DNA of 64,000 bases from Geosiphon pyriformis uo1. Lineage: Eukaryota > Fungi > Glomeromycota. The notes under the pieces are model-generated. The model searched no databases and had not been told where the DNA came from. It was given only the letters and a program-made list of their open reading frames with translations. The translations under genes were made by a program, and so were the position numbers. The DNA is taken from assembly GCA_016748015.1 (NCBI GenBank), contig JAAOMT010000109.1, positions 83,820 to 147,819 on the forward strand, in the 5' to 3' direction. Below, one piece after another: positions 1 to 64,000 of this stretch (its first letter is position 1; each line of letters begins with the position of its first letter).

Positions 1-559
1 TTCAATTTCTAATTATTGTGTGTATTTATGTATTTTTTTTCTAGAAGCTAAACTGAAATCTACTTGCTGTTTGAAGTTTTCTTTGAGGCTATTCTTGCAA
101 TTGCCTAATGTGTTTCTCTAATCTAAAAATACAGAATGTTAATAGCCTTTAATGCTTTTCTTAATTCTTATCATAAAGTTTTTATCAATTAGTAATAATA
201 TGAATAATTTTAATTAAGGATTATTCTTCCAAAAATTTAACTAATGAATAATGATTTCATTCAATAAATAATACAAATAAGTTTTTTAATACTTTGAATT
301 GTAATCATTCAGTTTTCAATATTTTTTTCATTTCTTTTTAATTAAAGATTTTTGTGGATATTTATTTTAAAAGTAAAGATTAGAAAATAATTAAAGTAGA
401 ATTGTTGAATGAATTTTTTGATAACTTGTTTTTATGATTTGTTGTTTTTCTTAATATTAAAGTTACTGTATATATATATGTTTGTAGTTTTACAAGAAAA
501 CACATTATAATACTTTTTTTTTGGTATCTCAACCTGGTGTTTGCTACTATTACTAATTG

Positions 560-1054
560 GTATTAATCACTATAGTGAATTAGTGCTTGCCACTATCATA
601 AGATAGTGTTTGCTATTATATTAATTATTACTTTTCTAGAATTATTACTATGTTATATTATAATTAAATAATTTATATTATTTTATGATTCTTTTGCTAT
701 ATCTTTGAATCATAACACCACTCTTTTTGTTTTAAAAATAATTGCAGCCAAATCCAGAAGAGGCCCACTATTAATACCAATCATGCTATTGTTTTTGTTA
801 TTACTAAATATACTGTCCACATTCGAATATATACTATTGTTTAATCCAGACTTTACCAAAGATATATTTTTTTTATCACTAGAGTGTTTGACATTTTCAA
901 AAACAACTTTTTTTTTCTGAAAGAAAAAACTACCAGCAAGACTATAAAAAGCACTTTTAGATCCTTTTTTTTTAGATATGCTACTACTTAAAGCCATTTT
1001 TAAGTTCACAATAAAAAGATTGTTAGTTAAAAAAATATTGAAATAAAATAACAA
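560..1054 (-). mobile_element. Decayed 5' part of a non-LTR (LINE-like) retrotransposon ORF1/gag
   Basis: ORF 710-1054 (KKGSKSAFYSLAGSFFFQKKKVVFENVKHSSDKKNISLVKSG...GPLLDLAA) resembles, from recall, the N-terminus of glomeromycotan LINE-type gag proteins. It is CpG-depleted and breaks up downstream. Confidence 0.45.
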
Positions 1055-1383
1055 GAAAAAATAAAACTTTTTTATTAAAAAAAATGCTCTTTAGAGAATT
1101 TTAAATATAGGAAAAAAAGAAGTTTTTTTGATATTTTTTTAGATTAAAAAAGTAAATTTTATTATAGTTAGTATTATAAAACATCTTGATAATATAGTAC
1201 TTATTTTTTTAAAATTTAGAATTAGATATAATTTAAAAATATCAAATTTTATTCTTTTTCTTTAACCCATTTTTTTTAATATAGTTTTCAATAGTTATAT
1301 AAATAAAAAATAACATAATTTTATTATTATTATATATTACAAATGATATTTAAATGCTACCTAATATCATATATCATATAAGT

Positions 1384-1455
1384 AATCTAAATTAGGTACA
1401 AATTATGCTCTTACTACATGTAATCAGTCACTCAGGCCAATTAAAACAACACTAA
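1384..1455 (+). repeat. Dispersed repeat (probable retroelement terminal segment), homologous to 60856-60930
   Basis: taatctaaattaggtacaaattatgc...cagtcactcaggccaattaaaacaacacta aligns with tgatctaaattagacactaattatgc...tagttacttagaccaattaagaacacatta at 60856. Confidence 0.55.
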
Positions 1456-3700
1456 GTAACTACATAAACTGAAGCTAAGTTACTAATATCTGAAAAAAAT
1501 AAGCAAGATCTATAAAGACCAAAATGAATACCAAATACCTCAGCAATTTCAAACAACTTAACAACATCAGCAAAAAACCCCCAAAAAAGCCCAAAAACTG
1601 AAACAAAAATTGAACTATTAAGTAAGATCAATCTATTTCTTTTTATAAAAGCATAATGTTTAGTATAAACCGACCAAATATTATCTCTGAAAGTGAAACA
1701 AAGAGCACACAAAAATTTCACAACCCTTCAACTTGCAATTTTGGGATTATGAAAGACAAAAATAGCTTTTTGGAGCTAACTCTTAAAAACAAAACCCTTA
1801 TAAAGAGCTGTATATACAGAAACATCAGAAGCACAAAATAACAGAAGCTGAAAAACATGAAAAAAGGAGCAAAAAAAACCAGAAACACCCTCTAGTAAGC
1901 TGCATAGGCATTTAACAATTGACAATAAATAGAATTGTCAGCTTTATAAGAGGGCACATAATCTAAAATCTTAACATTATTACAATACAAACATAATCAT
2001 TAAGTAGCATTTGTTGTATAAGTGCTTTCAAATAGCAACAGGCAGCCAATAATGTAAAGTTTTTATGAAATAAGTGTGTATACTGATAAAAAGTTTGTTT
2101 GTGAAACCTGCAGCTATGTGCAAATCAAAATGTCATACCAAAGAAAAACTGAATTAGTTAATGTCTGAAAACAAATCATCCACCAGAATTTTAGAACCAG
2201 AACTAATCTTTTAGCATGCATAATAAACAGATCCAAAAATATCACAAAAAAAATATCTAGAGTTACCAGAAACAACACTACTACCAGCCATAATATAGTG
2301 TTTTTTTTAATAAAGAAGAAGATACCAATTAAAGAAAAAAGTGGCAGCAGCAAGAGCATTAGCATGTTCATTATTTAAAACACTTAAGCAATCTTTTACC
2401 TTGTGTTATTTAACCCATAATTTATATATTTGTTTAGAAAAATAAAAATAAAATTGTGTTAATTTCTTTAAAATTGAAATAAAAAATACAATAGTAATCT
2501 ATTCTACCAAAAATAATAAATATTATATTTTTGATTATAATAATTTTAAAACAATTTTTACAACATACTACTACTGAATTAAAGTAATAAATAAAAAATA
2601 AGTGATAGAAAAAAAATTAGGCTTGTATATAATTACTATAATATATATAAAAAATGAATAAAAGAAAAAAATATATATAAATAAAAAAATACAAAAATAT
2701 TTTATTGTATTTGATATCAAAAAATATAGAATTATACCAATAAAAATATAAAATAAAACTAAAACTAGTATAGTTTTATAATTTAAATTATTAATTATAT
2801 ATAAGTAAAAAAATAATATAAATAAAAATATTAAAGCAATCACTTCTATAATTTATGAGTTATATATATAAAAGTAGTCTATTATATTATTATTATAATA
2901 CTTATTAATAATAAAACATTGAAAATTATTGAGATTAATGTCAATTTAATAAAGTTTTTAATTATATATAAGAATACAAATAGAAAAATAAATAATATAA
3001 ATAATACTAAGACTTGAATAATTATAGATCTGTATTTTGTAAGCTTATATATTAGAATTAACACAAATAAAAAAATTGCAGTAATAATAATATAAAAGAT
3101 TTATTTTTTTATTTTAAAATTAAATATATTAAAAAATAGTAATCTTATGAATATAATGATAAAGGTTTTTTTTAATAATATTGTTTTTTTTATAACAATA
3201 AATAGATAAGAAATTATGTTTCAAAATTTTAAATAATCCTAGTTTTTATAATCAAAAAAATATACCAATTTTTATATAATAAGCTAAAAATAATACTATA
3301 TATGTAAAATAAAAATAAAATTTAATAAATTATGTAGTATAATTATAGTTAAAAAACTGATTATAATAACAAAAAATTTTATTCATTGTGAGATATTTAA
3401 AAAAATTTATTATTCTGTTGGATTTATTCATATTCAAACAAAATATTAAGATGATTAAAATTTATAACCTTAGAATATTTAAACATAGTGTTTTTTTTTT
3501 TATGTTTCTAAAAATTAAAATGCATATATTTACATCTGATAGATATTAATAAATAAATAAAATAGCTCTTTTTTACTATAATATTTTTAACAATAATTTT
3601 ACACCAAATATTATCTTAATTGATCAGAAAAATTAAACTCGAATTGTTGGTAGTTATTCAAAAAAGAAGTTCAAAGAACACAGAATATATTTGTATCTAA
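1456..3700. mobile_element. Heavily decayed retroelement-like sequence
   Basis: Nearly CpG-free, AT-drifted sequence with only low-complexity ORFs, following the repeat at 1384. Family not assignable by eye. Confidence 0.3.
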
Positions 3701-6700
3701 ATATATTTTCTGTATTTTATACAACTAAAATATAAAAACAATATATAATTTAGTATTATATTATCTTTTATTTTTACTTTCAACTTGAAAAAAATACAAA
3801 AAAATGACACAAAAATTAGGACATTTTCTCAAAATAAGAATTATATAACTTTTTTTTTTATAATTTTAATCTTATTACAAGTTTTAAATTCTTTATAAAG
3901 TTTTTTTTTTTCAATTAATATTAATAATAATAAATATAAAAAATCTAGTAACTTGTTAATTTAATATTTATTACATCAATTATTTTTTTTTAATCCTAAC
4001 TATTTGACTATTTTTTTATTAATTTAAGTTCATAATAATTAAAAGTTTGTATGAAAATTTCGAATTCTTTTAAGATATTTGAAAATAAAATATTTTTATC
4101 AAATATCTAAAGAAACACATTGAGCCTCACTATAAGTATTGCATAAAAGTTGTTTAGTTACCATATATTTATAGCCAGAAGAGTATTCGCCACAGAAAAA
4201 AAGAGCAAAACATTATAGACATATAAGCTCTGTTTAAAAAAAAACCGAGTTAAGAGTAAAAAAAAGAGTGAGATAAGTGTTGAATTAATTTAATTGAATT
4301 TAATTTATTTAATATTATAAATTAATTCTTGGTTACTAGCAGAAGAAGTAGAAACAAAGATGGCAAAAATATTAATATGAACAAGATTTAAAAGTTTTTC
4401 ATTTTAGAATATAATTTTGTTCAGTTTGAAAGAGAAATAAAGATTTTTGGATTTTTTTCTATCATGTTTTCTTTCTATTATAATAGGTTTTTATGTTGAT
4501 CGTTTAAAATGAGCTGTGTGACAATTTTTAATTAATTTTTGTAATCTTTAAGAAAGCCACTCCCTCAATAGAAAATAGAAATTAATTAATTTTAAATTTG
4601 GAATTACATAAAATTTTTTTGCTTGTTTGTTTATTTAAAATGACGAAAAAAAATAAGAAAGTTTTTGTTTATTTCTATTAAAAAATATTAAACGTTGGTA
4701 TCTAACAAAAATAAATGATTAGAAATGCTAATTTAATATTATATAGTATTTAAAAGTATTAAACATACTTTGAACTTATGTCTTCTAGAATTTTCAAACA
4801 GTATTTTGAAGAAGATAAAAGCATTATCAAAAAATATTAACATTTTTAAGGTCAAAATGCTAAAACCAAATTATTTTTTTAAATTTTGATTTTTATTAGT
4901 GTTACATTAAATGTCAAAGAGCCAGACCTACTTCAGGATAAATAATTCTTAAAATCTTGGACTATTAATTTGATTTTGATAATTACAAATTTTCTGTTGG
5001 GCTTTGAGAAATTTATTATTTATACTTGGACAATATCCTAAAATATGAATATAATCTATTTGATATATATTCTTTGACTTTGGATTATGTCTACTTACAA
5101 ACAATTTTGCCACAATGAAAACAGCAACAACAACAGAAAAAGCAATATAGAAGAAAAAGATATATGAAATTCTATACATTTTATCAGGAGTTTTAAGAGG
5201 AGAAAGTCTATAATTGCTAGTAATATTTATAGTGTTTCCATATTATTATTCGATTAGCAACAGATAAGTTTTCTTTTCATAATTGTTTTTATGATTATAT
5301 TTTTATAATAGTTATTTTAAATAGTCAAAGACCTAAGATAATCTCCCCATTTATTCTACTTTGTATTGTTGTGGAAAAAGTTTCAAGGAAGTTGTGAGAA
5401 CTTTAGAAAAAGTTGAAAGATTCTACAAATAAAGAAAAATCTACAGGTAAAAATTTTACAGATCAAGGTTAAAACTGTGTTTCCAGTTTTTAAAATCTGA
5501 TAAACATGTAAAAAAAATGATAAAGAACAAATCGACAACAAATTATTCAACAACAAAAACAACAATAATGTTAAAATTTCATCCAAGAGCAGTTTATACA
5601 GGTGTGTTTTAACTTTGCAGAATAGGAGAACCTGAAGGTTAGTTTATTTAATTAAAAAAGATTTTTACATTATTAATTTTCTAATTTAATATGCCAAAAT
5701 TTTAAAATAAAATTTATTTATCTTCTACAACTATGAGAGGATTCACATTTAGAAGATATTTAATAGATATATTTTAGATTATCTTGATTTATAAAAGTTA
5801 TACCGCCAAAAAAATGTATTAAAATTTTTAATAGTTCATTCATTTAAACTCATTATTATTAATTTAAAAAAAAATTATTTTTACACTTGAATTTAATATG
5901 CTTATAATAAAATAATGCTTTTAAATTATTATTTATTGTTATTTATTTAGACGACTTTAAATAATATATTTTTCTCATTAACAATTTAATTATATTTTTA
6001 ATAATGAATAATAATTATTTAATCTTGTATGTTCTTTTCTAATTAAATAAATTATTTCATAATTTGTAATGTGCATTTATTATTATATAAAACTTGTTAA
6101 TAATTAAATCAAAAATAACAATTTTGATGATTATATTAATAATATGTGTAAGTTTTTATTGCATATCTATTATTATTTATCAAAAAAAGTTTGAGGTTCA
6201 ACCACTATTTACCGAAATAAAATTAAAACTATTTTATAATAAACACAGTTCATATTTTGTTTACACATAACCAGCCATTCAAGCTAATCGAAGCAATACT
6301 ACATATTATAATTTAGATTTTAGCTAGCTTATAATTAGTAAAAATATGACCAACCAACAAGTAAACAATTAAAAACAATTAATTTTATTACATAAACCAA
6401 AATAACTTAAATGTTTTAATCTAAAAACAACTTAAATATTCAATTATTGTTACACTGAATTTTCAGTATCTTAGGTTGGGTTGTTGTATCATTTAACTTA
6501 TTAAATAATTATTCTTTTTTATAATTTGCTTTTAATCTTGCATTTGATAGCTATGTTAGCTGCACAAATGAATTTGCAATCTGATAATTCAGCTTTCTCA
6601 CACTTGATGTAAGTAGAACTTAGGTATTTGGTATTATAATTCTTTATTTAGCAATATATCTGCTATGCAAAAATTTTAGAATGTAAGTGGCATAAACTGG

Positions 6701-7696
6701 TCACTTTAGTGCTAGTGGATTCAGTTCTCATTTAAAATCTGAATGCCAAACCAAAACGTTTTTTGCTAATTTATATTATTCGTTAAATCTTTGTCTAAAT
6801 ATATTTTACACATTTCGCTTTTAAATTAGCAGCTTCATAGACACAACAGATGAAATTACAAGTATTATTCGAGACAAAATTGCCACTTTGGCTTTTCAAA
6901 AACCTTTTAGATATCCCATGCAGCAGTACCCCCTCAGAAAATGTTATATTTTTTTTCAATGATGATTTAGGTATTTTACATCTCTCCATCCAACATTTGT
7001 TGTGGAAATTCAGTCTGGCCTTTCTCAATTTCAAAGTACACATATGTATGACTGTTTAACTATCTGTATATATGTCACATATCTTTTCTTAGCTTTAATT
7101 AACGATTACAAAATTTTCCTATGTCAATGTAAATTTTTACTTAAAGTTGTGATTTGATTGAATTATTTTATAAAATACTGTTTTAATTTCGAGTATAAGT
7201 ATTTATTTTATTTTTAAATAATGAATACAAATTCCAAAAGCATTTCAAACCATTTTTGACTTATTATTCTGAGGTTTGAATCAAGAATTTTTTTTCAAAT
7301 GCAAACTGAAAATTCTGGTGCAAAAATAAGATTAAATAAGACAAATTAGGTACTTCGAATTTATTGGATAATACCTCTATTTTAAAAATATTGTTTAGAA
7401 GAACCTATTTATTAAAGAGTTAGTGTCTCGAAGCTGAGCTTATACTTTAAGTGAAATCTTCAGTCTTTTAAAAAGTATATTTTTTTATTTAATTACCAGT
7501 AAAAACCAAAACGTAATCGAAAATATAGTTTAAATTAGCAGAAAAACATAAATATGCATATAAAAGTTGTATTTCTAAAGACCTGACTTCAGAGATTACT
7601 TTTATTAAATGAATTTATAAATTCTAAAGCTTTTTCAATGTTAAAATAGGTAATATGGTATTCTTTTAACTTGAGCGTAGGGCTTAAAATAGTAAG

Positions 7697-9178
7697 CTAT
7701 AAAATATTCTGGTCATACTCCTCGATAAAAAAATTTACCCGCTGATTTTCTGATCCAGGTATTATAGCATGCTCATAATGTGCTGTCTTTTTACAATAGC
7801 ACCCTGGACAATTTTTGAAATCTTTGCCAACCACATAAATATCGAAATGAAATTGAGGTCCGGAAATTGGCCCACCAAAAGGTCCAAGTTTTCCAACAAA
7901 TTTGCTAAGTTTAGAATTTCCAGCTTTGCCATCTCCAAGGGAAAAAATAAGACTTGCCTTTCCATCAATTTCTTTATTCTGAAAGTGCCAAGACTGTGGG
8001 TTATAGCCGCCAATTACCTGACCAGTTCCTTCCACTTTGATTACGCTTACTGTTACTCCTTTATTATCGCATAATCAATGAAAATCGGCTGGACTGAATC
8101 CGTCTCGACTACCTCGAAGTAACAATTGGAAATCATTTTCAAGTTGATTTTCAAATGGAGTATTTTCATCTTTGCCTTGAATCCAATGATCAAGCTGTCT
8201 TATATTATGCGATCGAAGAAGTTTTGAATCAATATTTGATCGAGAAAAACGCATTGGCTGAGCGTCTATGAACTTTTGATGGCTACCCGGTACGAGATAA
8301 TGATGTAAAAGATCTTCATATAAAGTTCCAGGTAAGATTCTCGCAAATGGTTTTACTTTGTGATAAAAGTCAACTGAATATATGTTAAAGAACCGGATTA
8401 AAGGTAAAAGTCTTCCAATGGATTCCTTAAAGGCGTTAAAGTTTTCATCTGTCCAGTAAAGAACGTTCTTCATCTGAATATTGTTATCCAATTTAGCAAC
8501 TCCCCATTCCACAATCTTTTCCCATATTTCAGATTCTTCTATATTTAGGTCATCCCGGGTTAAAATTGAGGAAAGAGCATTTTCACTGAGGGAGGTAAAA
8601 TCTTACGAGTTGAAGACTATTGCTAGATTGTTAGCTGCTATTTCGGTGCAGAATTTTTGTAACTTTTTGAAAGAATCATGCATGAATGAAGTTTTCTGCA
8701 AAGTAGCGAAATTTTCTTCTGGCTCTTTTGCACGGTGTTCAATCAAATGGTCTTCAAGGGGATTCTAGAAGAAGCTCGTCAGCGGTAACGAGCAATTCTA
8801 AAATGGTGGATACTTCATGTTTATCAAGAGAAATCTCGCCATTATAAATATATCTGTGCAAGAAAATGAAACATATGAATTTATGCTAGCCAAAATACTT
8901 TGGAGCAAATGAAGACCTTTGCCTGAGAATTATATCAAAAATTTGGGTGAAATATTAGGTTTATCAAAGATAATGGTATTATTTTCTCTTTTAATCCTAT
9001 TACTAGAGAGTGCTAGAGCAAAATATGGTGATCTTGCTGCCAAAATTGGCGAATGAGCATGAAAAGTTCTAATATTAGGCGCTTCTCCAACAACAATCTT
9101 AACATCAGAGAATTTCTGGCTATCCAGTAAATTTCCAAAATCATTGGATAAAGCATGAAAGAATTGCTGGGGTGCCAT
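7697..9178 (-). pseudogene. BTB/POZ-BACK-TLDc domain protein pseudogene
   Basis: BTB (FSDVKIVVGEAPNIRTFHAHSPILAARSPYF), BACK (RDDLNIEESEIWEKIVEWG) and TLDc (LLLRGSRDGF, GGYNP) motifs. Lesions: frameshift at ~8940, frameshift at ~8760, in-frame TAA at 8603-8605, TGA at 8075-8077. Confidence 0.85.
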
Positions 9179-12100
9179 TGGTAAAAGATATAAAAAGCTT
9201 TGAAATATTGATATTTCAATCTGCAGTGTTTAAGGAAAGACATTTTCACAAAATCAAATCAGGCACCGAGCTTTATACTACATGTAATATGTGATTTGAC
9301 AGGTGATCGGGATATTATTTTAAATAAAAGTTCTAACCAATTAAATTAAAAACCACATTTTTAAAATTCAGTGTTTGCAAATGAATTTTAGTGTTAAAGT
9401 AAAATTAATTTATTTTAAAATTTCATTCACCTCTATTTTTAAATATTAGTTTTTGACCATATATAGAAATATTTAAAATATAATTGGCTAGTTAAAATAA
9501 GTTTATTTCCGTTACGGATATTTAATATGGGTTTTGAATAATTGATAAGTAATGTTAAACTCAAAATAATAATATGAATAAGCACGAATTATGAACAAAA
9601 TAAATAAAAATAAAATTTCTAATTACAAAAAATCTAATATTTTTATTTGTTAAAAGTCAAGAGCATAAAAACTGGCTTGAAACCTTAATAAAAAATAATC
9701 AAATTCAAGAGTAAATTAAGTAAATTTGAAATTTGAAATTTTTGGTTCTTAATTTTGAATCGGTGAACATGTAGTTGAATACGGAGCCAAATCAACATCC
9801 GGTATAAAGGTTGAAATCAAGAACTTGCAAATAATATTAAATTTTTTGATTTTTTTAAAATTTTTGGGAAGGTAATGCTTATATAAACACTCACATAAAC
9901 TCAAAAAGAAGCTTCTTTGACTTTAAGACTATGATTGCTCTTATCATAATTCATATTTTAGAAAAAATATAAGAATTTTGAATGTTTATAGGCGAATAAT
10001 ATTTTAGAAAAAAAGCCAACACAAAAACTGGCTTTGAAAAATAGCTGGAAGCAAAATTAATCATTTAAAAGTAGATTTGTGCAAGAGGTTATTATAGAAA
10101 ACCAAATGTGTTCACATTAAACAATATTGTGTTTATCTGCATAAGAAGCATCTGGGAAACTAATTTTTACAATCAATCAATTATATGTTTAATGTGGTTC
10201 TAAGAATGCTAAAGTATAAGGTTAATATATTTTTTGATTTGAGTTTCTAGAAAGAAAAAAATAAAATAATTCTAAATGTTTAAACAGTAATAATTTTAGA
10301 TACTATTGTCTTTGGTGCTTTGAATATATATTTGATTACATAATTGTTAATTTTAAAAAAAATTATTGGGATGTTGTCTCTTACCTATTTCTAAAACAGA
10401 AATTGGTCTTAAATTATTTTTTTGCTGTTTGGAAAAACTCTCAACCAATTTAAGAAAATTTTTTCAAAGCTTAATAAACCAAGGAAGCTAACATAAAATT
10501 TTGGCTGGTATTATTAAAACAAAAATGACACATAAACTAATTACATTTTAATATTTTGAAATTTTGAAATTTATTTTCCACTAATGATTTGTATGCATCA
10601 TCATTTATTAGTCAGTACTCATTCTAACTAATCAAAGATAGGTCAAAAAATACATGGAATCAAATGTTGAAATTATATAAATATTAAATTTCAAATTCTG
10701 AAAGCTGAGATAAATACTCCAAAAAAAGTTTTTGTGAACCTAAAAACATAAGAACAAAATATATTTCTCTAATTCTCTGCTGGCTGCTACTTTTTTAATC
10801 AAAATTGTGTATTGGCACAATATAAGGACAGAGTCTCAATACTTTTGAATCACATATTATCCAATAATAAATTGGCATCTTCAATCCCAAATTCTATTTT
10901 ACTACCTCCTCTTGTATTTGGAATTCAAACTAGTAAAATAAGATTTTGAATCAACTGAATTATTTTAATACTAAATTAAGTAATATCTTAAAATTAAGAT
11001 TGGATAAATATTTTATTCTGGTTTACAAAATATTTATAGCATAATCAATATTGAAGCTACTTGATTTGTCAACAATTTTAGCTATAATATCACTTCATGT
11101 ATTTGTTTTTGGTCAATATGCAGCTAACCACCAGAATTATCAATGCAATGTTTAAAAAAATGTAGAACCAGACTGGAACCTGAAACTAGATATAAAAAAA
11201 AATTGATTTCTTTAGAACTTAGTTTTTTCAAAGATTAATTCAAAAATAAATTTACTGTTTAACATGCTTTTTTATTTAATAATTTTCTGGATACAGTGCC
11301 CATGTTAAAAAGAAAATAAAATTGGAGACCATTTTTCTCAAATTGTAGGTTTTCCAAATAAGCTTAAAAATACTGTTCATTGGAGATACAAAATTTATTT
11401 GATTTTTAGCTTTCTGGTATCGATGGAGGCAGAGCAACATGGAAAGGTAACTTACTGAATAATATGTCAAGTTTTGTTACAAAAATTACGAATAAAACGA
11501 CATCTCCTAATGGTCCTAAAAATATTAATTGGCTTATAACTCAAATAACAGTTAATTAGGTGTGGTAAATTGTTAATTTAATTTAAAATTCAATAATAAA
11601 TTTTCAAATATGTAAATTGTTTGCCTTATAAGCCTAGAAAAATATTTTTAAACATCATTTATATGTTGGTAGTTAAAACTAAATATGGCCAGCACCACCA
11701 GATTTCTGGTATATAATTTTTAAAAGTTTAAAATAATTGAAATATTTTTAATTTTATCAAGATATTGAATAATTTAATTAATTAGTGGCACCCAAATACC
11801 AAAATGCACAAAATAAAGAAAGCCTATTTGGTCCAACACTAGTTTTTCACAGAACTATTATTTTATAGCACATCTGTTGACAACTCATCAGGTGGTAGTG
11901 ATAATAGTAATGATAACGGCGGTGTATTTTGACAGTTATATATTTGAACATATAGTTCTTTAACTTATTGCCAATTTTCTGTATTTTGCTACTGTTTTTT
12001 GTGGGTCAATAACAGAATATACACCAATCTTATTTTTACTTATTTTTTTTTCAATAATAAGCAAAAATGTTTGAGAAATTTTTTGTAAAGCATTTAAAAA

Positions 12101-12519
12101 GTGTTTTGTATATTTTGATCAAAGAACTATTTTTTTATGCTAAATGAAAATACATTTGTTTTAGAATTTTATTGACTCGATAAAAACATTTTTTGGTGTT
12201 TTATTTATTAATGTTATGAATATTACAAAAATTAGTAATTAATTAATTTTTTTCCAATATTTTTTAATTAGTGTATTATAAACAGATTGACTATTAAATA
12301 TTGTTATTTATTGATCTTTAAGGTATATAAACTGTTGTTTAATATTTTGTTAACAAAGAATAGTTTTTTCTAATGGCTTGAAAATTCAAGGCCAAAAACA
12401 TTGTTTTAATTTAAGAACTAGATTAATACTTAAAAAAAAAATGTTTTTTAACTCTTTTTTTTCTGAATTTTTATTTATTTTTAATTATTCATGCTTTTTC
12501 TAAAGAATTTAAAACTGCT

Positions 12520-12720
12520 GAATATCTTTATTGCAAAATGTTATTGTAGTTATACTTTGTTATTTCTTTAAAGAAAATTGGTTTTAATATTGATTTTAAT
12601 AGGTAATATTGTTATGTATCTATAGAATAAATATAAAACTTCTTAACCAGTTATATCATGGTTAACTTTCTATAAGCAAAGTGTACTAAAAGCAAAACTT
12701 TGTTTTATTAGTTTGGATTA
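12520..12720 (+). repeat. Dispersed degenerate repeat, second copy at ~59860-60050
   Basis: atctttattgcaaaat...ttatttctttaaa...ttttaatatt...tatagaataaata is shared by both loci. Confidence 0.6.
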
Positions 12721-13109
12721 GAAAATCAACAGTGGAATTTCTTTGTAAAAGACTATGAAGCTTTTCAAATTATAAAAAGATAAATGTGCAAAAGATTCTA
12801 TATGCTACTATTTATTATCCATTATAAAGTTAAAAGAATAACACTTTAGAAACTATAAATTGTATTAATAAAAAGTAATTTTTGAAGTTTAGATTTTATC
12901 ATAAACAAAAAAATAAAATACTCTTTAGCTGAAATATTCTCCGCTAATTAGATTTTAGATTTTTACTATGTGCTTATATATAAAAATACTTTTTATAAAT
13001 TTTCAATAAACTTTAACTCAAAAAAAATAAAATATAATCTCAGCTTCGAAATAATAATCCTTTAATAAACTAGATTTTTATTAAACAAAGTTTTTTGATT
13101 TTAAATCAT

Positions 13110-13240
13110 TTTCTGTTTGTATATTTAAAATTGCATAACTTTCTTTTTTCGTTGACTGTGATTGAATTCTCATTATTCAAGAGAAATACAATTGAAAATG
13201 CCTTTCAAATTATTAATAACATTAATTTTTGCTCTTTTCT
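13110..13240 (+). repeat. Dispersed degenerate repeat, second copy at ~56935-57060
   Basis: ttgactgt(g/a)att...tcaagagaaatacaattgaaaatg...attaataacatt...ttttgctctttt is shared by both loci. Confidence 0.65.
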
Positions 13241-15578
13241 TGCATAATCTCATTTTTGAATTTTAAAAGTTAACTGATAACAAAATTGGTTTCTGATATT
13301 AAGTTTTAAATATAAAGTTATTTTTCTGAATTATACTAAGCAGAATATTTTATGTTTAAAAGAATGCTGTATTTTTTTTATTTAATGGTGTGATATTGAG
13401 AAAAGACAGTCTAAATTTTTAAAGTTCTAAATTAAACATTTTATTTGTTATAGATTGAATTTGTCTTTATTGAATTTGACTTGAAAAACCTTTTTTAGTT
13501 TTAAATGAATTGCAATTAATTGTATTTATATAAACTTATATAAAAAAATAGATATTATATGAATTGTAATCATTTAAATAAATATTCTCAATTCTGAAAT
13601 GGTTTATTTTAAGCTACACTCGGACAACGTCCTATAATATGAAGCTTATAAGTAGATATTGAAGACCTTGAATTATGTAAAAAAAAATAAGAATTTTTGC
13701 TTGCATTGCAGTAATTTGGTTCATTGTTTAAAATATTCCATTGATTCTTTTTACACTTATTACCATCATTTGCTTCTGGATGAACTAATTTAATTTCAAG
13801 CTTTCCATGGTATAAATAAAATCCGGAAAGCTATTATAAAAGTTCAATTTGTTGAATTTTATCAATATCTTTTTTAAAAATTATCATTGAAAGTATTCTT
13901 GGAAGTTTGTATTTATGTTTCCTCTATGTGAATGCAGTTAATCAATTAATTGAACCATTTTCTCACCAACAACAATCAGGTCGAGGTTTCTAGCATTGAA
14001 AATTTCCAATTTTCTGAATTAAGATGTTCCGGATTTTCGATCCCATAAGAATATCACACAACCGAGTGGCTCACCTGAGCCCCAGTGGTTTCAATGCCAT
14101 ATCAGCGAGTGGTCTTTGTACGCCACTATTTCCCACTTCCATTTCTAATTCTGTGTGCCATGTCTCATTGTGTCAAGGAAATATCTTACCCACTAATTCT
14201 TTTACTATTAAAAATTTTAATATATCAGGTGAAGAAATTTAAAAAACCAACAAATTTAGTTGAATTTTTGAATAGAAATCAAATTTTATCATTGAAGTAA
14301 CCATTAATTAAACTCATGGGTTTTATCAAGCGTATCCTAAATTCGCTGTGGTTGAACACAATGCTACAAATTCCGAAAATCGAGTCATCCTGCTCAATAA
14401 ATCAAAGGGTTTTCGATTCGAGACTAAAACTCTTGGTGCAAGTGGTTTGGTAACTGGCCATAGAAATCCTAGATTGAATTTTGTAGGAGAAATTAATCGA
14501 TTATCATTAAAAAATTTCGTCAAACTGAACGATCAAATCTTTTCGATATAGAATAGGATTGTATCGAATAAAGGAAATATTTGAAGCAAACTATTTAAAT
14601 GCGGAAAGTTAATATAATCTTTTAAACTAAAATCAATTATTTTTCTTTATACGCTAAGTTTCAAAGCAGAATTTTGGCGCCAGCTTTTAATAGATAAATT
14701 CCAGATATGGTAAGAAAAAATAAATTGGAAATTATCAATTTTTTTGTGATTGGATATTTTAGGAAATCAAAGATACCATACACTACATATCTTTTCAAAT
14801 TATTCCGAGAAAAGAATAACTTACGGGTTTTTGAGTATTCTCAAAATGTCAAGATAATGATTTGTCAGCCATTCATTAATGACTTTCAGGATGCCTAATA
14901 TCATTAGCCTAATCTAAAAAGGAAATCTTAACAAGCAAAACCCCTTTGTTGACAAATAAAAAGATAAAATTATTTCCGTCATATCAATCTTTAACTTTGA
15001 TTTTCCTTACATTGATTAGATTGGTTCAAGTAAAAAGAAATCTTTAAAGAGGTATTTTTTAAATCGAGTCTTTTGAAAACCTTTGAATTCTTATTAAAAT
15101 AGCAATATAAAAAATCCAATTTAAGGATTCTTGAAAAAAATTGATGGTAAACGATAATTTTCATTAAAAAGAATCTAAATCTGAATCTGAATCTTCTATT
15201 TGAGTTGGCTGCTTCATAATTGAAAAAAATTATATGACACCATCCTATACAAGAACTTGGGTTTTGTGAGATAATATATATTAGTATTTGGGGTAAAGAT
15301 TCGCAAATAAGAGCAAATCCAAAAATTTTCACTATCAGTAAACAAAAATACGAACAGAAGTTTCCAGAAAGCATATCTTTGTACCATTAGGAATTGTCTT
15401 TAAAAAAAAGTTAAAGTAATCAATTACCTATGGGTAAATCTTTTTTTAAAATTAGTAATAGTAATTTCATTGAAAAACTTTAAAAAGACTTGGTTTGAAA
15501 TTATCCCTACGAATATGTGAAGTTGCTCAACAAAATTTTGTGAAATAAAATAACTTTAACCTGAAATTTTACACAATT

Positions 15579-16967
15579 ATGAGAGGCATTCCTTGCTGGG
15601 TTCTGATAATATTAGCAGTAACCTATCTTTCTCAAATAGCAATCTCAGGACCAATACCGAGAGGACTTAATCTTGACCGTCGTATAAAAAAGTATTCAGG
15701 TAAGGGTCCTATTNNNNNNNNNNNNNNNNNNNNCCCCCCCCCCCCCCCCCCCGAAAGATTTTGACCTCTAATTAAAAAATCTAAATAACTATTTTGTGAA
15801 TTTAAGAGCTTTACTTTTTATTCTATTTCAGTGTCTTGTGTGGACAATTGCCATTCTATTAGAAGGTAAAGATTAATTTGTAATTTATAATTTTAATCAG
15901 ATTCTTGAATAAAATCCTGTACTTTATGAGATTATACGATAATTAATATGCCGCAGAACATCTAATTAAATCTAAAAATAGTATCCCAAAAACACCCGTA
16001 TCGGTGATAGAACATCGATCAATAAATGAGACCATCCCCGAACAACAGTCACCACCAATTGGAACAGAAACAGATCAAGTAACACTAAATCCTTCGAAAC
16101 TGTCGCCCACATATTCTACATGCATGGAACCGGGAACTTTAGCTCTGGTGAGAATTCTTTTGACAATTATTATTATTATTATTATTATTATTGTCTATTA
16201 TTTAAGATAAACTCACGAAAATTTACATCATCATTTTTTAGACATTTGATGATGGTCCAGCACCAGTAATTAAAAATCTTTATCTCTTTAATTAATTTTC
16301 TGATTTTCTAAAATTTACTTTGGTATCGTTTCAGATTACCAACGCACTCCTTGATACCCTAAAAGAAAAAAATGTAAAAGCTACATTCTTTCTAAACGGT
16401 TCCAATCGTTTCTGCGTCTACTATTACAAGGATGTTCTCCTTAGAATCATAGATGAAGGTCATCAATTAGGCCATCATACCTGGAGTCATCCAAATCTAG
16501 TTTCCCTATCAGATAATGAAATTATTGATCAGATGTTCAGGCTTGAAACTGCTCTTCGTCGAATAATTGGTATGGTGCCAAGTTATATGCGACCTCCATT
16601 CGAAGCTGGAATTGATGATGATCGAGTACGGTCAATAGTAGGTGGATTAGGATACAAGATGGTTGGCTGGAATATAGATCCCGCGGATGCTTTTGAAAAT
16701 GAAGATAATTTGGATAAACAAAAAGAAGCAATTACCGAACAAATGAACCTGTACCCATCACTAGCTCCACATATTATACTTAATCATGACCCGCTTCCTA
16801 TGACTACAAATGATTTGGTGCCATGGGAAATCGATAATCTTTTGAATGCTGGCTACAAGTTCAAAACTGTTGGTGAGTGTTTGGGAGACTCGGATCCGGA
16901 TTCATGGTATAAAGAAATTAGTCCTCCTGAGGAGGTCGATCCGAATACTTGGAATTGTGATAATTAA
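15579..16967 (+). CDS. Secreted polysaccharide/chitin deacetylase (CE4, NodB domain), 5 exons
   Basis: Exons 15579-15699, 15832-15865, 15982-16147, 16242-16265 and 16335-16967 join in frame via GT-AG introns. Signal peptide MRGIPCWVLIILAVTYLSQIAISG. CE4 motifs TFDDGP, HTWSHP, RPPF, DPADA, LNHD. Confidence 0.9.
15714..15752. other. Assembly gap (20 N) followed by a poly-C run in CDA intron 1
   Basis: Directly visible. Confidence 0.95.
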
Positions 16968-19335
16968 AAAAATACAAATAGGAGCTGATCATTTTTATAA
17001 AATGCTGGACCAGTCTCCTAAGCATACTTTCCTTTTAGAATCACCTTCAAGTCTATTATTATTTTTTACGATCATGTGCATTATCAATAAACAAATATTT
17101 GGAATGATTCAAAAATTAATAAAGAAAGCGGCTGTGTCATATCCTAAATCAGAACGATATGAGAAAAAAATTTCAACCTGTTAATATGTACCATCACAAA
17201 AATCATTCTTCCGTAAAAACTTTACCGCACATTTTGGTCTTCACACAGTAGCATTAAACTTGGACTTTTTTTCCAAGTATAAAACATACATTCCAAATAG
17301 AGATTAGCAAATCAAAAACCAAGCTGTAGAATTAAAACATTTGATATACTATTATATGTTTTTAGTTTTTGAATAGCTGTAAAAGACTGACATTACCAAG
17401 AATTTAGAACCACAGGATTGAAGAAATTTTAAATGTGAAATAAAAGTAGTAAATATAAAAACCAACTAAGAGTTTTGTTCATAAATGAAAAAACTTGCTT
17501 TGATTTCAACATATAAATTATCTAAAAAATCTTTAAAAACTAATTTCTTTTTAAATTGGTTTTGTTTAACAAAATAAAATTTTCAATAATTAATAAAATT
17601 TAAGCATTTGTTTTTTTCAAACCGCTTTAAAAAACAGAAAATAGCAAAAATCATGTGTATATTAATTATCATGATTTTAGTCTTTTTTAAAAATTTAATC
17701 AATTGATACATATATTAATAAAAAAAAATAAGATTTTTAAGTATAAAATGATTTTATTTTTGATAAAGAACTTTTTATAAGGATTATTTTGGTTATTAAA
17801 TGTTTTATGAAATTTTTAATTTCAATACTTGAGTCACTAATAAGGTAATTAATTAAAAGAGTAATTAACTAAAAAAATAAATAATTAAGAAATGATACTG
17901 CTTATAAAATTAATAATAATAAAATATTTTTAATGTGACTTAACATAAGATGCAAATTAAATATATATCTATAAAGAAAATAAAACTGTATTTAAGTAAT
18001 TGTTTTTTTGTAAATTTAACAAATTACCAAGCCAAAGTAATAAACCATCAAAACTGTAAAAAATTCTATGTTAAATAATGATAAAAATAAAAAACAATAT
18101 ATACTTAATTTGAATTGAAAATAATACAATGTACAAAATTTTTTGGTTTATATTTTTTATTATAATAAACATTACTTTAATTATTTTTTTTGCAAAATAC
18201 TAATATAAGATGAAAAAAAGTTTATAATATATTATTAATTTGAAAAAAAAGATAAAAGCAATATTATTTAACAAATTATTTAAATTAAAAATCTTTGAGC
18301 CAAATCTTACTTAGAAAATAATATAAATTTTGTAATTCCAACAAAGAAAACTAATATTATATCAATATTTTCATTCATAAAAGTAATAATAACAATATAT
18401 CTTAATCAAATTTATACCTTGTCCTGAGCGATTCGATATAACTCGATTTGATGGTTTTTGTTTCAATAAGGTTATTTGATGGTAAGATATAATTTACAAA
18501 TAAGAGCGGTTAACAAATAAAATCGCGATAACTCGGATTATTTTTACAATCACGATTACGGTTTAATCAAATAAAATTCAAATAATTCCTCCAAAAGCTC
18601 ATAATATGAATGGGATGTAAAAAATACCAATGGAGCCATAAGAACAACTGAATTCTTATTATTGTTAGAAAAAATTTATAACTTTTCAAAAACCCAACTT
18701 ATATATATTAACTAAGAATAAATAAATGTCACATAGAATGGATTGCATGGTAGCATTTAAAAAATATTTCCAAAATTGGCTAAGGAGAACTGTTTCTATG
18801 ATTTTTTTATAAATTTTTAATATTGTAATTAATTTGGTTTTAAACATAATCATTGAGTGTGGGATAATAAATTTTCAATTCTGTATGCTTCAAAAATTTG
18901 TGACCTTAATTAAAAGATGGTATTTTTATGTTTCAAATTTTTCAATTAATTGTAACTCAATGCAAATTGAAAATGACTCGTTTTAATCAATTTCAATAAA
19001 ATTCAAAGTTCGTATGGAAAAACTTGAAAACCAAAGGTCTCAACAAAAAGAGGGACTAATCTGAAGAGTGACAAAGCCTTTATAGAAATTTTTTGAACGC
19101 TAATGAAGCAGTCGATAAAACAATCAATTATCTAATCAAAAGATCTTTAACGAAACAATTAACCTGACTATTTACGCATTCTATGAATGCCATTGAAAAA
19201 TATTTCCAAAAATTGATGAGAGGTTTTTTTTCTATTCATAAATTATTATTAGTAAATGGATTAATTAATTAGAGATGTATGAAATGAAATTCAAAAGATA
19301 TGAAAGATTGTATGGTAATGAACTCATAAAGAGGG

Positions 19336-19364
<29 letters not shown>
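19336..19364. repeat. (AATC)n microsatellite, about 7 units
   Basis: Directly visible. Confidence 0.9.
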
Positions 19365-19366
<2 letters not shown>

Positions 19367-19621
19367 ACTTTATTTTTACATGTATTATTGATTTTAACTG
19401 ATTAATTTTCCATGAATAGACTAATATTCAAAATGACTGATGATATTTATAGTTTAGGGATTTTATTATGAGAAATAAAATCGAAAAAGGTCATTTCATT
19501 AAGAGTTATTCTTGTTCCCTAAATATAGCGTTAGACAGAATTATATTAAATTCTTTAACATCTTACCTTTAAGCAAATAATGATAAATTCACTACGATCT
19601 AAAATTTGTAAAGTAAATAAA

Positions 19622-20480
19622 CTAACCTGCTGAAAACTTTTGTTGTTCAATACTTTTTTTATCTAATTTCTTAATCTGACGCTTCCTTTTAGAACTGTTA
19701 TTACACAAATCTTTTGTAAATTCTTCAAATTTATATTTTACTTCAATTAGTTCAGTAAAGGAGGGTCCAAATAAGAGAGGTGGTAATTTCAGGTTTAAGT
19801 TCATCTAAAATATTCATTCACATCAAAAGATAGCGTCATTAAGAAGATTATGAAAGTAAGGCGGGTATTATTCTTAATTCCCATAAAAATCATGCCAGAA
19901 AATATAATTATCCCCGGCTATTGTGAACCTTTCCTCTCATAAAACTTCTGTTGGGATTACTCCAAATATTGAATCATTCGAAGTCGCAACTTCGTACATA
20001 ACTATTTTTGAATTTTAAGTCATGATAAACCATACATGCAGACCAAGGTGTAGGATGAATATTTGAGGATAAAATATTTCAAAGTATCTCCATGTTTGGC
20101 AACTTCAATCATCCAATCCTGTAATCAAGTGTTTATGCTTTTGCAGCACCTATTATTAAAGAGACATGAACATCGCTCTTCTATTAAAAAGAAAATAAAA
20201 AATCAAAGTATAAGATTTAAATTCAGATGAATATTTTGATTACTTACCTTAATAAATTTATTGCAAATTCTATCCCATTTCACTATTCAACATATCTATA
20301 TATATTTCATCAACTGCCTCGTCCCCACTTTGCAAAATCTTCAAATAATAGGATCCATACGTGTTGCAGTTATGAGATTGTAAGTTTTTCTTACTTTGAG
20401 TTTTTTCCATTGTGAAAGAGTATTACGCGAATGCTGATAAATAAGATTTTGGCATATTTCTATTTAAATATTTGTCCCTC
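19622..20480 (-). pseudogene. Degenerate tyrosine-kinase-like (TKL) protein kinase pseudogene
   Basis: Colinear minus-strand relics of kinase subdomains: EDFAKWG (Gly loop), MIEVAKHGD (~20085-20110), MVYHDLK (HRD loop, ~20017-20033), IFGVIP.EVL..RFTIAGD (~19910-19965), ELKPEITTSLI..PSFTELIE. Many stops and frameshifts. 5' boundary approximate. Confidence 0.65.
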
Positions 20481-23400
20481 ACTTTTAAATGGGAGCTTTC
20501 TTTCAAAAATTTCTAAAGACTGACCTCGTATTTTATCCTGATTCTCTAAATTCTAATATTAGATGTTAGCTCCGGAATCAATTGATATTTTTACCAACAT
20601 TGTTTGTGTGTGTAATGCATGATTTAAGACTTTATGCATTTACCTTGCACACAGAAAATTAAACATCTGTAATACCTCAAAGTTAGTCATTTCCAAAATC
20701 TGTTGTCTTAAGAATTTATTCAGAAATTTTTTTAAATAATTGAATATGAAAATGGAGATTGTGTTGGTTATCTTCAGCCTCAAATAAAATTTTTAAATGG
20801 CCCATAATCTGTAGTATTAAAATGCTGACTAACTTTCAACAAAGTAAATTGGTAACCATAAAATATTGATTCTAGGTTCAAATCAGATATTGTTATCGAG
20901 CTTCATTTTCCGAGATATCTATTTTAAATTTTTGCAGTGTGATATAAATTCTCGATATATTTTTTAATATAGCTAAAGAATAAGATATCTAATTGGATAG
21001 AAATTGTCTAACAAATTCGGCATTTTAATCTTGAAAAAAATCGAAAATAATACTGAATTCGACTTTAGTAATTAACATTAGAATTTTATTAAATCTTGAA
21101 ATAGTTTAATTTTTTATAATTTTTCCACAAGAATAAAATTTTTGCAACAAGTCCACGGTTTGAAATTTACAAATAAAGCAATTTAAATCTTACATAAGTA
21201 AAAAGAGTATTTTCAAACCAAATATAAAAAATTTAAGAAACATTCTAAATAATAAGTAAGCAATTCTAAAAAAAAAGTCATAAATATGACAAATTTACAA
21301 AGCTAAAATATTTTTTGTTTTTACATATTTTAAAGTAAATTTAAATTTACAAAAATATATATTTTTTATTTAAATTCAGCTGCTAAAATTAAAAGTAAAA
21401 AAAATGTGTTGGTAAAAAGAAAGAAATTATGAATTTAACTTTCTAATTGATGTAAAACCATGTCAACAAATAATAAATTAATTTAATTATTTCTGAATAT
21501 GTGAAAGTCCAAATTTATAATCTGCCAGTTGAAAATGTCTTGAAAAGCTTTTTTTCTACTCTTTAATATTCAGAAGAATTATAATACAATTTTCAAGTGC
21601 AATACTTGAATTAATAACTTGAGATTTTCAATTAGGAAATTTAAATTTCAATTGCTTCTAACAGAACAAATTAATAATAATGGGATTCACGAATTTGTCT
21701 GATTTGAAGAGAAAATCTTTCATCATAATCTTGAAATTTGTCTGGCAAAGAGGCCCCTAATAAAGAATTTTATTTTGCTAATAGGTAATATTTGGCCAAT
21801 TTTGAGAAATAAGTAGGAATCTAAAACAATATATTCTCTTGTCAAAAAAATTATTTTCTAATGTATACACATATGGTTAAAGGGAAACTTTATTAGAATT
21901 ATTTATACATTATAAGTTTCTCTGAATAAATTAAAATAACATATATATATATATATATTAAATGTCAAATATTGCAACAAAAATTCTATGCTTTTTTTGT
22001 GAAGTATTGATTGAATTCTTCTTGTAGAAATAGGATTTATTGTCTTTTATAGAAATATCTGCTAAATTCTTTCGTCATAATTCCTTATTTTAAAGAATAG
22101 TAATCCTTAATTTTTGGCATTTTCAGGTGGTCACGTTTTAGAAAGTTCTCCCAATTCATGAGCTGTAAAAACTCGCATAAAAGTTATACGATGAAATCCT
22201 ATATTTTTTGCAATCTATTTATTGCGTTTTTTTGCAAGGGCCAATATATGCGACAAATTAAAAAATAATGTATCACAAAAATTAGATAGCTAGTTACATA
22301 CAAAAAGGTTAATTAATTAACTATCTAATTTTTGACCCTGAAATATTTTTGTCACCCTTCCCCCGATATCTTAGTATGTTAATGAAAGATTAGAGATCCA
22401 ATACATCTTTTTAGAGTTCAGAAAATAACTATGGACAAATTTCTACACTTGAAAAGTTTTCCATAAATTTATATCCAAAATTTTAAATAGAAGATTGTAA
22501 AAATTTTTTGAAAGAGTTTTCCCGAAAAAAATCCAATATCTAAAGAGAAACTCATATTGTCAAAATATTTTAAGCACATTAGTTGACTGAGAGGGAATTT
22601 AGGTGTCCCAATTTTTTGATAAATAAATATTTTGTTCCAGATAAGAATATTTTGAAATGAAACAGATTAAATTTAAAATAATCTTTACAATCACCAATAT
22701 AAAACTAAAAAACAAGCAAACAAATTAGTTTATCTTGAACTATTAATTAATTCTTTAATAGATGGGTTTGAAATCAATTAATTACAAAAGGATGAATTTA
22801 AAATTTTTCGTAATACAAAAAAAAATAAGAATGAGAACGGGAAAGACTAATTACATTACATGTATGGACAATACTTTTCAGAAAATGTTCATTCATCCTT
22901 GATCAAAGATCTATTGTTGTAATCTTTTGAAGTGAAACCATTTTGATCAAAATTAAACCCAGAGTTTTACAATGTTGATTGGGAATTATAACTCATTTAA
23001 AAGCTTTAATGATATTTTAAAATAAAATTTCCAAAATCATTTATGAGCTTTTCCCAAATCAATTTAAATTAACTGATTCAAAAAATTAGATGGCAGCAAA
23101 ATTTTATCCTTGTAGAAACCTCTTCAAATTTATCCAAGATATGTGAAATTGGGGTTATAAAAAATCGACTCTTGGACATTGGTAATATATATTTTTAAAT
23201 TTTTTATTTAACCACAAATTTTTATTATGAAAATCTCCAGTATAAATATATTTTAAAAAGTTCAACTTGTATTGATTGACACAGAAATTTGTCATTAAAA
23301 CGATACATTTTTGAATTAGACTCCAATCTTTACTTTTAATATTTATTAATATTTTTATTTAATTTGTTGATATCGAAAATAGAATCATTTTATCATGATA

Positions 23401-23590
23401 AATATTTATTTATCTCTACTTTTGTTTTGTATACTATAACAATGATGCTTGGGGTTGTTTAGAGAACTAAAACTCAAACCGAAAATTCCTAATCTGTCTT
23501 AAAAAAATATTTGGAAAATCTTTTTGACTTGATCTTTTTAAATAAAATCAAAAATTGTCGCTGAAAAAAATTTTCGATTTTAAGCTCAAC

Positions 23591-25137
23591 ATGAAACTTA
23601 GCAATACATTTATCTCAAAAAAATTGTTTTTAGAACTCAATATTATAAAGTTTTCGTATAAAATTCAAACTAGACTTTGGTGGATTTTTCTTCTAATTCT
23701 AATTGGAAAACTTTTGTATGAGACTTTAGTGTTTAAAACAAGATTAGACAAAAAAACTATCGTAAAAAAATCATCATTTCAATTCGAAAAATTTACAAAT
23801 CATGTAAAAAAAAGCCAACTTTCTTTTTCGTCAACACTTATAAAACAAAATATAACTTTAAATAAGCGGATTAATACGGCAGAAGAAATCTCACTCCCTA
23901 AAAAATTAGTCAATGATCTAATATTCAAAGAATTTTTGGCAAACATGGCACACATGGCAAATATTCCTCATTGCCTTTTTGGTCATAAATACGTCAATAA
24001 CGCCCGTTTAATAGTTTGTAAGTGTGAAATTGTTTTAGAGTATTTAGTTGAATGCCTAATAATTATTTTAAACGTTTGGTGCCCTACAGTCGATGTAACA
24101 ATTGCTATGATTGAAAACAGAAGAGCAATTATTGGATACTTTCGGGGTAAGTGATTAGCAATCATATTTTTTTTTTCGAATTTATTGTTAAATATTCTTT
24201 TAAATTCATTTACATGTGTGACTCAAGGACCCGAATATTCTATACATGAATGGGATAGAAAAAGATTTGAACTTAAATCACATGATTGGCCAATTTACTC
24301 TGTTTGGTACGATGTGTTGACTAGCGAACATTTTATTAGAAGTGCTACAAAAATTGACAAACTTATCTCAACGTGGACTGATGAAATAATTCCATTTTAT
24401 TTTGCTGGACATGGTATAGGAGGAGGTAGGGTTCTTTAAATTATAAAGTCGTATTTAAATCCCCATGCACAGGCGATACTTTACTTTACTTTTAATGAAA
24501 AGCTCTTTTTAACTTTTAAATTCTAATTACTATCAAGTGTATGCCCTAGTTGTGGGTATGAATATAGCAATGTCCAATAAGCCTAATGCAAAACCAAACC
24601 TATGGAAAAAAAGAGATGTTACCGTTGTCACTTTTGGGCAACCAAGAGTAGGAAGTTATAAATTCGCCCAACGTGTTAACCAGCTCAGGATGCTGAACTT
24701 TCTCAAAATATATCGTGTAACACACACAGATGATTATATTCCTCAACTACCAAATAAAGGGGATTCAGGAATAAAATATTTTCATAGTGATCGAGAGTAT
24801 TGGATTTCAAATCCTGATTGTGAGTGTACAGCGTCGTCTAAAACAGATGGTTACGAACTTTTTGATTGTCCAGGTTACTCTGACTTGGATTCTAATTTAT
24901 TTGGTGAAAATAAAGTAACAAGCTTTCAATTTTGATGTTCAACCGTTTTTATTCAAACATGTTGAATAACTGTTTAAAAAATCTTAATCTTAGGAATGTA
25001 ACCTTGGAACGAGTTCAACAACAAACTACGAAGCTGGTTTCCGAAATTATTTTGGTACCATTTTTGGGGATTGCTTTTCTTTTCAAAATAATCCAAGAAA
25101 TTCATTATTTCCTTTTGAAGGATTGAGACTAGTTTAG
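23591..25137 (+). CDS. Class-3 lipase-like protein lacking catalytic residues; 5' end uncertain, possibly damaged
   Basis: Exons ..-24017, 24090-24146, 24228-24425, 24538-24914 and 24994-25137. Motifs YFRGPE, FAGHGIGG, TFGQPRVG, RVTHTDDYIPQLP, EYWI. A signal-peptide-like stretch at ~23395-23460 is interrupted by stops. Confidence 0.7.
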
Positions 25138-28100
25138 AAATTGTTCTTGAAGTTTTCCTTTTTAGAATTTTTAATTTTGCAAAATTATCTTCAAATTTAA
25201 ATTCTTTATAAAAATTTTAGTTCAAGGACAAACCCAAATGAAAATATCAAGTTTTAAGAATAAAGCTGTTGATTTTAATAAATAAATTTATATAATTAAA
25301 ATGCTGTTATATTTAATTGAGTATTTTTGTACTTGAATAAAAGATCTTTTTTGAAGAACTTGATAATTTTGTAATTTTTTTTATTGAATGACACTAGTTG
25401 TGGCCAAAAAAAGCATATACAATACAGACTCAAAACCTTTTAAATCTACTAAATTAATCAATCTCAACTAATTTCTAATAAGTTGTTAAACAATAAAATA
25501 AATATCAATTTATTAAAATTATATATATTTATGAAGTTAAAGATTTCCCTTTTCAAATTTCAGAGTGGGAAACATATTTGTGAGAAATTATTAATTAAAG
25601 ACAATAGATGTAAGCATATTGAGACTGTTCATAAGTAGATACAATAGGAATAAACAAAATTGATCACACACAAAAATACCACAACGCTTTGACTGAATTC
25701 GTCATTGTATACGTCAAAACATTTGTCAAAACTTTTCAAGATCAAGCGGTATGTTACACTTAAAGTAAACGGAATATTCATTGTGATTCCTGAAGAACAA
25801 TGCCTATATTGACATCTAACTTTTGCACTCTCTACTTTAAATTTCTGGAAAGCTTTCTTTCTCTTGTCAAAGTTTTTAATTTCAACGTCAAAATTAGGAA
25901 AAGAATCAAAAAACAGATATTGCTCAATGTGATGCAGCTGAATAATTGTTTTCATAGAAAAAACAAAAGGGTAAGAACTAGTATGACATGATATAACCAT
26001 CCAAATATGAAGTTGTGTGGGGGAGGGGGGCAAAAAAAAAATGAAAAGTGATACTCGTGATCTGAAAAACAATTTATTGAAAAGAAAAATTTTAAAAGAT
26101 TGTTTATAAAAATTGTTTTTTTTTTTATAAAACACATCTAAAGTCTTTGCGATATCTCTCGCTTTCAACATACCTTTCATCTGCCAAAGACAAGACAAAA
26201 GCCAAACCTGAATTTACTTGGTCAATCTTTTATATAATAAATCTTTTTCCCAAAAATCATCGAGACTTTATTGCAATTCAAAAACCACAATGCAACAAAC
26301 CAATATCAATTTAAAGATACGTTTAAACGAAGAGGAAACACCAGGAGACCATTAATTCTTTCACAAACTTATCAAATGATTACGAAACAAACAAAAGCCA
26401 ATTGTCGACATTCAGTTAAGGTGGTTTTTTACCTTGGTTTTAAAAATTAAAAGTTTGGAAAAAAAATGAAAATTCATATATAAAAGAAAATAGCCAGTTT
26501 ATTCAAGACTAAAAGATCCCAAAAATTTTTTTAAGTGGGACGGTTTTTGTGTCAAGAGAAAAACTAGCTTTATATTGACATTTTCCAACGTGAAGTAGAA
26601 AAATGAATTTTAAAAGAATGGAATTCTTTGCCAAAAACTAGGCGTTGGGAGTTAAAGAATTGCATATAATAATAACAATAATAAATTTATCTCAATAAAA
26701 TCTATTACTTTTGGTCTTTCTAACATTATATGATTTCATGTTAATTTTTTGTCATATTTTACGATTCCTATGAGACCCATTTTGCATATAATCATCTTTA
26801 TTATAGTTAAAAATTTTAAATAGAATTTAGAATTTTACAGGAAACTTAACTTTCTCTATATAACCATTCAAAAAGAAAAAAAAAAGTTTTATCATTGAAT
26901 AAATTTTAAAATTAAATGTATATATATATATTATAATATAGGTTTTAATTAAAAGTAATAATTAAGTTACTACATATATAATATATGACAATACAAAGAT
27001 ATTATTCATGATAAGGTGGTGACGGTGGTGGTTCATTGGGTATCTGGTATAAAGATGGTGGATGTTGTTTGGGGTTTTATTTCATTTTGAATGGTTATTG
27101 ACATTTGAGGTTGGGATTTTTTATTTTCAAAATTCTGGATATAGGATGAAAGGAGGCTGACAACAGTTCTAAATAGTAGACGGTTTCGGCGACGGCAATG
27201 AAGACTTCTTTTATGGACGGTGCTTACTCTGTCTCGAGAACACATTTCAAAAAGCTTTTTCTAGCAAGTCTTTGATAATGCTAGTGTAAAAATTCTTTCT
27301 TTTCCAACGATAACAAAAATTTGATTCAGGAGATGCTTAATAAAATTTCTTAAAAGGTTATCGCTTTTCTCAAATTGAATTTCTGAAATTATTAGATTGA
27401 ATTTAAGAATCTTACTTGTATTTATAGGCTTAAAACACGTAAAAAATAAAAAAAAATTTACAAGATGATTTTTCGATATTATTATTTTAAAAGCTTGGCA
27501 CACCAAAAGGAAAGTTTCCGGATTGAATACAATTTGGGAACACTATTTTTAGAGTGCATATGAAACAATAAACAGGCTTATGGATTGCCAAGCCGGAATT
27601 TTGATTCCAAAAATTGAAATGATTCTTTTCGTAATATTATCAAAACTTGATTAATAAATTTTTTCGAAATGTCACTCAATGGACGAAACACATGATTAAG
27701 AAATTTTTTTTTATTGAAAAGCAAAAAAGATAATTCATTTGAAGCTTCTATTAACCAAAAAATTTAAGGGGGAAGTTTAAATGGATGGTTTTCAGATTAT
27801 TTCAGCATCAAATTAAAAGCGAAAAATGCGTTGTTATGATATCCTACCTAAGAAATAAAAGCCAAAAAATTTTAATATTAACCTCGTCTCTTTTTTGTTG
27901 ACCATGAGAAAAAAATTGTAAAGCTAATATTTCTGACCGAGGACAGATTATTAAAAGGTGGTCACACAAAGGCTAGCATCAGGGTGAAAAACTAAATCCT
28001 AAACAAAGCACAAAAATAACCAGAGTAATGTAAAAAAAAATCAACACTAAAAAAGGTTAGTTTGTTGTGGATAAAAATATATACGCAGACCCCCCATGAC

Positions 28101-29269
28101 ACAACGCAGGTTTTTTTAAAAATTTTGATTAGAGAAAAAAAAAAAACGGCTAACAAAGAATGACTAAATAGTTAAAGACTGAAATTTTTTTGTTCCTACT
28201 TGCAAAAAAAACCACAATTCGTGATTTTGAATTATTAAAATAAATAGAAAAACTTTACTACAACTCAAATGATTAATGAAAAAAACTAGATAAAGCATAA
28301 GTATTAATAATGTAACTTTTGAATACACACAGAGACTACTACTAAAGAAAAAACATTTTCTTATCAACAGCGTAAATGTTTAAGAAAATTTTTTTTAGCT
28401 TAGTAAATTCAAAGCCCATTTATTTGGGTAAAATCAAAGATTTTATTTTTAATAAAAAACTACAACTAATTCTCATTAAATAATAATATTTTGAATTACA
28501 ATTCAATTTCAATTTTGTCTAGCTAAAATATAAAATAAATTTTCAACCTTTTAAAATTGTGTTTGGGAATAGTTGAAATACTGTTTCATCAGAAAATAAG
28601 GTCGACATTCTGGCATAGTAATTGGTACTATATGAAATATTTACTCCTTTATATTTATTTAGCTTAGTAGTAATTCTTTGTAGAGAGATAAAGAAGAATT
28701 TTTTATGAAAATATTCTCAGTACCTACTTTTCTTGATACAGGTGTCGTCAATCTTTTTTCCTGTTTTTTTTTTAACAGTCGTCTAATGTGAATTATATAC
28801 AAAGCTGCAAAATTAATTCGGCGTGGGAAATAGTCCATCACATGAGCTTTCATGTGGATCTTATTTGGGTAAAAAATGAAAAAAAAGTTTATTGCCCAAA
28901 TTTTTTCATCAGACACATTATCTCATCACAATATTCCTCATTTTTTAAAAGGATAACATTATGAGAATTTGATTTTTTCAAGAAAAACCCAAAGAATTAA
29001 CACGGTCACTAATTTTCATGCTTTATAATAAAAATTTTTCAGATAATAAAACCGTTATTTATTTACATTTGGCTTATTAAAAAATCTCTTAAAGTTTATT
29101 GCTCACCTAAATTTAATGGTTTTTGCCCGAAATAGAACTTTGAGACTAATATTTTTCATAAAAAAGTACCACCAATACTTTTTTTCCTGGTGTCCATACA
29201 GTATATTTTTACATCAAGTTTTCATCTTAATAAAATAATAACTTTCATTCTCAGCATCACTTTGAAAAC

Positions 29270-29524
29270 CTAGATAGATACATGTAAAAGATCCACCTCG
29301 TCCCTTGATATTTTTAGCGAGAGAAGCCATCTCAATGTTGAGGATGATGGTTCAGAGTTTCCTGAGGGCATTAATGATGATGATGATGATGATGACGCTC
29401 TTTTGTTTGATTGCATATTGTAAGCGTGTTTACCATAAGTGGCAACAAATGATAAAAGGACGACCGTTGCTAGGTATTTAGGAGCTCCACTTCTAATTGA
29501 ACTTTGAAGCGAATTTCGTGACAT
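29270..29524 (-). CDS. Small (84 aa) single-TM protein of unknown function
   Basis: Intact ATG-to-stop ORF with gene-like GC content, a basic Ser-rich N-terminus, a hydrophobic segment (YLATVVLLSFVATYG) and a TATAAA ~130 bp upstream. Confidence 0.5.
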   Translation of the reverse strand: MSRNSLQSSIRSGAPKYLATVVLLSFVATYGKHAYNMQSNKRASSSSSSSLMPSGNSEPSSSTLRWLLSLKISRDEVDLLHVSI

Positions 29525-29861
29525 GTTTTACTGATGAAGATATCGAAAAATTTAAAAAAATATGTCGAATATTTATTACGTATTTCAAAGATTAAAATTT
29601 CTTAAAAATGAATTCGGGGGGAGATGAAAATTTTTAATTTAAATCCCCATTTATAAAAAGATGAGAAATTCTCACTGGTTTATTTTTTGTAGAATGATCA
29701 CAAAAGAATATTTACTACTCACCTGATATTACTGGGGAGGTCGTTTTTGAATGCGCCATGACGAGAATTGTTAATATTTGGAGTGTAAACATTGCACGAA
29801 CCATCAAATAACATTCTAAAAGCTAATCAAAGGTCATGGGAAAAAATTGTGAGATAATTAG

Positions 29862-29862
<1 letters not shown>

Positions 29863-29916
<54 letters not shown>
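29863..29916. repeat. (AAT)18 microsatellite
   Basis: Directly visible. Confidence 0.95.
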
Positions 29917-31538
29917 TAAATGCCGATCAACACACAAAAAAAGTCATTGAAACTTAAAAATTTCGCACACTGGCCTTTTTGTTTTAAAAACTGAATTTTA
30001 AGTAAAATGATTTTTTTTTTAATAATTGAAGCTTCTAAATATTTCACTATATATATATGAAATTTACGATATAATTTCTCGATAGAAATTTCCATATATA
30101 AAATCTAATTTAAAAATTTTGGATTTTGAATAGTAATTTTAATTTGATTGAAATTTATTAAAAATAATGATAATAATAATCATGTATTAAAATATTTTTG
30201 TAAACCTATTTAAAAAATATTTGTCATTTAAAATTCAATATAAAAATTCCAGATCATACATTACTGAAATAAAAGGAATTCTAAAGTTCAATATTTGAAC
30301 AATTTAAACTTTAATGCATTCATATATTTTTTATTTATTTATTTATTAGTTTTGTTGTTTTTGTTGTTGTTCATCCTGTTTATTTTTTGTTTTTTTAAAA
30401 AATACATTTCTCTTTATAAATATCATGATCAAAAATTTTTTAAAATATTCTCATCGTTCTATGTATCGTATTTTAATAAAATCCTGAGAAAAATTCAAAA
30501 AAAATTTTTCACATTAAAATTCCCATAATTAACAAAAAGTAAACAATAATTGAAAATTTTCTCTAAAGAAATCAAAATTTTTCCAATCTTAAAAGAAATA
30601 TCAACAAAATTTTAACTTTTTAAAAGATTAAAGTAATTCTTTGCAAAATCAAATAACTTTTAATTTTACGAACAGACATTTAAAATACTGATATTGATGT
30701 GTAATTAAAAAAGGGTTTTTCTTTTGTGTCATATCCATCATATTCTTTTGTCTTTAGTTAACATTGGAAACCCGATAATAATTTTATTAATTTATTTCCC
30801 AATTTTTTCTAATCATTCAGATTCTTCAAAAATTCATTTTAAATGATCCTTTCAACTAATTTTCAAATAAAACCTTAAAATGAAATATCTGTTTTAAACT
30901 ATAATTCCAACAAACCATTGCAATTCTCTAATCATTATTTTTAACGCTAAAGCTTTGAGACAACAAATTTTAAAAGTTCTACACAACTGAATTTTTAGAA
31001 TCGTTAATTTTATTATAAAAATCAATTAATAAAGATTGAATTTGACTTATATTCCTTTAATATTTTTGTTAAGACAAAAATTCATTCTCATTATAAAACT
31101 TTCCTGTATCCTTCGAAACAAAAAGGTTTGATAATTTAGCTATGCTATACATTTTTTTTAATTGCCGCGTGATAATCATAATTTGAAAATTTAATTCTGC
31201 TAATCACAAAATCTAAAAGATCCTTATATGTATTTAGAAAAAATATGTGCCATGTTTAAATTGTCTAATCTTTATTTCTAAATTCACTTTTCTTTTGAGC
31301 AACTTTTATAAAGTTATGCAAATTTTGATAAGATTAATAAAATCGAGTTTGCTCTTAATACTAAATTCAAAAATATATTTTCTGTAAAAAAGATGACTTT
31401 TTTCATAAAAATTTTTTGTCCCCTATTTTTAGATTTTAATTTGAATTAATTACAATCAAGCTATCTCAAAATTGACATGTATCATCACATTTAAAAAAAC
31501 GCTAAATATTACTCTTTCTATTCCTCACAGTAGCCAGG

Positions 31539-32971
31539 TTAATGGCCAAATCTATAGCCAAATCTATAGCCAAAATAAGGACCATCATATGTAAAATCTG
31601 GGTCATGTACAAGCTGTGAATTATTACAATACTATATAAATGGATTTTTTATAAATTTAATATTAATAAATTTTAAAAGATGCAAAAAAAAGTGCGAAAC
31701 TTACCGGATTTTCCTTCAACCCATTAACATTACTAGGACAAATATAAAACTCGAAAGTATTACAATCACATTTTCCCTCGATCCAGTATTCTATTCCATG
31801 ATGAACGTAAGAATCGAAATTTGGTTTCCCGGTACTAATTGGGAATCTTGGGATTTGATCATCCATCAAGGTTACTCGACTAACCGTTACCATTTTTTCG
31901 ACAAGGTTCGCAAATTCTATATTCCCTATCCTTGGAGATCCCCAAGAGACGACATGAATTTCATTAATCAGGTATAAATTTCTCATAATTAGTGCCGTAA
32001 ATATTGCATATACTGTATTTTTGAAATAAAATAAAATTTTTTTTTTTTTTTTTTTTGAACACATTGACCCCCAAAATCTCAATCTCAATCTTCCAAGAGA
32101 AAAATAAACATACCGCCTGCTAAGCGATGTCCAAGTATCAACAGATTTCTCCCATGCAAGTGTTTTTTGATGGTTGTTGTAAAATATTTTCTAATGTTTT
32201 CAGAAACTTTTAAAAATCCGTTGTAAAATATTTCATCAACTCTTGCATCCTTATAGCCAGGATAAGGTATCAGGTTATTTTCTCGGTTTTTATTCCATGT
32301 GCTCAAGTAGCGTATTTCAGGTGCTTTTATAACAAATACGACACTATTCGGCTTGAAATATAGTCTGCCTAAAAGTATTATTTGATTTTAATAATAATAA
32401 TAATAAAGTTCATAGAAACAGGACATTTATATAGCGAAATACCTATTACATTCCGATTTTTGTCAAATTCCATTACTTCATCTCTTGCATAATAAATCTC
32501 ATGAGTATACATCGCAAAATTTTGAAATTTCAACAGTAAAAATTTGTCCCTAATTCTTTTTGGTTTATTTAATGACTTTTCATCATGGGTACGTTTAATC
32601 AAAGGATTTCTTTCAATTCTTGCCTCAAATTGAGACGTTGGTAATTTATCTCTTCTTTTCTGAGTTGATTGTAATAAAATGTATTGGCATTTTTTTTTAC
32701 ACTTCCTATTACTTTGTCGAATTTCCTGTAAATTTTTTTCTCTTAAATCTTGCTCCGTTGAAGATAATTTGCTGATGGTAATGGGTGGAATTGTTTTTCT
32801 TTCTTTATTGGCATCAAAAGTTTTTTTAAAACTGAGGAAATTTAAATTCTCTAAAATATTCTCTGATCTATGGGAAAAATCTGCTTCAGATCTGATGAAA
32901 TTACTTGGATCAAACGCAACCATAACAACAACAATAAAAGCGCAGAAAAGAAAGATAAAGGAAGAAACCAT
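31539..32971 (-). CDS. Secreted class-3 lipase-like protein lacking catalytic residues, 4 exons
   Basis: Exons 32971-32443, 32368-32114, 32012-31705 and 31631-31539 join in frame. Signal peptide MVSSFIFLFCAFIVVVMVA. Motifs LGHRLAGG, SWGSPRIGNIEFA, RVTLMDDQIPRFP, HHGIEYWI, GPYFG. Confidence 0.85.
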
Positions 32972-34237
32972 CCTTGTTTGCCTTGGCTAATTTCCTAGGA
33001 TATATTTATATCCTTTTTCAATCAATATCATCTTTAATTAAAGAGTTTCCTCTTTTACAAATCTTTTTACCTTTTGTCTGTAAACATACATGTCATCATC
33101 CGGAGAACAACTTTATAATGAAAAGTTTCATATCATATAGTCCATGTGATTTTTCCAATATCAAAAAAGTTTCGGATTTTCTTGTTTACCATTTTTGATG
33201 ATACTGAAAAAAATTTTCCAAAAATTCAAATTTGTTTTCTCAAATCTTTCCCAAAGTTATCATTGTTAGCGATTAAATCAAAAAGTTTTATATCACTGAC
33301 TTTTTATCCAATCAAATATTAAATCGCAAAAATGATTAACACCCAAAATGACCTTCGAACATATATTTCTTGATATGACGAACAAATTTTAATTTTCGAG
33401 GTAAAAGTAAAAAAAAAGGATTTGAATTATATTCTTTGGAAGAATTTACGTTTTTGTAAATTTTTCTTCGTCCTAAATTGAAAATTGGTTGTAATGTAAG
33501 GAAGTTTGTCAAAAATATTTCAAAGTCCATGTAGCATACGAATATTATTATTTGTTGAACTTAACACACACCGAATTCTATTTTAGGCCTTTTGTAATGT
33601 TCTTCGGTAACATAGTCATCTAAAAGGAACCCTAGGGTTAAATGGCTCGTTTCTTGGTTTTAAAATTTCCTTTTTTTTTAAGTTAATTGAGGCCTTTAAT
33701 GCTTGAGATTTTTGATCAGAGTTAATGAAAAGTAACCAACTTTTTTTTGAATTCTCTTCACTAATAAAAACTATATTTTAGCAGCATTTATACAGATTTA
33801 TCCAATCAATAGATAGAAACCTCAAAAAATGCTGTGGTTCTTTGACATTGAAAATCTTCCTTTTTAAAATTTGTTTATCAAGTTTAATATGAGAACTGTT
33901 TTATTAAATTAAATAAAAGCAAGTGGAAATACAAAAGTAATTACAAGTTTGGTGAATAATATTGATATACAATTAAGATTCAAAATCTTTTTGTTGCGAA
34001 TAGAATAGTCTTGATAAATTTGACCTTTAGTGTTCATTATTAAAGTTTAGTTAAAGATTTCGAATTCGTTGTTAACTAATCTATATAATTTTCAAAATTT
34101 TTCCTGAGCCTGGTAGAGTATGCCTGTAAGCCAAAGATTCCGACCAAAAAGTTTTCTCAAACTTCGATTTGGTGATAAGTTCGTGCGAAGAGAATGACGG
34201 TGATGATCAAGAAAAGAGTATTATTGATACAACTTTT

Positions 34238-34369
34238 TTACATGATCGAACATTGACCGGTACCACTACCATCGTCTGGGTCACCAGTTGGTCCTTTAAT
34301 AGAGCCATTTCCAGGTGCGATGACTGAGAGAGGATTGAATGAGGATTGATTGTTGGTTGTTGGTTGCAT
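34238..34369 (-). CDS. Putative CAAX lipopeptide (a-factor-like pheromone) precursor, 43 aa
   Basis: MQPTTNNQSSFNPLSVIAPGNGSIKGPTGDPDDGSGTGQCSIM*. In-frame TGA two codons upstream of the ATG, A-rich start context, GC-richer than flanks, C-terminal CSIM. Confidence 0.7.
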   Translation of the reverse strand: MQPTTNNQSSFNPLSVIAPGNGSIKGPTGDPDDGSGTGQCSIM

Positions 34370-34472
34370 TTTTCTTCAAGTTATTTGATTTAATTTGAAT
34401 ATGATGGTTTTTTCTTTTCTTTTGGTCGTTTTGGTTGGATTGAATGAAAAGAAATTGGGAAGGCAAGACCAG

Positions 34473-34804
34473 CTTTATAGAAAAAAATCATAGTCTTCAT
34501 ATTATCATTCATCAATAGGAACAATATTAATTGAATTAGAATGTTAAAACCGAAAATTCTGACCAATCACCGTTTAGATTTATATTATTATTCAGCGGAC
34601 CCATTGTTAAGCTATCCCAACAATGTCCTAAACGGTCTAAATAATATTCAAAATTCAATTTATTAATTATCCGTGAAAAAGCCAGGAGACAGAGCATTGT
34701 TCTTTTCATCGAGTACATTCATGTTCAAATTCACCCATTAAGGAAATTTTTTTACGCAGATTAATTCTTGAAACGTGATACTACCACCTTTGTATCGAAC
34801 AATG
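34473..34804 (-). promoter_or_regulatory. Putative promoter of the CAAX peptide gene: TATA-like element plus a cluster of HMG-box-type AACAAT(G) sites
   Basis: TATAAAG (minus) at 34473-34479. AACAATG/CATTGTT at 34602-34608, 34619-34625, 34695-34701 and 34798-34804; AACAAT at 34520-34525. Confidence 0.5.
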
Positions 34805-34850
34805 CTAAAAAGCGTTACGCTACATTATTATGAAAAAAAATTCATAGCTA

Positions 34851-36865
34851 TTAGTAGTTGATCCCCTTTTTGGATCTTTTTCGCCGAGTAAAACTCGTTG
34901 ATCGAATATATTCTACATTTTGATTTTTTGGTTTCCGCTTTCTTCTATCGAATATTTCTTTCTGGTATTGATTATCTTTGGAAAACATCTCTGCCTTGCG
35001 CACGATGTCATTCTGAACATTGAAAATATAGGAGTAAGCAATTATCTTTTAATAATAAGAAGGATGCTCATCCTTACCTTAAAAAAATAAAGAACTTCAT
35101 TTGAGTCAATTGGGATGGGAAATGAAAATCATCCCCTTGGAAGCCAAAATAGAGGCCATCATCAACCAAGTTAATCCCAATGAGGCGGCCACTCAAAGCT
35201 GTAAACTGGAATCCAAAGATCACGAGATTCTCAGCTACATTTACCAAAATGTTTTTCCTCAAGAATTCATTGAGGACGCATTGATTGGTGCGAAAGCATT
35301 TGCTGCGATCCCTCACAGCCTTACTGGGAGTGCTAGCCCGAGCGAACTCCGAATGGCTCAACTCGACGTCGTTGCTGCGGCACGTGATCCGCAAATCGAT
35401 TTTGCGGCCCGTCGATGTTGCTTTCGATATCGTTTTGCCCATAAAAAATTAAGTTAGTAAAATTAGGAAAATTTAAATTAAATCAATTCACCCTTACCAA
35501 TGGAGACAAATTTTTTCTGCAACATCAGCAAAAACAATATCCAGAATAGGTGCCAACATCTGTGATATAATCAATTTCTGTGAGTTTTTGCTTTTCACCC
35601 AATGCATCAACGAATAGAGTTGAATTTTTCAAAAACATATCCAAGCTAGTAATAAAAATCAAAATTCAGTTTAATAAATCAAATAACCAGTTAAAAAAAC
35701 ACAATAACATACATTATTAAGTATATTTTGATGATTTGTTGATACTTGAAGCTCCTTGTTTCATCCTTCATTTCATCTAAGATAAAGTTCTTTGCTTCCA
35801 AGTACTTATGGTTACCGCACATCTGAAGAAAAAAAATTAGTCGTGTTATAAATAATAATTTCTCCAAGATTAATAAACTATTTCCAAACCTCATCTATTT
35901 TTTTCACACTTTCATGGATAATGCCTTCGAATTTTAATGGTGTGATATTGAGCTGACCATATACTTTGGCCTTCAGATCATCCCACTCTTCACCAAAGAA
36001 TGTCCACATGCCATTATCAAATTCAGATGTTAAATCAACAATGCAGGATAAACCAAGCCTATAATTGAATTTGGTTATTTTCATGGGTTCAATCGATAAA
36101 AAATTATTATATGTATTATACCTAATAACACTCATCACAAATGCATCAGGTTTCTTGGCCTTTTTTTGTGATTCTCCTCCCAAACATTCCTTGCATTATT
36201 TGCAAGAACTTCTGTCACCGATTCGCCATTTTTTAACTTCCATTCTGAATCTTTCGAGGAAGAAGGAGCATCAAAGGGATTTGATAAAGAAACTTCATCA
36301 TCCCTGCTTTTTTTATCCTTATATTCGTCATCTTTATCATCCTCTTTGTCATCACTGCTGCTATCATCAGTTGAATCAACTCCCAACAACTTTTGATTAA
36401 AATTCCATGTGCAAAAAAATTAATGAATTGACTGTTCAGATTTAACATTAATAATATACATGTATATATCCATACCTTCTTTACAGATGAAGTTGGTGAT
36501 GGTGAAACTTGGTCAAAAGACTCTTCATCCCACTGGTTTCTCTGTATTATACAGAATAATTAACAAGTTAATTCTTATTCAAAATATAAACTACTATGTA
36601 ATTACCTCTTCTTTAACATAGATTTTATTCCAGAACTCTCTAACAGTGGCTGAATTAATATAAGTGTCAAATTCAGCGAGTAGGAGTTGGCTTTGGTTTT
36701 TTCGACGGTTTGTTCATTTTTTTCAAGAGCCACAGCTTTCAAGACTTCAGATAAAGCTTGCTCTGCCTGTTGCTTTTGAGAGTAAGAGAATTTGAACTTT
36801 TTAAAGAACTTAATAGCGTTAAAATCCTTTAATATAGTTTCTTTTGTCCATTTAGTGTAATCCAT
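34851..36865 (-). pseudogene. Multi-exon protein with C-terminal PD-(D/E)xK nuclease-like (Crinkler-type REase-like) domain, frameshifted
   Basis: GRKIDLRITCRSNDVELSHSEFAR...DRSKCFRTNQCVL...FGFQF motif with an acidic linker. Frameshifts near 36685 and 36180, plus a 22-nt deletion at ~35094 relative to the duplicate at 55870-55891. Confidence 0.6.
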
Positions 36866-37213
36866 TATAAAGTTGCTATTAGAAAAGAGGTTTAAAGGAA
36901 GGGTATAACGCGCGAAGTAAACGAAAAAAGCGCGATCGTGCGTCATGTTATATGATCATAAACTAATTTAAATGTTCTAATTAATGATTGGATAAATTAT
37001 AATTGTTATGGTTACACACCTTTTACATTTTAAAAAAATTAACATAGACCGGAGGGCCAATAAAAAATGTTTGATGAGCCAAAGATCTATTATTTTCAGA
37101 CTTCTATCTAATATTCGTGTTTTTTATTAGGGATAATTTCCAAGATTAAATTTCTATTTTAAAATATATATTCAAATGTGTGTTAGATTGATGCGTATAA
37201 ATTGAGTTATTTT

Positions 37214-38932
37214 TTACCAATTAGAATCTGCCCGATTTGCAATACCGACACGTCTTTGACCGTAATCGAAAATTAAATAAAAGTTCTATCGTCGTATATT
37301 TTGTATTAAAATAATTAATAAAATTTTGTTAACATCACTCTTGCAATCGAATTCAATTATTATTTAAATCACCTTTATAAAGATCCCACCAACAATCCAG
37401 ACGTCCTTCGGAGCCCCGGCTTGAATTCCCGAATAACAGTGCGTCTTGTCTACAGGCTCCAAAATCAAATCCTCAATTGGCACCACAAAATTACGACCTC
37501 CAAAAACAAAAGTAATCGCGTATTTCGACAAAGTTTTACACGGTATCACCCAGGATCCGTTCAGATCCTCGGTATTATATTTTAGCTTTGTGAATTTTGA
37601 ATTTGGTATGTTTTTATAGATTTGGTCCGCCGTTTGGTCATTTACGAGGATTATCGTGGTCCCGGTGTCAATTACCGCTTTTCCACCGATATTTATAGGG
37701 TTATGGCCGACATACATGTTTGTTGCGGGAATCGCCCATTCCCTTTGGCTGACTACTTGAACGTATGTTATTGTGCCTAATATTATTAAGAATTTTACAT
37801 TTAAATGTGAACTTTTTTTATCTAATATAAAATCAGATAAATTAAAAGAGAAAATCATTCTTGTTACCTTTCATTTTAGAATTATCAATTCCACCAAAAA
37901 GATATTCGCCACCACCACCTTTCTTCTTATGAATTAAGCGTACAGAAAAGACTGATATCTTAATCAATAGAAACAAAAAGAGAGATAAGATTCATTAAAC
38001 TCCTCTTAATCCAGAAAAGAAACCACAAAAAATAGATTTCATGAAAAGAAATTTCTCAACTTACCAAAATATTAGAAATTATATTATCAAGTAGGGTTTT
38101 GAACCCAGAAATTCGAGAATTCATGGGCAGACCTAATCCCATAACACCATCGATTACATCCCCTTGAAAATGATGTGTTTGATTGGTCGCTAATGCGAAA
38201 CTTTGTTTTGAGACCTGAATGCCATCGAGATATACTGTTTCTAAAATTGACAATTCAGAATAGTCAACTTACTTAGTTTTAAAATTAAAATTAGAAAAAG
38301 ATATTTTTGTTTTTACTCTGAATTTTAAAAAACTTTTTCCTCTTTAAGAGAAATTCGTCTTTACCCTGAGCAATAAATCCTGAAACATTAGAGCCATCTA
38401 AATACCCTGTATTCCATTTAAGGTTCGGTTCAATTTTTTTGAAAGTCGAAGACTTTTTCGGATCATATAATGTCTTTCCTTTACACGCTTGACAAAACAC
38501 AGAGGTAACCCAAAGATCCGAGGACCCAGTATCAAAATTTAGCGTGAAATTTCTTCGCGGGGTACCAAGTTGAATATCGCCTATCCATTCAGCATCATCA
38601 CCTACCGTACTGACTGGAAGACGACCAGAATGTGAAGTTAAATATAGGCACGGTATGGTGTCAAGATTAAAAGAATTTAAATGTAGATATTTTTTGTGAT
38701 ATCTCGTTACTAATTCTTTAGGATTATGTTTAATAACTGCTTTTTGATGAGCAAAAGGGGTATCGCGTTTGTATAGGGTATTATGACGAAGTGTGATCAA
38801 GATTGTACCATTTTTTGAAGAATTGGATGAATTTAACAACAATGGTATACCTTGGGTTAATGAAGCAGTAATAAAATTTATAGAAAAGAAAAAGATTGAT
38901 AAATTGAGGACGGAATTTTTATAGGGTAACAT
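37214..38932 (-). CDS. Secreted pepsin-family (A1) aspartic protease, rhizopuspepsin-like, 5 exons
   Basis: Signal peptide and propeptide, FDTGSSDLWV and IDTGTT catalytic motifs, flap YLDGS, terminal FDYGQRRVGIA. GT-AG introns join in frame. Confidence 0.92.
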
Positions 38933-39073
38933 ATTTATTATTTCAATCAGCGGAGATTGAGAAATTTCAACTTCGAAAATTTTAAGCGGAATAAAATAAA
39001 TATATTCGAAAGAAATTAAATTTAATGCTTGATCTGTAACAAAAGTGTAAATGAAGAAAGGAAATGGATACCA

Positions 39074-39109
39074 ATATATATATATATATATATCTCTCTC
39101 TCTCTCTCT
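39074..39109. repeat. Compound (AT)n(CT)n microsatellite upstream of the aspartic protease
   Basis: Directly visible. Confidence 0.9.
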
Positions 39110-40139
39110 TTTTATTAGTGAATTTCAATGCAACTTATGAAATAGAAAAGATTTTTACTATAGAAGTGGCATTAATCTGACGCAAAATTTTTGAAAAACC
39201 TTATACGTGGAAGTTGTTTCTGAACGTTATTTTGAAATTTTTATTTGAATCGAGATGAAAAATAGTCTTTGATGTAGAGGGAGATATCAAGGGACAAGAA
39301 ACCGTTTATTTGCATTTGAATCTCTGGTTTTACTGAATAGTTATTTCAAATTGTCGTGTCAGAGATTCAAGTGAATCACAGATTTACATTTTAAGTAAGT
39401 GAAAATGAAATTGTTTATGAAAACAAATGACCAAACAGTAATCTTTTTTCACCACATCCCCAAATTATAATTAAGAATGGTTTCAAACAGAACATATTTT
39501 CAAAATTGATATCCCTAATATGCGACAAGTATCCCTATGTTTACATATTATTAAGTATAGCAAAATAACCACCTTTTTCAATCATCTCAAGAGAAACAAA
39601 AAATTATTGTTCGGAAATATAAAATTAAAAAAAAAATTTTTTTTCTGGAAGAAAATAAATTTCATTAGGTGAAAAACTTGCAATTAATTAAATCGATTTC
39701 CTAAGATGAGATTTTGACAGGTGAGACAATTAAAATTCGTTATCCTCCGGAAGTTACATGCATTGTTTCCCATTTCGATTAGTGATTATCACGAGGAAAC
39801 TGTTGATCCTGAACAATGGGTGGCGTTATCAGTAAAATGCATGTACATGCTGCTTTTTTTCACCAAAACTACGCACAAAAAATAATTTTAATAAAAATAA
39901 ATATCTTTAAAATTTGCATTTTAGAAATTTTAATAGAAATTTTAGTAACTCTCTCTAATCAATTTTGACTTAAATTATTTATTTAGAAGCATAAGACTTT
40001 GTCTCTTTCAAAACATGTCACTATTTATTATAGAATTCAAAAGATTAATTAAAAGTGATGTTTATGCAATAGATAACTAAAAGATTAAAGTTTATGAAAT
40101 TAAATAGTAATAAGAATTAATATTATATTAATGTAGCTG

Positions 40140-41677
40140 TTATATCAAATAATTCTGTTTCATTGTTAAAATTATTGATGTCATGACGGATGCGGTTATC
40201 ACTAACACCAACCCTAAACCCATCTGATCTATCGAGTGTGCAGCTAATCCAGGATTTGGAGGTGGAATCGAAATATCTGGATCAGCAGTATTAGCAGTAT
40301 TAGCACCTCCCGGACCAGCACCACCATGATCATTTCCACCTAAATTAGGTGACCCAACTCCAAGCGTAGAATAAGAGCCGTTATTCGCTAAGGTAATATT
40401 TGGTGGTCCATAACCAGCAGGTGGCCATGTAGAAGTAGCATTTCCACCGTAATAACACGTGATATTTACCCAATCTACTGACATTGTATAAACACGATTT
40501 TTATCAGACCAATCAGTCGGTGTACCGGCCCAATCTGCAGTGCCTTTTAGGGTCATCCCACCATCCCAGACACTAAATTGAATTCTTTGTGGTCCACTGG
40601 GGTATAGAAAAGAACCATTACTTGCTTTCGTCGATTCCAGGGTGACGGTTCTTAATGGAGCACCATCAAGGAACCAAGTAATGTGATCTGGCAACCATTC
40701 GATTCCATATTCGTGATATTCTTTCGAAGTGTCTCCACCAGTTTTATGATGTGTTCCTTGAGTGTAATCTAATACTCCTTGCCAGTAATAATTTGATTGA
40801 ACTTCTGACGGTTCTAACCCCACCCATTCGAAATCTATTTCATCTCCTGCCGTATTTCGGGTCTGTGAGTTGATTCAATGATTAAATCAGTTATATAGAA
40901 TTAATTTTTAATCAAGAAAATTAAATTTGATATTTCACGATAATTTGAATTACTCACAATAAAGGAGGAAACGACACCAAGGTTCGAAGAGGCAGTTTTT
41001 ATTCGAGCTGTTACCCGTCCGTATTCCATCCATCGAGTAGTTGAGACGGTTGATCCGAAACCTTGATAATTACCAAGGGAATTCTTATTTACACTATCAT
41101 ATTTCATTGATACTAAAAGATTTCCACCACTGAAACTTGCGTAATCTGGCTCAAAATCCGATGTCCAATCGTACTGTTGAATGAAAGGTTAAGCATTATT
41201 TGCACACGCCTAAGAATTTGATTGGTTATAGATCAAAAGCGTAAATAAATAAATAAATTAATTAATTAGTCCTCAATACCTTGATAGGATCTCCATTAAA
41301 ATTCTTTATATTAACAATTTTTGGATTATCAAAATTCTCAACCATGTTCACGCAATACGGTTTCGGAAAACATGATTTTGGTGTGAACGAATTTTCAGGT
41401 TCACAACCAGTAGAACAGAATCTCGGGTCATTTGAACACCAGCCACTATTACAACATGGCGAATCTATCGGACAGTTTTTATTGGAGTCAAAGTTTTTAC
41501 AGGCTGATTCGGCTAGGAAAGTTAAGATCGAGAGAGTAAAAATTGCTGATACAAGAAAGGGCTAGAGGCGAAAAAGTGAATGAAGGAAAGTTTAATTTTT
41601 TGGGAATTTTAATAAAAATTCAAATTTCATCAAATTCTTTTTATATAATAACTTGCCTTTAAATAATGGAACTTCAT
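40140..41677 (-). CDS. GH16 Crh/Utr2-type chitin-glucan transglycosylase with Cys-rich chitin-binding module and probable GPI/TM tail
   Basis: Exons 41677-41657, 41561-41280, 41173-~40958 and 40863-40140. Signal peptide MKFHYLKPFLVSAIFTLSILTFLAESA, CPIDSPCC..GWC module, catalytic DEIDFEWVG, hydrophobic C-terminus. Confidence 0.9.
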
Positions 41678-44600
41678 AATTTTTGGTAAATTTTATGTTC
41701 TGGAATTTACAAAATAAAATCTTTAATTTTTTTTCTTTTGGCAACCACTTTTAATAAGCAAATCTTGATGTTGGTAGATCATGATTTAAAATGATGGTAG
41801 ATAACTAAAAAATATATATATATACTCACTGGGTCAAAATATAAAATAGAATCGTTTTTTAATTGTGAATATAAAACTATGAATTAAACTATGAATGCAC
41901 AATTTGAAGTTTTGAAAAATGAATTTAATGGCAGAAAAATGAAAATAATAAGAAAAACGAAAAGCGATGCTTGGATACTGTACCTTTATTGAATTTTCCT
42001 ATTTCACAAAATGAAGTTTGGAAGTAGAAGAGATTTTGAATGATCCGATTATATTTATGTTGTAATGTAGCTTTTGGGCAGAATAAAACGCCAATATTGT
42101 GAAGTTCTGAGCAAAATGGGTATCAAGTACGTAATTGAGCGTTCGTTTTTATCTTGTATTGTTTCTTGATTTAGGCAATTGATGAGAGGAAAAATGGGGC
42201 GCAATAATTGATGGGGGTTCACCAAGCTCCGTACAGGGATGAAGTATGATAAAAGGGGCGAAAAGAAAATGGCAGACGTAAAAAGAAATTTTTGAATTGA
42301 TCCTCAGAGAAAGATAAAAGCTATTTGAGTGCGTCGTTATGATTCAGGCTATGTGTATGCGTAGCTGATCGATGCTATTGCAGAAAAAGAAAGAAAGAAA
42401 GAAAGAGTATAAAAGGGAAAAAGAGGTGGACATAGTGAAGTTGGTATAGATGAATATATAATTCAACATCAAAATAAATATTTTTAATTTTATGTAAGCA
42501 GCAGTTGTCATTTAGACGCCCCCCGAACATGATTCTACTTGTTTGGGATTTTATTTTTTGTACTTTATTGAGAAAACGACATTTTCAAAGGTTCTAAATA
42601 AGGTAAATTGACTTGGTCATAGTGAGGCTTTTACATTTTCACAAAATCCCCGAATTTAATTGATTCATAATTAATAAAGCACACATTTAAACTGATATAC
42701 ACTGCATGATTTCATCTGTTATGATTTGGTTGACCAATCTATTTTTAGTATTTTTGATGTAGCATTAGAATTTAATAATTCAAAGTAATCACATCATTGA
42801 TTCTTTGATTACAAACTGGGACCATATGATGTCAAATAGAAATTGAAAGTTCTTAAGAAATTTTCGATTAATAAAATTTAATTTTTTAATTGAGAATACC
42901 GAAATAATTACATTCTCGTGTGATTGTGTTACGAAAAATTATTGGCCAAGAGCACACTGCTTTATCACATACACAGTGCATAAACTTGAATAATCCTTAT
43001 TGAATTAAATTAAGTTACATTAAAAAAAAACTTGCCATCCATCTTCCTATTATTCAAAAAAGTAATTTAAAAAAAAAAACTTTTGAATATTTACTTACCC
43101 CAAATTGAATAATATGGCTAATTAACCAGACTTTTGTTTTACATTTTTTGTAAATTATTTTCCTAATAAAAAATAATATGATTCTAAACATAATTAGATT
43201 AAATCTTATCCAGAAATATTCAATGTTCAAAAGTTTTTTTGGGTCAAATTAAAAATAAATAATTCTTTTAATTGTTGTATCAAATTACATAAAAAATTAT
43301 TTTATTTGAACACTGAAAACCAAGTGATTTACTTATATTCAGCTGATAAATTATGAATTATCGATTTTTTTTTAATAATAAATGTACATTATTATTTTAT
43401 TTATTTGGCTTTTGTTTTTCAAGTAATAAGCTATTCTCATAATTATGCTTGGCTAAATGGTTTAAAACTATTGATCATAAGGATTTTATTCTTGTTTTTC
43501 AATCAATTTTGAGAAGTTTTCAATGCATAAAATTTGTGAAAAACAAAGTGCCATTACATAAAATTTAATAATAATTTTTTTAATACAAAGCATCCCCGAC
43601 ACCTGATACTCTTTGTAGATTAAATTTGGAGTCGATGACAAAAAATGACATAATGCTGATCATTCATACCTTTTATAGATTAATCATCAAGCTCTATGCC
43701 CGCAAAATCCCAAAGGGCTAGCAAAAAGTATCATCTATTGTAGTAAGTCTACAGGCCTTTATTGGGTTAAAACGTTGGAGAAAACAAGAGACCCTAAGTG
43801 ACTAACTAAAACCTGTCCGAATCGAATTGCAACCTCAAAGCAAGATGACAAAATTGCTATAAATGGCTGGAATCAAGTTATATTTTCAGATGAAGGGACA
43901 TTTCCTCTAAACCAACCAACCAACCAACATTAATTATTCTGGTCCGTGAAGCACCCATTAAAAGTAGGTTTTTTTTCAGTTTCAGGCTTTCAATAAAAGT
44001 GGCTGATTTGAAAGAAGGATGTTTAATGTTATTTCATGACTATCAATGTCACCTGACCAAAATCCAAAAAAAATTAATAATGGAAAAATCTAGTTAAGGC
44101 ATTAAATGGGATTATAAAATGTATTAGTGATCAGAATATAATTAAACTTTTGATTACTGTAAATTATTTTATCGATCAAACGAAATAACACCCTGTATAT
44201 GAATGGAGATTTGCATTACATTCTATGATGATCTTTGAAATAAATCGAGATTTTAAATACGTTCATCATTTTCCTTGGTTTTTTTTAAATCAAGATTATA
44301 AAAAAAAAAATAATGGTCACCATCGTCTAAAAGCTGAAACTGAGAAAAAAAACTTGCCGATTTGTTCGAATATAGAAGATAGAGAAACATGTTTTAGATT
44401 ATTGATAAACTTGTCATTGTTATTTACCAATATCTTAATTACTGAAAATATTTTTGAAAGTTTAAAAAATAAAAACCAAAAAAATAGTTTTCATGGCCTG
44501 TTTTAATTTTAAATTAAATTTTGTCTTTTTCTAATTTTAAAGCTATATATTTTATTAATTCCTATATTTTTCATGATTTTTCTTAATAAAATAACAATTT

Positions 44601-46837
44601 TTTCATTTGAATTATTGAAATAATTAAATTAAATCATATATATATTTAGTATTAAATTATTGATTTTTACCGAACGATTTTTATAATTATTATTAATACA
44701 TTTATCTTTTTATAAAAAAATTTAATCGAAAAATTTTATAATATTTGGCTATCGGAAATGGTTTTCATAGTCTACAAATGGCAGAAATGACTCACCTGCA
44801 GAGGCCTAACAGAATATTGCGGATAATTTTAAAATAAAATAATACAAAATCAATAAAAAAACAAGATTTTTTATATCAGAATGTATTAATCTTTATTTTG
44901 CCTATATAAAATATGTTTTGCAAAATAAAATGGTCACATAACTTATACATATTTGAATATATATAACATTAATACCTTCTTTAAATTTAATACAAGCATT
45001 AATGTGATTTGGCATATTATCTACTAATTGACAGTAAATTTCAGGGGATATGTCATGCCAATGAGATTTGGTTTACCTTGAAATTTATTTTTAACTTCAT
45101 TCAGAGATTTTTATTAAATTAAGTCTGAACTTTGAACAGATCAATCTAATACTCAAACTTTAGTTTTTTTGAGAAAATTGGTGGAAATATGGGAAGTGTA
45201 TGGTCTTGCATTATCTTTTTAAAACCAAATTTGATTAGGTGATGAGTTTCAGTTAAATAACCTTTATGTTTTTTTTGAATTAATAATTAAAGAAATCACT
45301 TGAAAATTTAAAATATAATATATATTATGATTTAAAAAATCTATTAGCTTAGAATAATTTTTATTGGTTATGTATTATTACATTTTAAAAAGTGTCGACA
45401 ATATTCTGCTAGGTCTGTAAATATACTTTGGGATAGTGTATACATTTGCCAACCGTATTTAAGCAATCAGAAATTTGTACAACATATTTTTAAACGTAAA
45501 TGGACGAACTTTCATTGAGTACGATTAAAATATTATGCACAAACTAGCTGAGAATCTGAATTGAATTTTATTGTAAATGTCCCGTTGAAAAAGTTTTTCT
45601 GTGCCCAAGAAACATGAGTTGGTCAATTTACAAAATCGAATCTTTTACCAAACAATGTTTCTTAAATATATCTTTTTGTTCAAGTTTTTCAATTTGAAAT
45701 TTGGTCTTAAGAAGGTTCAACTCCTTTTTAAAATTTTATGATAATGCTTTTAAAAAAAAATATTAAAGTTGTAAAACTCATTAATTTAGATGTATCTAAA
45801 ATTTATTATATTAATTAAAAATAGTTATTTTTTTTGGTTCAATTTATTCATCAAAAATTCAAAAATACTATTTAATCTTTGCAACTTTTTTAGGCTTTAA
45901 GATACCAATGAATTTATAATATATGCTGATAAGTTTATTAATTAAATGTAAGCCAAGTGGTTTTGATATTAATTAATAATAAAATAAAAATCTAATATTC
46001 TTATTTTTGATAAAAAAAATAAAAAATAACAGAAAATTTCTTAAAATACATGTTCTTATTTTTCTAGTAAACTAATATATGGATTAATTAATAATTTTTA
46101 AAAAATTCTTTTATTAATTGTAGTTGAATCAAACTTGTAAGCATTTAAATAATAAATTATAGAAAAAATTATTATTTTAAAAACAAAAAATAATTTTTTA
46201 TGCTTACGGTGTACGTATATTAGACGTGGATCAAGACCACACTGTAAAAAATTCCGTAGTGTCTTTCTCACGCCCATGGCGTTCCTTGGCAATCTGCCAT
46301 CCCATTTATTCCTCAACATCATCGTCTGCCTTTAATTTTGTTTTTATATTAAAAAATATATATATTTAATTAAACAGTTGATTTTTTATGCTCAAATTTT
46401 CAATATAAATTTTTAATTATTTAATTATAATTTTGAAAATTACTTTTCTATTTTTTATATGTTAAAAAGACATAATAAATAATCATAAAAAAATTTGAAA
46501 ATTGAAATTTTTTTTCAAAATAGCATTTATTCATCATTTATATTTAAGAAGTTTAAAGCAATATGGTTTATTGATTTTATAAATTGCAAAACTAAAATTA
46601 TTTATATAAAATAATTTAACAAATTTAAAAAAAAATATATTTATAAATTATTTTTTAACATCTAACTTAAAAATCGAAATTGTATTTTAAACATTAAGCA
46701 AAATAAAATAGTGTCAAATATTTTTACATCATCGTAATATTTATATAAAATTTTTGCTCTTTGTTGAATAATTGTGTTTTTAATGATTTAATTTGCTGTA
46801 ATATTTACCTCAGTCTTCATTAAGTTGATTATGTTTT

Positions 46838-48407
46838 TTAACTATTTTCGTTGTAAGGTTCCAAAAGAGCAATGGCCTTTCTAAGATTATCCATTGCTGT
46901 TTTCACATCACTATAATTCAGAGCACTAATGGCCCATTTGGAATGTTTTTGGGCAATGGCAATGGTACTAGCATCTATTTCTGGAATGTTTCGGTAATTA
47001 TGAGGTGTCTGGGGATTTGTGACATGAGTATGTGTTTGGAAAGAATGTACATTAGAGGATGGGGTTGGTTGTTGATAGGGTGGGGTGACATATTTATTAA
47101 AACCTAGTTGCGGCGGAGGAGCCGGAGAAATAGGACCATGTAGCTGCGGTCTTTGTTGTGAGGGTTGATGAACCGAGTCATTACTAAAAAATGAGGGTTG
47201 TTGAACATTTAATTGGTTTTGATCATAATATAAATTGTTGGATGAAGTAGACGGTAAATTTAGCGAGGAAGGTGTGCTTGTAGTTGAAGGAAATGGATCT
47301 AAACCAATAACAGTATTTGAAGGAAATCCGATTGGGGAATAAAACTCATTTGATTTGGGTGAAGGGATGGTGGGATGGAATGGTGTTACGATCAAAGTGC
47401 TCAATTGCGATTTGACATCTGGGTTATCACCAATAAAGGGATCGTAATGTGTCAAAGGTTGTTGATTTTGTGAGGGTGGTGAGGGAAATGATGCCCAAGG
47501 ATCTTCCTCGGTTTTATGTAAAGAAGATATAGATGATAGTGGGGCAGAAGGAAATTGATCAAATTCAGGAACATCATTTGAGTGAGTTCTGGAATCAATA
47601 TTAACCGAGTCAGTTTCTTGTTGAAGTTGGATATTTGGATCACCACCTGGTGGACCGGGAACTGGTGCTTCTCCATTATTTATCGCTTTGACGATATTTG
47701 CTGCCTTCCACTTGGCATATTTAATTTTCTCTTCGATCTGTAAATTTCCAAAAATAAACATTAGCCAGAAATCTAATTGGACTTTTTTGGCGAAACTTTA
47801 TTCACCTCTGGTTCCATATCTCCAAATATGTATAATAGTTCCAAAAATATTGAGGCTGCCAAAAAAGTTTTAGCTGTCTTTCTACAAGAAAAGCAGGTGA
47901 ATTAATTGATTAGTGACATTTCAAATTTGCATAAATTTTTATATATACTTTGACGCTTTCCCCAAACGATCCTCATTGTCAGCATTGAGGAATATTTTCA
48001 ACCCAAAATTTTCCACATATGCAGATCCTGCGATATCATTGGTGATAGCTTCATTATCTCCAAGATTTTTCTTTTCCTTTTCGTCATATTGGCAAATTAG
48101 CTTCGAATTTGAAGAAAATTACCAAGCTGACAGTTACACAATACCGCTTCGAGAACGTCCAAGAGAGTCGCAAGGAAAGCGGTGCTTTCCTTACTCTTTG
48201 TAGGTTTAGCAATCGCAAGTTTTGCAGCATAATAGTTGCCTAGAAGCTCAGGTGTTAGACAACTATCATTTTTGTTTGGTATCACAAAAAAAAATCAACC
48301 CTACAATAATAAGCAATGATAGGCTCCCGCTTGAGAAGTTCCTGGGCCCTTTGAAGATATGGGCTTATAAATTTCAATTCAACTGGAACTGGAGGTAAAG
48401 AGGCCAT
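46838..48407 (-). CDS. VTA1: Vta1 (ESCRT Vps4 cofactor)
   Basis: N-terminal MIT region (ELKFISPYLQRAQELLKREPIIAYYC, KIKYAKWKAANI), Pro/Ser linker, and C-terminal VSL (AQKHSKWAISALNYSDVKTAMDNLRKAIALL). Confidence 0.93.
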
Positions 48408-48712
48408 GATTCTTGTAAAAGATTTTACGAGAAAAACCCAGAAGATAAATGACGTATGTATCACAGCTTTCAATGATTTCTTTAAAAGGTTAAAAACAGG
48501 GGTTCAAACCTAAATCGTTGATCATCAGATGTCAGCAAATTCTAAATCTTTGCATTATGCACATAGAAAAAAAAAGCTAGCACGGCAAATCAATCGCAAA
48601 CAGTTTTGCAAATCTCCGATATTTGATTCGCCGAAGATATAATAAATATTGCCTCATTTTGATCTTTTCGCTTTACAAAGCCCATATTGAAACTCTTACT
48701 CCCTTCTAAAAA

Positions 48713-49544
48713 ATGTCACAGGTCGGTATATGAAAATGTAAACATTAATGATTAGATCAATCATTGATCAATTTCGTATTAAGATAATTCATTTTTTTTA
48801 AAAAAAAGGCCCATACGACAAAAGTTTTTCAAAATGAAGGCGATTTGCTTCCAATTATTTACGAAGCTAATTTCACTGTTGACTTAGGTATTTTTTACAC
48901 TCGATTTTTATTGAATATATCTCAAGCTATCTGCACTAGATTTCTTATAAGGGTTTTATTTTTTTTCAACTATAGAGATATTTGATGAATTCTCAACTTG
49001 GCTACAGGATTATCTTCGTGAAACCATTAATCAGAATATAGCATTTCGCGATGCTGAGGTAAAATCATTTCCCGAATCCATGAATTCTCTGAAAGAATCT
49101 ATAAGTTCATGCAAAGTATGGCAATTGTTCGGTTGTGGGTTTGCAGTCCACAATAAAAGAAGTTATTTTGGGTTTTAATTGTAAACTTCCTTTTGATTGT
49201 TTAGGTTTTCGAACGAAATCCGGGACACGATGAAGGCGACAATTTTACAAAAAACCCCGATCGTGTTCATAAATATATCACAGTATTTTTTGAGGTCGAT
49301 AATAAGAATAGCATTGATCGTTATTTAGCTGAAGAGGTAAATGACCGTTTTTTATCTCAAAAGTTTTTGTATCGATTAGTTTCTCTCTTCTTGATTCAAT
49401 ATTTCCACCTGAACTCAGGCTCCCAAAATCCAAGAAATCCTCAATACTAAATTCAACCAAAAAGATGGCTTAGTCGTCTCATCACGTCGCATCTTATATC
49501 CAGTGTCTCTGTGGGCTAAGGCTACTAAAGCAGCAAAGAAGTGA
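48713..49544 (+). CDS. DUF4286-like small alpha/beta protein, 5 short exons (absent from the ORF track)
   Basis: Spliced product MSQAHTTKVFQNEGDLLPIIYEANFTVDLEIFDEFSTWLQDYLRE...FRDAEVFER...YITVFFEVDNKNSIDRYLAEEAPKIQEILNTKF...SRRILYP. It matches the recalled DUF4286 pattern (IYxxNxxV, W, Y...AP, F, R.L). First exon and third donor uncertain. Confidence 0.7.
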
Positions 49545-49926
49545 ACAAAGATTTTGTCTAGATTCAAAACAATAATTAAAAAGAAGTTTAGAAAAAATTT
49601 AGAGTTCAATCTTTAAAATTTTGCCTTCAAATTTTGGGCATCAAAGAAATCTTAACGGAATTATTATATTCCTAAACTTAACCTTTAAAATAGAATAGGT
49701 CCCCTTTGTCGGGATATTGATACATCTAACTTTGGGTCACGTTATTATGACGATATACCATTTTTAGTTAGACCATAAAAATGGCAGTGCAAAAAGTGTT
49801 AATAAGAGCACTTCTGACAAGACGTAACTTTTGATCAGGTATTGCTGATCAAACTCAATGTTTGAGAAGGTTTACTATTGTTTTAAAATTGCTTTTGAAT
49901 GAAGCTGGCCCTTTATCAACATTACA

Positions 49927-52179
49927 ATGGAGGAAACGGTGTCCGAGGCTAAGTCACCAAGGGTTCGAACTCTTTCTCTGTAAATTTTCATAGGCTGGAG
50001 TTTGTTTTCGTTGTGATGAACGCTAACATTCAAGTGATTTAGGGAAAGCGATCATATACTTATGATACACTCATGCGGTGGGTAAATTCTTATCTTGTTT
50101 CCCCATTCTGATTCCGTGTTATGAGCTTTCTGTTAAAAGGTTGAGTTCTTATTGGGTTCTAAACAACACAAGGTTGAACAATGTAGAAAATTGTTTGATC
50201 GATACGAGGAAATCCCGGGATACGATTATGAATAATATAGAACATCTTTTAAAGAAGGAGAATAATAAGCTTTGTCTAGTAAGTTTCTCTAAAACATCAA
50301 TATATTCTCGGTCAGGACGCTGAATCAATCTCAATTCAATTATCTTTACATAGGAAAGAGAAAAAAATTCTAACTTATCAAGATTAAAGCGATATCAAGA
50401 AGATATTGCAAAGCAACAAAAAGAACTCGACGAAGGTGGCTATCAACTTGAAAATTTTATACTCAAATATATTTCTGAATTAGAGCTTGAAAACTGATTT
50501 ATGTACGTGTCTCAAAAATTTAACTCAAAGAACGTCTTCGGCTCAATCAACTGCGCGAGAATCTTCAATTAAGACGAAAATCTTTGGAAGACGCCAGGTT
50601 ACGTTGTCATGAAGAGAATGAATATTTGGAGGAAAGCCAAAAGAAATTGGAACGAGATCGGTTTGTTTGTTAGTCTGTGCGGTTAGTTTTTGAAATTGCG
50701 TTGTTTATTTTTTCAGAAGGTCGTATTGAACGGGGTGCGTGTTATTAGCGAGGCACTCTCCGTCAATTCTTCTCGGTTAACCACTCGTCAAAGAGAATTG
50801 ATTGCGGACTTGCTATCCATATATCCCATCGAGCCGGTAATTTTCTACTTTAATGATTTACTGGATTCTATTTGTTGATAATTCATTTTATTGATCAAGT
50901 ATGAATAAAAGGCGAATACCGATGCCTTTTCTTTTAAAATTCTTGGCCTGCCGCTGCCTAATTCCGTGTTTAACGGTAAATGAAATGTCTGTTTTGAGAT
51001 GGGCCTGTTTCTTTGAGTTCCCATTTAAATGATGCTTTATTTGAAATTTTTAGGAGATGACGAGCAAGTAGCTACAGCATTAGGATTTACATGTCATTTA
51101 ATTCAAATGCTTGCCTATTATCTTGAGATACCATTGAGGTTTCCAATAATACCAATGTCATCAAGATCAACGATACGCGATCCAATATCTTCTTCTATAC
51201 TTGCACCAAGACAGTAAGTCGGGCTGTTTGTCCTTGCTCCAAGTTGGTTGTTTGACGTCAATTGGCATTTCCAAGTTTAGTTCAATCAAGAAGGTTTCAC
51301 ACACCTAAAAAGAATTTTTGAGCATTTATAACCCATACATGTGTATCACACATATTCAGGGAATATATATCACCATATGTGGCGTACATGGCGCCATTCT
51401 TGGGTTTATTAAACTTGATATTGATGGGATTATGCAAGGGGGAAGGAGAGCGTTACGTTAGCAACAATCAACTTGGAGCCCTGTAATTATTTTAACTTCT
51501 CTGGTTTTGTGATCCTATCCACTGTTCTGCTTGTTTTTTTCATATTCATGCTGTTGAAATACAAATTTTTTTCAAATAACTGTAGTTTCCCATTGTATTC
51601 TAAAGGAGTAGATCGAATGCGTTTCGAATATGCTGTGTTTTTGTTAAATAAAAACATTGAGCAGGTTAGTAATAAGAAAACCAGTAAAGATATTATGTTT
51701 ATCGGTTTTAATTTTTGGACACTCGATTTTAGTTGATGCATTTCCAAGAATTGCCGGTGATGGATCTTCGGCACACCTTGCCTAATTTGAAGTTTTTAAT
51801 ACTTAGCCTGATTTCGACATCATCCAGTCAAGCCTCCCATTTCCGTAAAATTATTCCTCGTAACTCCACGGTAACGAGTGGTTCAAATAAAAATAATACT
51901 AATAATAATAGAAGTGGAATTGCAAGTAGTAGCAGCAACAGCCTTCATATACCAAATCATCTTACTGATATTGGTCCCAGTAGCCTTATATCGGCATATC
52001 ACCCACAATTACTTTATCGTGACATAAATCCTCCTTCAAGATCATCCTCAAGAAGCAGTACACGTTCCGTTGATACCAATGGGTCATTCAAAAAAAGTTC
52101 GTTAAGTCCCATAGCCATACCGCGAGGGGCTGAGAATCATCGGAGACGAAACACGGGATTAGAAGTCGGCGTCACGTAA
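49927..52179 (+). CDS. VPS38: Vps38/UVRAG (PI3K complex II subunit)
   Basis: Coiled coil followed by the BARA2-type region DDEQVATALGFTCHLIQMLAYYLEIPLRFPI...[27 protein letters not shown]...DLRHTLPNL. Multiple GT-AG introns. Start codon tentative. Confidence 0.85.
51236..51479 (+). ncRNA. Long imperfect stem-loop within VPS38 intron 51214-51585
   Basis: 51236-51258 pairs with 51455-51479, and 51272-51292 pairs with 51397-51417. Several non-Watson-Crick positions are G-U. Confidence 0.5.
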
Positions 52180-52866
52180 TATATCCTGTTGATTTGTCTG
52201 CTTATCTTCAGTTCCCAAGATCTCGAGCCGGGTCTTCAAATTCAGCAAAAATATACAGCGAATCGAGAAGATGCCCACGTTGTGGGCAACAAGTTATTAT
52301 GTATTTTATTTTTTATTTGGAACATTTTAGCGTTGTAAATAGATTTTATTATGATTGAAGATTTGATGGAGAAGATATCAACCCTATCCAAATAAGTCAA
52401 AAGATTCTCGAATAATAATATCTTGTACTCTTTGATGTTCCAGATTGTCAAGATAGTATCATCACACTATTTGTGATAACCAAATTAATTCCTTTGCATT
52501 ATGTTACCTCATTGTTCAACTTGTCAAAATGGTACAACATTCAATTTTTAGTACTGGAAAAATCACTCTATCTTTGAACTACCTACCCCTCAAAGAACGT
52601 TACATGAACGTCACAACAGCTGAAATTCATTAACCCCTTTACTTTTCGTTTCCGTTGTAATTCCTAATCTCAAAGATGGGAATAATCATCAGGAATTATA
52701 TTAAATAGAATACGAAAAAATATCGTTTCTAAATACATTTGACTTCATTCTTCCCTCTCTCTTTCTGAGGTTCTTTTTGTTAATGACCCAAAGCTGTTAG
52801 CTTTTATGACCAAAAACCTTTGAATATACTAGGATTGAACTATTTTTTCCGTCTACTGCTACCATA

Positions 52867-53917
52867 ATGACTGAATTAGATAAATCAACAGAACCAATTG
52901 CGAAGCAACGATCCCTTCCAACGCGTTCACTTCGCGCAATGTCACTTCCCACATTGCAAACAACTAGCAGCAGTAGTTGTCACTCCTATTCAAAGGGTAC
53001 TTTACCAACCCCTGTGCGTACACACACCTTTCCCAACCCACCACCACAGTCTCCCCATCCTTCCCCTTTAACTTACCCAGACCTCCCACCCGACCCAAAA
53101 CGTTGGACGTCTTCCAATGTGGCAGTTTACCTCGCCTATTGTCTTCGTCTATATCCCCCAGCGGTTATACAAGACCTTACACGCTACGTGCAAGAAGACA
53201 CATCATTGAACGGACGTCGGTTTTTACGTCTCAAGGAAGAAAATTTGAGACTTATGGGATTTAATGAACGATGGGTCAAGTTGATAATGACAGGTGTGAA
53301 AGCGTTACGAAGGGAAAGTTTGACACAAAAGATTTTGGTCAATGGGAGTAATAGCAATGGGATAATGGAGGAACCGCTAGAGGAAGAGTTTGCGGCGGAA
53401 GAGTATTTTGAAGGAGATGGTGAGACAACCGCCAGTACACCTAGTAGTCTTGATGGTATATTTCTCACTCGAAAATCTATTATCGTTTCTTCGAGTTGCA
53501 TAATATTAATTGCTTCATAATCTAAATCTAGATGTGTTTTCTGAGACAATTACTTCAACCGATCATTCTTCCATCTCCCAGATGGAACAAGTCAATAGGA
53601 AAGAATTAAATAAATCTTTCAATGTTTCCTTATCCTCACCTTTTCTTACGGCTGAAGATAAAGAATTTATTTGTCAAGAATTAGCAAAACTTGGTGAATC
53701 ATTTAAGGCGTCTTTGGCATCCTCACCATCACTCTCGACATATTCAAAATCATCGTTTTCATCATCAAATCAACAAGAAGCGGAATCGGTTAGTTCAGTA
53801 AATGATTGTACGGCTGCACCAGTTGGTAATACCAGATCATATGGGAACGGGATAGTCCACGGAGCAATCTTCGGAGGGATGATTGTCTTAGCTTGTATGA
53901 AAATTTTTAGTCGATGA
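52867..53917 (+). CDS. SAM-like domain protein with C-terminal transmembrane anchor
   Basis: PDPKRWTSSNVAVYL...LNGRRFLRLKEENLRLMGF matches the SAM pattern. One intron (~53456-53530). C-terminal GIVHGAIFGGMIVLACMKIFSR. Confidence 0.75.
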
Positions 53918-54446
53918 ATGTTTAGTTTGGTCGGAAGATAATTTTGTTCTTTCTTTATATATAAGCCTTAGCATACGTCATCCTCTGGTTCAACTTTTAA
54001 ATTTCCTTCTCATTTCTACCTCTTATAGATCTTCGATTCAGATTCTCCTTACACAATTATCGTATCCAAATTTTCATTACCTTTCGCGATTATTATAATT
54101 CAGGTCTTATTCCACTTGGACAATAGTATTAAGCTCTTTTCCAGACGGAATCGATTTGTGTATGTAATATTATTATCCTTATCAGTTATTTTTCCTATAC
54201 ATCCGATATCACTTATCCGCAAATACCAAATAAAACTCGACTTGTACTTTTCATTTAATTGAATTTTTCAATTTTGCCTAGTTCAAAATATAGTTTGAGC
54301 TTCTGAAAACTAGGAGACTGGATAGGCCCTTGTAAAAACTACAATATTTTATTACAAAGTAGGAAATAAATTTTCGCTTTCTAAAATAAATGGAAAACGA
54401 TTCTGCAAGGTATTTGATGTAATAGATCTTTCAAAAATGATATAGC

Positions 54447-55032
54447 AATCAAATCATAAATTGATACCACAAAATTACGACCTCCAAAAACAAAAGTAAT
54501 CGCGTATTTCGACAAAGTTTTACACGGTACCACCCAGATCCTCGGTATTATATTTTGGTATGTGAATTTTGAATTTTGGTATGTTATTATAGATTTGGTC
54601 CGCCGTTTGGTCCTTTACGAGGATTATCGTAGTCCCGTTGTCAATTACCGCTTTTCCACCAATATTTATAGAGTTATGGCCGACATACATGCTGCGGGAA
54701 TTTCCCATTCTCTTTGGCTGGCTACTTGAACGTATGTTATTGTGCCTAATATTATTAAGAATTTTTATAGTAACAAGAGTTTTGGCTGAGATTTTACACA
54801 TTTGAATGTGAACTTTTTTTATCTAATATAAAATTAGAAGATCATTCTTGTTATTAATTCCACCAAAAAGATATTCACTACCACCTTTCTTCTTATGAAT
54901 TAAGCATACCGAAAGACTGATATCTTAATCAATAGAAACAAAAAGAGAGATAAGATTCATTAAACTCTCTTTATCCAGAAAAGAAACCACAAAAAATGGG
55001 TTTTGAACCCCGAAATCCGGGAATTCATGGGC
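54447..55032 (-). pseudogene. Partial duplicate (same orientation) of aspartic protease region 37463-38129
   Basis: Near-identical stretches with small deletions. Catalytic DTG changed to DNG; frameshifted. Confidence 0.9.
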
Positions 55033-56912
55033 AAAAGTATATGGTCAGCTCAATATCATATCATTAAATTCGAAGGCATTATTCATGAAAGTGTGAAAAA
55101 AATAGATGAGGTTTGAAAATAGTTTATTAATCTTGGAAAACTTTTCATTATAAACGATTAATTTTTTTTCTTCAAATGTGGGGTAGTCACAAGTTTTTGG
55201 AAGCAAAGAACTTAATCTTAAATGAAATGAAGGATGAAACAAAGAGCTCTAAGTATCAAAAAGTCATTAAAATATACTTTATAATGTATTTTTTTAACTC
55301 TGTTTATTTGATTTATTAAACTGAATTATGATTTTTATTACTTGTTTTGATATGTTTTTAAAAAATTCAACTGTATTTGTTAATACATTGGGCGAAAAGC
55401 AAAAACTCACGGAAATAGAGTATATAACAAAGATGTTGGCACTTATTCTGGATATTGTTTTTGCTGATATTGAAGAAAAAATTTGCTTCTATTGGTAAGT
55501 ATGAATTGATTTTATTTAATTTTTTCTTAATTTTACTAAGTTAAATAATTTAAATTTATTTTTAGGAGCAAAATTGATTTGCAAGTCATGTATTACAGCA
55601 ACAATGTTAAGCCATTCGGAGTGCGTTCAGGTTAGCACTTTCAGTAAGGCTGTGAGGGATCGCAGCAATGTCTTTGCACTAATCAATGCATCCTCAATGA
55701 ATACTTGAAAAAAAGCATTTTGGTAAATAAAGCTGAAAATTTGATGATTTTTGGATTTTAGTTTACAGCTTTGAGTGGCTGTCTTATTGAGATTGACTTG
55801 GTTGATAATGGGCTCTATTTTGGCTTCCAAGGGGATAATTTTCATTTCTCATCCCAATTGACTCAAATGAAGTCATTGCAATATACACTTGAGGTTCTTT
55901 ATTTTTTTAAGATAAGAATGAGCATTTTTATTATTATTAAAAGATAATTGCTTACTCTATATTTTTAATGTTTAGGATGACATTGTGCACAAGGCAGAGA
56001 TGCTTTCCAAAGATAATTAATGCCAGAAAGAAATGTTTGATAGAAGAAAACAGAAACTAACAAATCAAAAAGTAGAATATATTCAATCAACGGATTTTAC
56101 TCTGCAAAAAAAATCCAAAAGAGATCAACTTCGAATAGATCTGGGAAATAATATAAATCTAAATAGTTATTGATCATTTTATTCTTATTGATAAATGCTG
56201 ATATAAAGGTTATGATTTTTTTCTAAAAAGCTGGTCTTGTCTTCCCAATTTCTTTTCATTCAAATCAATTCAATTCAACTAAAATGACCAAAAAAAACCC
56301 ATCATATTCAAATTAAATCAAATAACTTGAAAAAAATGCAACCAACAACCAACAATCAGTCATTGCATCTAGAAATAGCTCTATTAAAGAACTAACTGGT
56401 AGCTCAGATAATGGTAGTGGTACTGGTCAATGTTTGATTATGTAAAAATTTATAATTTTTTCTTGATCATCACCATCATTCTCTTCACACAAACTTATCA
56501 CCAAATCAAAATTTGAAAAAACTTTTCGGTCGGAATCTTTGACTTACACGCATAATCTACTAGGCTCAGAAACAATTTTGAGATTTAATATAAATTAGTT
56601 AACAACAAATTTGAAATCTTTACCTAAACTTCAATAATAAATACTAAAGATCAAATTTATCAAAACTATTCTATTTGTAACAAAAAGATTTTGAATCTTA
56701 ATTGTATATCAATATTATTTACCAAATCTGCAATTACTTTTGTATTTCTACTTGCTTTTATTTAATCTAATAAAACAGTTTTCATATTATACTTAATAAA
56801 CAAATATTAAAAGAAAGATTTTCAATGTCAAAGTACCACAGTATTTTTTAAGTTTTTATTTATTGATTGGATAAATCTGTATAAATGCTGCTAAAATATA
56901 CTTTTTATTAGT
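55033..56912 (+). repeat. Inverted duplicate of 33760-35967 (nuclease-like pseudogene 3' half, CAAX peptide gene and flank)
   Basis: Continuous reverse-complement alignment with many transitions and short deletions. Confidence 0.92.
56336..56445 (+). pseudogene. Frameshifted copy of the CAAX peptide gene
   Basis: Begins ATGCAACCAACAACCAACAAT (MQPTTNN). A 22-nt deletion shifts the frame; the original tail still reads GSGTGQCLIM*. Confidence 0.85.
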
Positions 56913-59900
56913 AATGTTTTTTACTATTAAATTATTTTATTGTATATTTAAATATTACAAAACTTTATTTTTTATTGACTGTAATTAAATTCATATTACT
57001 CAAGAGAAATACAATTGAAAATGTTTTCAAACTATTAATAACATTTTTGCTCTTTTTTAAATAAATTTTATTTTTGCAAAACAATTACCTCATAATATAT
57101 AAAAGCTGTTAAATATTCAAAAAATAAATACTTTTTCTATAAAATAATGTTATTATAACCATAGTAATTTCAATTAGATAAGATATTTATTCTTCCTAAA
57201 AATTTGTTGAAAAAAACTATTGTTAAAAAAGTATAATATGATATACAATATTATAGAAATTAAACATTAATGTTAACTTATGGTTATTTGAAACCCAAAA
57301 GTTACAGGTAAAAAAAACTGTATATAAATAAATGCTAATAGAAAAAACTATTTATTTTGAAGCTATAATATTTTTTGGTCTAATAATTTTTATTTTAAAT
57401 TATTTTTTTATGATTAATAATTTTATTAAGTTTTTTTTTAACTAGAATTTTTAAAACTAATTGATTTTTAAATGTCTCTAAAAATTATTTTTGTTTTTAC
57501 TTTTGGTTAAATTTAAGATTTTTTTGATCAAGACACAAAAATCTTATCAATATGACTTAAAATCAACAATAACTATGTATTTTAATTATATAGCTATATT
57601 TAAAACTTTCTTATAAAAATAAACAAATAAATTTTTTTATCTAAATGCTTGCTTTTTTGATGTTTTAGTTCCAAAAAATTCAATAATAAATCTTTTAAAT
57701 AAATTTTATAAAAATTAAAAACTAGAAAAAGTATATTTATCTATTTTAAATTGTCAAATATTTGCTTAATAATTTATTATATGATACATTTATTACAAAA
57801 TTATTATTGAAAATAATAAATAATTTTTATATAGTATTTCTAAAAACATTTATCTTAATAATTTAATATTTTATCTTTATATAATAATGCAGTAATTTTG
57901 TAAAAATGCTTTGTCTTAAAATTGTTTAAGTTTATTGTTTTAATAAATAAATTATAATAAAACTAAATAGTTTAATAAAAAAAATTTGTATTTAATATTT
58001 ATTTAAAACAAAAAATTAACTAAAAATAGCATTTATTTTCTTATTATCTTATTTTATTTAATTTTAAAAATTATTAAAACATTATCAATACTTAAAATAT
58101 ATTTTAATATATTATTTTTTAATATAAAAGTTTAAAAAATATTGCTTAATAAGATAATATAATCATTAAATTAATAAATCCAATTTAAAACATTTTATAA
58201 ATTATTTTAATTTTTATATAATTATATAATTTTACAATAAATTAATTTTTTTTAAAATATAACGATTAATAATTTACAATAAAACAATTTATTATACTAT
58301 TATAATTAGATGTAATATGCTAATAGATAGTAAAAAAAACAATATTATTTAATAAAAAAATAAAAAAATAATTCAATTTTAATAAGCAAATTAAATTAAT
58401 AAGAATTCAATATGTAAGATCAATTTATAAATATTTCAGTTGTTATTTTTTTCAAAATAACAAAAAATTTAAAAATAAAAAAATAATTTATATTGTCAAC
58501 AAGAAATAATATACTAATATAATTCTATATTTTATGTTAATGCTCTTAAAATTTAATATTAAATATTAGTTATATTTTTAGTAAATATTTATTTAATATA
58601 TTTTATAAAAACTATATAAATCGAGAAAAAAAATAGTGAAAAAAAATAAAAAAGTTAATATTATTGTATTTATTTTTACTTTAAATAAAATTAATTTAAA
58701 TATAAATTTAAGTATAAATAAATTTTTACAGCTTTAAAAAGTTTCATTTAATGATTGTATTAATAATTTAGTCAATAATTAAGCTAATAATTAAATTTAT
58801 AATTATATCTATAACTAGTTTTGAAAATAGTGTGTTTATTAATAATATTAATAACTAATATATATGATTAAATATGACTAAAAAGATTAAGCTCTAACAA
58901 AGTAAATTTATTTAAAAAAAGTTCTATTTTAAAGTTAACTAATTTGTTAAAAATTTTAGTTAATAAAATATAAAAAACTACAATAATATTAATTTTTAAT
59001 CCAAAAAACCAAACTTTTATATAAGTGTTTTGGCTTTTTTTGTAATAATTAAGACTTTTAGAACATTTAAACATATAATGCCTAAAATTTCTACTTGAAT
59101 TTTTGAAGTTGTTTTTTTATAAGCTTTATATTTTCAATAATTTTACCAAGTTTTTTATAACTTTTAAGTTGTTTTTATATGACAATTTTTTGTTTATAAA
59201 CAAATTTTTTTATTATTATTCTTTTAAGTATGTTAAAAAAAAAGTATTTTGACAGTTATGTACTTAAACATATATTTCTTTATTTTGTTGATAATTTTCT
59301 GTTTTTTCGTAACAGTTTTTTGAAAATTAATAATAAAGTATATTTTATTTTTATTTTTTATAATAATTTGTTTTTTAATAGTAAGCAAAGCATTTAAATA
59401 ATTTTTTATCTAATATTTATAGATAATAAAGAACATTTTAATCAAAAAATTATTTTTTTATATTGATTAAAGATATGTTTATTTTGGGACTAAAATGGTT
59501 TTTTTATATTTGTTTTGGTATTTTACTAATAGATATTATAACTATTACAATAATAATAACTAATCAGATTTTTGTGATATTTCTTAATTTATATATTATA
59601 AACAAGTTAATTATTAAATATTATTCGATATTTGTTTTGCAAAATATAAGATTTATTATTTAATATTTTGTTAATTATAAATAGTTTTTTCTTTTAATTT
59701 AAAATTTTATCATCAAAAATATTGTTTTATTTTAATTTATATTTAAAAAGTAAGTTACTAATACTTAAAAAAAGTGTTTTATATATATTTTTTAAGTTAT
59801 TTTTGAACTTTTTATAAGTAATTATTTGTGTTTTTACCAAAAAGTTTAATATTGTTTTAAATCTTTATTGCAAAATATTTTTATAGTTAAGTTTAATTAT

Positions 59901-61324
59901 TTCTTTAAAAAATTCTGTTTTAATATTAGTTTTAATGAATAATATTATCATATATTTATAGAATAAATAAAAAGGTTTATAATTAGTTAAGTTATAATTT
60001 ACTGTTTTATAAACAAAAAATGTTGAAAACAAAGCTTTATTTTATAGATTTTTTTTTACTAATGTTTACTAAAATTTTACAAAGATTTAATTAAAATATT
60101 CTATTAACCTATTAATCTATAAGTAATAAAAAAAAAGTTTATAATATACTTTAAGTTTTTTTACTATTGAGCTAAAAAAACTTTTTTTTATTTAAAAGTA
60201 GTTTTTAAATACATCTATGTTTATATATAATTTTCTTATAAATAAAATTAACAATTATAATAATAGTTTAATTTAAAATTACTTTTATTTAAAAATTTAA
60301 TTAAAATAAACTAAATTAAACTTTGAATACTGTTTATGTTTAATTCAAATTATGAACTAAATTTAATTTTTTTTAACAAATCTGAATTCAGTTCAAGTTT
60401 GGTTTAAAATTTTTAAATTTATTTAAATTCAATGGAATTAAAAAAAAAATTTTATATTACTTTTTCATCAATTTTTACTTTGTTTAATTATTATAATCAG
60501 TTAAAAAAGTATATAAAACTATGTATATATAATAATTTTGCTTTTTAAATTACTAAAATAAATTTATTTTTTGTATTACCTAATATTATTAAAGATTTAA
60601 AATCCAAAATAATAGAATTTAATAACCTAAATAGTCTAAATTTTAATATCTAATAAATATATTTTTTAAAATAAAATATAGGACTATTTTGATAAATTTA
60701 AATAGATAAAAAATTGCTAAATATATAATCTTAAATATGTATATAAATTTTTTTTTTGGTAAACTACAAACATTATCAAATTTTATAGTATTATTTTTTT
60801 TTATTGCTTAACAAGTGTAGCCCAAAAGCCACCTAGAACAATATATCAAACTAAGTGATCTAAATTAGACACTAATTATGCATTTTATATATATAAATAG
60901 TTACTTAGACCAATTAAGAACACATTACACTAAAGCTTTAGAAGAAAATTTATTCAAAAAAGACATTTTTTAAACAATTTCAAACAATGTAACACTATTA
61001 TTAATCAATTCAACTAGCTATTTTAAAGGCATTAGTTTTTACAACAGCAGATTTATGTTTTCAAAAAGACATCAAGTTAGAAAAAACTTTATTACTTAAA
61101 TCAACCAGGTGTTTAAATCACCAAATATATCAACATCTTCTATGCAGCACTCTTTTTTTTAAAGAAACTACCTCTCTTTTCAACTTATCAACAACTTTAT
61201 TAAAAGAACCTATAGTACCAAAATTTCATTGATTTTAAGGCCAAGTTTACTGCTTGAGACCAAATCTCTATTAATAAATTGTTCAAACAATTTAACCAAA
61301 GAATAGTATTATATAAAACTTAAA

Positions 61325-61559
61325 AATAATATGTCTGTTTTAGATATTAGATGTAAGTTTTTGAGAGATAGCTTTAATCTTAAAATAGCTCTTTATATAT
61401 CTTAATATTATATAAAATTTAAGAATGATATGTCTGTTTTAAATGTTAAATATGAGTTTTTTAAAAATAGCTGTAATCTTAAAATAGCTTTTAATATATT
61501 TTAATGTTATATAAAATCTGAGAATAATATGTTTACTTTAGATATTAGATATAAGTTTT
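61325..61559. repeat. Degenerate tandem repeat, 99-bp unit, about 2.4 copies
   Basis: Units start at 61325, 61424 and 61523 (aat(a/g)atatgt...). Confidence 0.8.
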
Positions 61560-61852
61560 AAGTACTAAATAAGATCTTATATTTGTAATTATATTTTTAC
61601 TTATAAAAAACATGATTAAAAACAATAAATAATTCTTAAATTGTCAAATAATTATAAGTTAATATATAAGATAAAAAAATTGTGTTTAATATAAATCATA
61701 TAATTAATATTATAATATTATTAAAATTGCTATTTAATAAAAAATTAATATTTAATATAAATATAATAGTCAATATATATTTTATTTCAAAAAAATCATA
61801 TAAAAAAAAATTTATAATTCTTTTTTAAACTGTTTTTTTAGTCTTTTTGGCT

Positions 61853-62180
61853 GAAAATTTGACTTAAAGCAATAAAAATCATTTAAACTAACATTAAAAA
61901 AACATAATTTTTGATAATATAAATATTATAATAACTCTAAGTTTTAGATAATAATAATACCGAAAATTTGGCTCTAAGACAATGATAAAAACCAACTTAA
62001 ATTTATATTAACAAAACATAAATTTTTAATAATATGAACAATATAAAAACTTTAAGTTTCAAATAATATTAATGGCAAAAATTTGGCTTTAAAATAATAA
62101 TAAAAACCAATATAAGCTAATATTAAAAAAACACAATTTTTAATAATATAAGTACTATAGTATTTTTAAATTTTAGATAA
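61853..62180. repeat. Degenerate tandem repeat, ~110-115-bp unit, about 3 copies
   Basis: Units start at ~61853, 61961 and 62076 (aaaatttg(g)ct...aaaaacca...tttttaataatat). Confidence 0.7.
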
Positions 62181-62595
62181 TACTAATTTGTTATATAATA
62201 TATTAATTTTATTATTAGTTATTGATTAATCTAAATTTATGTAAAAAATATATATACATATTTTTAATTTTTATTTGTCTAAAATATAAATTTCTATAAC
62301 TTTATTTTTAATTGTATTAACACAAAAAAATTAAAAAATAGAATTTAAATATTGGAATATTTTAATCAATTTAAGATTTTTTATTAAAATAAATAATTAT
62401 TAATAGTTAATAAAACAAATAATAATTATATTATAAAGTTTTTTTATTATTAATATTAATACCAATTACTATAAAAAATTAGAACAGTTTTTTAATTAAA
62501 TTAGCAATTTTATTTATTAAAATATTTTTTTAATTGATTTGTAATTTTTTTGGATATTTGTTTTTTTTTATAATATTTTTTTATTGTAATATATA

Positions 62596-64000
62596 TTGTT
62601 TAGTAAAAACTATCTAAATAATGCTAAAAAAAAAACTCTTTGTCTTCTTAATTTTATGATCATGACCAGAATGAAGAGTAAAAAAGCTGCATCTGATATT
62701 TTTCTTAAGATATCTAATAAAATTTCAACCAGAAAAGCTCTTTTTGTTGTAAAAGCAACTATGCAGAATGTTATAAAAGCCTTTTTTTTACCTAATAATC
62801 GTGAAAAGCTATCTTTGGTAGCTGTTGAAGCAATTTCTTCTTCTTTGACTGGTTTTTCACCAATCAAAGTTCTCTTAAAGAGACACACTTAAGTTAGTTC
62901 TAATGTTGCCTTTACTTCAACTAAGAGTCCAAAAGTTTTTAATAATAGACTAGTAAATAAGCTGGTCTTTTTTTTTATGGCTTCAACATCTGGTGCTGCT
63001 AATACTACCTTTTCAAAAAAAATGATCAAAAAAACCAAAATTTCAAAAAAGTGAGAGCAGTCGCTTGCCTTTGCTATTGTTACACCAAACCTCTTTGTGG
63101 TTTTTAATAAGATTTTAAGTGAAATCTTTATAGTATTATCTGGCACATCATCCAAGATGGACCAAGATTAACCACTGATTGTATTGCCAAATATAGTGTC
63201 TTTTAGCAAATTGTTATTGGTTTTAGAAGCAAAACAATTGTTTCTTGTAATATTATCTGTTTTTAAGAACTGAGTTGACCAAATAGAAACTGAATTATCT
63301 TTTCTAGTTTCTGGTGTTGCCACTAGTAGTGCTTGGGAAACCATTATTAATCATCAAAAGTTTGTTGAATAGGTGGCCTTTTTTTTGGTATCTGGTACTA
63401 CTTTTAATATTAAATTGACTTATGTTAAGATTGTTTTTTAGTCTGTACATGGTTTTTTGGATGCAAAATCTGTTTTTAAGGACAATGTAAAGCTTTTTTG
63501 TGTGGAGTTTGCTTTTCAAAACTGTATTTTTAGTTGAGCTTACAGGCTCTGTTTACTTTGTTACTCTTAAAATTGCCAAATCTCTGGTGGTTTCTGAGTC
63601 TGGTTTCCCTTCTGCTGCTGTTGTGCTGTATAATATGTCTTTAAATGTGTCTGCTGCTAACATTAAGATAGCTTTTAGTGTGTTTGGCAGTATTACTCAT
63701 GTTGTGCTGAAGTCTGCTGGCATTTGGCAATATATAATTATTTATTTTAAAAAATTGAACTCTGCTGTGTCTGCTTTAAATTATTAGTCAGTTTTGGTGG
63801 GCAAAAATAGTGTTAAAATCTTCTTCTTAGTGAATCAAAATAAGATTATTCTGTCTTGTGATAGGTTTAAGGCCAAGTTAATTAATCTACTGTCTGACTG
63901 TACAGCTTTTAAAATTAATAATATGATTTTTTAGGTTGATAGTCAAACATGTTTTATTTCTTGTTTTTCTGAATCTGGTTATTATTCTCAGTTTACTCTG
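62596..64000 (+). mobile_element. Decayed non-LTR (LINE-like) retrotransposon ORF1/gag with RRM-like region, running off the window
   Basis: Fragmented plus-strand reading SSSLTGFSPIKV..KRHT...; VSAANIKIAFSVFGSITHVVLKSAGIWQYIIIYFKKLNSAVSALN; FKAKLINL. Stops and CpG loss throughout. Confidence 0.65.

Follow-up and report, generated by a model that had tools for sequence, protein, structure and literature searches.

The question raised by this locus is whether a 43-codon open reading frame (ORF) in Geosiphon pyriformis uo1 is a gene in its own right and, if so, whether its product is a lipopeptide signal of the a-factor type. Arbuscular mycorrhizal fungi and their relatives retain a Ste3 receptor, the pheromone MAPK pathway, meiosis genes, and a MAT-like locus, and we know of no sexual cycle and no pheromone in these organisms. 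Halary et al. (2013) found no peptide pheromone genes in these fungi despite the presence of STE3 and STE6 (PMC3834313). In the survey of Le Marquer et al. (2019), the only finds were Kex2 repeat proteins resembling the alpha type, and its authors describe the pheromones of early-diverging fungi as largely unknown (PMC6339444). Our search of the literature on Glomeromycota, Geosiphon, and arbuscular mycorrhiza, in which subscription journals are poorly covered, returned no other report of a CAAX, farnesyl, or pheromone-precursor gene.

The window considered here is the whole stretch of 64,000 nucleotides that was analyzed. An earlier note on this DNA had described a 43-amino acid ORF at 34238–34369 without giving its strand and had guessed at a genome from the Glomeromycotina. 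The ORF is present exactly there, and the guess was correct, as Geosiphon belongs to the Archaeosporales within the Glomeromycotina. Both the ORF listing and the reverse-strand sequence place the frame on the minus strand, running from its ATG at 34369 to 34238 and closed by TAA; translation of 34241–34369 on this strand gives 43 residues with a C-terminal CSIM, and plus-strand translation across the same interval meets many stops. The sequence context that had been described is found in full. An in-frame TGA at 34378–34376 lies three codons 5' of the ATG, AAAA directly abuts the start codon, the A/C-rich leader with its CT-rich stretch contains no upstream ATG, and the TATAAAG element sits 110 nt upstream. 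The precursor lacks a signal peptide and has a hydrophilic N-terminus, with products of 39–43 residues across the family described below. Coordinates are collected in Table 1.

Table 1. Features of the peptide gene and of a decayed paralogue, in positions of the window
Feature	Position	Strand	Basis
Precursor ORF, 43 codons + TAA	34238..34369	-	Met1 at 34369-34367; paralogue pN/pS; cDNA contigs
CAAX box Cys40-Ser-Ile-Met, stop codon immediately after	34241..34252	-	CSIM invariant in 33/33 Geosiphon copies
3'UTR, to limit of cDNA contig, 187 nt	34051..34237	-	Contig 34051-34300, colinear with genome
A-rich leader, TATA box to ATG	34370..34472	-	Kept among paralogues; outside run X1 contigs
TATA box TATAAAG, 110 nt 5' of ATG	34473..34479	-	CTATAAA(A/G) near-invariant, 32/33 copies
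Five HMG/Sox-type cores AACAAT/ATTGTT (34525-34520, 34608-34603, 34624-34619, 34701-34696, 34803-34798)	34520..34803	-	Family-wide enrichment
Decayed paralogue, 22-nt deletion and mutated TATA box	56336..56445	+	Frame broken

Evidence for transcription comes from one public run (X1, 2019) available as contigs only, from which strand, transcript ends, and expression level cannot be read; the biological condition is not known. The run was automatically guessed to be DNA but behaves as cDNA, in that three short intervals bounded by CT..AC, corresponding to GT..AG introns of minus-strand genes, are missing from its contigs. Within the 5 kb examined, coverage is restricted to 32000–32834, 34051–34370, and 36274–36631. 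A 250-nt contig (34051–34300) stays colinear with the genome across both the stop codon and the cryptic GTAA donor used by the public gene models, a 100-nt contig (34271–34370) matches the genome exactly, and no splice joint is seen in the X1 contigs over the ORF and the 187 nt of 3'UTR. A second 100-nt contig differs from the window copy at seven positions but agrees at every position with the paralogue at C729:960815, and thus at least two family members are transcribed. Because the X1 contigs fully explain the depth bins, the 5'UTR of the window copy must be regarded as uncovered. The frame that is open 5' of the ATG varies from 1 to 52 codons by copy, and 22 of the 33 intact Geosiphon copies lack any AG dinucleotide in the interval from the ATG back to the nearest in-frame stop, which leaves them without a splice acceptor that could extend the frame. 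An upstream ATG is absent from 30 of the 32 leaders that carry a TATA box. The earlier note had proposed a standalone gene and had held that lack of a transcript would count against it; cDNA-like contigs do cover 34051–34370, they show no joint to another exon, and the missing acceptors point the same way. The ORF is an unspliced, TATA-driven, transcribed gene, the 5' end of which remains unmapped.

The public models of family members all overrun the true stop codon, the G of the last codon and the TAA being read together as a GTAA donor, and give either products of 50–76 residues or chimeras of 182–792 residues. The window ORF itself is annotated as the first exon of KAG9304781.1 (355 residues), fused to a class-3 lipase gene at 31.6–33.0 kb. 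With the models spliced past the stop, the CAAX end is invisible in the public proteome. One could take these models at face value and regard the ORF as the first exon of longer genes such as KAG9304781.1: the junction of the reading frame with its TAA does yield a donor-like GTAA, and at least a dozen public models join there. We give this possibility almost no credence, however, as every model carries a different and unrelated tail, the cDNA contig 34051–34300 reads through the stop without a joint, coverage is zero from 32835 to 34050, the lipase ORF starts from a separate ATG at 32971 with a hydrophobic N-terminus, and the stop codon is conserved in 39 genes from three species.

The lipase gene (31663–32971, minus strand) lies downstream of the peptide gene and contains a 74-nt GT..AG intron (32368–32441) that is backed by a cDNA contig; in KAG9304781.1 the peptide ORF is substituted for the hydrophobic N-terminus that its own ATG opens. 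At 36274–36631, cDNA contigs delimit two short introns (36390–36475 and 36542–36605, CT..AC on the plus strand) in a minus-strand gene with an acidic, Ser/Asp-rich product. The remaining neighbors are ordinary: an aspartyl protease (37364–38932, minus strand, with two exons' worth of Asp domain), a GH16 glycosidase (40140–40823, minus strand), and a Vta1 homologue (46838–47761, minus strand). No mating-related gene was found among the genes neighboring the window copy. A very AT-rich tract (56000–62000, GC content 0.12–0.19) starts just past the decayed paralogue.

A six-frame search of the assembly from which the window derives (128 Mb, 792 contigs) found 37 places occupied by family members. 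Intact 43-codon ORFs with shared start and stop are present at 33 of these, and at least four further copies are relics. Eleven copies are gathered at the end of contig C729 in two sub-arrays with a spacing of 2–4 kb; other arrays lie on C578 (five copies), C551 (five and a pseudogene), C622 (three), and C657 (two), and the remaining copies, that of the window included, are single and occur on eight further contigs. The 33 intact ORFs comprise 29 distinct DNA sequences that encode only eight peptides, and the CSIM ending is unchanged in all of them. Variable sites fall at codon positions 1, 2, and 3 in the numbers 9, 11, and 33, the mean pairwise pS is 0.38 compared with a pN of 0.017 (0.008 without the two most divergent copies), and pN/pS is 0.02–0.04. 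The five other reading frames are broken or unconstrained across the 33 copies. The relic at 56336–56445 has accumulated six replacement and three silent changes past its frame break, which is a picture of neutral-type decay. By these substitution patterns, the duplicates are old, and each has been under purifying selection since duplication. Such a high copy number suggests selection for dosage.

Purifying selection on each duplicate excludes both a chance ORF and a decaying transposon. The notion that the ORF is a chance frame carried by a repeat or transposon draws on its multicopy, clustered distribution, often near contig ends, but differences between copies are nearly all synonymous, unlike those of decaying transposon copies, and we consider the idea effectively ruled out, being refuted by pN/pS. 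The ORF is also the sole part conserved between genera, and no transposon ORFs occur in the spacers examined. In the one array piece inspected (the dense arrays were covered only by 10-kb halves and 3-kb loci), the spacers held no other genes and no ORFs for modifying enzymes or transposons.

Some family members depart from the common pattern. Two divergent intact paralogues, L033 (C704:513199-513327, minus strand) and L032 (C551:57705-57833, plus strand), show 79% and 84% identity, respectively, and the C-terminal part of L033 (GPTSDPADGNGNGQC) resembles the Ambispora type more than that of most Geosiphon copies; L033 and L032 may derive from an older lineage or carry a second specificity. 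The frameshifted pseudogene L034 (C551:38222-41344) forms the C-terminal end of a 426-residue public Kelch-like model (P0015).

Homologues outside Geosiphon were sought by an exhaustive profile search of 1.84 billion representatives and by a word-indexed search with wider alignment. The relatives that these protein searches found all come from two species, Ambispora leptoticha, with four genes in a 10-kb stretch, and Ambispora gerdemannii, with two; unannotated micro-ORFs in other genomes of the Glomeromycotina and in those of the Mortierellomycotina and Mucoromycotina lay outside the searches, and absence beyond the Archaeosporales is not shown. Ambispora belongs, like Geosiphon, to the Archaeosporales, in another family, and its public models are also mis-spliced. 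The six Ambispora genes have 39–43 codons and end in CVIM (four genes), CIIW (one), and CVIV (one). Between the genera, the ORFs align without gaps at identities of 0.67–0.79, the flanks fall to the shuffled baseline, and the ORF is the sole conserved segment. Fifteen residues are invariant over 12 aligned distinct peptides from the three species, among them N-terminal residues, FN, GPT, Q-C, and the Ile at CAAX position 3, and the N-terminal half is conserved as strongly as the C-terminal half. The earlier note would have abandoned its proposal had the CAAX box not been conserved in homologues; a Cys at position -4 followed by the stop is kept in 39 of 39 intact genes in three species (33 with CSIM, four with CVIM, and one each with CIIW and CVIV). 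Other searches added nothing: an exact look-up of the window peptide in public assemblies gave no match, a Pfam scan of 12 family members matched no family, pheromone families included, and an ESM Atlas feature search gave no usable match. Two proteins considered as homologues, P0013 and P0019, are low-complexity repeat proteins and were rejected as false positives, as was the only match from a metagenome scan, a bacterial methyltransferase that shares just GPTGDPDDG. Taken together, we are nearly certain that this is a real, selected family of CAAX-peptide genes.

The interspecies comparison also bears on a different kind of product. The family could encode precursors of another ribosomal natural product, for instance one cut at Pro and cyclized like the MSDIN family, with CSIM as a mere follower; multicopy precursors of about 40 residues with several invariant prolines (P3, P13, P19, P27, and P31) would not look out of place there, and tandem arrays are frequent in such families. 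A hypervariable core is absent, however, the whole peptide being conserved, and the last three residues vary (SIM, VIM, IIW, VIV) around a fixed Cys at -4 and a fixed stop, which is the signature of a CAAX box and not that of a fixed follower. Genes for modifying enzymes are likewise absent from the array spacers examined, and we consider this origin highly improbable.

Conservation among the Geosiphon paralogues peaks from about -110 to +180 and is lost within a few hundred bases. An almost invariant element, (T/C)ATTGTTTC, precedes CTATAAA(A/G) by 40–75 nt in all Geosiphon copies except one, and in the Ambispora genes the TATA box lies at -114 to -138. The promoters of the two genera are otherwise unalignable but share a further feature, clusters of the core AACAAT/ATTGTT, counted from -450 to -100 and expressed per 350 nt. 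Geosiphon promoters contain 3.9 cores and Ambispora promoters 3.3, compared with 0.58 and 0.61 in shuffled promoters and 0.33 and 0.17 downstream, respectively; the far-upstream value in Geosiphon is 0.85, and the locus background in Ambispora is about 0.7. The excess is 5–7-fold in both genera, and in Geosiphon the cores prefer positions near -150, -230, -280, and -320. Paralogous promoters are not independent samples, but the recurrence across genera is independent. AACAAT is the core bound by HMG boxes of the Sox/MATA type, and the HMG factors Prf1, Ste11, and Mat2 act directly on pheromone genes in Dikarya. The promoter clusters provide circumstantial backing for a pheromone function but do not prove it. 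One intact copy, L030 (C657:385580-388708; gene at C657:387080-387208, minus strand), has lost the shared promoter, has no TATA box, and retains homology only over the last ~50 nt before the ATG; it may be a silent copy.

The earlier note had called for a check on homologues of STE3, STE14, STE24, and RAM1, and all of these have counterparts in the genome. There is one STE3 gene with intact exons (C642:334886-335808), together with two loci matching ICMT, a Ste24, three beta and two alpha prenyltransferase loci, two M16 peptidase loci, and about ten ABC_membrane loci for ABC-B/C transporters, among which Ste6 orthology is unresolved. The CAAX-processing enzymes found are, STE3 aside, universal in eukaryotes, and so their presence shows only that nothing required is missing. 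A Rce1-like protease was not detected in the genome, nor was a match to STE2, a negative that our control genomes were unable to validate. Ste24 has dual roles in yeast and can perform the AAX cleavage itself (PMC2148179), and a STE6 orthologue has been reported from Rhizophagus (PMC3834313). None of the 37 family places is on the STE3 contig C642; as the assembly is fragmented, distant linkage is not excluded.

A Met in the X position of the CAAX box directs farnesyltransferase, and by analogy the product is likely to be farnesylated. The scheme that we propose, modeled on the biogenesis of yeast a-factor, would begin with farnesylation of Cys40. Ste24 would then cut off the last three residues, ICMT/Ste14 would methyl-esterify the new C-terminus, and Ste24 and an M16 protease would trim the N-terminal part. 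The resulting lipopeptide would leave the cell through an ABC-B transporter, bypassing the secretory pathway, and could be sensed by the single Ste3-type G protein–coupled receptor, which would signal through the G-protein/MAPK pathway to HMG-box factors. Binding of these factors to the AACAAT clusters of the peptide promoters would close a feedback loop comparable with those of Prf1, Ste11, and Mat2 in Dikarya. We consider it probable, with considerable room for doubt, that the ORF encodes a precursor from which a lipopeptide signal of the a-factor type is made and that Ste3 reads this signal. Prenylation, export, and receptor activation are all inferred, and neither biochemical nor genetic evidence exists for them.

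The strongest competitor is a prenylated micro-protein or lipopeptide that works independently of Ste3; it might be a membrane-anchored intracellular peptide, a component of the wall or cell surface, an antimicrobial peptide, or a signal aimed at a photobiont, plant, or bacteria. Conservation of the CAAX box and selection show only that the Cys-terminal box is important and leave the recipient of the product unidentified. A peptide that is hydrophilic, acidic, and conserved over its whole length is compatible with such a role, as are transcription in an ordinary transcriptome and the lack of linkage to STE3. On the other hand, the family is common to Geosiphon, which has a cyanobacterial symbiont, and to Ambispora, whose members are plant symbionts, so that a partner-specific signal is unlikely. 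HMG cores are present in the promoters, as in the pheromone genes of Dikarya. As far as is known, moreover, the only conserved, domain-less fungal CAAX proteins of less than 50 residues are pheromone precursors, and it is this, together with the existence of an orphan Ste3, that leads us to favor recognition by Ste3. We regard a product acting elsewhere as unlikely, yet far from negligible.

If the lipopeptide is indeed read by Ste3, its biology need not be that of classical mating. With its one peptide type and one receptor, the genome displays no mating-type dimorphism. Several features fit poorly with a classical two-mating-type system: 33 near-invariant copies stand beside a single receptor, to whose gene they show no linkage, the predicted mature part is hydrophilic and acidic, and conservation is as strong in the N-terminal half as in the C-terminal half, although an extension that is cut off and lost is not usually so constrained. 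These misfits suggest a dosage-driven signal for self- or species-recognition. Self- or conspecific recognition, as in hyphal fusion or in mating without pheromone dimorphism, would account for one invariant peptide and one receptor no less well than two mating types would.

A separate issue is whether the resemblance to ascomycete pheromones reflects descent. Precursors of the a-factor type have less than 100 residues, no signal peptide, and an S/T-rich N-terminus, with the CAAX/CPAX box as their sole strict feature (PMC10569646); CSIM is among the accepted endings in a list from Leotiomycetes (PMC10569646). The Geosiphon peptide satisfies this description in size, absence of a signal peptide, CAAX box, and S/T-rich N-terminus. 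The likeness to yeast Mfa1 pointed out in the earlier note (an MQP start and an IKG..DP stretch) proved to be real and collinear and to exceed shuffled controls, but the Saccharomycetaceae were picked for comparison post hoc, after the motifs had been seen. With mature yeast a-factor, the peptide shares IKG-x3-DP, 5 of 12 residues being identical, a result matched by 0.4% of shuffles. With the precursor of S. castellii, it is collinear from MQPTT to DP with one small gap (Smith–Waterman score of 38, 0 of 5000 shuffles), and the score of the Ambispora peptide against the same precursor is matched in 6 of 5000 shuffles. The K. lactis precursor gives little signal and no significant similarity beyond MQPT, and Sordariomycete a-factors give none beyond the CAAX box. 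On the basis of these alignments, we treat the Saccharomycetaceae likeness as an unexplained resemblance and do not record it as homology. It is conceivable that the arbuscular-mycorrhizal lineage has its peptide pheromone in this family and that the family shares true homology with ascomycete a-factor, with MQPTT...IKG-x3-DP...CAAX shared by descent and a farnesyl-peptide/Ste3 system older than the split between Mucoromycota and Dikarya; we hold this to be doubtful. Were it true, the peptide would signal in an autocrine or conspecific manner and control hyphal fusion and the exchange of nuclei in a group for which no sexual cycle has been observed.

Regardless of its origin, the family provides a specific candidate ligand for the orphan Ste3 of arbuscular-mycorrhizal-type fungi. 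It can be synthesized, which makes the receptor question testable by a yeast reporter and mass spectrometry. If the function is confirmed, this would be, to our knowledge, the first CAAX lipopeptide pheromone outside Dikarya. Because they splice past the stop codon, the public annotations of the Geosiphon and Ambispora genomes systematically hide such genes.

The family can be set beside several known CAAX systems. Its endings CSIM and CVIM are identical to the CAAX boxes of prelamin A and K-Ras4B, respectively, both well-known targets of farnesyltransferase, and the Ste24 orthologue makes a further, upstream cut in prelamin A; these are large intracellular proteins, whereas the whole product in Geosiphon and Ambispora has only 39–43 residues. 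Ascomycete a-factors (those of S. cerevisiae, Mfa1 and Mfa2, of other Saccharomycetaceae, and of Sordariomycetes and Leotiomycetes) are alike in their short precursors without a signal peptide, in an S/T/N/Q-rich N-terminus starting from MQP-T-T, and in a C-terminal CAAX box with X = Met, and they too are multicopy in some species and accompanied by Ste3 and enzymes of the Ste24/Ste14 type. The Geosiphon peptide differs from them in eight extra hydrophilic residues between DP and the Cys and in a predicted C-terminal part that is long, acidic, and hydrophilic (GDPDDGSGTGQ-Cys), whereas that of ascomycete a-factors is hydrophobic. Its copy number of 33 is far above theirs, and no Ste2/alpha-factor arm was detected. 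The pheromone/receptor systems of basidiomycetes (Ustilago Mfa1/2, Cryptococcus MFa/MFalpha, mushroom Phb) differ in other respects, in that the Geosiphon genes are unlinked to the receptor gene and encode one dominant peptide, without allelic or paralogous diversity of specificity and without sequence similarity to the basidiomycete precursors. Those systems are nonetheless alike in having Ste3-type receptors only and CAAX precursors of about 35–60 residues. An HMG-box factor (Prf1, Mat2) acts on clustered sites in their pheromone promoters, and their precursors are often present in several copies, with mature parts that are hydrophilic and rich in Gly, Asp, Asn, and Ser, comparable with the part predicted for Geosiphon.
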